Below, one piece after another: positions 1-64,000 of a stretch of 64,000 nt of DNA. This DNA comes from Octopus vulgaris (taxonomy: Eukaryota). The translations under genes were made by a program, and so were the position numbers. How positions within the stretch are numbered: position 1 is the stretch's first letter; every line of letters begins with the position of its first letter. The DNA is taken from the NCBI GenBank assembly GCA_951406725.2, contig OX597816.1:116436001-116500000 (forward strand). Reading direction: 5' to 3'. Below the pieces are notes generated by a model. It was not told the DNA's origin and did not search any database. It worked only from the letters and a program-made list of their open reading frames with translations.

Positions 1-593
1 AGATTGGTTGCTATTTCTACCAGTCATTCAAATCCCACAGGGCAAACGTCTTCTATTATAGGCTTCGGTCGAGCAATATCACGAATGTGAAATTTGGTAG
101 ACAGAAATTGAGCAATAGCCTGACATCACTTTATAAATACATATATAACGCGCAAGCGCGCGCGTGTGTATGTGTGTGTTGTGTATGTTGTGTGTAAGTG
201 TGTGTGTGTGTGTGTGTGTTGTGTGTATGTGTGTGTGTGTGTTGTGTGTATGTGTGTGTGTTGCGCGCGCGCGTGTTCGGTGTTTCTTATTGATAAAGTC
301 TAAAGAGCTAGAAACATCGATGTTGGGAAATCCGACAGAGGGTAGCACTGGGCAGATACGGTGTTTTCACACGTTTATTACCATAAGAGAGAATTTCTTT
401 CTCCACGGAATCTGCAGTGAATTTGCCTTTAGCCGTTGAAATATGTCACAAACATATTTTAACTAATCTAAAGTTCGCTTTTGCCTAAACACTGCTTGGC
501 GATGATATGACTATAATTATCACGACCTTGCGGCCTACTGGAGCAAATCAGTCAATGTTGTTGACTATATCTTAGTTAAAGCCACAGCTTTAA

Positions 594-803
594 TCGTTAG
601 CACACTGGGCGAAATGCTTTGCGGTATTTCGTCCGCCGCTGCGTTCTGAGTTCAAATTCCGCCGAGGTCGACTTTGCCTTTCATTCTTTTGGGGTCGATA
701 AATTAAGCACCAGTTACGCACTGGGGTCGATGTAATCGACTTAATACCTATGTCTGTCCTTGTTTGTCCCCTCTATGTTTAGCCCCTTGTGGGTAGTAAA
801 GAA
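594..803 (+). mobile_element. tRNA-derived SINE, family B, 5'-truncated, with ~10-bp target-site duplication
   Basis: B-box GAGTTCAAATTCC. Body GCCTTTCATTCTTTTGGGGTCGATAAATTAAG recurs in several other copies in the window. Flanked by ACAGCTTTAA (584-593) and ACAGCTGTAA (804-813). Confidence 0.85.
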
Positions 804-1037
804 ACAGCTGTAAGATATAGTGTATATTTATATTTATATCTATTTATATTTATTTATTTATATCCTCTTATAATGATTGTACTTATTGTATTGTATTACT
901 CATTCATGTACGCTGTTTTGTTATATATTTTTACGTTTAACCTTAATGTTCTTATGTAGTGGTTTAATAAAGTATGTGATTGGGTATTATCTGGTAGTTG
1001 ATTAATGATTTAGATGTATTTCTCCATTTTCTTATTT

Positions 1038-1080
<43 letters not shown>

Positions 1081-1174
1081 ATATGGAGTGAGAGATACAT
1101 ACATACATACATACATACATACATACATACATACATACATACATACATCCATCCATCCATCATACGTAACGCCA

Positions 1175-1560
1175 AAACAACTGGATTAATATTACCTCAA
1201 GATCTGAATGTGAAATGCTCAGCATGGCAAAAAACGACTACGCATGGGTATGTTTTCTGAAGACTTGAAGTGCAGCCTCTCTTTGACTGGTGACTGCTAC
1301 ATCATATCACACTTCGAAGGCTCCGCATTTGTAATCCATGATTACTTCAAAAGTGAGATTACTACAAAACAACTAGTAAACGAATCAGACAGTGAAACCC
1401 TTGGTGTCCCGAAATGCAACCAAAAACGTAGATTATGTCATATTTTTGAAGAAGACATCACACACGTGATTAACAACTGCCTAAAAATTTCATCAAGATA
1501 TTACCTCCCTATGCGACACGACGTTATCGCAAAAACAATATACAATGCCATTCAAAAACA
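1175..1560 (+). pseudogene. Decayed R4/Dong-like (RLE-type) non-LTR retrotransposon fragment, zinc knuckle and RHD region
   Basis: ORF 1244-1726 reads EGSAFVI...EITTKQL...RRLCHIFEEDITHVINNC...RHDVIAKTIY. This is a degenerate CCHC knuckle followed by the RHD/N motif that precedes the restriction-like endonuclease. Confidence 0.65.
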
Positions 1561-1793
1561 AACTGTCCTCTCTCTCCCTGTCTGTCTATCCCCCTCTCTT
1601 TATTTCTCTCCCTCTTTCTCTCTCTCTCTCTTTCTTCCTCCTTTTTCCAATGTTTTTCATTTCTCTGACATAGAACATTTAGTCTCAAACGTAACATATG
1701 CTTTAACCTTCCCCATTTCATCCTAAAACTAATACGTATCATCTTTGAATGTCCGTGATTCTCAAGCAATAGCGGCATTGAAGTAACTGTAAA

Positions 1794-2183
1794 TCTCTCT
1801 ATATATAAAGCTGAAGTTGTCTGTGTAAGGCAGGTTTGATAGCCTTCAACTAACACTATCTCCTCCGAGACCCTGCAGCGCAAGTTAACCAAAATTGAGA
1901 GTATGATAGAAGGCTTGCTCTTCCTTCCGTAGAAGAAAAAATTCAAATCGGACCATGTTAACACCAAAAATTATTTACATCAAAAAGGTGCTTTTTTTCT
2001 ATGAAAATCCCTATTTTTTACGATTTTTTTGACTGCTGTGTCGCTATTTTTCGGTGTATTTCAACCAGAAAAATATTCACTTAAAGAGAATAACAAGCTA
2101 CATAATGCGAAATTTTTACTTTTCAAAAATTCCAATTCTAAAGAGTCGAAACAAACCCGAGCAACGCCGGGGGATAATGCTAG
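1794..2183 (+). mobile_element. Non-autonomous Helitron (~390 bp)
   Basis: Starts TC after a host A. Ends with hairpin CCCGAGCAACGCCGGG, then CTAG before a host T. No TSD. Confidence 0.8.
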
Positions 2184-2487
2184 TTAAGTATAAAACTCAC
2201 CACCGAGGAATCTGGCTCCTCATTCAAAGGGAAAACTGGGAGTTCAAGTCACATATTAACCTCAAAAATATGGATAAACTTCCATTCAACTAGCCTGTAA
2301 GATGAAGATTTAAACCTCTTTTTATATGAAATTCAATCCAGTTTGTACATACGTTAATAATACAAACTTTTTCGAATTGTTTGGAGTATATAAATAGTAT
2401 ATATGCATTGGTGCATATGTGTATATATATGTATACAGAGATGTGCGTGCGTGTGAGTAAATACAAATGTATGTGTGTGTATGTGTG

Positions 2488-2732
2488 TATGTGAGGGGTG
2501 ATTAATGAGAGATGGAAGATGGAAGTCACGAGTGCCTTTACTAATCACTACAGTTGTTTCGATCCATCTAGCATCGTTCCCTCGCGGACGGGATACTGTA
2601 CAACTGGTTTAGGTGTTTCCCTCGATGAAGATATATCGTTAAGATAAACTAGATAGGTCGAAACAGTTGTAGTGATTAGTAAAGGCACTCGTGTCTTCCA
2701 TCTTCCATCTCTCATTATTCACCCCTCACATA
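2488..2732. repeat. Fold-back element: ~84-bp inverted arms and 77-bp spacer
   Basis: 2488-2571 is the near-perfect reverse complement of 2649-2732. Confidence 0.9.
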
Positions 2733-3040
2733 TCTTCCAGCTTCAGTCTTCCAGCTTCAGTCTCTCATTATTCAAATGCCCAAACAAACACTGAGCCAGA
2801 GAACGTGCTTTGGCTGCAAACTACCAGGTGTACCCCATACGATTTATTAACTAATAATATTTATATAATAATTACCGTCGCTTAAACATGGCTGTTCCGT
2901 AGCAACCGACGTTACTGCCGTTTTCAACCCCAGGAGGCCACCGCTTCCAGCTTCTTGCAGTCTGCCCCCGATAGTTATTGCAAGCAGGTGATTGAAGCCC
3001 TATAATCTTCCAGCCACGAGACCACTGGACCGTACGGTTT

Positions 3041-3102
<62 letters not shown>

Positions 3103-3106
<4 letters not shown>

Positions 3107-3265
3107 GAAATTTACAGAAAAACAAAAGACTAAGACAGGTATATGAACAACAAGCAGGTGCATTAGTTTGGCGCTCGGGAAAATAAGAAAGTCTTTTACG
3201 TTTCGAGCCTACGCTCTTCAACAGAAAGGAATATGAGGAAATAAACAGAGAGAACAGCAACTGCA
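3103..3265 (-). mobile_element. Short hammerhead-bearing repeat (family H1) embedded in (TA)n
   Basis: Minus strand 3228-3193 reads CUUU-CUGUUGA-A-GAGC(GUAG)GCUC-GAAAC-GUA-AAAG. Homologous to 9920-10120 and 30690-30878. Confidence 0.7.
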
Positions 3266-3269
3266 GTGG

Positions 3270-3329
<60 letters not shown>

Positions 3330-3335
<6 letters not shown>

Positions 3336-3600
3336 TGTATCAACCAGACTATCGGATGCTGTTATACGTCACTGGTCAAATTGTGCTTCCTCGCATTGTT
3401 GCAAGCTTTCGAATGATTTTTCCCCTATATCATTGGCTCGGCGCTGAACCGGGCAGAGTAGAACTGCTGAGGAGACTAGAACAATGTAAAATGAAGTAGA
3501 GCTTTGGTCAAGAATTCGTGCCGCCGGTCTTGGAACCGAAACCATGATCTTGAGATTGTAAGTGCAGTGAAACACTCTAATCACTAGGGACCACGCGTCT
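3330..3600 (-). mobile_element. Degenerate tRNA-derived SINE
   Basis: Minus-strand head GCGTGGTCCCTAGTGATTAGAGTG...GGTTTCGGTTCC resembles the head of 47348-47590. Confidence 0.5.
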
Positions 3601-3679
3601 TTACACACACATGCAAACACACGCGCGCACACATACACATACGCAGAAAGTCAGATGCGTGTAAAAATATATATATATT

Positions 3680-3684
3680 TCATT

Positions 3685-3756
<72 letters not shown>

Positions 3757-3827
3757 AGAAAAGGAGACAGACTGACAGATGGTGTAAATAATATATATAT
3801 ATATATATATATATATCCCATTTTCTG

Positions 3828-3888
<61 letters not shown>

Positions 3889-3917
3889 AGAAAAGGAGAC
3901 AGACTGACAGATGCGTG

Positions 3918-3960
<43 letters not shown>

Positions 3961-3963
3961 ATT

Positions 3964-4030
<67 letters not shown>
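3680..4030. repeat. Composite tandem repeat of (TA)n plus unique spacers (~2.5 units)
   Basis: CATTTTCTG occurs three times and AAGAGAAAAGGAGACAGACTGACAGATG twice, separated by (TA)n. Confidence 0.85.
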
Positions 4031-4034
<4 letters not shown>

Positions 4035-4106
4035 CATTTACATCCATACACACACTCACACATAAATACATACATACATACATAAATACATACATACATA
4101 CATACA

Positions 4107-4137
<31 letters not shown>

Positions 4138-5267
4138 TGGTGCAAGAGAGAGAGAGATAGAAGATAGAAATTGCTTTGCACTACTGGTGTCATGTCTTAT
4201 CGCGTTATTCATTGTACACAATAATTAAAACATAATACAATAAACAACATTGAATAGGAGGAAAGGACATAAGAGAAATGTAGTAAGTTAAAGTAATGTG
4301 TTAATATTATTTGTCTGTGTACATATGTATACATATACGTAGGTGTCCGTGTGTGTGTGTGTGTGTGTGTGTGCACGAAAGCATAAGTCTATTGTCTATA
4401 AATCTTTTGTTTGTGTTTTCAACTATATGGCATTGTGTTTTTTTAATAATACCCTTTAGTCTGATGAATAATCACATCATTAGCAATGTTTGTCGTTGCA
4501 ATGTTTACATTATGTTATCTTACAAGACACACAGACATATCTTTCATTTATATCCAAAATGAAATAAAAGAAATCAAGCCAAATCCAAAGTAGTGGACAG
4601 ATAGTTAAAATTGTTGTTTAGAGCTACAGAGCCGTTCTCATTGAGCAAACACCTATGATCAAACGGATTCCAGCCATGACCAACCAGTCTTTTGTCAGCT
4701 GCTGTCCAGAAATAGAAAGTGAGTCACCTGGGGCAACCCTTGTGTTTGTCACCCCTCTCCACTGCTCTGCCCTTGATACAATTTTATACAATACAGCAAA
4801 CCCAAAAGCGGTGCCCCCAGAAAAGCGTCGAGCCCCTAGCTATGGCACTGCATTCATAACTATGTTATCCAATGTGTCACTCATTTCTGATTAAAGGGAA
4901 TATGGCCATATTCGTAGTGAGTTGTGTGACCGCGTACAGACTACACCCCACCCAGCAGAGCTATATTTAGACTTTATGAAGCCGGAAACTATATGAAACT
5001 TAAAGGTCCTTGTTAAGCAATATTATATCATAAGATATCAAAAAAAAAAAAAAAGACTTAAGATATATGCCTTTCTAACTATCAGGCGGACTTTGCATAC
5101 TGTACGGCCCTGAAATGTAGCTTCTTCAAAATCCTTTTTGTTGACTTTGTCGAGTAGTAGTTTCTTTTTGTCGTTTTGTTCAACCCTGTTACTTGATTCT
5201 TGGGTGGCTTCAGGCATAAAATGCTATAAGTATTTCTCCAAGCTAAGTCTCCCATCTAAGTGTAACC

Positions 5268-5502
5268 TATTTCATTATTACCCACAAGGGGCTAAACACA
5301 GAGGGAACAAACAAGGACGGACATAGGTATTAAGTCGATTACATCGACCCCAGTGCGTAACTGCTACTTAATTTATTGACCCCGAAAGGATGAAAGGCAA
5401 AGTCGACCTCGGCGGAATTTGAACTCAGAACGTAACGCAGACGAAATACCGCTAAGCATTTCGCCCGGCGTGCTAACGTTTCTGCCAGCACACCGCCTTC
5501 AG
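5268..5502 (-). mobile_element. Full-length family B SINE with 13-bp TSD
   Basis: Reverse-complement homolog of 594-803 including the head. Exact direct repeat TCTAAGTGTAACC at 5255-5267 and 5503-5515. Confidence 0.9.
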
Positions 5503-6259
5503 TCTAAGTGTAACCACCTCCTGCTAACCTTAAGGGACCAGGGTAAATGTCTTGAGCACAGCCCTTTCACCGCTTACTGGTTCGATACCTCCTTCTCATG
5601 CCCTTAACTGTCTCGGAGGTTCTCAAAAGGGTTATAGGTCCTGTCCTTCTTCCTCTGACTAATCAGTTTGAAAAAATATTATCATTATCATCATCAGCAC
5701 GAATATCATCATCCTCGATCTTCATCATCATAGCTATTTTCTATATTTCCATCGTTATCATCACTTTCGCGATAATCACTCCCACAACCACTGATGAGTC
5801 AGTGAAGAATCGTTCCGTGGTCAATCACAAACGCTGCTAGAAATAGCAGCCAAATGCCCTTGCATCAATATCGTCTTTAAAAAAAGGAAGAACAAATTGG
5901 ACGATGCCGTCCTCGATATACAGACTTACAATACGGTCGCGGCTGGAACGCTTTTCACTATATTTGCTCAGTCAAGTACAACTCAGGGCTAAGCAACATC
6001 AACATTATCATCACCACCACTATTACCACCTCCGCCCTTTCTCCTCTTCTTCTCCATCATCATCAGCGTCATCATCATCATCAGCAGCAGCAGCAGCATC
6101 TTAAACATCTATGAAAATGTACTGAATCAAATGCACAAACATGCAAAATATACAGGATTAGATGAAGCTTGTTTTTTTCTTTCTTTTTACTTTATGCTCA
6201 GTCCAAAACCAGTAGATTGCTGCATTCATTTTACCGCCATTAAAAATCTGTCGCCAAGC

Positions 6260-6320
<61 letters not shown>

Positions 6321-6854
6321 GTGATAATAATAATAATAATAATAAATCAAAGACGAGAGCAAACTTTAATAAACTCCTTGAAAAAATCAGGCAAAATAAT
6401 ATACAACATAACAAATAGAAATACAAAAATAACAAAAATTCTTCCTTTCCTAGTGCTCAACCAAAAAGGATAGAAAAATGAAAACTGTAAAAGAGAAAGT
6501 GGACATAGTGGAGCCGAGACTAAAATTTATTAAAAGCTAAATAATTCCAGAAAAATCCCAAATAAAGTCACTGAAAAGTAATCGAAGGAGCGTTGTCGAA
6601 CAATTTTCACTGCCATTACTGTATTTAATGGATGCAAGGAATGAGAAAGAAAGAATAATTTGAAAGAATAAAAGAAAGGAATATTAAAGTAAAACACAAG
6701 ACAGAAACGCACAACTATGTAAATGAATACATGTGCATTGCATGTGTATGTATGAATGCATGTGTACGTGTAGATGTATACAAACATACACACACATATA
6801 TATACACACATTTTTACACACACACACATACGTATATACACATATATATGTGGC

Positions 6855-6906
<52 letters not shown>

Positions 6907-6957
6907 TATTTATACTTATATACATATATATACATATATGTATGCATGTAAGTACGC

Positions 6958-7375
6958 TCAGGCGTGGCTGTTGGGTAAGAAGATCGTTTCCGATAGATAT
7001 GGTTTCGGGTTCAGCTCCTCAGCGCAGCAACCTAGGGGTTCTCTAAAACTGGTTCTCAACCGAGTTCTACATGGCCCTTGGGGGCCCGTATAAGATTTTG
7101 TTGTTAAAATTTATCTGCAATAAATTGGTTATATTTCAACAATACAAAAATTATTTTAACCTGTTTTTTATACAACTGCTATTACCTTAAAAATATATAA
7201 GAGGATTTTTTATTTTAAACAACGAATGGTTCTGGGGGTCCACCTAAGTAAAACAGTATGGGGGAATCCATAAGTAAAAACAAAAATGGTTGAGAACTCC
7301 TGCACTAAAGCCTCGGGTTAACCAAAGTTTTTGGAATTAGTATGGTTGACAAAAACTGAAACATATACGTCGTAT
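6958..7375 (+). mobile_element. Old family A SINE interrupted by a MITE
   Basis: Head GGCGTGGCTGTTGGGTAAG...GGGTTCAG at 6961-7040 resumes at ~7303 (AGCCTCGGG...CCAAAG...AAACTGAAA). Confidence 0.6.
7049..7302. mobile_element. hAT-like MITE
   Basis: Terminal GGTTCTCAACC / GGTTGAGAAC inverted repeats. Degenerate 8-bp flanks CTCTAAAA / CACTAAAG. Confidence 0.65.
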
Positions 7376-7699
7376 ATAAATTTGAATATGTGTATGTGAC
7401 TGTGTGTGCATGTACGTTATGATCTCCATGCCTTAACATTACCTGATAGTTTAAGCGAATGTCAAAGTCATACAAGCGGTCACCTTTGTTTCCAACCTTC
7501 CTTTACACGAGCACATATCGGGTCATGGAATGATATTATCTTACTTGGAAAAAAGCGTAACTACTTTGGGAGGTTAAGCTGAGTGCGATCGTAATATGTA
7601 GTCACAGTACAACACATTGCACATGGTCAGGCAACATCACGATTCCTACTAGGTGAATAAGGTGGTTTGGAGGCAAAAGGCGGAGGTGTGTATATATGA

Positions 7700-8012
7700 A
7701 GGCACATGGCTCAGTGGTTAGAGCGTGAGGTTGTGAGTTCGAATCCCGGATCGGGCTGCATGTTGTGTTCCTGAGAAGACACTTTTTTCACGCTGCTCCA
7801 GTTCACTCAGCTGTAGAAAGGATTTGCGACGTCACTGTGCCAAGCTGTATTGGCCCTTGCCTTTTCCTTGGATAACACTGGTGGCGTGGAGATGGGAGGC
7901 CGGTATGCATGGGTGACTGCTGGTCTTCTATAAACAAACTTTCCCGGACCTGTGCCTCGGAGGGTAACTTTCTAGGTGCAATCCCATGGTCAATCATGAC
8001 CGAAGGGGGTCT
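7700..8012 (+). mobile_element. tRNA-derived SINE, family C
   Basis: A-box TGGCTCAGTGG and B-box GAGTTCGAATCC. TGCTCCAGTTCACTCAGCTG domain is shared with 47348-47590. Confidence 0.75.
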
Positions 8013-8025
8013 CAGCATATGTATA

Positions 8026-8445
8026 CAGGGTGTCCATAAAGTTTTTTTTTTAATTTAAAATATATATTACAAAGGCAATTGATAAGTTATCTTAATCAGA
8101 CTTGTTCTATTGTACTCAGTGGTTTTCGAAGTTTTTTAATCACGTTACATTTTTGTATTTCATGCATCCTGCAGATTAAAGAGGCATCTTTTTTTAAATG
8201 AACCCCTAAGAAATGGCTACTCTTCAAGAGAAGGCACAATATGTATCATGGTTTATTGAGACAAAATCGGATACGCAGACCCAACAAAACTACCAAGCAA
8301 AGTATGGCACAAGAAATTTATGGAGACAGGGATAGTGTTAGATAGAAAGAGGAGTGGACGATCAAGAACATCTGAGGAAAACATTGATCGTGTAAGAGAA
8401 CCCTTTTCTGGTTTTCCCAGAAAAATCCATCGTACTGCTGCCAGT
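8026..8445 (+). mobile_element. Tc1/mariner-superfamily transposon, 5' fragment with decayed transposase N-terminus
   Basis: TA-CAGGGTGTCC terminus. ATG at 8213 gives MATLQEKAQYVSWFIETKS; then FMETG.VLDRKRSGR.RTSEENIDRVRE, an HTH/GRPR-like region. Confidence 0.65.
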
Positions 8446-8796
8446 ATTAGAGGTATAACCAGTTGCAGATTACTTTTAGCAACAAAACCTTATATAGACA
8501 CCCAAGGGTCATAAAAACCCCGTTTGGGTACCACTGCTCTAATTACTGCCCTATCAGAGAATTGTTCCATTTAACCTGGAATTGCATCTAGTCTTTGTTT
8601 CTCTTCGTCTCAGCCTGTTTCACTTTGTCTCGTTTCCTTAACTTACAACGTAATACTGAAACTCTTTCTTCCCACCTCTTAGTATGTTAACTTCAGGACA
8701 CATCCTCATTCACACCTCATTAGTATTGTTATATAACCTTCGTTACTCATATCTCAAATAGATTTAGGAACATGATCGGGATGTACCATTATCTCA

Positions 8797-9061
8797 TCCC
8801 CTTACCGGTTGGAATATAGTTTGATCCAATATAACCAATAATTTAACATTTCGTGAACTAACAATCTTTGCTTTCCATCATTATTCTTCCTCATTTCAAT
8901 TCTCAGTTTTCTTTCAATTTTTCGATTAAAGTAATTAAATAAATAATTCTATCCCTTCTGAATCACGGGTTTTACTAGCCAGCTAACTTACTAATTAGAC
9001 CATTGTTCGTTCACTATTTTAACACGTTACCATATCATTTAATCAATTCACTCATTCCAAC
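8797..9061. repeat. Left arm of ~260-bp inverted repeat (partner 11334-11590)
   Basis: Long, high-identity reverse-complement match, e.g. CCCTTACCGGTTGGAATATAGTTTGA vs TCAAACTATATTCCAACCGGTAAGGG. Confidence 0.9.
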
Positions 9062-9640
9062 GAAATGTGCGTAGTTTGGGTGTTTATTCTTTTATTGGTT
9101 CCTCTCTTTCACTTCCTTTTCACTGACCACCTTATTTCTCAAACATTGGCATATGGGGTCGAATGTCACTGCTTCCCCATTGATTAGTCTGTCTCTATGC
9201 TGTGTCAAGCTATTTTATCTAGCTTCACTGAAGAAGTTAACCTATAGATTGCTCGCTTATAATATCTTTCATCACCGACACACTGTCTCATGACAGATCT
9301 GAGAATTTTATTACCGCGTAACTGTTTAGCATTTTTATTAATTTAGTTATTGATATTACCGAGACCTTATTGATACTCGTCACTGCGTGCATTGGATTTT
9401 TATTACCATCTAATATATATATTGTTATTGGCTTTTGTACAATAACTTCCGTCAATATCATTATTATTATTTTATTATTATTATTATTATTATCATTATT
9501 ATTATTATGGTTATTATTAGTGTTCCTGTTGTAATTTTTCTGTTTTAATTTTCTGTTTTCATTGTCCCGTTCGTCTCTGCATAAGCAGCACTAATCAACT
9601 TTTCTCGCACACTATGAATAGTAGTACATACCATGGTACT

Positions 9641-9780
9641 AGTCTGATGATGTGCCATTCTGCCATATTCAACCATTTCTAGATTTATATACATATCATA
9701 TATTTTGTCAGGCATCATAATTTTTATGTTTTATAGTTCGAAATGGTTGGAAAGGGTATGATACTGAAACAATTGTAACT
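9641..9780 (+). ncRNA. Hammerhead-like motif with extended stem II
   Basis: CUGAUGA at 9644-9650 and GAAAC-AAUU-GUA at 9766-9777. The insert contains CAACCAUUUC/GAAAUGGUUG complementarity. Stem I is only AGU/ACU. Confidence 0.45.
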
Positions 9781-9919
9781 CATAAGTGAGCATTTTTTTA
9801 AAGTCTAGTACTTATCCAAGAGATCTTTTTGAGGTAAAGGAACCAAAACTGGTTTTCAAGCGGGGGAAAAAAACAAATACAAACATACATGTACATACAT
9901 ATGTATGTATATATAAGTT

Positions 9920-10120
9920 GATTCGCTAGCTTCTGCACGCATTTTTTTCTCTCCTTGTTTCTCTCCGTGTTTCTTTTCTGTGTATCTTTCTGTTGAAGAG
10001 CGTAGGCTCGAAACGTAAAAGACTTGTTTTATTTATATTCCTGAGCGCCATACTAATACAATTTTTTGTTTGTACTCCACCTGCCTTCGTCTTTTGTTTA
10101 TTTTCATAAAGCTTCTCGTT
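9920..10120 (+). mobile_element. Family H1 hammerhead-bearing repeat
   Basis: UCUUU-CUGUUGA-A-GAGC(GUAG)GCUC-GAAAC-GUA-AAAGA at ~9985-10022. Flanked by TA-rich microsatellite. Confidence 0.7.
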
Positions 10121-10137
10121 ATATATAAGTTATACTC

Positions 10138-10920
10138 CCACGCACGTACACACACACGCACACACACACATTTACATATATATACAATACACGCACACAC
10201 ACACATACACACGTACAAACACACAAATTCACATACACACCGACACATATACATACACACAATATATACCTACACGCGCACGCACACATACACATACGTA
10301 CACACATATAAGCACAGACACACACATACATACGCACACAAAAAACATGCGCACACATACTCACGCACACACGCAAAAACTCACAACCCCACGGATACAC
10401 GCATATACATCCATATACGCTTACACACACACACATACAAACGCACACATACACGCACACACAACTACACGCACATACATACACACACACACAAATGAAC
10501 CCACACATACATCCCATACACACGGCACACAACCATACATACACGCACACAATTATACATACATATATATACACACACACGTACGTACAAGCACACACGC
10601 ACACATACACTAAGTTAAGCACAGTTACTCGCCACACACCCAAACTCTACGCATACACACACTAACACACACATACACACTACAAACAAAACACACACGA
10701 TACTTATACATACACGCACACACACATACCTCTTTGTTTTTGACCGATGATTGGACCCAAAACACCACTCCTTAATTCTTACATACTGACCTGCTACTAG
10801 CCACCCCATACACACATACACACAACACGCACACACATACACACAAACACATGTCATCACTGCACACATACACACACACGAGCACACGCTGACCTCCCCG
10901 CACGCACACACCCACACACA
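10138..10920. repeat. Degenerate (CA)n-rich tract
   Basis: ~780 bp of CA/CACG/CATA low-complexity sequence. Confidence 0.9.
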
Positions 10921-11029
10921 TTCCCCCTCTCACTTTCTTTACCATACTGTATTTGATAAACTCTCCTGTCTTTAAAAAACATTATTATTCTTCTACCTTA
11001 CTACTTCCGTCTTTCAGTATGTGACCTCG

Positions 11030-11191
11030 TGAGTACCACCGGCGATTTTTTTTCCTCTGTCTTCCCTTCTCGGGATCTTTCCTTCTCCTATGTTTCCGAC
11101 GAAGAGTTCCGCTTCTTTCCTGAGCGTCCAATAATACTTTATTTGTTCCACGTCCTTGCGTTGTTGTGTTTTTTTGTTTTCTTGTTTGGAT

Positions 11192-11195
<4 letters not shown>
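11030..11195 (+). mobile_element. Family H2 repeat with internally deleted hammerhead
   Basis: GGCGATTTTT...TTTCCGACGAAGAG...CCTGAGCGTC is homologous to 15475-15585. The GAAAC half is missing. Confidence 0.55.
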
Positions 11196-11230
<35 letters not shown>

Positions 11231-11291
11231 GTATATATGTATATATATGTTATATATATATAAGGTATATATATAAGTTATATATATATAA

Positions 11292-11333
<42 letters not shown>

Positions 11334-11334
<1 letters not shown>

Positions 11335-11590
11335 TTAGAATGAGTGAATTGATTAAATGATATGGTAACGTGTTAAAATAGTGAATGAACAATTAGTAAG
11401 TTAGCTAGTTAGTAAAACCCGTGATTCAGATGGGATAGAGTTATTTATTTAATTACTTTAATCGAAAAATTTAAAGAAAACAGAGAATTGAAATGAGGAA
11501 GAATAATGATGGGAAGCAAAAATTGTTAGTTCACGAAATGTTAGATTATTGGTTGTATTAGTTCAAACTATATTCCAACCGGTAAGGGGA
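11334..11590. repeat. Right arm of ~260-bp inverted repeat (partner 8797-9061)
   Basis: Reverse complement of 8797-9061. Confidence 0.9.
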
Positions 11591-12369
11591 AGAGAATACA
11601 CAATATATTTTAACAATTCGTTTAATAAAATTTCTTATGCTATTTAATTATAGAGATATAATACTTTATTCTTTTTAACATGGGAGTCCGATAGAGTAAA
11701 ATAGGAATCAAATGAGTCTACAGGCAGAGAACTATAGAATTAAAACATTTTCTGACAGTCGAAGAGAGCCGGTATTTATTAGGCATATTATACGAAAGTG
11801 TATATAACATTCGGTTCAGGAAAATAAAATAAGTAGGCTAAATTCAGGGGATACGGGTGAGTGATAAGAAAATATGGGGGAATAAATGGAATCTGGGATT
11901 TAGATTACGTCTATAAAACATCTGAAAGGTTGAAATCGGTGCTCTTGGCACTTCCGGTGAACCAAAAAACCAAAAGTGAAAACACAATCATGTAACCGAT
12001 TTCTGGTTACGTCATGTAAGGCACTCGAGAAAAAGGACAATCGTGTGAATCATTAGTGGTTAAGTCACCAATAGATCTCAGATGAAACCTTACATTTAAA
12101 TGTTAAGATTAAAAAGAAAAAGTAGAAAGTATAGGTTAAAAAGAAAGATTAGAAAGTAGAGATTAAAAATTTATAATTGAAATGATTGAGAACTGGAAGC
12201 TAAATTATAATGCGACGTAGAAAGAAAAAAAGAGTGATAAATAGAAGAAAAAATAAGGAAAAATAATTATAAGAGATAAAATAATGGAAAATTTTAGGAT
12301 GAAAAATTGAGGATGAAAAGAAAAAATCAGAAATTAAAAACTTAAAAATCTTTCAAGGCCAAAACATTG

Positions 12370-12560
12370 GCTTCAAACTTTGGTACAAGCCAAAAATATT
12401 GGGGGAGAGGATCAGTCGATTACATCAACCTCAGTGCTCAACAGGCAATTATCTTATTGAACCTGAAAAGTTGAAAGGCAAGTCGATCGCAACTAAATTT
12501 GAACTCAAAACGTAAAGACGGACGAAACGCCGCTAAGCATTTTGCCTTTTGTCACCTCGT
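12370..12560 (-). mobile_element. Diverged family B SINE
   Basis: AATTTGAACTCAAAACGTAAAGACGGACGAAACGCCGCTAAGCATTTTGCC matches family B. Confidence 0.75.
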
Positions 12561-13028
12561 CACCTTTCTGAGGGCCATAATATTAAAAAGTCAAAAAGAA
12601 AAATTAGATAAATAAAAAATAGAATTGCAATCTCCAACAATATTGGGGAATAAAAGTTCGAGTAGTATCAAGAACACCTCTTAAAATTGAAATATTAATT
12701 TCTTTTACAAACTCTGAAATCCAAATTTTATTATAAAAATCTAAAATCACCGATTTGTGAAGGGTTCGTAATAAACATGTCAAAAGAAATATCTGTGGGT
12801 TGGCAAGATTACAGTTATTTTAAGTACCTGGTAATGCAATAATTATAAATGCAAGGGTAATAAATGCGCACGGAAACAGTATGGTTTATAATTATATAAA
12901 GTACAACGAAACACAATTGCAAAATACAATGCAATATAAGAATAAAGCAATACAACCATATGAAATATAAGTAATGTAGAATAGGGTAGAAGGATATGAA
13001 ATATAAGTATATAAAAATATATTAGAAA

Positions 13029-13112
<84 letters not shown>

Positions 13113-13116
<4 letters not shown>

Positions 13117-13362
13117 TACAATTATAATTGGGGGCACAGATGTTTCTGTGCCTATATACTGAAGATAGAAGCTAAATCCGTCTAACTACTCCAAATTATC
13201 ACTTTATAATTAACATATGTTGAAAGCGAGGAAGTAGACTAACAAAAATTCATAAAATAATTCAGACAGTTTTGGATTCACCAATTTCTGGATTAATTTA
13301 GCGTCTATCTTCAGCATATATAGCCACAGAAGCCTCTGTGCCCACAATTATAATTGTATTTT
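13113..13362. repeat. Fold-back element, ~65-70-bp imperfect inverted arms
   Basis: AAAATACAATTATAATTGGGGGCACAGA...CTGAAGATAGA vs TCTATCTTCAG...TCTGTGCCCACAATTATAATTGTATTTT. Confidence 0.85.
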
Positions 13363-13367
13363 ATACT

Positions 13368-13575
13368 AGGCGCAAAAGTGGCTGTGTGGTAAGTAGCTTG
13401 CTTACCAACCACATGATTCCGGGTTCAGTCCCACTGCGTGGCACTTTGGACAAGTGTCTTCTACTATAGCTTCGGGCCGACCAAAGCCTTGTGAGTGGAT
13501 TTGGTAGACGGAAACTGAAAGAAGCCGGTCGTATATATGTATGTGTGTGTATATGTTTGTGTGTTTGTGTTTGGT
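13368..13575 (+). mobile_element. Family A SINE, 5' half
   Basis: GTGGCTGTGTGGTAAGTAGCTTGCTTACCAACCACATG...GGGTTCAGTCCC, near-identical to other family A copies. Confidence 0.9.
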
Positions 13576-14001
13576 CTTACGAAGTCCTGGACATTACAAC
13601 GTATGAATATTTCAAATTATAAATTACAACCTCTCTGATTTATAGATTGCAGGTTAAGAAGATTTGGTACATGTCGATGTGCTGTTCCAGATGGTGACTT
13701 CAACAATACAACTCTAATTTCACTCACACTTTTCTCTTTTGGTAGTCTTTTGTTCAATTGGCTTCTTGAATGAATAGACAGGATTATATATAATCTTCTT
13801 TTAAATGGAGATGATGCGGTTCCTATATACTAAGCGGTTTCATTATTAGTGATGGTCAAGCATTTAAAGGTCAGCTTTTGTCTCAGACATTGGCTATGTA
13901 AAGGACATTTGGTACATTGACCAAAGCAGAGTAGTTATACGTATATGTTTACATACAGAGAAGCCGGCAAACAGACAGACAGACAGAAAGGCAGATAGAT
14001 T

Positions 14002-14043
<42 letters not shown>

Positions 14044-14073
14044 TAGACAGACAAACAGACTAACATGTGTATG

Positions 14074-14121
<48 letters not shown>

Positions 14122-14176
14122 AATACATTATGTGTGAATATATATAATTATATATTTATAAAATACGTACTCATTT

Positions 14177-14476
14177 ACACACATTCACATATATGTATAC
14201 ATACATAGAATACATACTCTCACACACATATGTCACCAGTAACCAAAATTCCCTAAAAGCAATTGTAGAAGATACTTGCAGAAGCGAAATGAACTCGGAA
14301 TCGCATGTTGAAGATTATTCCTATGCACATAGGAATAATCTTCAACATGCAATTCCGAGTTCATTTCGCTTCTGCAAGTATCTTCTACAATTGCTTTTAG
14401 GGAATTGTGGTTACTGGTGACATATGTGTGTGAGAGTATGTATTCTATGTATGTATACATATATGTGAATGTGTGT
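14177..14476. repeat. 300-bp near-perfect palindrome
   Basis: 149-bp arms, 2-nt centre (14326-14327), two mismatches. Explains the twin ORFs 14193+ and 14460-. Confidence 0.97.
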
Positions 14477-14710
14477 GTGTATTAAAAATTAATATAAACA
14501 GCTAGGCGCAATATAATACAATAAAGGAAGAATTTTTATCGCGACTAATTGTGACGCGTAGGTCCAGAAAAGGATGTTGTAAAGAAGTGTCAAAGCACTA
14601 TTATTGCAAGAAATAAGAGTTAGAAACTCTTAATACTGTAAGAAGTGCACAATATATATATATATATATATTCTGACAGGGGAAAGAACCGCCCTATGAG
14701 CATTTTAGAA

Positions 14711-14761
14711 CCACTAGACTAGACTAGTTTCGCCTATCAGTTGTCGGCTCATCAGTAGTGG
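14711..14761 (-). ncRNA. Type I hammerhead ribozyme with intact catalytic core
   Basis: Minus strand: CCACUA-CUGAUGA-GCC(gacaacugaua)GGC-GAA-ACUA(guc)UAGU-C^UAGUGG. Stem I 6 bp, stem II 3 bp, stem III 4 bp, GUC cleavage triplet. Confidence 0.8.
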
Positions 14762-14982
14762 CTACACAAAAGCTCGATTGTTTGGCTAAGTCTGGCTGTG
14801 AGTATATATATTTTTACTATAAAAAATTTATGGCTGATTTAGAGAAATGCTAATACGTATATCAAAAATTAATATAAATAGCTAGGCGCAATATGAAGGA
14901 AACATTTTATCGTCAATAACTGTGACTGAGATGCCGAAATTCTTTAATACTGTAAGCAGTGCAAAATATATATGCACTGACA

Positions 14983-15070
14983 GTCACTACTGACAAGCCT
15001 GCAAATGATAGGCAAATATGGTCTAGTAAAGTTATCTTAGAGACGCTCATGGGGTGGTTATCTCCCTTGT
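14983..15070 (+). repeat. Degenerate inverted copy of the 14674-14761 hammerhead unit
   Basis: CACTA-CTGACAA-GCC...GATAGGC-AAAT..GGTC-TAGT...GCTCATGGGGTGGTT..TCCCTTGTC. Core is mutated. Confidence 0.65.
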
Positions 15071-15474
15071 CCGTCGGCAATGAGGGTCATCTCGCGCCGG
15101 TATATATTGTTTTTAAGAAAACTCTTTGAAAAGACATTACCTAAGACCAATTTCACTGTATTAAGCCTTCAATTTAACAGTTTCATAGATGTACGTTTCA
15201 TAGATGTGTGATACACTGTTCATGGGGACTAATCTTTTGCACACGCCAGTAAATAGTATACGAAAATATTCGTGCGATGGGAGGATTTCATATAGTGTGT
15301 AGAGGAGATGAATCGTTTGAAAGAAAGAAACGTTATTATAAATCTTTTAAGTGCTTTTCACTCCAACACGAATATACCTGTAAATATCTGAATTCACAAA
15401 CATAGAAATACCCACCAATATATGTGTGCATGTGAGAACATGTATGCATATGTGTATAAGCACATGTGGATCGT

Positions 15475-15585
15475 TGGCGATTTTTCCCCCTCTTCCTTTT
15501 CTCTTGGACTTTCCTCCGTCTCCTGTTTCTGATGAAGAGCTTTGCTCGAAACGTAAAATAACTTTTCTTTCCTTCCCTGAGCGTC
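15475..15585 (+). ncRNA. Family H2 repeat with minimal hammerhead (15526-15558)
   Basis: UUU-CUGAUGA-A-GAGC(UUU)GCUC-GAAAC-GUA-AAA. Stem III has no loop, so it could only form in trans. Confidence 0.65.
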
Positions 15586-15629
15586 ATATATATATATAAG
15601 TATACATACTTATATATACTTGTATAGAC

Positions 15630-15724
<95 letters not shown>

Positions 15725-16051
15725 GCATACACACACCTAATATTCAATGAGAATGCATTATTCACAGAATTCAAAGAATTAGATAAAAATATTAAGGAGC
15801 AAGACAAAAAAACGAATTCAGAACCATTGAGCAAAAATCCATGATAAAGAACAATTGTAGTATAAGCTAAAAGTAGAGTAAAATGCTATTTTAGTGAAGC
15901 TAGAAAGACTTCACAAGTTGTTTCCTATTATTAGATAACTGTATGTCTGATGATTGGTTACGTGAAACTCTGAGTACCTGTTTGTGAAGTCTTTACAGTG
16001 TCACTAAAATGCTATGTGTGTGTGTGTATGCAAACATATCATATATGTACA

Positions 16052-16091
<40 letters not shown>

Positions 16092-16171
16092 CATACATAT
16101 TATACACACACACATGTGCATGTATGTTTGTGTTTGCACGTTTGTGCTCATTACACATATGTACGTTTATA

Positions 16172-16219
<48 letters not shown>

Positions 16220-17346
16220 TGTTTGGAAGTTTGAAAACGCTCTTGAATCTCAAAATTTATAGTCGTTTTTAAATTTTGCTATAGATTTATTCAAATATCA
16301 AACCGGTTTCGATAATCAATGGTAAAAAAATGAATAAATAAATAGATTGATAAATGAGAGATTTAGGAGAGTTTAAATTTACAAGGCTAAATTCAGAAAA
16401 ACATGTTTCAATGATCAAATGTTCAATGTTCATAAAGATTACAAAGATATTTCACAGATAGACGGTAATATATATTTAAATGTTCAGTGGAGATCATAAC
16501 AAACATACATGGTGAAAATTCAGCCATATTGAATGTTTATAATAGTAAAAAGGAGAAAAGGACAAAAAGGGAAAGACAATTTCTCTCGCCGTGCATGAAG
16601 GTGTCCTTCGTCAATTTCTGTTGTAGTTTATGAAATCTTATCCTCCCTGGTCGCTGGTTCGAAATGTTTTAAGTTGAAATTGTCTAATGTATACATGTTT
16701 TCACGGGAAAGGATCAAATTCTGAGTGGCTGTAAATTTGATGACGTCATTTGTTTTTCTCGTGGATGTTTTGGTCAAATATTTTTATTTTTGGCAAAGTT
16801 CTGCTTTCTGGTTGGTTGCTTCCTAGTAACGTCGGCTCTTTGTTTATTTGTCTAAATCTCATTGATTTAGTCTGGAGTAACGTTAGCAGCTTGTGTTTGT
16901 GAAGGTGTAAGGTGTTATTATTGTACAGTAGTTTGGAGTTTGGGGTTTCAAATCCACGAGGAAACCTATTACTTAAACTTTTGATTTATATTCCGTTGTC
17001 TCTGGTTAATTATCGTGAATAAATTGGATCTTCTCATTCTGCTGTGTTATTATAGAATATTTAGTTGTGGTATATCTCTTTTAATATAAAGTCATTCTAG
17101 ACTAAATGAAAAATTTTCTGGTGAAAACCGGACCCTCATAAAAAAACAAATAAACATCGAACCGCCTGAAGCGAATCAACGAGCCAGAATGCGAATTGAC
17201 CATCAGCCAAAAACAGGTTACCGAGTCCTTAGACAACAACAAAACGACGCAAGCACAAAAAATCAACCAGTCAGAGCACCGAGTACTGGACCCCTACTGG
17301 TCAACAAGGAGCGAAAATGTTCGACAAACAAATGACTTCACAAGAC

Positions 17347-17760
17347 ATCATCATCATCATTGTTCGACCGTGGTCGAGACAATGGAATTTACCATGCTAC
17401 GCCAGACTTCACGGTCCATCATGGCATTACGGAGGTCCTGTTGCTGGATGCCTGTATCCCTGGAGATTACATCAGGGTAGGAGAGTGTGCGCCCTCTGGT
17501 ATTGCGAGTAGATGGCTTCCAGAGGAGAAGAGTAGAAATTACTTCTTTTTCAGCTCTACAACAATGTCCAGCAAACTGGACTCTCCTACATTTCACAAGA
17601 GATGACACAGGTGGTAGTTTCCCATATATTTGCATTTTGGTTGGATGGCGCTTCCACGAGAGATTTTGAGCTCTCATAAGGAGGCGAGTGTAGGTTCCAT
17701 CCAACCGCCTCTCAAGCTTCTTTGATAACGTCCAAGTTTCTGAGCCATATAGTAGATCGC
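17347..17760 (-). mobile_element. RTE-clade LINE, 5'-truncated 3' end with (TGA)n tail
   Basis: ORF LLYGSETWTL...RRVQFAGHC.R...LLLWKP...RG...AMMDREVWR. The stop runs directly into (TGA)n. Confidence 0.85.
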
Positions 17761-18069
17761 TAAACTTCGCCAAAACAAAAATGACCAAAACAAATGACTC
17801 AATTTACAACTAATCAGAACTTGATCTTTTACCGAGAAAATTGGTTTCAATCCTAAGCTACTATTTTGTCTATCTCTCAATGACGAAGGGGCGACTTGAC
17901 CTATTTCAACACAAAATGCAGAGTCAGAGTGAATGCTGGAAAGCCTTGTTTTCGATTACGTAACGATTCGCTACTACTTCGCTACAATGTTGTTTGCTAT
18001 GTATGTGTATGCTTCTATCCGTTAGTGTATTTTTTTTAGTATTTTAATATATAGCTGTATGAGTATACA

Positions 18070-18103
<34 letters not shown>

Positions 18104-18337
18104 ACTGTGTCACGATATGACTGCTTTGCTGTTTTGCATATAGCTATTGATGTATATTCTGGTGTTGCAAGATATTGGTTGCCATGCATAGTTACTACAG
18201 AAAAGGGTTGACTCTAATTTTATTAGTAGTTACGTACAAATCATTATATAGGAAAAGTAAAGAGAATAATATAGAAAAGAAATATAGTAAAGGAAAAAGA
18301 AATATGTGTTTACTCGGGTTTTGTGTTTTAGCTATTA

Positions 18338-18382
<45 letters not shown>

Positions 18383-19297
18383 ATAATGGTGTTATTGAGA
18401 CCCAAAAGTGTCAGGTAATGCTGAATAAGTGCTATAGACAGACCATAGTTAAGTTCCAGATTCGGTAATATTACGAATAAAGAGTTCAACGTTGGTTCTA
18501 TGTCAGCATGTGTATATAAGAATTTTTTGCGTAATAAGATAGAAAATCCAAGGCTGCATAGATATTAGAGCATTTATAGATAGAAGGTCTTACAGCTGTT
18601 TCTAGGATATTAATTAATAATATCCCTTATATATATATACCAACGCTTTCTGCGAAGGTATTTATTATTTATAATAAGGTCACTCTAACTGTTATTAATT
18701 TGGCGTGAAATACTGTTTGAAAAGGAAACTGAAATTTAAAATGTAAATGAAATGTTTGTTGTATTAGGATTTCATGCTACTTCTATTAGGATGTCGTTAA
18801 GTAGGTGCGCATGCATGTGACATCATGAAGAGATGAATTCAATGTGTCTATTCGATGTTTTAGTTTGATGTCTCAAAATTAATAATTATCCCAAAGTGCA
18901 AAGAATTAACGTTAGGTTGTTTGAATTGTTATCTATCTATAAAAGGGAATTATTAAGTTAAATGCACAGTCGGAATCTTTTGTTAATATGGTTAATGATT
19001 ACATCTAAGTAATTTACTATTTTAAGGTTCCTACTTTATATATTAAATTTCTTGAACAGTATGGTTACGTTTTTTCTGAACTCGTCTGCTTGCTGTGCTA
19101 CTCGATAACATCAAGGAATTGTCTCGTTCTGGTTGAATAAATCCTACAGGCACTGGCGAGCATGAACGAGGCTTGTTTATAGATATTCCTCGGAAGAATA
19201 TTAATCTGACGATAAACAGTTGACTGCATGCATATTTTTCTAATACACACGCACACATAAATAATATATATATGGATATATATATATCTATCTATTT

Positions 19298-19331
<34 letters not shown>

Positions 19332-19346
19332 CCAGCTAGTTGTAAA

Positions 19347-19376
19347 ATCTCAAGAACAGATGTGGCGACTGACTAT

Positions 19377-19411
<35 letters not shown>

Positions 19412-19422
19412 GATATATATAG

Positions 19423-19453
<31 letters not shown>

Positions 19454-19505
19454 GTAAAGTCTATATATATAATGTAAAGTCAGTCGCTACATCTCTTCTT
19501 TAGAT
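19347..19505. repeat. Small inverted repeat enclosing (TA)n
   Basis: ATCTCAAGAACAGATGTGGCGACTGACT vs AGTCAGTCGCTACATCTCTTCTTTAGAT. Confidence 0.75.
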
Positions 19506-19777
19506 AATAACATATATTCTCCTATTTGAAGTGACAACTTTTAAATACAAGCAAATGATCGAAAAATGATGAGCTAACCTTAACCAGTATCGACCCCACA
19601 AATCAACGCTTACATATCTCTTTGCGCATCCGAGTGGGCCAAACGCTCACCCAGCAATTTCGGCCAAATTTAATTAATATATACTCAAAATTGTCTAATA
19701 CTACTTATACTACTTATATATTTGTAAACAAACCAGAAAGGCTTTGTAAGTTACGGAGCGAAAGCTACTATGAAAGA

Positions 19778-19841
<64 letters not shown>

Positions 19842-19964
19842 TCTTTCATAGTATATATACAGAGAGAGAGAGAGAACAAATGAAAGACGGAAGATGGAAT
19901 ATATATATACGTATATATATAAATACATATATATATATACATACATATACATTCATGCATATAC

Positions 19965-20026
<62 letters not shown>

Positions 20027-20581
20027 TTGCTGGCCTCGAGACACGGTGTTTCGTTATGCAACCATAATATCATAATATTCTACCAAGTATATTTAAGACT
20101 TATAAGCTAAACTGTCTCACTTGTGTTAGCTGTGATAGTCTATCACTTTTTCTAAGTTATCTCTACAGACTCTCCATAGAAACTAGAACCATCACTTAAA
20201 CTTGCGATGATTTGTATACGAATACGTCTATGTAAACAATGCTATCGAAGTTAGAAAAATCGGTAATGGAATGTACATGCATATCTCAGTGGTCGTTACT
20301 CCTTTTTCAGCACCACGTCCAATCCATTAACCAGCAAGTAATACATTGCTTAAAGAGCCACCAAATGTATGAAGTCATTGACACGTTTTCCTTTTCATGC
20401 CTACTACGTATATCTAAAATATCATTATCCAACGTGCTGTCATTTTTAAAGATAACAGATGACAGAGTATTATGTAAATGGAGACTTGGCTTTTTTTATA
20501 GGTTGAACATTTAATAATTTGATCGCTCATTCTCATCAGACGATGTTAGCAGAAAAAAATTTGTTATGTTTATTGCTGATT

Positions 20582-21001
20582 AGTCTTTAGTCTTTACTCT
20601 TTTACTCATTTCAGTCATTTGACTGTGGCCATACTGGGGCACCGCCTTTAGTCGAGCAAACCGACCCCAAGACTTATTCTTTGTAAGCCTAGTACTTATT
20701 CTATCGGTCTCTTTTGCCGAACTGCTAAGTTACGGGGACGTAAACACACCAGCATCGGTTGTCAAGCGATGTTGGGGGACAAACACAGACAAACAACACA
20801 CACACACACACACACATATATGTACATATACATATATTCGACGGGCTTGTTTCAGATTCCGTCTATCAAATCCACTCACAAGGTTTGGGTCGGCTCGAGG
20901 CTATAGTAGAAGACACTTGCCCAAGGTGCCACGCAGTGGGACTGAACCCGGAACCATGTAGTTCGTAAGCAATCTACTTACCACACAGCCACTCCTACGC
21001 C
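20582..21001 (-). mobile_element. Full-length family A SINE
   Basis: Head, internal (TA/TG)n and GTAAAAGA-type tail; colinear with 47884-48295. Confidence 0.92.
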
Positions 21002-21157
21002 TAAAGAGTACAGCAGGGTTCGCCACTACCACCACCCCTGCAGGAGTCTCGTGGTGCTTTAGATGTTTTCGCTCAATAAACACCCACAACGCCCGGTCTG
21101 GGAATCGAAACCGCGATCCTACGACCGCATGTCCGCTCTCCTAATCACTGGGCCATT
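21002..21157 (-). mobile_element. tRNA-derived SINE (another family), abutting the family A copy
   Basis: Minus strand: TGGCCCAGTGATTAGG...GGTTTCGATTCCC, A/B-box-like. Confidence 0.6.
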
Positions 21158-22283
21158 CTTCATTTTATCTCTTTAATTAAACCCTATACAAAATTATTTA
21201 CATTTCGACCCACAAGAAATTGCAACCAAATCTCGCACAAAATACAACATTCTCTCTTTAAAGAGGAATCATACATTGGATAATCATAAGAACCAACTAT
21301 CATCCACAAACAAGTATATCTTAGTAATAATGTACTTACACTGATTTATAAGTCTATACAATCACAAGTAGATATAGACACCCACTCGAGGCTATCACTC
21401 TTTGACTCGGCGAAACATTTAGGGTTCAAGCAACTGGAAAGAGAGGAAGGAGAGTGAGGAGAGTGAGGAGAGTGGGGAGCGAGTGAGGAGTGAGATAGAT
21501 ATACTAGCACTCGGCTTTTACTCTGGCGCAACATGAAATGAAGTGCCTTGCTCACTAACAATCTCGCCATCCTAAATACATTACATGTAGGACTGAATGT
21601 AAAAATGTAATTGTTACGCTTGAAACGTCACTGAACATAGGTTTGTCTGATCAGAAAAACCATGGGGAACCAAAGAACAAGTGTTTTTAAAATGTTAGGC
21701 AGAAATATTTTATTTCCTCGAATGTAAAGGGAGTAGAATTTTCCTCAATCCATCTTCCCTTAATATGGCATCAAAGAGAGGATAGGGGTGGCTGACAACC
21801 TGTACAGGACCACCAAGAGAGGAATGTTAATTTCGACATGTAATAACATACAGGAAAGAAAATAATACCTCCAAAACAAACTTAAATACTAAGTGATAAA
21901 AAAGTGATTATGGGGGTGAAGGGATAGGGTGGGAATAAAGAGCAGAAGTATGGGGGTAAAATTATTAACTGTACTTAGCTAATTAGAAAACAGTAATTAA
22001 AAAAGTTTCAATTTGTTGAGAGAACCATCGGGCATTTTTGGGTACGTTCTCATTATGGTGACGCGTGAATGTTACAATTTTCCTTGTTGAGTTGAAGTTA
22101 GTTAATTTCTAATACGCCGTACTCACCTGAACAGGGGTCAAAGTAGTTATTTAATTGGAGAACTGTACTGGAGACAGGTGGTTAATTATCAATCCATCGG
22201 AAATAGTAATAAACGGAAAGGTTATCACTCATTCTTGATTGGCCTCAGTGAAAGCAAATTCGTACCTACGTCTTCTTGCGTAC

Positions 22284-22334
22284 TACTACTACCACCACCA
22301 TCACTATCACCAGATCACTATCATCATCATCATC

Positions 22335-22393
<59 letters not shown>

Positions 22394-22515
22394 CATTTTA
22401 GCGATTAACACTTCAGCTAACACTTCTGCCACTGCCATCGTTCTCCTCTTCTTCCACATGATCACCATCACCACCACCACCATCATCATCATCATCCTCA
22501 TCATCCTCATCATCC

Positions 22516-22565
<50 letters not shown>

Positions 22566-23120
22566 GTTTTACGCATAAATTATTGCAAGGATTGGTAAAT
22601 CGTGTCACTACTTCATGACTGTCATCCTCATCGTTAAAATCGTTCAGAAAAGGACCTAGTGAAGGGGATGTGAGGTTGGTGGGTGAGGGGTGGGAGTAAA
22701 ATAAATTTCCACGACTGTATGAAATGTAAGCTTTACAAAGTACCCCTACTCAACCAGATACTAAATTCCACTCCATTTACAAATGTCTGGAGACATTCGG
22801 GAGGGGAAGACTAAGCCTTGCTTTGGTAACGTCTGTTGCTGTTGTTGTTGTTGTTGTTGCTGCTGCTGCTGTTATAGTTGTTATTGTTGTTGTTGTTGTC
22901 GTTGTTAGTGTTGTTTTTGTTGATGATGATGATGATGATGATGATGAAGATGATGATTATGATGATTATGGTGATGATGATGAAGATGATGATTATGATG
23001 ATGATGACGATGACGACGACGACGACGACGATGATGATGCTGAGGAGGAGGAGGCGGAGGAGGAGGATGATGGTGATGATAATGATGACAACGACGACAA
23101 CGACGACAACGTCGCTGATG
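22284..23120. repeat. Trinucleotide microsatellite cluster (AAT, CAT, GTT, GAT, GAG)
   Basis: Direct inspection. Confidence 0.9.
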
Positions 23121-23534
23121 TTTTTGTTATTGCTGTTTCTAAAAGAGAGGATCAGCAGATCGGGTGAGAGCCAAGAGAATAACACATGGTCAGCAGACCA
23201 AATGACAGAGGCAACCCAATACTGAATTAAAGAGCTTCGCAGATATTCATTGCTTAACAGCTGCTGTTTCCTGTTGGAATTCAATCTGAAAAACAGCCTA
23301 AAATCTGTGACAACTACTGACATTTTCTAAACACATTCAGTATCGACTAAGTTTGATGGCAGTTTTGAGAAAATTAATTTACTTATTTAGCTCAAATACA
23401 CACGAAAACAAAATACACACATGCACACTTACACATGAAATTACATATACACACATACACATACATACACACAAGGGCTTATGGAAGTCATTAACCCAAT
23501 GAAAGTGACGATGTATATATATATATAGAGATAG

Positions 23535-23592
<58 letters not shown>

Positions 23593-23704
23593 GTATATGT
23601 ATACACACACACATATATACAAATTTACATGTATATTTTTTCATACATATACACTCACACAAACACGTATATACACAGATACACAATATATATAGTTTAT
23701 ATAT

Positions 23705-23856
23705 TGTTTTCCATTTGTGTCTTTCGTCTTTCGAAAAAATAGTTCATATTCCATGTACTTGTACTTCGTATTTTTTGTTGTACACGTTTCGTGACGTCCT
23801 GTGCCCAAATATGCATATATAGATGTAAGTACGTACATATGCGTATGTATATATGC

Positions 23857-23920
<64 letters not shown>

Positions 23921-24545
23921 CATATTATTATATGATTGAAATGCCACGCATCATCTTCCAAGTAAGTCTTATCTTAATTCAGATGCGCACTCTTTCGTTT
24001 TTTTCTCTTTCTCGCTCTTATTCTTTTACCTCCTCTTCTCCCACTATTCTATCCTATTACACTGTCACTCTCTCCCTCACTCCTCCTCCCTTGCTCACGT
24101 GGATCACACGCGACGTTCGGCCATATTTCTTTATTCTCCTAACTTGTGTTTCTTTCTCTCGATTGCAGCTGGAACAGGGAAGACATGTTCTTGTCTGTCT
24201 CCTGTCCAAGCTTGAGCTCGCCAACACAACCCTGTTTAGGTTTAGCAATCGTTTCTTTTTGTTTTCACTGTCCTGTTCGTGTTACTAGTTTTGACCCTCC
24301 CCAAATCCCAAATTTTTATTTAACTTGCTTTGCGGGAGCAGCTGTTTTATCGAAAGCGTATATTGTTGTTAAATGTTCGAAATACGAGAGTAGAAAAACA
24401 ACCAACAACTGATGAAGGGTTGTTCTTTATGTTGTTTCTCTTGTTTTCCATTTGTATCTTTCGTTGTTCGAAAAAATAGTTCATATTCCATGTACTCGTA
24501 ATAAGTAATTTTTTTGTACACTTCGTGATGTCCTGTGCCCGCATG

Positions 24546-24623
<78 letters not shown>

Positions 24624-24752
24624 CATATATACATATATATATATATATACGTATAGATGTAAGTATATGCATATACGTATGTATATATGCATATATATCT
24701 ATATATCATTTATATTATTATATGATTGAACGCCACACATCCTCTTCCAAGT
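23705..24752. repeat. Two diverged direct repeats (23705-23963, 24445-24752) around a ~480-bp core; further copies at 25870-26030 and 30901-31100 (opposite strand)
   Basis: Shared TTTCCATTTG..CGAAAAAATAGTTCATATTCCATGTAC...GTCCTGTGCC...TATTATATGATTGAA..GCCAC..ATC.TCTTCCAAGTA. Confidence 0.75.
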
Positions 24753-25179
24753 AGGGTTTATCTATCTATTTATCAATATATGTGTGTGTGTGCGTGTGTG
24801 TGTGTATGTATGTATGTATGTATGTATGTATGTATATATGCACGGGGTTCAACTAGCAGTAACATTCAACGGCCACTTTTGATGTGGCGACTGGCTTTAC
24901 TTTATAGTAAAGTTACTACTGTGGTGTCTTCGTAAGATTTTACAGATATCTATTTTGCTTGTTGCAAATCAGTGACCGATGCAATATAATTTTGCAATAT
25001 AATTTTTAGCATTAGCGGACTCTGGCTATCGCTCTGTCGTACAGGTGATCGCGACTGAGGACTGGCCAAATAGCTCGAAACTGAATCAATCTCACGATCC
25101 TAATACCTGCTATATGGTCATAGGCGTTCGCAGAGAGGTACCGATAACCAGCTGGTGGAGAATCTGCCTGGGCCTAAAC

Positions 25180-25340
25180 TGGTAGTTCAGAGGATTTGCC
25201 GTTATGGGTATATAAACTAAACCAAAAGCAGTTGTCAATCGGTGGTAGGGGACAAAAACAGACACAATGACACACATACTGAACCCGGGATCATGTGGTT
25301 GGGAAGCAAATTTCTTACTATACAGCCACACTTGTGCCTT
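25180..25340 (-). mobile_element. Internally deleted family A SINE
   Basis: ACTGAACCCGGGATCATGTGGTTGGGAAGC...ACAGCCAC. Confidence 0.65.
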
Positions 25341-25350
25341 CATATATATA

Positions 25351-25574
25351 CAGGGTGGCCCAAAAGTCATCACGTAAACACTTAAAATTTCTTTTTAAAC
25401 ATTTTATTACATTCAAATTTCTATCTTACAAACTGAATAGGGAGCTTCACAAAATCAACTAAATTAGCATAGAATAATGGTTTCATATTTTTTTATAATT
25501 AAGAACTAAACTGCTAATATATGATTGCGAAAGAGATAGTTGAATAACAGTAAATCTACTTTTGGGACACCCTG
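25351..25574. mobile_element. Tc1/mariner-type MITE (224 bp)
   Basis: TIRs CAGGGTGGCCCAAAAGT / ACTTTTGGGACACCCTG, each flanked by TA. Confidence 0.85.
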
Positions 25575-25823
25575 TATATATATGTGTGTATATACATATA
25601 TGGAAAGAAGATATGTGTATATATATATATATAAATTATTCTATGATTATATACATAATTATAACAAAGGGTCATCTTAATACCTCACCACGCACTACTA
25701 GAAGTAGACATTAAAGTGTTTTACTACTTTATATATATATATATAATATAATATAATATAATATAATATAATATAATATATATATGCATATATACATAAT
25801 TACATCTATACTTACATCTATAC

Positions 25824-25866
<43 letters not shown>

Positions 25867-26049
25867 TATGTCGGCACAGGACGTCATGAAACGTGTACAA
25901 CGAAAAACTACGAAGTTTTTTTGGAACATGAACTATTCTCTCGAACAACGAAAGACACAAATGGAAGACAAAACAAACAACATAAAGAACGACCCTTCAG
26001 TTGTTGGCTGTTTTTCTAGTCTCTTATTTCGGGCATATCTATCTCTCTA

Positions 26050-26186
<137 letters not shown>

Positions 26187-26260
26187 TTTTATTCTGTGTT
26201 TAGCCCTGTGTGGCCACAATAAAAAGTTGTCTATCTATTTATTTATCGATAGATAGATAT

Positions 26261-27885
26261 GTTTCTTTATTAGCCACACAGGGCTGCACACAGATAGAAC
26301 AAATTACAAGGTAGAGCTTTTCTTTTGAAGGTTTAAAAAAAAAAAAAAGGAAGGGGGAGTTTCGATCAAAAGGGATCATAAAAGGAGAGAAAGAGGACAA
26401 AAAAAGGGGGTTAAAAAAAAAGGGGGAGAGGAAAAAAAAATTGATCAATAGGGATCGTTATCACAGAAATGTCAATATGAAGTGTAAAGGGGAGGACAGG
26501 TGAGGTTTACCCGTGGAAAGAAAAGCCTACGGAAAAGACCACGGTAACCTCGGTCAATGGAGTCACATGTTATATTTCTTTTTTTTTTTTTTTTGCAAAT
26601 AAGCAACTCTCTGTTTTCAATTTCTGGGTTCATAGGATCATGCTCAAGGTGGCTTCGTCATTCATACGTGCCATTCTTGCTACATTCACCCATCTTTTTT
26701 AAAACATTCGCTAGACAAAACTTGCCTCTCTACTCTCACTTTCCTTTTCAAGTGGTACTTGAAGAAGTTGATGAGAGATTGACCAGAGAGGAAAGTGTTT
26801 GTCTCCAATCCTTTCAGACGCGTCCACCAGATACATTCTTTCGCCATAGCCACAAGGATGATGAAAATAGCTCTTCCTTCCCGTTTGAAGGAAGGAGGCG
26901 TGACAATATTGATGATAGGCTCAGCTGATAAACCGACTCGTCCCACACGTGACAGCAGTTGTTCGACACAAGCCCACAGGTCAGAAATTGTTGGACACTG
27001 CACGAGTGCGTGCAGAACGGTTTCGTCGCTCTGACCGCATCTCGGGCAGGTCGGCCCCGTGTTTCTCGAGCCGTGTCTGTAGAGCTTATCCCGAACGGGT
27101 AGCGCTTCTCGGTAGCACTGCCAGGCCAGGGATCTCTGGAAGTTGTCCATGGGCCCTGGCCCGAAAGTCGTCCTGAACAGGCGGGTCAGGTACTCCTCGT
27201 CGACGTCCAGGTTCGCCCCGAGCTCGTCGTCGTACCTCCCCTCCACTAAACCCCTATAGAATGCTTTGGTTGTGTTGAAGTCACTCAAGGTCGACCCAGG
27301 ACGGCAGAGTTGCTTGAGAGCAACGCGACACTCGCGGTGCCATTCGCCCTTCTTCGGCCTCTTTTTGATCCACGATTGCAGTTCGGTCATGGAGATGAGC
27401 TGCGGGAAAGCGTGCCTCACAAACGGCGACCACACCTGTTCACCGTCGTCTACATAGAGCCAGAGATGTCGCAGTCTCAGCGTGTGTCTGCGCATCATCA
27501 ACCACGGCATGCCCAGCCCTCCTTTTAACGGGTGTTGACAGCAAATGGATCGCCTGACCATCGGGACGCATCCTTTCCACAAGAAGCGAAAGAGAATGCG
27601 TTGTAGTTTGGTGATGGTAGGGTCGGGACAAGGTACGACGGTCAGGCGGTAGTAGATGGCGGACGCGATGTACGTGTTCGTCACCTCCGCCCGACCTTTT
27701 AGGGACAGTTTCCTCTCGGCCCATTGCCGGGCGAGAGTGACCACCCTACTCGTTATCTCGTTCCAGTTCTTCTCCACTTGGAGGTCCGGACCAAACCAGA
27801 CCCCGAGCAACTCAACCGGGCCGTCGGTCCAGCGTCCCACGACGGAGGCGCTGGTGGACGGCATGGGCTTGCTTCTCCAGGTGCC
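26261..27885 (-). mobile_element. L1/Tx1-clade LINE, 5'-truncated (ORF2 C-terminus plus 3' UTR), embedded in (GATA)n
   Basis: ~400 aa open: LLGVWFG, W..RKLSLKGR, FLWKG, GGLGMP, CPRC...ETVLHALVQC (zf-RVT CCHC). A frameshift in an A-run near 26695 hides the probable end RWVNVARMARMNDEATLSMIL* (stop 26630-26632). The 3' UTR ends AATAAAGAAAC. Confidence 0.9.
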
Positions 27886-27946
<61 letters not shown>

Positions 27947-27948
<2 letters not shown>

Positions 27949-28089
27949 CTTTTTATTGTGGCCACACAGGGCTAAACACAGAATAAAAATGGACGAAATA
28001 CAATGTAGAGTTTTTTTTCTTTTCGAGGTGGGATGGGTGGGACACATAGAAAAAAACAACAAAAAAAAAACGTTCGATCAATAGGGATC
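27947..28089 (-). mobile_element. Short 3'-end copy of a related L1/Tx1 subfamily
   Basis: Shares GCCACACAGGGCT..ACACAGA, GTAGAG.TTTT and GATCAATAGGGATC with 26261-26457. Confidence 0.75.
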
Positions 28090-28127
28090 TGTGGGTTGTG
28101 TGGTGTATAAAAATTTAATATATATAT

Positions 28128-28584
28128 AATCGAAATCGATCAATGGAAATTGCAGATGTGTTACCAGTGCCGGTGGCATGTCGAAACTCTACTTGTGAAG
28201 ACCTGTTGAGGCAAGTGAGGATCAGAATCGAAATCGATCAATGGAAATTGCAGATGTGTTACCAGTTCCGGTGGCATGTAAGAGAACCTTCCGTTTCGCG
28301 ACCGTTGCCAGCGCCGCCCCGACTGGCCTCGTGCCGGTGGCACGTAAAAAGCACCATCCGTTCGTAGCCGTTTGCCAGCTCTGTCTGGCACCTGTGCGGG
28401 TGGCACGTAAAAAGCACCCACTACACTCACGGAGTGGTTGGCGTTATGAAGGGCATCCAGCCGTAGAAACACTGCCAGATTTGACTGGGCCTGATGAAGC
28501 CTTCTGGCTTCACAGACCCCAGTAGAACCGTCCAACCCATGCTAGCATGGAAAACGGACGCTAAACGATGATGATGATGATGAT
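28128..28584 (+). mobile_element. SINE-like/non-autonomous retroelement 3' part with (GAT)n tail and internal duplications
   Basis: GGCGTTATGAAGGGCATCCAGCCGTAGAAAC domain. ~54-bp duplication (28128/28227), GGTGGCACGTAAAAAGCACC twice, and a (GAT)n tail. Confidence 0.7.
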
Positions 28585-28863
28585 ATATATATATATATAT
28601 AAAGTTCACAGTTTAGGTGTAGCCCTGATAGATAGATATAGGTATAGATAAGGTAGTAAAAAAGACTTTAGCGTCTCTTTCTAGCAGTGCGTGGTGAGGC
28701 ATTTAGCTGACCCTTTGTTATAATTATGTATGTAATTATAAAATAATTTGTTAGATTTACCTAAAATGTTTTTATTTCCGCACTGGCTATCTGGTAAAAT
28801 CATTGATTTTACCCTCTATTTTTATTAAAATAATATTTGTATATATACGTGTGTGTGTGTGTG

Positions 28864-28908
<45 letters not shown>

Positions 28909-29464
28909 GCAAACTCACAAACACACCATCTGGAGCGGTCAGCACTTCTTTCTGAAACTGTTATTCTCCATACGCATCACATGCCCATTCCAATGCAGTC
29001 TTCTGTCTTGGCCAACGCATCTGATTTATTTCTTATGCTGGTTGCCTGCACTCCAACATTCAAGAGGAGAACGCTTATTTAATTTTTTTTCCTCTCTTCA
29101 CAAGCTTTCTCTATTCAAGGTATGTATCCCGCTACCGACAGCGTCCTATTATGCAGTCAGCCCTTCACTATCAAGGAGACTTTTGTTGCCAGCTGAGATG
29201 ATCTTTTTCTAGCCCGTTCTTACTCTAGTTGCTATACTTACGGAAAAGTCACATCTACAACTTATTATCTTACATCAATAACAGAGACAATCAACTATTT
29301 ATATGGAACCTTCTGGCCGGGGTATTTCGAATAATCTATTACAGAATGCCTGTATATCATGTGTGTATGTGTGATTGTATGTGCACATACGTACCATATA
29401 TACGTACATAACTACATACACACACGCACGCACACATACACACACATACACACACATATGTCTT

Positions 29465-29689
29465 ATTCCTGTACTTGTTTCAGTCATTTGACTGTAGCCA
29501 TACTGGGGCACCGCCTTAAAGGGATTTAGTCGAAGATATTGACCCCAGGACATATTCTTTGTAAGCCTAGTACTTATTCTATCGGTCAGTTTAATCGAAT
29601 CGCTAAGTTAGGTGAACCTGAACGCACCAGCATCGGTCGTCAAGCGATGGCGGGGGTACAAACAGGCACACACATAAATATTCACACGC

Positions 29690-29750
<61 letters not shown>

Positions 29751-29907
29751 TATGTATATGTATATGACGAGTTTCTTTCAGTTTCTATCTACCAAATCAA
29801 TTCGAAGTTATAAATAGAAGATACTTGCTCAAGGTACCACGCAGTGGGACTGAACACGGAAACATGTGGATGGAACGCAAGCTTCTTACCACACAGCCAC
29901 GCCTGCG
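29465..29907 (-). mobile_element. Diverged family A SINE
   Basis: Colinear with 20582-21001. Confidence 0.85.
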
Positions 29908-29958
29908 TCCACATGTGTGTGCGTATGCATGTATATACTTATATATGCACACATAGTT

Positions 29959-29996
<38 letters not shown>

Positions 29997-30689
29997 GGGG
30001 GGGGTGCTGGATGTAAGTATCTAACCTAGGTTAGATACTTATTGTAACGCTATATAAAATCTATTAAAGAGTAATTTCACACCAGATCTGTAACAACTTG
30101 TGAAGCAATGCTAAGCTTCTCAAACGAACAATCTACTGAATCAGTTTTGGAATAAATGAAGGAACAAGGGCTTTCAGATTGGTAATAATATTCAAGGTTT
30201 TAAATGACTATATGGTTTTATTGCTATCAAATGAGTCAATTTGTAAAACATTAAATAACACTAAAATTAATTTCTCTGACGATACAGCACTTCATTTATT
30301 TAGAGCCACTAGAGAATTTTTAGTAGTAAGGATTAATATTACGTTGGTACACAATATATATACTCAAGTATATTGTGTATTTACGCATGTAGACATACGT
30401 GTATGTATATATATGTATATACACACACATGAAATACACAAATATAAGTGTGGGGTGTAGTTTTTCTTATGTCCCACAGTACATTGAGTGTTAGAACTGT
30501 TGACACCTTATATGTGTCAAAACTATATATGTGTGCGTGTGTGTCTGTATATATATACCTACACACATACATACATATATATATATATATATTTCTATGT
30601 ATGAATATATACATATATATATGCATATGTATATATGTCTAAATGCATAATGCGTATATATATATATATATATATATATATGATACGCC

Positions 30690-30878
30690 ATGATAGATCG
30701 TTAGCCACTACACACATTTTTTTTTCTCCTTGTTTTTTTCTGTGTACCTTTCTGTAGAAGAGCGTAGGCTCGAAGCATAAAAGACTTTTTCTATTCCTGA
30801 ACGCTATACTAATACATCTGTTTGTTTTGTACACCATCTGTCTTCGTCTTTTATCTTTTTTCGTAAACTTTTCCTATA
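30690..30878 (+). mobile_element. Family H1 repeat, hammerhead decayed
   Basis: CTGTAGA-A-GAGC(GTAG)GCTC-GAAGC-ATA at 30752-30779, within (TA)n. Confidence 0.7.
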
Positions 30879-31109
30879 TATATATATATATATATATATA
30901 ACTTACTGGGAAGAGGGTGCGTGGCGATCAGTTGTATAATAATATAAATAATATATATATGCACATCTTGGCACAGGACGTCACGAAACGTACAACAAAA
31001 AAATACGAAGTACGAGTACTTGGATTATGAACAATATTTTCGAACAACGAAAGACACAAATGGAAAATAAAACAAACAACATAAAGGACGACCCTTCATC
31101 ATCATTATC

Positions 31110-31186
<77 letters not shown>

Positions 31187-31284
31187 CTCTTTTACTCTTT
31201 TACTTGTTTCAGTCATTTGACTGCGGCCATGCTGGAGCACCACCTATATATATGGTGGTCGTCTTCTCATTATACAGAGTTTGA

Positions 31285-32278
31285 CCACCCACCTCCTGTA
31301 TCTACACCTTAGCACCATCATGGCGTCTGATGTGGCTTTTTAAACCAGACAATGTTCTGAAAAGACACTCACATAGACTGCACCACTGATTTGGTCCACC
31401 AATACCTACAGATAAGTTATGCTCTTTGTGGATCTTAACATGTCTTTTGAGGCCTCCGTTGGATTTGCAAACCTTCTGGCATACACTGCATTCAAAGGTG
31501 TGCACAGACATATAGGCAGAATAGCTGGTGGAGGTTCGATTTCCATGCGTTCGTAGATGAGATTTGATGCCAGCCAAAGACAGGCATGGTCTGTCACAGA
31601 CTGTGCACACAAAAAGGTTATTGTCATTCACCTTCTCGATCGTTACATTCTTCCTAAGATCTCTTTTGAGTCTTACTTGCGTTATCCTGGCCTATTCAAA
31701 TGCCTTTAGTCTACTCCACACCTTTGTTCGCCATTCAACTCGATCCGAAGCCAGGGTTTCTATATCTTCCGGAACCATTCCAAGTGACTTCATAGTAGTT
31801 CTTATGCCGTCCTTAAACTTTTTATTAGGTTTACATCGATATCGTTTCACCTCTGCAAGCTCACCATAAAACAGCTGTTTCGGCATGCGTTCATCTGCCA
31901 TTCGAACAATATGGCAACACCATCTCAATTGGTTCCTCAAAATCATAGCTTTAATTGAGGTGATGCCTGCAGAAGCAAGGTCATCTGTTTTTGGAGTAAA
32001 AGAACTCCATTTAGTTTTTAACATGCAATGAAGGCATTTTAGTGGAGTTCTTCTAACAGTTTAAAATGCCATTCATAACAAGTCCAAGTTTCACAGGAAT
32101 ACAACAGGGATGGTAAGACAAATCATTTGTAAAGAGCCAGCTTTTTATTCTTATTCATATGTCGCTGGCACCAAACGCGTGACTCCAAGCCGCCAAATGC
32201 TTTTGCTGCCCTTTGAATTCACAGCTGTATTTCTGTATCAAGATTTCCATCATTTTGAACAGAGCTTCAAAGGTAGAC
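31285..32278 (-). pseudogene. RTE (BovB-like) LINE 3' fragment ending in three C2H2 zinc fingers
   Basis: LLYSCETW, QLRW..HIVRMADERMPKQLFYGEL, LASDRVEWR. ORFs 31692-32024 and 31302-31631 are in the same frame, separated by one TAG. Confidence 0.85.
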
Positions 32279-32326
32279 GAACGAATCGACAACCTCAAGT
32301 AACTTACCCTTACACATATTTATACC

Positions 32327-32362
<36 letters not shown>

Positions 32363-32536
32363 TAAACACATATGTGCGTGTCTAGGTGCGGTGTAAATTA
32401 ATTACCCTTCAACATCCACGATATTATATTACAATTAAGTTTTATGGTTGAAATAAAAAGCCAAATATTTAGCAGATATATGCGTACATATTTTTGCCAT
32501 GTGTATGCATATTTTTATTTTGCGTACACGTTTGTT

Positions 32537-32571
<35 letters not shown>

Positions 32572-34015
32572 ATACAAACCCAGTCACATGCATGGAAACA
32601 CACGAACATGTTCGCATATATACTCATGTATAAAATCCTAACTCTAGTTGCATAATTTCTCGTTCGATATTATCTCTCGTCTGTGAGTATGTGTGTAAGA
32701 TTCATATTTAATGTGAATGTTGTTATAAAGTAAAAACAAATAATTAATAAGCATCATTAGCAATGATATCAGCAGGAGTTGCATTGGCGGCAGTAACTTT
32801 AGTAGCAACAACGAAAATAGCAACACAGGAAACGACAACAGTACACCCTTTACCACTAACACTACCACCAGTACTACCAACAAAAATACCACCAACAAAA
32901 CCAGCAACGTTATCATGAACAGGATCAACATGAACAAGATCAATAGCAGTCACTACCGACCACGTCCCCCAACACCAAACTGATCATCACAAGAACACGA
33001 CCAACAACGACGACTAATAACTCTACCTGCTACAACAACAATGAACACCACCGCAAACAACAACAACACCTATATAACCAGTACCACCAACATCTACACC
33101 ACCAAGGACAACAATACCAAGTAAATAAATACCGTTTAATTTGATAACCAATTATATGATTTCAGTAATTTGAATATTCTTCCTAGAAGTCTTGTACTTC
33201 CTTTTTCATAGTTTGCTATCTCTCTCCCTCTCGCTCACTCTCCCAGTCTTTCGCTCACTCCACTCTTGACTGCCCCCCCCCTATCGTAACCACTTCCCTC
33301 CAACCGTACTTGCTGAGTTAGTTAATGCAAACAAATATAGAAAAAAGAAAAAAATTGAACCACGCAAATAATGCAAAAAAAAAATCGAACAACCAAACAA
33401 ATTAAAATATATTTTTTTTTAGTTGATATGTAATCTATATTTTTAATTTGTTACATATTTGTGCTTTACTGTCTTTGATTTATTCCTGTCTTTCTGGTTC
33501 GTTTTAACGGAAGCATCTTGGAGATAGGGTCCACGGTTTTAATTTTCCAAATATGATACTACTTTTTTTTAAATCAGAGAATTTCTTGATGCTAACAACA
33601 ACAGCAATAATAATAAATCAATAATAGTAATGGCAACAATAATAACAATAACGATGATGATGATGATGATGATGAGGAGGAGGAGGAGGGGGGAGGAGGA
33701 TCTTTGTTAGCCACTCGAAAAGATGCAAAAAACTATGAAGGAATTTAAGTAGATACTTTACAAAAACGTGTAGATTGGGACAGACAAGTCATGCAAAGAT
33801 GCAGGGAGTGGGTGAAACAAATTATCAAGTATCAGATCATTCCATAAGTTCTGTCCGATTTTAACCTTTTTAAAATTGAATGAAATTTAATAGTATTTTA
33901 GACTGTCTAATGGAATTAAAAATTATTTTCATGCATTTGTGTACATTTAAACTAATTAAATATTAAATTATAGAATAATAGAATTAAAATTTCTTTGATT
34001 AAAACCCTTTCTAAC

Positions 34016-35397
34016 ATGGAAGTATCCAAAGAGTATTTGAGGCACATAATGTTTTATGAGTACAAAAAACGAAACTGCAGCCGAAGCAACTCGAAACTTA
34101 CACTCAGTTTATGGGAAATAATGCTTGAATGAATGAACTTGCAGAAGATGGTTTGCAAAATTCAAAAGTGGAGATTTCAGCCTTGAAGATGAAGATCGAA
34201 CAGGACGTCCAGTTGAGTTTCAGGATAAGCTCCTTGAGGCATTACTTGAAAAACATCCTGCATTGCCAGTCGAAGAATTGGCAATAAAGCTTAGTTCAAA
34301 CCAGACAACTGTTCATCGTCATCTTCAACAAACTGGAAAGTTTCCTAAACTTGGAAAAGAGGTGCCTCATGAATTGTCCGAAAGCAACCGCAAATCCAGA
34401 GTTGACTTCTGCTCTTCTCTCCATTCTCGCGAACTCATTTCACCCTTTTTGGACAGACTTGTACTGGTAACGAAAAATGGAAACTTCTATCGAAATGTTA
34501 AACATCGTAAACAGTAAGCGTAGGAGTGGCTGTGTGGTAAATAGCTTGCTTACAAACCACATGGTTCCGGGTTCAGTCCCACTGCGTGGCACCTTGGGCA
34601 AGTGTTTCTACTATAACCTCGGGCCGGAGGTAGACGAATATATATACATGTGTATTTGTGTGTATAAGTTTGTGTGTCTGTGTTTGTCCCCCAACATCGC
34701 TTGACAACCGATGCTGGTGTGTTTACGTCCCCGTAACTTAAATGTTCGGCAAAAGAGACCGATAGAATAAGTACTAGGTTTACAAAGAATAAGTCCTGGG
34801 TTCGATTTGCTCGACTAAAGGTGGTGCTCCAGCATGGCCACAGTCAAATGACTGAAACAAGTAAAAGAGTAGCTTGGTAAAAGGGAAAAAGCTCAACCAC
34901 AACCGCGAAGGGAACTCCATGGAAAAAGGTTCTTCTCCCTGTCTGGTGGGATTGCAAAGGAGTATTTTACGTTGAATTGTTACCACGTAATGCAACAATC
35001 AATGCTTAAGTCTACTGTCAGCAATTAGAGCGTTTGAACCAAGCTTTGAAGTAAAAAAACACCTGCTTTTGTGAAGCAAAATGGAGTGATGTTTCATCAG
35101 GACAATGCGCGACCCCACACTGCAAAGATCACATCACAGGAGATAGAAGAGCTTGGTTAGGAAGAATTCCTCATCCCCCTTATTCTCTCCATCTTGCTTC
35201 TTCAGACTACCATTTGTTCCGTAGTTTACGGAATCATTTTGGGGGACATAACTTTCGCAAACCAGGAGGAGGTCGAAACTGACATTTCAACGTTCTTTGC
35301 TTTGAAACCAAAAGAGTTTTACATGGTTGGGATTAAAAAACTCGTAAAATGATGGAAGGATGTCATAGATAATAAGAGAAAGTACATTGATGATTAA
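34016..35397 (+). pseudogene. Mariner (DD34D) transposase pseudogene
   Basis: WFAKFKSGDFSLED..RTGRP, VPHEL, TGNEKW (for TGDEKW), HQDNARPH and HPPYS.HLASSDYHLF. Carries stops, frameshifts and a SINE insertion. Confidence 0.92.
34517..34870 (+). mobile_element. Family A SINE nested in the mariner
   Basis: Family A head and tail. The transposase reading resumes after it (RKQ|.LGK). Confidence 0.92.
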
Positions 35398-36519
35398 ATT
35401 TCAATTAAATATAACATTTGATCACTTTATTCAATTTCGGACAGAACTTATGGGATGACCTGATATATATATATATATATATATACATACTGGGTTGTTA
35501 ACTATTGTAATAAAAAAACACACCAAATGTTACTGAGTAAATCAAACGAAGTATAATACACCAAACACTCAATAATGAAAACAATATATATATGTGAAAT
35601 AGTAAACGTTCATTTGCGTTGATCTAGGTATCCCCTCTATGCTGATCGTATCTTCTCTGTGTATTCTCTCCAACTACTAAATATTGGTGATCCCAGAATC
35701 CATCTTGAGATGCTCCATAGTCACAGTAAGTCACAGTCTTTTGTGTATACATCTTTGCAGTAATATTATATAAATACAAATACAGAGATGGTGACACAGT
35801 GTTGTTAAATGTAACTTTCCCAAAATACTCAGTTTAATTTCTCAATAGAAATCTCATAATAACGTGATTAATTCACCTCGTTTGATTTCTGCCGTGTGAC
35901 CAACTGACTTATCTACAAACATTCTTTAGTAAATCCGAAAATACAGCAAAAACTTGATATCCAACGAACTTCTTCACCTGAATTCTACACATCTCTTTGC
36001 ACCTTTATTTCCACACCTGACAGAAACCTAAAAATTCACAAGATTCCTGCATCAAACAGAAATAAGTCTCCTAAACATAACTTTCTCTCAACTCTCCCGG
36101 GACAATACACCTGCTATCCGCCTATACTTATCTATCTCCCATCTCTCTTCTTACTCTTCTCCGGTCTACCAACACTATACCTACCTATCTTTCATTTTGC
36201 CCCCACCTGCTCTCTACTACAAAAATGTTGCCAATGACTATATAAACGAAGAAGAACCCAAGTAAAGCACAGTCTGATGAAAGAGAGTAAAGCTGACACT
36301 TCGAATTCACAGTCAATTCTTCCTTGTAATATATGTATTGTATATATACATACATACATACATATATACACACATATATGTGTGCGTATTACAACGAAAA
36401 GTTAACAGTGACTTCGAAGTTTCGGCTTGCACTCTTTCATCATATACGGGAGTTCTGTAGAGTTCCCGGCTTTGAGGGTATCGCCAAAGACCTGGTCGAA
36501 GGCCCAACCTTCCGAGTTC

Positions 36520-36661
36520 TTTTTACAGGGTTTAGAAAAGCTGAAGGACCGCTGCAGTAAGTGTGTGAATCTGAAAGGAGAATAAGTTGAATAAAATGAT
36601 AATTAACTGATCCTCCTGTATTTTCTTTTACCCAAAGCCAGGAACTTTTCAGCACCCCCTC

Positions 36662-36662
<1 letters not shown>
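36520..36662 (+). mobile_element. Mariner-type 3' end (second family)
   Basis: EKLKDRCSKCVNLKGE*VE* transposase C-terminus. TIR-like GGAACTTTTCAGCACCCCCTCA-TA. Confidence 0.6.
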
Positions 36663-36732
<70 letters not shown>

Positions 36733-36766
36733 TATATGTATATATGTATGTATGTATGCATGTATG

Positions 36767-36812
<46 letters not shown>

Positions 36813-37199
36813 CAATAATAATAAAGGGTAAAATTAATTAACTAATTAATAATTGATAATTTTACCAGGTAGTTCGGTATGTTAAAAGAACCATTATCGG
36901 TAAACTTATACAAAAATTCTATAATTATGAGTATTATTATAATTAGGGTTCAGCAAAATTAGCTGCACCACATACCGAAATTTAGAAATAGCAGTTAAAA
37001 CTACTATTTTACTACCATAAGATATCTCCCATACAGCAATACTCAACAACTCACGCAGGTAAAGAGAAGAAAAATAACGAATCCACCCTTTCATTTTCCA
37101 GTTGTTCATCTTTGTTCTCCATCTTGTTTCTTAAATGCTTTTGAGTGTGTCACATTTTCACTAGGAATCATGTTGATACTTTTAACAGCAAAAGGCCAT

Positions 37200-37625
37200 T
37201 TGACGTTCCATCCTAGATTGTTTTCCTCATTGGCAACACAAATCTTGCATCCTATGAGACCTCTTACTCCCTTCTGTCTAGCATAAACAGTCTATCGGCA
37301 TTGCTTTTAGAGTGCAGTTCTTTGTTCATTGTCTTCACTTCCCTGGTTTTACTATCCATTCCTTGAAGCTCGTTCTTTGTCTAGCACCTGCCATGTATTC
37401 ATTTCCCTGATCTTGTTCTTTCTACTGTGTCTACTCTCCATAATTTGGTTCTCCTGGGCTATTCTCGCCTAAAGATTTCCTTCATCTTACACTCCTTAAT
37501 TTTGTCATAACCAACATACCCAAATTCTTATATCCATCTACCTCAACATCCTTAATTCTTTCGCCGTTGGACAATCCTATACCACCAGATGGCAATATTT
37601 CACCTTTTTTATGATAAGCATACCA
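37200..37625 (-). pseudogene. Decayed R4/Dong-like RT fragment
   Basis: GIGLSNGERIKDVEVDGYKNLG, and downstream KNELQGMDSKTR..TMNKELHSKSNADRL. Confidence 0.6.
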
Positions 37626-38049
37626 GACCATCGTCATCATCATTATTAAATATAATAGTTTCCAGTAGTGATTAGAAGAAGGGTACATTTCATAAAATAA
37701 CATATAAACTTCCAAATGTTATTTCTTTGTATCGTTTTGTTAGTCTAGAAAAAAGTTGCACCAGATTACTTTAAGCTGGTCATAGGAACTGCGATGGTGG
37801 AATTATATAAGAAGGTTAATGTTTGAACTTGCTTGACATGTAATTTTATGTTAGAAGGAAAGCTTATAAGAGACAGTAGAATTTACAGGGAAATGAGGCT
37901 CTCGAAGAGAAATATTGATCTAAGGATGTGAGATATCCATAGGTGAATGTAGGTGTTCAAGAAATATAGGAAGAGAATAATTTGAGTTCGAGAGAATGTA
38001 TGTTTGAGAGAATGTTGCAAAGAGCAAGCACTAGTAATATTGGTTTACG

Positions 38050-38255
38050 AAATTTGGCACAAGGCCAGCAATTTGAGGAGGAATTGAGTTGATTACATTA
38101 ACCCTAGTGTTCAATTGGTACTTATTTTATGGACTTAGGAAGTATGAAAGGAAAAGTCGACCTCGGCGGTATTTGAACTCAGAACGTAAAGACGGACGAA
38201 ATGCCGCCAAGCATTTTGCCTGGCATGCTAACGATTCTGCCAGCTCACTGCCTTC
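38050..38255 (-). mobile_element. Family B SINE
   Basis: AGTCGACCTCGGCGG.ATTTGAACTCAGAACG...GCTAACGATTCTGCCAGCTC. Confidence 0.85.
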
Positions 38256-39152
38256 AAGCTCTAATATTAGACCATATCTAATTAGCGAACTACCGAGCTT
38301 TATTAGTGGACGATAAATAGGGATAATGGATAGTTGATATTGTTATTGGTTGTATTGTTGTGTGTGTGTCGCTGCTCGTGCTGCTGCCGTTACTCTTGTT
38401 ATTGCTTTTGAAGCTGCTGTTTAGCCCCAGGCCAAACCTGTTGATTGTCAGTCAAATGAATGGATGTAGTCCATTGTTCTATGATAATGTTGTAGTGGTT
38501 GTTGCCGTTACTGCAAATGTATTTGTTGTGCTGTTGAGTAGCCTAAGTAAATTACATTTGAAATAGATCTACAACACAGAAGTAGTTAACCAAACGAAGT
38601 ATTCATTTAGCATTTCGAAGTTTATGCCTTAAAACACATAGTCTTCATTTAGGAAAGGAATTTGCTGCAAGAGATTTCACTGTTTTATTAAGCAGGTTAA
38701 GTAAATACATAGAAGTACCTTTGCTGCTGGCTCGAGAAGTTTCCTCAAATCAGGTGATTGGGGGTTCGTCTATCAGATGGATAATGTTTATTCACTTTTA
38801 TTTCTTTTTCTTTTTGAAAATAAGTTCCCATTTGGAATGGCGTATTTCTTAATTGTGTACTGAATATATTGGTGCCTTTCCTAATTATCACATTTGTTGC
38901 GTTATTAATATGATGGCAAGACTTCTGTAAGACATCATATTTGGTAATTGGGACGATTGTTTTACTGTATATGAAACTGATTCTAAATGATTTACTGAAA
39001 GAGATTGAAGTTCCTATTATATTTCTGATAGAAAATGCTTAGAAACGAGAAGAGGTATATGGTTTTATGTTTCGTTTAACAAATGGATGAAGATACACAT
39101 ATATAAATTTTAGTATACACAGACACACACACACTCACACACACACGTACAT

Positions 39153-39221
<69 letters not shown>

Positions 39222-40003
39222 TATATGTACGTGTATATACACAGACATATATGTCGGTATATATACTTACAGACACACAGATAAACATATATAAATATTA
39301 TGTGAGTGTGTATTTCCTCTTTACCGTTCCTCTCTCTCCTTATTTTTTTCTTATTTCTTCCACTCCCATCTCTCTCTGCTTACTTTATTTACCTTTGTCC
39401 ACTAGTCCCTTTCTCTCTCTTTCCCCCTAACTATCTTGCCACATTTATAACCATCCCCCTCTTACCCCCCCCCCCCCCCCCATTCAAACTTTTTTTTTAT
39501 ACCTACATTTATCTTTCTCATTCCCTTCCTCTTCTTGCATTTCTAGAATACCCTATCCAAATATTTCCTTCAATCCTAATTAAAACGATATTTACACAAA
39601 GTTTAAGTACAGAACCGATGCACAGACGCTCTTATACCAGAGCCCACACCTTCGATTCGAAGACAACGCTGCAGTTATGTAAAATTTCAGTTCAAGTGTA
39701 GAATCCTCAATATTGATCCTTACTCAACAATTTCTCATATTTTCAAAAAAAAAAAAAAAAAAAACGACAATTTTAATATCAAGAAACTATTTTCTAATAT
39801 TTCTTATGTCTTCTTTCTTCTAATGATTTTGTTTTCTGCATATATTTTTTGATACGCTGTTTATTTAATTTTTTTATTAACGATAATAGATAGCTATATT
39901 ATTTTTCTTAAGTATAAATAAATGTATATATGTATGGAGCTATGTGAGTATATATGCTGAATTATGTGCGAGTGTGTGTATATATATACATTATATATAT
40001 ACG

Positions 40004-40047
<44 letters not shown>

Positions 40048-40404
40048 GTGTGTGTATGTATATACACATATAACTGTATAAGATGAATATATGAATATAT
40101 ATATATATATCTATATATATATATATATATACATATATATATCGTACATATGTATGCATGATGCACACACACTCACATATATAGAAATAGAAAAAGATAT
40201 ATGGTGATTATGTGTGTATTTGTGTGTATGCGTGTGCATGTGCGTGTATGTTTGTGTGTGTCTTGATAGATACATAGATAACTGACAGTTCAAGTTTATA
40301 ATAATAATTGATAGATGGGGGGATTTGTCTTATGATGGCAATCTTTAACATTTCTTTTAAATCCCTAACTGCAAAGAGCATCAACAACAAACAATAATAT
40401 ATAT

Positions 40405-40441
<37 letters not shown>

Positions 40442-40492
40442 CATATATATATATTTATATACATATATATATATTTATTTATATACATATAC

Positions 40493-40628
<136 letters not shown>

Positions 40629-40820
40629 CAAGGTACAGCAACAACAGCAACAGAACCCCCACCACCTCCGGCTCCACCACCATCACCAGTAACATCATCA
40701 TTTAGAACATCTGCAAAAGCTGCTTCATAACCAATAACCGCCAACATAAGTATAACATCAGCAAAAAACAGAACTGGGAGAATACTTTAAAAACAAAAAA
40801 ATAATAATAATAATAATAAC

Positions 40821-40854
<34 letters not shown>

Positions 40855-41248
40855 GAAATATCGTCACCACATCCAGTAGCGGTGGCAGTGGCAGCAGAAG
40901 CGGCGGCTGCAGCAACAAAAGCAAAAACATCAGCATCAAAAATTTTGGTAGCTTCAAAAATGATCAAATTAAAATTTGCTGTTCATCTCAAAATAGAGCA
41001 ACTCATTGAAGGAAATCTAAGGAATTCAGCAGAGATTTGAAGCTGTGGACTTGTCACAATGTTTTGGTAAATTAGCATTGGGAGAGATAAGAAAAATTGA
41101 TGTTATATCTACTTATATTTATACATATGCGTGCGTATGTGTTCATATACATATGTTTTATAGATATACGTACATATATATCTGTGTGTGTGTATGTATA
41201 TATCTATTATATATATATATATATATTATATATATGTATACAATATAG

Positions 41249-41288
<40 letters not shown>

Positions 41289-42362
41289 ATATAGACAATT
41301 TTTTGTTGTGTATGATTATAGATGTGTTTTACATATATATGAGTGTGTATGCGAATGCTTGTGTATCATGTATATGTGTATGCATCCGTGTATATGCATA
41401 CGCATACACACAAACACATATATACATGTGTGGACATATGCATATATGAATGCGCGCGTGTGTGTGTGTGTAGATCGTCCATCATTTTTATCACACGATG
41501 ACCTACTGCCTTAGCAAAATATATGAAAATAATTATAAAAGATAAATAGATAAGATGAAGTAGAAAGACAGAAGATATGGATGAGTATTGCTCATTTGTG
41601 TGTTCTGCCATGACATAAAAGTCCCCTTCTAGTAGAGAATATGTTACAAATTTCTTAAGGATGTTCCTTTATACCAGGTATGATATGGCAGCACTTACGA
41701 GCTTCCTTTTTGGTCTCTGCTATAGAGATTCGTAAAGATTCAAATGTCAAACGCCTTTATATTCCTTCTGTCATTTCTACAGATGAGTGAACTGGGGCAA
41801 CTTGAAGTAAAGTGACCTACTCAAGAACACAACTCAGAGCCCAGTCCGAGAATCAAACCATTGAACCATAGAAGTTGAGCAATGTAAGAAACCCACATAG
41901 TGGAATTCTCTCTGTGTATAAAATCTTATACATTATTATATAGAAATATTCATGTCTTCTGACTTTTAATTACGCATGCTGGCCACTGGTAAAAAAAATT
42001 GTATATTTTAAATCATTTTTACCCTGCATTTATGTAGATATTTAGATTCTTCGGGCGGACAAAACGCTGTCGAATTTATTCACTGCGGTACGATTCTGGC
42101 TGGGCACGATACTTTGAAGATATTTAATTTTGAATCCATAATGTATAAAGACGGAACTAAGTACGCATGCGTTTTTTCGGTACGTACTCTAGTTCTATAA
42201 TTATGCATTGTTCAGCGATCGTAGTGAGGATCTACGGGTGGCCAATTGATCAATTGATTGACTAATTAATTGGTTTAATTGATCATTAATAGTGAAACTC
42301 ATGGGTATAAGATTAACTGATTTTTGTCATTCATTTAAATATCCCGGCCACCTACAAGCAAC

Positions 42363-42563
42363 GTCGAAACTGACATTTCAGAGTTCTTCGCTTTGGAAAC
42401 AAAAGAGTTTTACATTGATGGGATTAAAAAACTTGTAAATAGATGGATGGAAGTCATAGATAATCAGAGAAAGTACATTGAAGATTAAATTTCAGTTAAA
42501 TATAACATTTGATCACTTGTTTTCTTTATTCAAAATTCGGACAGAACTTATTGGATGACCTGA
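42363..42563 (+). mobile_element. 3' fragment of the same mariner family as 33832-35463
   Basis: Matches 35272-35463, including the right TIR and TA. Confidence 0.9.
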
Positions 42564-42572
42564 TATATATAA

Positions 42573-42724
42573 TATTTGATGTACACAGTATAAAGATGAG
42601 AGCTACAAATTGTTTCCTGCACTGGAGACGGATGAATAGCCAGGTTTTTAGCATTAGATACACCCGTGTCTCCAGTGCAAGAAACTGTTAGTAGTTCATG
42701 TCTTTATACTGTGTTCATTAAATA
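42573..42724. repeat. Hairpin element (~60-bp imperfect arms)
   Basis: ACACAGTATAAAGA...GTTTCCTGCACTGGAGAC vs GTCTCCAGTGCAAGAAAC...TCTTTATACTGTGT. Confidence 0.85.
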
Positions 42725-42991
42725 ATATTTATCTCTTACTGGAGAGAGTACTGATCTGTTGATTCTACCTTAACGGAAGAGTAAACTATATGTATATGCA
42801 TGCGTGTGTGTATGCAAATATATATGTGTGTGTATACATAATTATGTACATACATGTGTATATGTATGTATATACATGCATATGAAAATGTGTAGAAGAC
42901 TGCTTAACTACGAAAAGTGACAGACAGACATACAGATAGATAGATAGATAGAGAGATACATACATACATACATACATACATACATACATAC

Positions 42992-43072
<81 letters not shown>

Positions 43073-43323
43073 CACAACTCTTAGAATGACAAAACCTGAA
43101 CGCATTGATTACTAAGGCTGGCAAACGGAACTGATTGAGAGAAATAGAAAGGTACAAATGTTAAAGATTAACAGACGACAGAATGAGAAAGTCTGGCACA
43201 CGACACACTCACACATACTCACATACACTTATTCACGCACATATTCATTAACTTGAAGATGAAGCTTTACTCTATAACGATTTCTCTTTCCTTTATTTAT
43301 TCCAAAGCATATATATACATATA

Positions 43324-43385
<62 letters not shown>

Positions 43386-44164
43386 AGCATACATATAAAT
43401 CTTGAGAGAAAAGGAAGAAACAGACAGTTATATAGAAGACAGAGTTATAGAGATACTAAGACAAAGGAAAAAATATATAAAAAGGAAGAGAGAGAATGAA
43501 AGAGGGCAATGGGAGGAGAGAGAAAGCGAGATGATTGTAGAAAGAAATGAAATCACCAAAATGCTATAAAGCATACCAAGAATTAAAGAAAAAGACACAA
43601 CTAGATTTAAATCATACAATCTGAAATGAGTAGAAAAACTAAAACAGTAAGACAGAGAGAGATATTGGAGGATAATTTGAAGGAAATATTCCTGGCATCA
43701 TAATTGGAAGTTAAGTGTATTCAATGGATTAAAGAACATAAGCGAGGGACATTGCTTAATCTAGAAACAGACGTTATTAACAACGTCAACAACATCAACA
43801 ACGACGACGACGACGACGAAGACAACGATGAAGACGACTGCGGCGGCGGTGGCGGTGGCGGTGGTAGTGGTACTGCTGCTGGTGGCTGTAGTGTTGGTGA
43901 TTTTCGAGATGGTGATTATGATAATAACAGTATAGTAGTGGTTGTGTTCCTGATAATGTGGATATAAGAGCTGGTGGAAAGGGTGGTGTGGTGTGGTGGT
44001 AGTAGTGATGGTTGTAGTGGAGGTTGTTATGCTACCAGTGATAATGTCAAAATGAATAATATTTAAAACAAATGCTAATAATTTATCTTGAAACTTACTT
44101 TTTTTACTTTTTTATACGTATTTGGAAAAAGAATTCACTGAAGATATCAATACTTACTACATTT

Positions 44165-44770
44165 ACAGAACTTAAATCTGCTGTATGGAAGTCCAGCAAG
44201 TTCACAAAAGGAATGAAAAGGAGTGACGTTGATATCAGTAAAATTAATTGTATGGAAGTCCAGAAAGTTTACAGAATGACATCATTATCTGCTGCACTTG
44301 TATCAGTCAAAGCAATTGTATGGAAGTCCGGATTGTGCATAGAAAGTTCAGAAAATGACAACAATATCAGTGACACTTATATCAGTTAAATCAATTTTAT
44401 GGAAGTGTAGAAACTTCACAAAAATGGCGACATAGCTGTTGCACTTATTTTAGTTAATTGCCGTTGCAAGTGTATGGAAGTCCAGACAGTTCATAAAATG
44501 CATTAGCAGGAACAGCAATTGTATTAGTAGAAGCAATCGTATGGAAGACGGAAAGGTTTATAGGATGTATCAAATAGATAATACGATTAGTCAAATCAAC
44601 TGTATAGAGGTCTAGAAAATTTAAGAAACGATATCAGTAATTGCTATACTTGTATAAACTTAAAGTATTTGTATGAAAGCCCATAAATTTACAAAATTTA
44701 AAACTTATCGAATGGAACACTTGTATGGAAGTCCATAAAGTACACAGTAGGATACCAACAGCTGCTACAC
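44165..44770. repeat. Old minisatellite, ~9 units of ~68 bp
   Basis: TGTATGGAAGTCCA-like core at 44182, 44249, 44317, 44396, 44471, 44538, 44601, 44670 and 44722. Confidence 0.85.
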
Positions 44771-47347
44771 CTGCATGACTTGTTGTAACAATATGAAAAT
44801 AACAAGAACTCTAACAACTATTTGGAATTTTTAGCATGCATTCACCATTCTCTCATTTAAAAAACCCTCACTCGGCCCTTGCTTGCCTTTAGCCGGCTGA
44901 GACCACTTTAAAGTGAATATTTAGGGGAAGTTTCCAGTTAATCCTTCTTCCTATTAGCCCTGAGAAAACCCAGCAAACTTTTGTTTAAATATTCCTTGTT
45001 CTAAGTCATGCAAAAGAATATTAAAAACATTATTTTATAAAGGATTCTCGATGCTTTCGCTCTACTTGCTAAAAATAGTAACCAAACCTTTGTGTCATAG
45101 AAAAGGAACGAATACGTTAGTTAAGGTGGTCTTGCACATGAGAAAAATACAAGACAATTATGGCTAGAATATCATTGGTCATTGGGATTAAACAGCAAAT
45201 CTTTACTTACGTTAACCACTTTTTTTATTTAAAGTAGAGTGTATCTAACTTAGTATTATCTATTGTGTCTTTCTTTTCCTTAAATCAATAGAGTGAAATT
45301 TGACTGCCATTTTCAGCCCAACGAGAAACCATGTGTTTGAGTGTGCGTATGAGTGATACGTGTTGTGGGGTTGCATATGTACATGAGTGTTCATGCTGAG
45401 GTAATATATATTTTGACATTACTAAAACTTAAAAGAAAAAATAGTAAGTCCAAATTTAGTTGTATTTAGCTGATTTTCATTGGTTATTGATTATTATAAG
45501 CTAACAGCAATGATGGTCACTGTTGTTTTTATTCCAAATTCAAGCTCGGTGTTGAAGGAGCAGACCAGAATAGCATTCCAGCAACCACTATTTCCTATTT
45601 ATTCAGGCAAGCTGTATCTAGGACTACAACAGACAATGCATTTTTCTACGATTTTAAGATGGTAAGTGAACCTTGAGGTGGAATTTGGCTGCTATTTATG
45701 AAAGGTCAAATGATAACAGACACAACTTCATTAGTTCGATGCATTGATGATCGGTGGAGAATGCGAATAAATTTGTAAATAGTCGTCTTCATTGCTTTGT
45801 AGCAACCGAATCTCTCTAAGCAATTTCTCTACAGGCATTGAAACCAGCAATGAAACCGACCAAATCCGGTCTAAATATTCTTCCTTATATTTAAACTGAT
45901 CAGATTCAGCATCTCACACCTACATATAATGTCATTCTAAAAGTAAACAACCACATCATCGAAATTTTGAACTTACGAGATAATGCGTGATTAATTCAAA
46001 ACATTAATGCTGAATGGTTAAAGATGGAGAGCATATATTTTGGGATACGTATTTAAGCTATCAGGCATTAACAACAGATGTGGTTATAGTTTTGTGGAGT
46101 AAACACACGATTTGTGAGGTTAGATTTCTCTGTGATTGATTTGTTCAAACATAAAAGGTGAAATTATTTAACCATGAGAAACATTTACATCTGTCTTATG
46201 TATTTAGTTAATTTATGTAATTTATGAAATTAGTGACGATTAAAATCTTTTAGTATACTCTTTATTAAACTTCAGTATGAAAAATAAACACTGATGACTG
46301 TTCAATAATTTACATAACAGAACTAACAGCTAAAAATGTATCAAACACACAAATCAGTCTACCTGATTTAATTGTAAATGTAACGACAGTAGCTAATATA
46401 AACACAGTTTTGCTGTGCCAGTAAAATGTAGAGTAACCAACCGTTGATAAAACTATAGAAATAACTGAAGCATCGTCGTCCAATCGATCCCTCAATTAAT
46501 GTCAACGGTGAGATTGTATAAGCATGGCAGACACTTATGCCTGCCTTATTACCTAGTGAGTCTATTCAATTCATAAAAGAAGTGATTTCAAGAACCTTTT
46601 GGTATACTTCATAATTAACTTCAATATATTTCTTTTATGCCCCACTAAATTATTCATTTATATTTATTGTTTAGATGGGTTATTATTTTAAATCTAAGCA
46701 TTATATATATAGTCCAGGGGTTCGGGGTATTTGAACTAACGAAGAGAACTACGAGCTCAACAACGTTTAGGGATGAAAATACACTTCGACGTTTATTATC
46801 TTTATCTTCTATCATAAACTTCGTTATGTGTTTATATATACTCTAGAAGCATGAATAATCTAAGATTATTGAAAGAAGTGAAGGTCAAAGTTATACGACT
46901 GGAAACAGATACTTTACGAAAAATGCAATAAAAGGTTTGCTTAATTAAGCACGAAACTGTATATAGCGTAAAAATTACCAATGATGTGTCATTCCAGCTA
47001 TGTACACAAAACAAATCTCAATGAAGGATCATCTAAGCTATGTTAAATAATATATGATGCGCTGTACAATATATAAGTGCAATGTTTGAAATGAAAAGTG
47101 TATTATATTGTTTATAGTAAGTATATATATTTAGTACATGAAACTCATATATATATTAACCCTAAGAAATATATGCAGCAAAAGTATATCAAAATTTGTT
47201 AATTTGTTTTGTATGTACACACACACACACACAGATGCGTATGTCAGTGTTTGTGTTTAATTCTTTGTGACAGCACAACGATTTAAAATAAAAAACATTG
47301 TGTCTATGAAGTAGCTTAGTCTTTCCCTCAAACATAAAATATAATAA

Positions 47348-47590
47348 ATGCGCCCTTTTTAGAGCCTAGCCAGGCTCATGGGGCCCGGTTTCTTTGACGT
47401 ATGTATTCCCCAGCTGGACACGACGTCAGTCCATCGCAGCGTTACTCACTTTTGCCAGCTGAGTGGACTGGAGCAACGTGAAATGAAGTGTTTTGCTCAA
47501 GAACACAATGCGTCGCCCGGTTCAGGAATCGAAACCACAATCTTACGATCACGATGCTGAAACCCTAACCACTAAGCCACGCGCCTCCAC
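47348..47590 (-). mobile_element. tRNA-derived SINE (family C-related head)
   Basis: Minus strand: TGGCTTAGTGG, GGTTTCGATTCC, TGCTCCAGTCCACTCAGCTG. Confidence 0.8.
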
Positions 47591-47883
47591 TTTCCTTCAA
47601 ACATACATTAATAAAATCAGTACTAGGCTGAAATAATTACTAGAATTGATATGAACGACTAAAAAGCTTTGAAGTCGGCACCACACCATGGGAATAAGAA
47701 AATGCTACAAAGTTGCTAATAAATATCTGATGTAAACTTCACTTCTAAGTATCAAATTCATGAAAGGCACCGTATTTTCTGGCGTATGACAGGTACCCTA
47801 GCATAAGGTGTACCCTATTTTACAAGTATATTTTATGGAAAAAAATTAGCATGTTTTATCATGCGCTTATTGAAGTATATGTA

Positions 47884-48035
47884 GGCGTAGGAGTGGCTGT
47901 GTGGTAATTAGCTTCCTTAACAACCACATGGTCCCGGGTTCAGTCCCACTGCGTGGCACCTTGGGCAAGTGTCTTCTATTATAGCCTCGGGCCGACTTGG
48001 TGGATTTGGTAGGCGGAAACTGAAAGAAGCCCGTC

Positions 48036-48091
<56 letters not shown>

Positions 48092-48295
48092 GCATCTGTA
48101 TGTGTATGTTTGTGTGTCTGTCTCCCCAACATCACTTGACAACCGATGCTGGTGTGTTTACGTCCCCGTAACTTAGCGGCTCGACAAAAGAAACCGATAG
48201 AATAAGTACTAGGCTTACAAAGAATAAGTCCTGGTGTTGATTTGCTCCAGCATGGCCACAGTCAAATGATTGAAACAAGTAAAAGAGTAAAGAGT
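47884..48295 (+). mobile_element. Full-length family A SINE
   Basis: Complete head, internal (TA)n and GTAAAAGA tail. Confidence 0.92.
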
Positions 48296-48832
48296 AGTTT
48301 TATAGGGAGAAATGTATAATTCTATACAAATAAATACAGTAGTATGCCAATATAAAGTATGAAGCCACAAATTTATTTTAGATATGCTACGTTATCGCAT
48401 CTGAACTTTATTTACTTTCAGATCAACTGAATAGTTGTTTATGTTTTGGTCAAGAGAATTGCCATACAGGATATAAAACTCGTATTTTTAGCTACGATGT
48501 TTTTTCTTATAACCGCTGTTAGCCACCAGGATTACCCACCACCGCTTTGGTTTTGTTGTCATCCATTCGTTGCATATAGCTGACAGGCAGATAAAAGTTT
48601 ATTAACATTCCTTTCATCTTTCTAGAATTTTTCATTTAGATCATTTAAAAAATAAAATGCTTCTTAAAGGTAACAGATTCATTAAATAATATAAGACACA
48701 TATCAGACATGGGAAGGAGGTGTAATGAGATGATGTGGCTTCCCTACATAACTGCCGACCTATCATAAGCAAGTTTTCGTAAGTTTGTGCCAACAGTTTG
48801 TGATATTTTGACTTATTTTCAATATTTCGATA

Positions 48833-48995
48833 GGCACGAGCGTAGCTATGTGTTAAGAGGATTGATTCCCAATCACATAGTTCCGGGTTCAGCCCCACTG
48901 CCTGGCACCTCAAGTGAGTGTTTTCTACTATTACCTCGGGCCAACCAAAGCCTTGTGACTGGATTTGGTAGACGGAAACCGAAAGAAGCCTGTAG
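48833..48995 (+). mobile_element. Diverged family A SINE, 5' half
   Basis: TTCCGGGTTCAGCCCCACTG...GGATTTGGTAGACGGAAAC. Confidence 0.75.
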
Positions 48996-49163
48996 CGTGT
49001 GAGTATATATATGTATATATATGTATATATATATATTATTATATTATATTATATCATATTATATTATATTACATTATATTATATTAGAGGAAAAATCAAA
49101 ACCAAAGCAGAACGAGTATCTCAAGTCATTTAAAATAAGTTAATTAGGGAAAAGGGAACTCGA

Positions 49164-49241
49164 AATCTTACAGCCGTTTCTGGGATAACGGAAGCGGTAG
49201 GTGAGCATGTCCAGGCATTGGGCTTTTAGTCATCAGAGACT
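49164..49241 (-). ncRNA. Hammerhead-like motif with disrupted stem II
   Basis: Minus strand: AGUCU-CUGAUGA-(49 nt)-GAAAC-GGCU-GUA-AGAUU. Stem I is 5 bp including a G-U pair. Confidence 0.5.
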
Positions 49242-50158
49242 AGGTATGAATATTGTAGACAGGGAAACTTTACAGTTTACAAGGAATAAAATAGAATCGT
49301 AAAGGAGTAAATTGAAAAATAAAGAGTAAAAGTAGTTTGAGGAATTATAGTTTGAAGAATAAAGAGTAAAAGTAGTTTGAGAATAATGTTCACAACTCAT
49401 CTTTTTCTAGAGGATATGGACGTTGGTCCGTACTTACATGAAGGTACAGGTCATTAGTTAAAATCCTAGGTAAATCTAGGAGGTATTTTGGCAGTGTTTG
49501 AATGATGTATTCATATTATAAATGTGTATATAGAGCGAGAAAGTAAGATAGACATAAATGGGTTTTGCGAGTGGGTGTATATAGGGGAGGGGGAGAGGAG
49601 AAAGAGCGAGAGAGAGAGGAGAAAGAGAGAGAGAGAGAGGAGAGAGGAGAAAGGAATATAAATAAGCAACGAATTTCGAACGAGTGCTACACGGGTGAAC
49701 GTAGGGCGGACGAGAGGATGTCACCCGAGGTTCTTCTAGGTTTCTTGCGGGGATTTTAGTTTGTCTAAAAGTGGAAGGGTTAGAGTTTGTCTAGCAGTAT
49801 TTGCATCAGCTTGCAAGGCTGAAGTTTCTGAGTTAGGTGTTAACAAGGAATAAGAATGTAATAGAAAGAACCAATTCTCAGCAAAAACAACAGAGAAGTT
49901 ATAGCAGTCAATAAAAAGAACGTTTGGTAAATGATTAATGAAATGACGAGAAAAGTGACTGTGGCTCATTGATTTTATATCACATTTAATGAAAAATATC
50001 GTCGTTGATCATAGGTTTCCAACAACGCAGTCACTGATTCGCTGTAACAAGGGAGTGTCTGATACACACTTGAATAAATGATACAGAAATTTTAAAACGT
50101 GATACCGGCTGTTTTGTTTTCACTCTGACGTTTACATCTTTCACCGATCTATATACGT

Positions 50159-50211
<53 letters not shown>

Positions 50212-50261
50212 AGTGTGTAGATAAATATACATATATTCGCACCGAAAGCATATATACATAC

Positions 50262-50279
50262 ATACATATAGAACTGAGG

Positions 50280-50329
<50 letters not shown>

Positions 50330-51603
50330 CTGTGGTTTTCCCCAAACTGGGAACATACATTACTTATGTTCCAGAATGGTTTTAGACTCTTAAAACTTTT
50401 CACATAATGACTAATGGGGTCCCTGGGGGCAGAAAACCCCCTTTCCTGGGGTACATATGACTGCTCATATGGTCCATACATTGCTTCTGTTCGAACTGGA
50501 AAACAACAGCTACTGAAATGATATAAGTAGGTTGTATTGTATGGATGAACCGATGTAGACTTCAAACTGTGTTGTCTCAGTAGTAGCAATAATAGCCTGA
50601 CCCCGTAGTACCTAAGATAGCGATTTGTTGGATTAAAAACCGTTTGGAACACACTATATTTATTAGGAAAATTATGCTATAATATGTTAAATCCTGAGCA
50701 ACTATTCAACTATTTTGTTTTAGCTTCAGTATCAAAGTCTTCCTTCTAAGTATAGACGAAGCCCATACAGATATGCTTCGGCTATTGATTACAAACCAAA
50801 ATATTGTATGTACATTAACCAACTAATTTATGGTGTCTAATACCCAAATACGTTTGTTAAAGACTGTGTCCTTTATGTGACCTTGCGTGCCCAGACGCTG
50901 CATGCAGAATTGTTTTCGTTTGGGAACTGAGTTGTCCTCACAAGGATCGCACGATGTTTACGCGAAGGTGTGCACGGTTGAGCCACGACTATCGATTCCC
51001 AACTACGTCATCAACCCAGTGTCACGTGACCCAACGAAGTTTGTCAGAGAGCGTGTCCTTAATGTGACTTTGCGTACCCCGACGCTGCATGCAGAATTGT
51101 TTTCGCTTGGGAGCTGAGTGGTTCTCACAAGGTTGCACGCTGTTTACACACGAAGAATTGCACGGTTGGGCCACGTCTATTGATTTCAAACCAAAATATC
51201 ACATGACAGTGCTGTTTTCAAGCGCTTCCTTGCCACCACTACCACCGGCATCCCACTTATGACGTCATTTCTTTCATGTAGATTTCTGTCATGTGATGCT
51301 GTTGAGCGCGCCCATAGGTTTAATTTATCACATAGATGTAGTTCCTGTCTACTGATTGTTCAGCGTGGTAGCAGCCGCAAAGGAGAGTATATCTACTGAT
51401 AGCTTTTGGGTGCGTTCAAAAATCACATACATCCACTACCATCACTTTTCCAAACAGACGCATGACATGTCACTTAATTGAATTAGTCCTTCATTTACTT
51501 TACAAATGTTTTGTTGTCAATGCTGCACGTGTTACAACTTAACCGTACCATATATACAAATTATGCCATTTAAACCCCGAGCAACGCCGGGTATGACTGC
51601 TGG
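50262..51603 (+). mobile_element. Non-autonomous Helitron with internal 187-bp tandem duplication (5' end uncertain)
   Basis: Same 3' hairpin CCCGAGCAACGCCGGG as the first Helitron, then CTGG|T. ATATAGAACTGAGGATGTGTGT at ~50265 resembles the first Helitron's 5' end. Repeat units start at 50866 and 51053. Confidence 0.65.
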
Positions 51604-51638
51604 TATATTATATAAAACAACTTAACATAATATTTAGC

Positions 51639-51714
<76 letters not shown>

Positions 51715-53948
51715 CAGTAGTATCAGTGCCAAGCAGTGTTTAGGCATAAGCAAACTTAACGTTTGTTAAAATATGTTTGTGACATACTTTAACTTCTAAA
51801 GGCAAATTCACTGCAATCATAGTGTAGAAATTTCTATTATATGGTAAATAGGTGTAAAAACACTATAACTGTCCAGTGCTGCCCCCAACTACATCAGATT
51901 TCTAGCCATGTTTCTAGTTTTTTAGTCGTTATCAATGGGAAATACCGAAGAGTGACAACTCTGGACAGACGTTATCAAATCTGTAGCTTTAACTAAAATA
52001 TAGTCAGTAATATTGACTATGTTGCGCCATTTGACCACCAGGTCAGAAAAAGTTACATCAGTACCAGCGACAAGCAGATTTTAGGCATGTGCGTGTGTAT
52101 GAATGTATGTATGTACGTGTGTGTGTGCGTGTTTGTGTGTGCGCGTGTGCGTGTGTGTGTGTATGCGCGTGTGTGTGTGTGTGCATCAACAAAGGCGTGA
52201 TATATGCCAGCAAGTCGTCTCTGGAAAGACAAATCTCAACATGGTAGGATTTGAAATCATAAAACAATTAATTGGAACAAATATCGCAATGCATTGAATC
52301 AGATGTTACTATGGTTCTGCCTATTCCTTCTTCAGACACACATACGCACGTTTAGACACACATGTATGTATATATGCATGAAGGTATATTTGCATACTTG
52401 CTTGGTTACATACATGCTGACACGCATGTTTGCTTGGATGAGTGACAGTATGTTTGTGTGAATGTGTATGCATGTAAGACCACAGTTTTTGTCTTCTAAA
52501 TTTCTTCCCACGGCACAGATTAACTCGAGGCTTTAGTAGAGGACACTAACATCTTAACTACACAGCTATAGCGGCTGAGATACGGGAAAAATTATACTGG
52601 TTCACTGCTACAGCAGTGACTCACACAGTTAATTAGGTTGTGCGGAAATACCAGCAGGAAATTTGAACTCCTGACATTTGGGTATTACACCTTTACAAAG
52701 AGAAATACAGGTAGGTAAAAAGAATAAAACGGTAAATAGATAAAAAAAATTATTATACTGTATTAATTTCTCTAAAATACTTAGAAATGTCATGTAGTGT
52801 CAAACTTTAAGCTAAAATTTCAAAATTCATCAACGAACTTAAGGGTCTGTTTAAATTTGGCTTGATATGATGGTAAGATGATGAAAATAGAGTGGTTTTA
52901 AAAATAAATATCAGCCTCGCTGGTTACAAAAATTTAAAATATTCGGAAAATATTCAAGCAGAAAAAATATTGAATAATTTTTGTAATTTTTTAAGAAGCA
53001 AAATAGCAAATAAAATAAGTAACATTAAGATATTTTAGTATAGAGTTCGCGGTTGTAAAAGAATTTAATTAAGAATTACATGAAAATATAAGTTTGTTGA
53101 GATGTTCTACAGAAAACAAAACTTATAATTCAATTTTTGAACTTAACAGAAAACGTAATTTAAGCGAAATTAATTAAAGCTTTGCAATTATGTATTTAAA
53201 AATATATACATACATACATACACAAAACACACACACACATGTGTGTGTATTTTGTGATAGCCTCTTTCTTATTACAGAGATATAACCATTACAAATTTGC
53301 TAATTCCCCAGGCATGGCCCCTTAGATCACTTTCTGGTCTTGACTTTGTTTCAGTTCTTTTAAGACAAATGTAGAATAGAATTTTGTTAAGGATCTCAAC
53401 AACAATGGCTCCGCCTTTGTGCATTCGTCTAGAATATATTTTTAACCGGACAGTATATGAGCACAGCTGACCTAAAGTTCAGCCACTGCATGCATGTAAG
53501 AATCCCATTTTAGTCTCCAGGTGTTGCCGTGTATGTTTGGAAAAACTGGTTTTGAAAATGTAGTACAACCTAAAGACAATGCAGATTAGATGACCATCAC
53601 CTTTGAGCCCTCTACCATACAGAACCTCAGGAACCTGTAGTTTTCGGATTTTACATTTCACTGTTTAATTGGCAATTCAACTTTTCTCAAAGTGCATGCT
53701 GTTGTTCCAGGTTACAGATAGCTTATGTTTTGTGCCAGATGTCCCGAGTTAACAGTGCTAATGATCAAGTTTAAGGTTGTCTCTTGTAACTTCAGGAACT
53801 CTTTTTGGATTTTACTGAGATCACTTGCGGAGAACTAATTCAAAAATGCTTTGAAAGCCTAAAATCGTCAATAATCTAAAGCGTCAGATGACATGGCAAC
53901 TTACCGCGAGGCAACCCTCTCCTTTCAAACATTTCTATTTTCGTATTA

Positions 53949-54310
<362 letters not shown>

Positions 54311-54383
54311 TTTATTGCCTATAGTTTTGTAATAGACATTGACTTCAGGAAAGATTACTTAGTTAATGGGCAGTGCTTCTCTC

Positions 54384-54480
<97 letters not shown>

Positions 54481-54748
54481 AATATATTGAGAGAGAGAGA
54501 GATTTATGTATGCACGTGTATGTTTACTTATATATATACATATACATATAGATATATATATATGCATATATACATGTATGTATATATGTATACATACACA
54601 CACACACATATTCATATAAGTATAATGCCCATGAAAATAGCTGAGCCTAATTTTTTGGGTTCATTCCCAGTTCAATTCTTAATTCCCAATACGTGTTTCC
54701 AAATGTTTCATACCATTCCGTTATCGTACTTCTCTCCAACTCTTACTC

Positions 54749-54820
<72 letters not shown>

Positions 54821-55428
54821 CTCTCTTGCTTGCTCGCTTTGTCACTGTTTTTACTCTTATACACGTTATCACCCGTTGAAGCTTTATTCCTTTGTTATTT
54901 TATCACATTACCTCTCTAATTCCCCAATTGTAGAGATTTATCTTCTTTACATTTCTCTCAAATTCTCATTACCTTTTGCTCTCAGTTGTTTTTTCATCCC
55001 TAACTTTATTTAACTGTCTGCCCATGACTGCTGACTCCCTCCCTGTGAATCTGCCACCGATTTATTATCTACCAAATCTACCAATTTCTATAATGTTTAC
55101 TCTGTCTCTCACTTCTTTCAGTACAGCTATCACATTATACTCCCTTCGCGGAAGGATTATTTGATATTTAAACGTCTTGATGTGCGCCATAACAATAAAA
55201 TCTCATAGTTGATTACATAATACTAAAAGGCCACATCACCAGTCAAAGGACTAGATTGGCTTTTCATATACAGAAAGAAAATTAGGCTGAGAGAAAAAAA
55301 AAGCAAAGGGTATTCATCCATGAATAACACCTATACACGCATAAATGTTTATATGAGAAACAGACAGACACACAGAGAGAAAGAGAGTAGAGAGTAGACA
55401 AAAAATAGATAGATAGACAGACATACAA

Positions 55429-55466
<38 letters not shown>

Positions 55467-55476
55467 TGGTAGATTA

Positions 55477-55560
<84 letters not shown>

Positions 55561-56088
55561 TAGGTAGGTATGTAGATAGATAGATAGATAAAGTAGGTAG
55601 GTATGTAGGTATGTACGTGGTTAGGTAAGTAAAATAAAATAAAATAACTACCGTCTGATTTCATTTCGAAAATGTCACCAGATTTTTAGTACGAACACAA
55701 TAAATATCTGGAAGTTATAACGTTGTGTTCAGCTGAATAAATATTTTTTATTTATTTCCATTCCAAATGACATTTATTAAGGTAAAGCTGAAGGCTGTTT
55801 TAGCAAACTAAACATGTTTGAAGATCAATGCAGTTTTTGATTACTAGATACTTTTGAGAGAACTGAAGAAGAAAAACGGAGCTCACCATGATAGCTGGAA
55901 TTCACACCAAGTTCTTGATGTTGATGCAAAGGCCTGTACTTTCCAAGTCATTTTCTCCAATTGAAAACAAAGAAAATCCCAAAATATTTACACTCACGCT
56001 AACATAGACCCACAATTATACATACGTACGCACATACATATGTGTGTATATATGTTTGTTTCTATTTCTATAGATCTGCCAATCTATT

Positions 56089-56162
<74 letters not shown>

Positions 56163-56335
56163 CATATATATATGTATGTATACTTTTGTCTATGTATAAT
56201 GATGTGTGTGTGTGTGGATGTTTGTAGATGTATGTTTGTGTGTGTATGTATATATATATATATACATACATACATACATACATACACACACACATATATA
56301 CACACACATATATATATATATACATATATATATAC

Positions 56336-56413
<78 letters not shown>

Positions 56414-56745
56414 TTGTGCGTGTGTAACTGTGATGTATCGCTTCATGTTTTATGTGTATGCAAGTATGAGATTTGAAGGACTTTTGTTTGTATTGTTTCA
56501 ATTATTTTTTTTCGCTTGTGTGTGTGCGCGAGGTAGAAAGAGAGAGAATGTATGTATGTATGTATGTATGTATGTATGTATGTATGTATGTATGTATACG
56601 TGAGTATTTGGCTGTGTGCGTACGTTCTTTAACGTGTCATATGTTATTGTTACAGTACTTTTATTTTATACTTTTCTTTGTTTTTGCTTCTGTTGTTGAT
56701 TTTAATTTCTTTTTTCTTTGTTTCTTCTGTGTGTTTAATGTAAAG

Positions 56746-57168
56746 TTTAAGTGTCAGAAACATGACTTGGAATTCCAAAAACATTCAATAAAGTTTATCA
56801 AGTTATAAAACTCCAGAGAAGTTGATTATTTGTAACGTCCATACCGTATGTAGTGATCTTAGAGCGAACGAGAAGAGAGAGAGAGAGAAGGGAAGAGAAA
56901 AAGAGCGGTCTACGCACAGAAGTAAATAAGACAGAAACCCAAAATTGGTGTTGTTCTTGCTGTTTAGCTCTAAGTCAACCTTAATCTAATGGACACATAA
57001 TCGAAGACAATCCACCTTGGCCATGTCATCTTGTTTTCAGATACATTGTATCCAGGACCACAAAATTTCAATCTTACTTCTCCAAGACAGATTCAAAGGA
57101 AAATAGCCCTGTTATCTATAGCAGGGCGATCGATCACGTTATAAGCAAGTGCTTGTTAACACCCTTTT
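56746..57168. repeat. Left arm of ~420-bp inverted duplication
   Basis: Colinear reverse complement of 57832-58353. Confidence 0.92.
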
Positions 57169-57314
57169 TGTCGGTTTTTTTTTTTTGGTTTTTTGCTTGA
57201 TTTTCTTTCTATTGTATGCATTTTTAATTCTGCCACCATCATACATGGTCCAATTAGCTTCATCGTTGTTGTAACATATAGCTCTATCGATAATCATGTT
57301 TATTATTGATTTCA

Positions 57315-57522
57315 ATTTTCGGCACAGAGCCACACCAGTTTTGGGGGAGAGGATAAGTCGAATACATCGACCCCAGTGTTCAACTGGTACTTATTTTACC
57401 GACCCCGAAATGATGAAAAGGTAAAGTCAACCTCGGCGGAATTTGAACTCAGAACGCAGAGACAGACAAATGTCGCTAAGTATTTTGCCCGACATGCTAA
57501 CGATTCTGCCAGCTCACCGCCT
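57315..57522 (-). mobile_element. Family B SINE in the spacer of the inverted duplication
   Basis: CCTCGGCGGAATTTGAACTCAGAACG...TCTGCCAGCTCACCGCC. Confidence 0.88.
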
Positions 57523-57831
57523 TAATCATGCCCTGTCATTTACACTCAGACATGGGAGATCTGAATGGGTTTAGTATAGATGCATAATGTTTAAAAGAAA
57601 TTAGGTAAGAACTTGCTTTTGTCCTCAGTTGTCAAGTTCCTTCTTGCTTCGTTATCTTTATTTCCGTCAGAAGAACAATGAGCGAGTTTGAATGGAGAGG
57701 AAAGGTAACTCTTACACATCAAAGCAATTGATGTCTAATTTGAATATCTGGGATCGAATGGGGAGGGCCTTTCAGGAGTTGGAAAATATGAAGCAGGGAA
57801 AGTAACTCCAGAGCATTGTATGTCTAAGGAG

Positions 57832-58131
57832 AAAAGGATGTTAACAAGCAGTTGCTTATAACATGATCGATCGCCCTGCTAAAGATAACGAGGAGATTTT
57901 CTTTTGAATTATATACTCTACTACCTTGGAAAACTAAGACTGAAATATTGTGGTCTTGGATTCAATGCATCCGAATACAAGATGACATGGCCAAGGTGGA
58001 TTGCCTTCGATCATGTATCCACTGGATTAAGGTTGACTTAGAGCTAAACAGAAAAAACACCAATTTTGAGCTCCTCTGTCTTATTTACTGCTCTACGTAC
58101 CATTCTAGACTGCTCTTTCGCCCTTCCCTCA

Positions 58132-58225
<94 letters not shown>

Positions 58226-58353
58226 GCCCGCTCGTTCTTAGATCACTACATACGGTATGGACGTTAAAAATAATCAACTTCTCTGAAGTTTTATAGCTTG
58301 ATAAACTTTATTGAATGTTTTGGGAATTCCAAGTCATGTTTCTAACACTTAAA
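57832..58353. repeat. Right arm of the inverted duplication, with expanded (CT)n
   Basis: Reverse complement of 56746-57168. Confidence 0.92.
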
Positions 58354-58587
58354 GTTAGTGTAGTTGTTGTTGTTGGTTAGTCCCAGGTTAACCCCCAAGC
58401 AAGAATCTATGGTCAAAGAGATTCCATTCCATAATTTTTCAAAATTTCATCCTTAAACACTCCATCCTTCACCTAAATGCAAGGAGATGAGGACCGTGTT
58501 ATCCAACGTATTTTCCTTCTAAGACAGTGGAATGAGATTTGAGGAAGATTTAGCTACTATTTCTAACAGATCGAGCAACCATACAAA

Positions 58588-59354
58588 GGCGGCGGCGGAC
58601 AGCGTTTTCGTGTCATGACCGCCTCTGGACCGGACGGGACCCCTGGACGATGGGATCCCGGGGTCGCAATATGCGTTCGTGGTGTCGATGTTCACTGAGT
58701 CCTGCAATTCGCATCAGTTCACGCGGATAGCCTCGCTCTTCATCGACGGACGAGCCAAGTGATCCCCCGTCCAGGGTTTCAGTATTTGTTGCTGCTACTA
58801 CTATTACTACTACTACAAACAATCACGTACGGAATAGGACGTGGTACGTTCTCCGCGAAGGAAGGAAAAAAAGAAACGAAACGGAAATCGAGCGGCGGCA
58901 GCAGCAGAACAGGGCGCGACTGCTGACGCAGGAGAGGAAGGAAGGAAGAGTGAGAGAAAATAAAACGGTCGTGGAGCGGCAAAGCGCGCGGCGCCGTCGG
59001 CCGGGCGCGCTGGTTGTCGGGCGGGCGCTGGCTGGATGAGACGTGCGCAGTCGACAGCGAGCGTGGCTTCGGAGCGGGTGGCCGCGCTGCTGCTGCAGTG
59101 TTAGAGGGCCGACCAAGATGAAGGCGAGGGAGCCCGGCCGCGGCTTACGAATGGGGCGGATCGCATTTTATCGTGTTCGGCACCACTGCGTTCGTCACCA
59201 CCGAATAAATATGATTTGGTTGCATGCACCATGCTTTCGTTCTTTTAGGTGCTTATGCAGGCGTGAATGGACTTAGACACACTATCGGCCCTCCTATCAA
59301 ATACCGAGCAGATTGATGGGCGGAGGAAGAAGTGTTCTGGCTTCGGCGGCTACA
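58588..59354. other. GC/CpG-rich island; possibly an LTR-like element or promoter
   Basis: Abrupt CpG-rich composition, GGGCGG boxes, and TGT (58611)...ACA (59354) ends. No TSD seen. Confidence 0.5.
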
Positions 59355-60317
59355 GCAATGTGAAATGATATGACTTACCCAATGTTCCGCCCGATCCAGA
59401 AACTGAACCCACTACCTACTATTAGCATCGTCAGCATCGCCATTTTTATATAGGTACATTTTAAATTACTATCATTGAAGCACTGGCTTTTCTACATATG
59501 GCACCACACCTAACACAGATGCGCGCAAATAGACGTAGAGTCACACAGACATTCTCGAAAGCACACACATGCACACAAATTCACACACTTACACGCATAC
59601 ATCATACCGACTCTCACACGCATAATCCACTCGCAAGCGCCCACATATACACACATATTTAGATTCTTCCAAGCGCACTTGGATACACAGAAAGGCAAAC
59701 AAACTTTCAGCAACCGTATATATTCAAACTCATACACACTCACATCCACGAACATACATACGCGCATATACACAAAGGCACATAAACACACACACACACA
59801 CACGTACTGATTGTTGGCATAATGCTGGCTAGTTCTTATTACATAACAGGTGTGGTAATATATTCTGTAGTCGGTCATGTGTAATTGTCGCAGCAGTTTT
59901 ACAGCTGGCCATCTTTTCTAGCACCAATTACAGCTATTTAAAAACAAAAACAGGCTTATCTTCTTGTATTCGTCTGTCAGCCACCCCTATAATTGACATG
60001 CCCATTATTGTCATTCTATTTCTTCAGTTTCTCAAGAAACTGACAGCCCTGAAAGAATTTATCAGGAGATCTTGAAACAGAAAAGATAATTTGAATTACT
60101 TGAAAATGCAGCAGAACAACAGATGTTTTTACAATTTTTTGGACTGAATTGGGCAACAATTTCTTGGCTTCTTAGCTGTAAGCCTTACCAAACTGCCAGT
60201 CTGTTACACTGTTAGTTACCAAACTATTTACATCAAATCGACATTCTTTAACTGTTTTCTCACATTCTTTATAAAACATTTCTAGTTCAAGCCAACAAGG
60301 AGGCTTCTTTGTGATTC

Positions 60318-60815
60318 TTTTATTTTATTTGTTTCTGCCATTGGATTGCGGCCAAACTGGGGCGCTACCTCGAAGGGTTTCAAATCGCACCCAACCTACT
60401 TCCTTTAAGTCAAGTACTTATTCTAAGGTCATTATTCTGCCGAAACGCTGAGTTGTGGGGTCATAAACAGATCAATGCTTATTGACCAGCAGTGAGACAA
60501 ACACAACATAAATATTGACGCACAAACACGCACACACTCACATATAGATACATACATAGGTATACACACATACATACATACCCTCAAACACACACACAAA
60601 CATACTCCCACACGCACACACACAATCACACACACACACAGATATATACATTCATACATACATGAGACGAGCTTCCACGCAGTTTCTGTCTCCCAACTTC
60701 ATTGACAATGCAATTGTCGACCCGGAACTATAATAAAAGTCTTGTCCAAAACGGTTCACAGTAGGACTAAATCCGAAACTACGTGTTCATGAAGTGAGCT
60801 CTTAACCACACAGCC
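60318..60815 (-). mobile_element. Very old family A SINE
   Basis: Degenerate tail (AAGTACTTATT, CTGCCGAAACGCTGAGTT) and head (CTTAACCACACAGCC). Confidence 0.6.
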
Positions 60816-61172
60816 TTGTTTGTGTTCATTTACACAACTTTAACCATTCATGTAACATTAGAACATATGTTTATCAAAAGAACTTACTAGAAGCGTTAGG
60901 CGGTTGAGGTTTAGTTCCAGATCAGCCCTGATCAAGAAAGCCTATCTCTATATTAGTCTTGACCATTCATATTTTTTCCAATCATTTTGTGCCTCTAACC
61001 GCATTATACAAAGTATATTTTCTTTTCAAATTGGTATGATCGTAGGAAAATTTGGCTACAACTTTTAGCAGGTCGAGCAACTATATAGGAGCTCCTTTAT
61101 TGGCTCACCTATAAATGCCATACAGCTATACGAGGGAAATTTCCTCATGCCATTATTTTAAGTTGTCACAAC

Positions 61173-61280
61173 GCGGCGAGCTGACAGAATCGTTAGCGCA
61201 CCGGACAAAATGCTCAGCAGCATTCCGTCCATCTTTACGTTCTGAGTTCATATTCCGCCGCCATCGAATTTGCCTTTCGA
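61173..61280 (+). mobile_element. Family B SINE head
   Basis: GGCGAGCTGACAGAATCGTTAGC...TTCTGAGTTCATATTCCGCCG. Confidence 0.75.
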
Positions 61281-61291
61281 TGTCGATATAT

Positions 61292-61498
61292 TCTCTTTTT
61301 ACTTGTTTCAGTCATTTGACTGTGGCCATGCTGGAGCACCGCCTTTAGTCGCGCAAATCGACCCCAGGACTTATTCTTTGTAAGCCTAGTACTTATTCTA
61401 TCGGTCTCTTTTGCCGAACCGCTAAGTTACGGGGATGTAAGCACACCAGCATCGGTTGTCAAGCGGTGTTGGACGAACAAACACAGACACACAAACAT

Positions 61499-61579
<81 letters not shown>

Positions 61580-61737
61580 CATTATACGACGGGCTACTTT
61601 CAGTTTCTGTCTACCAAATCCACTCACAAGGCTTTGGTCGGCCCGAGGCTATAGTAGAAGACACTTGCCAAGGTGCCACGCAGTCAGACAAAACTCGGAA
61701 CCATGTGGTTGGTAAGCAAGCTACTTACCACATAACC
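61292..61737 (-). mobile_element. Family A SINE
   Basis: High identity to 47884-48295 in reverse complement. Confidence 0.92.
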
Positions 61738-62442
61738 TATAAGTATATATATTAAGTATCAGTCGAGCACTGTTGTCGATGTAAATGACCAGTCACGCTT
61801 CCTAATTACAGGCCTCATGCCTATAGTAGAAAACATTGTTCTTACTCGACTAGGTTTTTGTATATTTCAGTGATATAGACACTACCAGATCTGGTAAGAA
61901 TTATGCTCAACACGCATTTTAAGGCCGCTTCCCTTGCATAAGTGAAAGTCTTGCAGGACTAATGACTGTTCTAAACATACCCATATATATTATTCAACAC
62001 ACACATACACGCACGCACACACGCATACACAAATATATATAGTATTGAATGCCAAGGCAACAGGAATTATGTAAACACTTTCATTAGCTTACAGCTGTTT
62101 CTGCAATAAGAAGCAGTGCATTCAGAGCTGAGTGTTTGCGCTATAAAATGTCAAACATACAAAAAACCATTATTCTCAGGGTTTGTACATATTAAAATAA
62201 TGCTAATTTATTGTCTTTCCAATATTTCTCCTAACAAGAAAATTATAAAGGATCCTGAAAATTGAAAAAGCGTATGTATATATATATATATATATATTCT
62301 GTGTATACTATTGTGTGTTTGCACAAGTGTATGTGTAGTTAACTGCATATTTGTGTATGCATATCCACACCAGACTTCAACTCTTTGTTCGTTTCTGATT
62401 ATGAATGTATGTTTGTATGTGTGTATGTATGTGGGTATATGA

Positions 62443-62482
<40 letters not shown>

Positions 62483-62500
62483 GTAGTAGTAGTAGTAGTT

Positions 62501-62561
<61 letters not shown>

Positions 62562-62734
62562 ATGAAGAGGAGGAGGATTTGTAGAATACTTGGTAACAAA
62601 GGCAAACATCTGGTCTGACTTAGAGGCATGTTGAAGTCATTTGGTTGGATGTAGACTTACTCTAACCCAACCCCACCAAAAGATACTAGATAATCTATGT
62701 CTGGAATTAACTATTGAAAAGCCGAAAACTCCTG

Positions 62735-62767
<33 letters not shown>

Positions 62768-62798
62768 GAGTGAGAGAGCAGTTCATGCCAAAATAATA

Positions 62799-62839
<41 letters not shown>

Positions 62840-62841
<2 letters not shown>

Positions 62842-63052
62842 GATGGCATTTGGTCTATCTTTAAATTCTGAGTTCAAATTCCGCCGAAATTGAATTTCTT
62901 TTCATGCTTCCGGGGTCGTTGAAATAGGTACCAGAAAGGAACTGGGATCGATATAATTCACTAGGCCTTCCCCCAAAATATCAGGCCTTGAGCCTTTAGT
63001 AGAAAGGATTATTATTATTATTTCATCATCATCATCATCATCATCATCATCG

Positions 63053-63084
<32 letters not shown>

Positions 63085-63106
63085 GTCATCATCATCATCA
63101 TCATCA

Positions 63107-63143
<37 letters not shown>

Positions 63144-63320
63144 CATCATCATCATCATCATTGGTGAGCTGGCAGAATCGTTATAGGTTCTGAAGAAATA
63201 TTTTACATTATTTCTTTTGGTTCAAATTACACCAAAGTCAACTTTACCTTTCATTCTTTCTGGGTCGATGTAATAGACTGGGCCTCTCCCTTATAAAATT
63301 TACTGGCCTTTTGCTAAAAC
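62840..63320 (+). mobile_element. Two diverged family B SINEs separated by (ATC)n/(ATT)n
   Basis: TTCTGAGTTCAAATTCCGCCG at ~62867 and GGTGAGCTGGCAGAATCGTTA at ~63163. Confidence 0.65.
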
Positions 63321-63364
63321 TAGAACGCGTTAACGATCTTATTATCATTATTATTATTATTATT

Positions 63365-63420
<56 letters not shown>

Positions 63421-63428
63421 TATTATTA

Positions 63429-63965
63429 TTGAGTGAGAGAGCAGTGCATGCCATCAAAGTGGCACTGGGGTAAATTACACGAAGCCAAGCATACCTGTCT
63501 GATAAGGGTACATCAGGCAGATGCATCAGAACCATATGTGCGCGACATGGTAATCTCACATCAAGATAAACAATGCATAACCTTGCAGGTGGGGCTCAGT
63601 TAGAATTTTATTCAGGTCAAGTAGCCCATCCCGCTCAAAAGGTCCCTGAATAAGGGTTGTTTAAGGATGTTGAACGAAACACGCATATTTCCAAAGATAA
63701 ATTATCCAAACCCCAAAGAATTCCTCTCAACTCATAGGTATGATGCTTCCCCACTAGTTCTCCTCGTGATCAGAAATGCACATATCATCAGCCACTAAGG
63801 GACATGCTCAAATGGTTAAGGTCAAACGACTGACAAGCAAATCTGTGGTATTGAGCAGAATATTTGCTGTGATCCATCTTTTTCACCAAGACAAAACGAT
63901 GTACATGGTAACACTTACAATCAGTTAAGATCAGAAGCTATGCGCCCACTGCATGGTACTGCATC
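63429..63965 (-). mobile_element. Non-coding repeat whose end abuts (TAA)n; short copy at 62767-62790
   Basis: TGAGTGAGAGAGCAGT.CATGCCA occurs twice, both times directly after (ATT)n. Confidence 0.5.
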
Positions 63966-63968
63966 TAT

Positions 63969-64000
<32 letters not shown>

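What the first reader, a model, noticed from the sequence alone, without database searches (positions are those of the whole stretch)
14711..14761. Hammerhead with a complete core and a stem III able to fold as a monomer
Seen on the minus strand: CUGAUGA, GAAA and GUC all intact, stem I CCACUA/UAGUGG, stem II GCC/GGC, and stem III ACUA/UAGU closing a GUC loop. Predicted cleavage is between 14717 and 14716. Stem III contains a direct repeat (CUAGU CUAGU). Inference: a small duplication may have turned a dimer-dependent minimal ribozyme into one that works as a monomer.
Basis: partly seen in the sequence, partly recalled or inferred. Interest (0 to 1): 0.75.

Follow-up and report, generated by a model that had tools for sequence, protein, structure and literature searches.

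The report
Fossil retrozyme copy with hammerhead ribozyme
This is one old, partly decayed copy of a repeat family that carries a predicted self-cutting hammerhead RNA, a known kind of animal jumping element, and the small duplication that caught the eye is shared by most copies of the family rather than special to this one.

Summary
The motif is real: a type I hammerhead on the minus strand (14709-14763, predicted cut 14717/14716); 0 of 200 shuffles gave one. It sits in a dispersed 343-nt non-coding repeat whose copies are about 14% from their majority sequence. They are circularly permuted, often longer than one unit, end at microsatellites and carry back-to-back inverted arms, as this copy does. 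That is a non-LTR retrozyme, likely spread by Penelope-type enzymes.

The 5-nt repeat is present three times, not twice, and is the family norm (55 of 66 copies; 21 versus 1 genome-wide). Two- and four-repeat copies are scattered slippage products. Helix III is still an interrupted palindrome: marginal as a monomer hairpin, strong as a dimer helix. So 'dimer turned monomer' is at best an untested event in the family's ancestor. Monomer-cleaving type I hammerheads are the published norm in invertebrate retrozymes. This copy has a stem II lesion, and cleavage was not tested. The scan has noted other retrozyme families in this genome before, but not this sequence. Ordinary; low interest.

The parts
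14709..14763 (-). Type I hammerhead motif: stem I (8 bp), CUGAUGA core, stem II (3 bp here, 5 bp in the family), GAAA, helix III, C17; predicted cut 14717/14716
14718..14728 (-). Helix III region, an 11-nt interrupted palindrome: 4 bp plus GUC triloop as monomer, 5 + U.U + 5 as dimer (predicted)
14713..14727 (-). Three direct copies of a 5-nt unit; the family norm, prone to slippage
14745..14745 (-). Substitution in this copy that breaks the fourth pair of the family's stem II (U-A to G.A)
   Evidence: other copies in public runs carry the family letter
14690..14790 (-). Extended stem I (internal loop and distal helices) of a full-length hammerhead; eroded in this copy
14474..14983 (-). Long arm of the insertion: about 1.4 permuted units of the 343-nt repeat (unit positions 150-189, 225-343, 3-318; 79-88% identity), 3' end next to a CA/TA-rich tract
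14982..15074 (+). Short inverted arm (unit positions 65-157), back to back with the long arm; holds a second hammerhead with a destroyed core

Best explanation
The motif is the type I hammerhead of one old genomic copy of a 343-nt non-coding repeat family, likely a non-LTR retrozyme that was likely pasted in by a Penelope-type reverse transcriptase and is probably decaying without function. Shown: the motif, the family, the unit length, the permuted more-than-unit copies, the inverted arms and the family-wide triple repeat. Inferred life cycle of the master elements: tandem transcript, cleavage after each GUC, ligation to a self-paired circle, then target-primed copying into microsatellites. 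Helix III is predicted to work both ways: weakly as a 4-bp triloop hairpin in a lone ribozyme, and more stably as an 11-bp helix between two tandem ribozymes. This copy has a single intact ribozyme and a shortened stem II, so at most it would cut once, probably slowly, if transcribed, and could not release a circle.
For: Family: 41 matches from 40 scored of 124 candidates, 75-87% identity apart from the window itself; 55 distinct hits in 65 loci. Unit 343 nt, GC 38%; circular fold -109 kcal/mol against -68.5 +/- 5.1 for shuffles, 0 of 100 as low. 22 of 48 loci are longer than one unit and 2 of 48 hold two tandem ribozymes; 3' ends fall in unit positions 255-320 in 30 of 48; a microsatellite lies within 30 nt of the 3' end in 27 of 48 against 14% background. 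24 of 69 loci have an adjacent inverted arm, all 24 back to back, the layout described for Penelope-like elements (10.1101/2021.04.23.441226, passages). Compensatory changes between subfamilies: pair 2.1-1.1 A-U 34, G-C 5; a distal pair G-C 25, C-G 4 (Fisher p 0.002 and 0.004, copies not independent). Repeat number: three in 55, two in 9, four in 2 of 66; exact patterns 21 versus 1. Decay: core intact in 17 of 48 copies; CpG sites 45% mutated in the set found without the ribozyme as query. Size and type match mussel retrozymes of 350-390 bp (PMC7229834, section 14).
Against: No cleavage, transcript or circle was observed here. No autonomous Penelope-type partner was tied to this family: none of 30 of 85 nearby ORFs scanned matched GIY-YIG. 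No long tandem array and no target-site duplication were found. Helix III shows no compensatory change (0 of 4 pairs), so its pairing rests on geometry. The number of pairs with a double change is not above shuffles (11 vs 9.4, 142 of 500). Core non-CpG mismatch (10.6%) is lower than outside the ribozyme (16.5%), which could be subfamily divergence, detection bias or some constraint. This copy is among the better preserved: 5 of 46 pass a strict stem test that under-counts one subfamily. Folding energies ignore tertiary contacts and were not calibrated on a known active hammerhead.
Confidence: 0.8

Rival explanations
1. First reader, strict form: a duplication at this locus converted a dimer-dependent minimal hammerhead into a monomer-active one.
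For: The repeat is there, and removing one unit in silico raises the cost of the active fold by about 5.6 kcal/mol.
Against: Three repeats are the majority state (55 of 66; 21 vs 1). Two-repeat copies are scattered (one clade rejected, p-AU 0.033, on a poorly resolved tree) and no older (13.5% vs 12.9%, p 0.51). 4 of 10 loci with several ribozymes mix repeat numbers within one insertion.
Confidence: 0.02
2. First reader, family form: a 5-nt slippage in the family's ancestor lengthened a 6-nt palindromic helix III and gave the ribozyme monomer activity that it lacked. This is compatible with the best explanation.
For: The site slips by 5 nt in both directions. Other hammerhead-like sequences in this genome appear to use the plain 6-nt palindrome (for example L129, L139). 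In context the 4-bp helix closes at -1.0 kcal/mol against +5.7 for the short form. Lengthening helix III gave weak monomer cleavage in a Schistosoma minimal hammerhead (PMC4209133, part 2).
Against: No sister family with the short helix shares the 343-nt unit (30 of 109 matches fetched). A palindrome nested in a palindrome yields a direct repeat without any duplication. A two-ribozyme transcript is predicted to prefer the double-hammerhead fold by about 11 kcal/mol with or without the extra unit.
Confidence: 0.35
3. The unit is the pseudo-LTR of an autonomous Penelope-like element and these are truncated copies, not a circular-RNA retrozyme.
For: Partial tandems, inverted arms and microsatellite targets are Penelope traits. 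Retrozymes and pLTRs are reported to be related (10.64898/2026.07.22.740005, abstract and part 1).
Against: The unit joins to itself on both sides in copies up to 666 nt, with no common unique extension. It has no ORF and a canonical rather than minimal hammerhead, and it folds as a closed circle (z -8).
Confidence: 0.12
4. This copy is a domesticated, active ribozyme that cuts a host transcript.
For: Core, stem I and helix III are intact. The locus is shared with related organisms, probably including a more distant one (7 differences and 11 gap letters over 14662-14854).
Against: About a third of copies keep the core, as independent decay predicts (0.32 expected; 17 of 48 seen). This copy differs from the majority at 18 columns, including stem II and the internal loop.
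Confidence: 0.06

Closest known systems
Metazoan non-LTR retrozymes (Cervera and de la Pena 2020, PMC7229834; mussel 350-390 bp, axolotl 330/350, coral 220-245)
   Same: Non-coding unit of a few hundred bases, GC under 45-50%, one type I hammerhead per unit, strongly self-paired predicted circle, tandem or more-than-unit copies.
   Different: Here only old dispersed copies (about 14% from the majority) and at most dimers were found. No RNA or circle was shown. I saw no description of this sequence family; the paper's supplement could not be read.
Canonical type I hammerheads (Rfam clan CL00010; Hammerhead_HH9 RF02275; Schistosoma Sm-alpha)
   Same: Core, GUC site, 6-8 bp stem I with an internal loop placed to meet loop 2, short helix III.
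   Different: Scores 28.1 bits, under the HH9 gathering score of 52. Tertiary contacts were not tested.
Dimer-type hammerheads with palindromic stem III and loop III (newt, Aedes; PMC3088659 Fig. S8 legend; PMC4209133)
   Same: Helix III and loop read as a palindrome that gives a 10-bp class dimer helix.
   Different: Here the palindrome is odd, with a central U.U, and long enough for a 4-bp monomer hairpin.
Minimal hammerheads of Penelope-like element pLTRs (PMC4209133)
   Same: Type I; insertion geometry of Penelope-like elements.
   Different: Those lack helix III and extended stem I and flank an RT-endonuclease ORF. The motif at window 15529 is of that kind; this one is not.

Membership tests
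Type I hammerhead ribozyme | Core C3-A9, G12-A14, A15.1-U16.1, H17 | tested here: met
Type I hammerhead ribozyme | Three helices with helix I open-ended | tested here: met
   8, 3 and 4 bp; covariation in helix I across subfamilies, none in helix III
Type I hammerhead ribozyme | Rfam family threshold | tested here: not met
   HH9 28.1 bits against 52: not a member of that Rfam family, but of the structural class
Type I hammerhead ribozyme | Loop 2 to stem I tertiary contact | not tested
   Geometry is compatible; contact nucleotides were not scored
Type I hammerhead ribozyme | Site-specific self-cleavage | not testable with these tools
   needs in vitro transcription
Non-LTR retrozyme | Non-coding 150-450 bp unit, low GC, one type I hammerhead per unit | tested here: met
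   343 nt, GC 38%
Non-LTR retrozyme | Tandem organisation | tested here: met
   22 of 48 loci exceed one unit and 2 of 48 hold two tandem ribozymes; this copy has one intact ribozyme only; no long array seen
Non-LTR retrozyme | Highly self-paired predicted circle | tested here: met
   z -8.0, 0 of 100 shuffles, computed on the family majority
Non-LTR retrozyme | Expressed as circular RNA | not testable with these tools
   only assembled contigs were offered
Penelope-like element pLTR | Flanks an RT plus GIY-YIG ORF | tested here: inconclusive
   none among 30 of 85 ORFs from 3-kb loci and the window; longer flanks not read
Penelope-like element pLTR | Partial tandems and back-to-back inverted copies | tested here: met
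   24 of 69 loci
Minimal (dimer-only) PLE hammerhead | Helix III absent or 1-2 bp; no extended stem I | tested here: not met
   4-bp helix III and extended stem I

The most novel reading that the evidence does not exclude
A 5-nt slippage in the family's ancestor turned a 6-nt dimer-only palindrome into an 11-nt interrupted palindrome that serves both folds: fast double-hammerhead cutting in tandem precursors and slow single cutting. The same nucleotides can also pair with the catalytic core and hold the circle uncut. The natural two-, three- and four-repeat copies would then be a ready-made series for testing how hammerheads move between dimer and monomer modes, and how animal retrozyme circles avoid cutting themselves.
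Probability: 0.2. Interest if true: 0.45.

Novelty: new member of a known kind. Interest (0 to 1): 0.2.

Why it matters
Little as it stands. It adds one old retrozyme family to a class already characterised in coral, mussel and axolotl. A review states that most invertebrate type I hammerheads form a stable helix III and cleave as monomers (PMC7761336, passage). What remains of value is a cheap test case: a helix III that can pair within one ribozyme or between two, with natural length variants. It bears on the question, left open in PMC7229834 (Discussion), of what stops animal retrozyme circles from cutting themselves.

Tried and rejected
Private duplication: rejected. Chance motif: rejected. 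Assembly artefact: rejected.

Expression: no RNA holder listed. Two runs guessed to be RNA gave three short contigs from other copies of the family. Neither is evidence either way.

Orthologue conservation: the close relatives are nearly identical over the locus, and the places of the 7 differences in the more distant one were not shown, so selection could not be tested.

Autonomous partner: the only RVT_1 hit near a copy (L060) looks like an L1/Tx1-type LINE by motifs that I recall, not a Penelope RT.

Energy ranking of copies uses fixed columns and mis-registers stem II in one subfamily, so I did not use its values to rank activity. The script stopped before folding subfamily C and the window. 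The tree is star-like, with 1 of 63 inner branches well supported, so it gives no order of events. A cluster of 3' ends at unit positions 159-167 may come from breaks at an expanded TA run and was not read as a second start site.

Literature: five searches. The octopus searches listed no paper that, by title or abstract opening, describes this family; of them only the PLE preprint was opened. The supplement of PMC7229834, file 1 of the PMC4209133 supplements and PMC5785218 could not be read and may hold similar helix III sequences.

Full report
1. Observation. The minus strand at 14763-14709 reads as a type I hammerhead exactly as described: core 14755-14749, stem II of 3 bp around an 11-nt loop, GAAA, helix III of 4 bp around GUC, C17 at 14717. 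Stem I is 8 bp and continues into distal helices. The 5-nt unit occurs three times, the third spanning C17 and the start of stem I. A strict descriptor gives 1 site in the window and none in 200 shuffles. Rfam gives Hammerhead_HH9 at E 1.4e-4, below gathering. Contigs of public runs reproduce 14712-14853 without a difference.

2. It is one copy of a family. The window lies in a 2.8-Gb animal assembly. That it is octopus-like is my recall of its repeats and the wording of earlier scan notes, not a call result. Three DNA searches each scored 40 candidates, of 124, 70 and 389, so counts are lower bounds. 55 distinct ribozyme-region hits were aligned. After dropping two rows of a duplicated locus, 43 rows over 100 nt lie 13.8% from the majority, and 17 of 48 spanning copies keep all 12 core positions. 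Sequence upstream and downstream of the ribozyme overlaps, which closes a 343-nt unit of 38% GC; as a circle it folds 8 standard deviations below shuffles. In the window the element is a long arm of about 1.4 units (14983 to 14474, minus) and a short inverted arm (14982-15074, plus) with a dead second ribozyme. Across 48 loci, 22 exceed one unit, 2 hold two tandem ribozymes, 30 end in unit positions 255-320, and 27 end within 30 nt of a microsatellite against 14% background. 24 of 69 loci have an adjacent inverted arm, all back to back.

3. The repeat is a family trait. Of 66 copies from 69 loci, 55 have three repeats, 9 have two and 2 have four; two of the nine were fetched by a pattern that asked for two repeats. 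In the set found with the non-ribozyme part as query, 11 of 14 spanning copies have three and 3 have two (one place is counted twice). Exact genome-wide patterns give 21 versus 1, 8 versus 2 and 5 versus 0. Two-repeat copies fall in different subfamilies, are no more diverged (p 0.51), and one clade is rejected at p-AU 0.033 on a poorly resolved tree. 4 of 10 loci with several ribozymes mix repeat numbers inside one insertion, so the number changes by slippage during or after insertion (inference). At least four subfamilies with different loop 2 or stem I keep the same 11-nt helix III. If a duplication made it, it predates them.

4. The structure was under selection in the masters; the copies look like decay. 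Pair 2.1-1.1 switches A-U to G-C in 5 copies and a distal pair G-C to C-G in 4. Cells with a double change number 33 against 17.0 +/- 3.5 in shuffles, but the number of such pairs is not raised (11 vs 9.4), and copies are related. Helix III is 91.8% paired with no compensatory change. In the set not chosen by the ribozyme, non-CpG mismatch is 10.6% in the core, 12.2% in the rest of the ribozyme and 16.5% outside; at CpG sites it is 45%. The share of intact cores matches independent decay (0.32 expected). The window copy differs from the majority at 18 columns, including a U-to-G change at 14745 that cuts stem II from 5 to 3 contiguous pairs, and changes in the internal loop and distal helix. 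It is still among the better-preserved copies.

5. Monomer or dimer. All values are nearest-neighbour predictions without tertiary contacts and without a calibrated control. The isolated hairpin is +0.8 kcal/mol; in context it closes at -1.0, against +5.7 with one repeat removed. The active fold lies about 3.1 kcal/mol above the ensemble for this copy and 4.4 for the majority, against about 8.7 for the short forms. But the 11 nt are an interrupted palindrome whose self-duplex is -10.9 kcal/mol, against -4.8 for the short form. In a two-ribozyme transcript the double-hammerhead fold is 11 kcal/mol better than two monomers with either length. My reading is that the masters cut mainly as double hammerheads in tandem RNA and weakly as monomers (inferred). 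I put about even odds on detectable in vitro cleavage of this copy and under one in ten on a role in the animal.

6. Comparison with what is known. PMC7229834 (sections 13, 14, 17 and passages; supplement unreadable) defines metazoan non-LTR retrozymes and reports monomer cleavage at about 0.8 per min in coral and 0.1 per min in mussel, and dimer dependence in axolotl. PMC7761336 (passages) says most invertebrate type I hammerheads form a stable helix III and cleave as monomers. PMC4209133 (parts 1-2 of 4, supplement passages) describes short palindromic helix III and minimal PLE hammerheads. PMC3088659 (passages, Fig. S8 legend and its garbled text) shows an Aedes motif whose loop III pairs into a 10-bp dimer stem, and reports that an Aedes candidate was inactive in their assay. 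10.64898/2026.07.22.740005 (part 1 of 5, passages) links retrozymes to PLEs. 10.1101/2021.04.23.441226 (passages) describes partial tandems and inverted copies. PMC11167929 (passages) reports two internal RT start sites and protein-assisted cleavage in a PLE. PMC6155905 was seen as passages. Searches with octopus plus hammerhead ribozyme or retrozyme listed no paper that, by title or abstract opening, describes this family. Earlier scan notes describe several other retrozyme families in this genome; none matches this sequence or place.

7. Verdict. Works like, and by the testable features is, a non-LTR retrozyme with a canonical type I hammerhead; cleavage and circles are untested. New member of a known kind, interest 0.2.

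Noticed in passing
window 14177-14476: A 149-bp inverted repeat, 99% complementary with a 2-nt spacer, abuts the 3' end of the retrozyme. Its inner arm is single-copy in the genome search. The arms are far more alike than the element beside them is to its family; recent fold-back, gene conversion or an assembly artefact. It may hold a decayed minimal hammerhead near 14260-14300 (by eye, untested).
   Followed up: partly
window 15524-15560 (+); similar at 9993 (+) and 3221 (-): Minimal PLE-type hammerhead with a 4-nt palindrome in place of helix III and an unpaired base before stem II. It lies in another repeat (15466-15594, also in L020 and L029). The other two have a U at position 3.
   Followed up: partly
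window 58620-58778 (-): Isolated 5.8S rRNA copy, 101 bits, with no other rRNA hit in the window; probably a dispersed pseudogene.
   Followed up: no
window 26689-28077 (-): 463-codon open frame with a zf-RVT domain (E 4.9e-8): a LINE fragment.
   Followed up: partly
window 13362-13573: Abundant repeat present in about 13 of 29 other loci; looks like a tRNA-derived SINE by recall.
   Followed up: no
window 13113-13362: Element with 46-67 bp inverted ends, about 90% complementary; MITE-like.
   Followed up: no
L060:1724-3064 (+): A LINE reverse transcriptase frame (RVT_1, E 1.2e-30) starts within 20 bp of a retrozyme copy at unit position 234. Earlier notes report LINE insertions at one site of other retrozyme families; not checked here.
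   Followed up: no
L129, L131, L138, L139, L142, L145, L155: Other hammerhead-like sequences with the plain 6-nt palindrome as helix III and no match to the 343-nt unit; 109 pattern matches against 16 for the control.
   Followed up: partly
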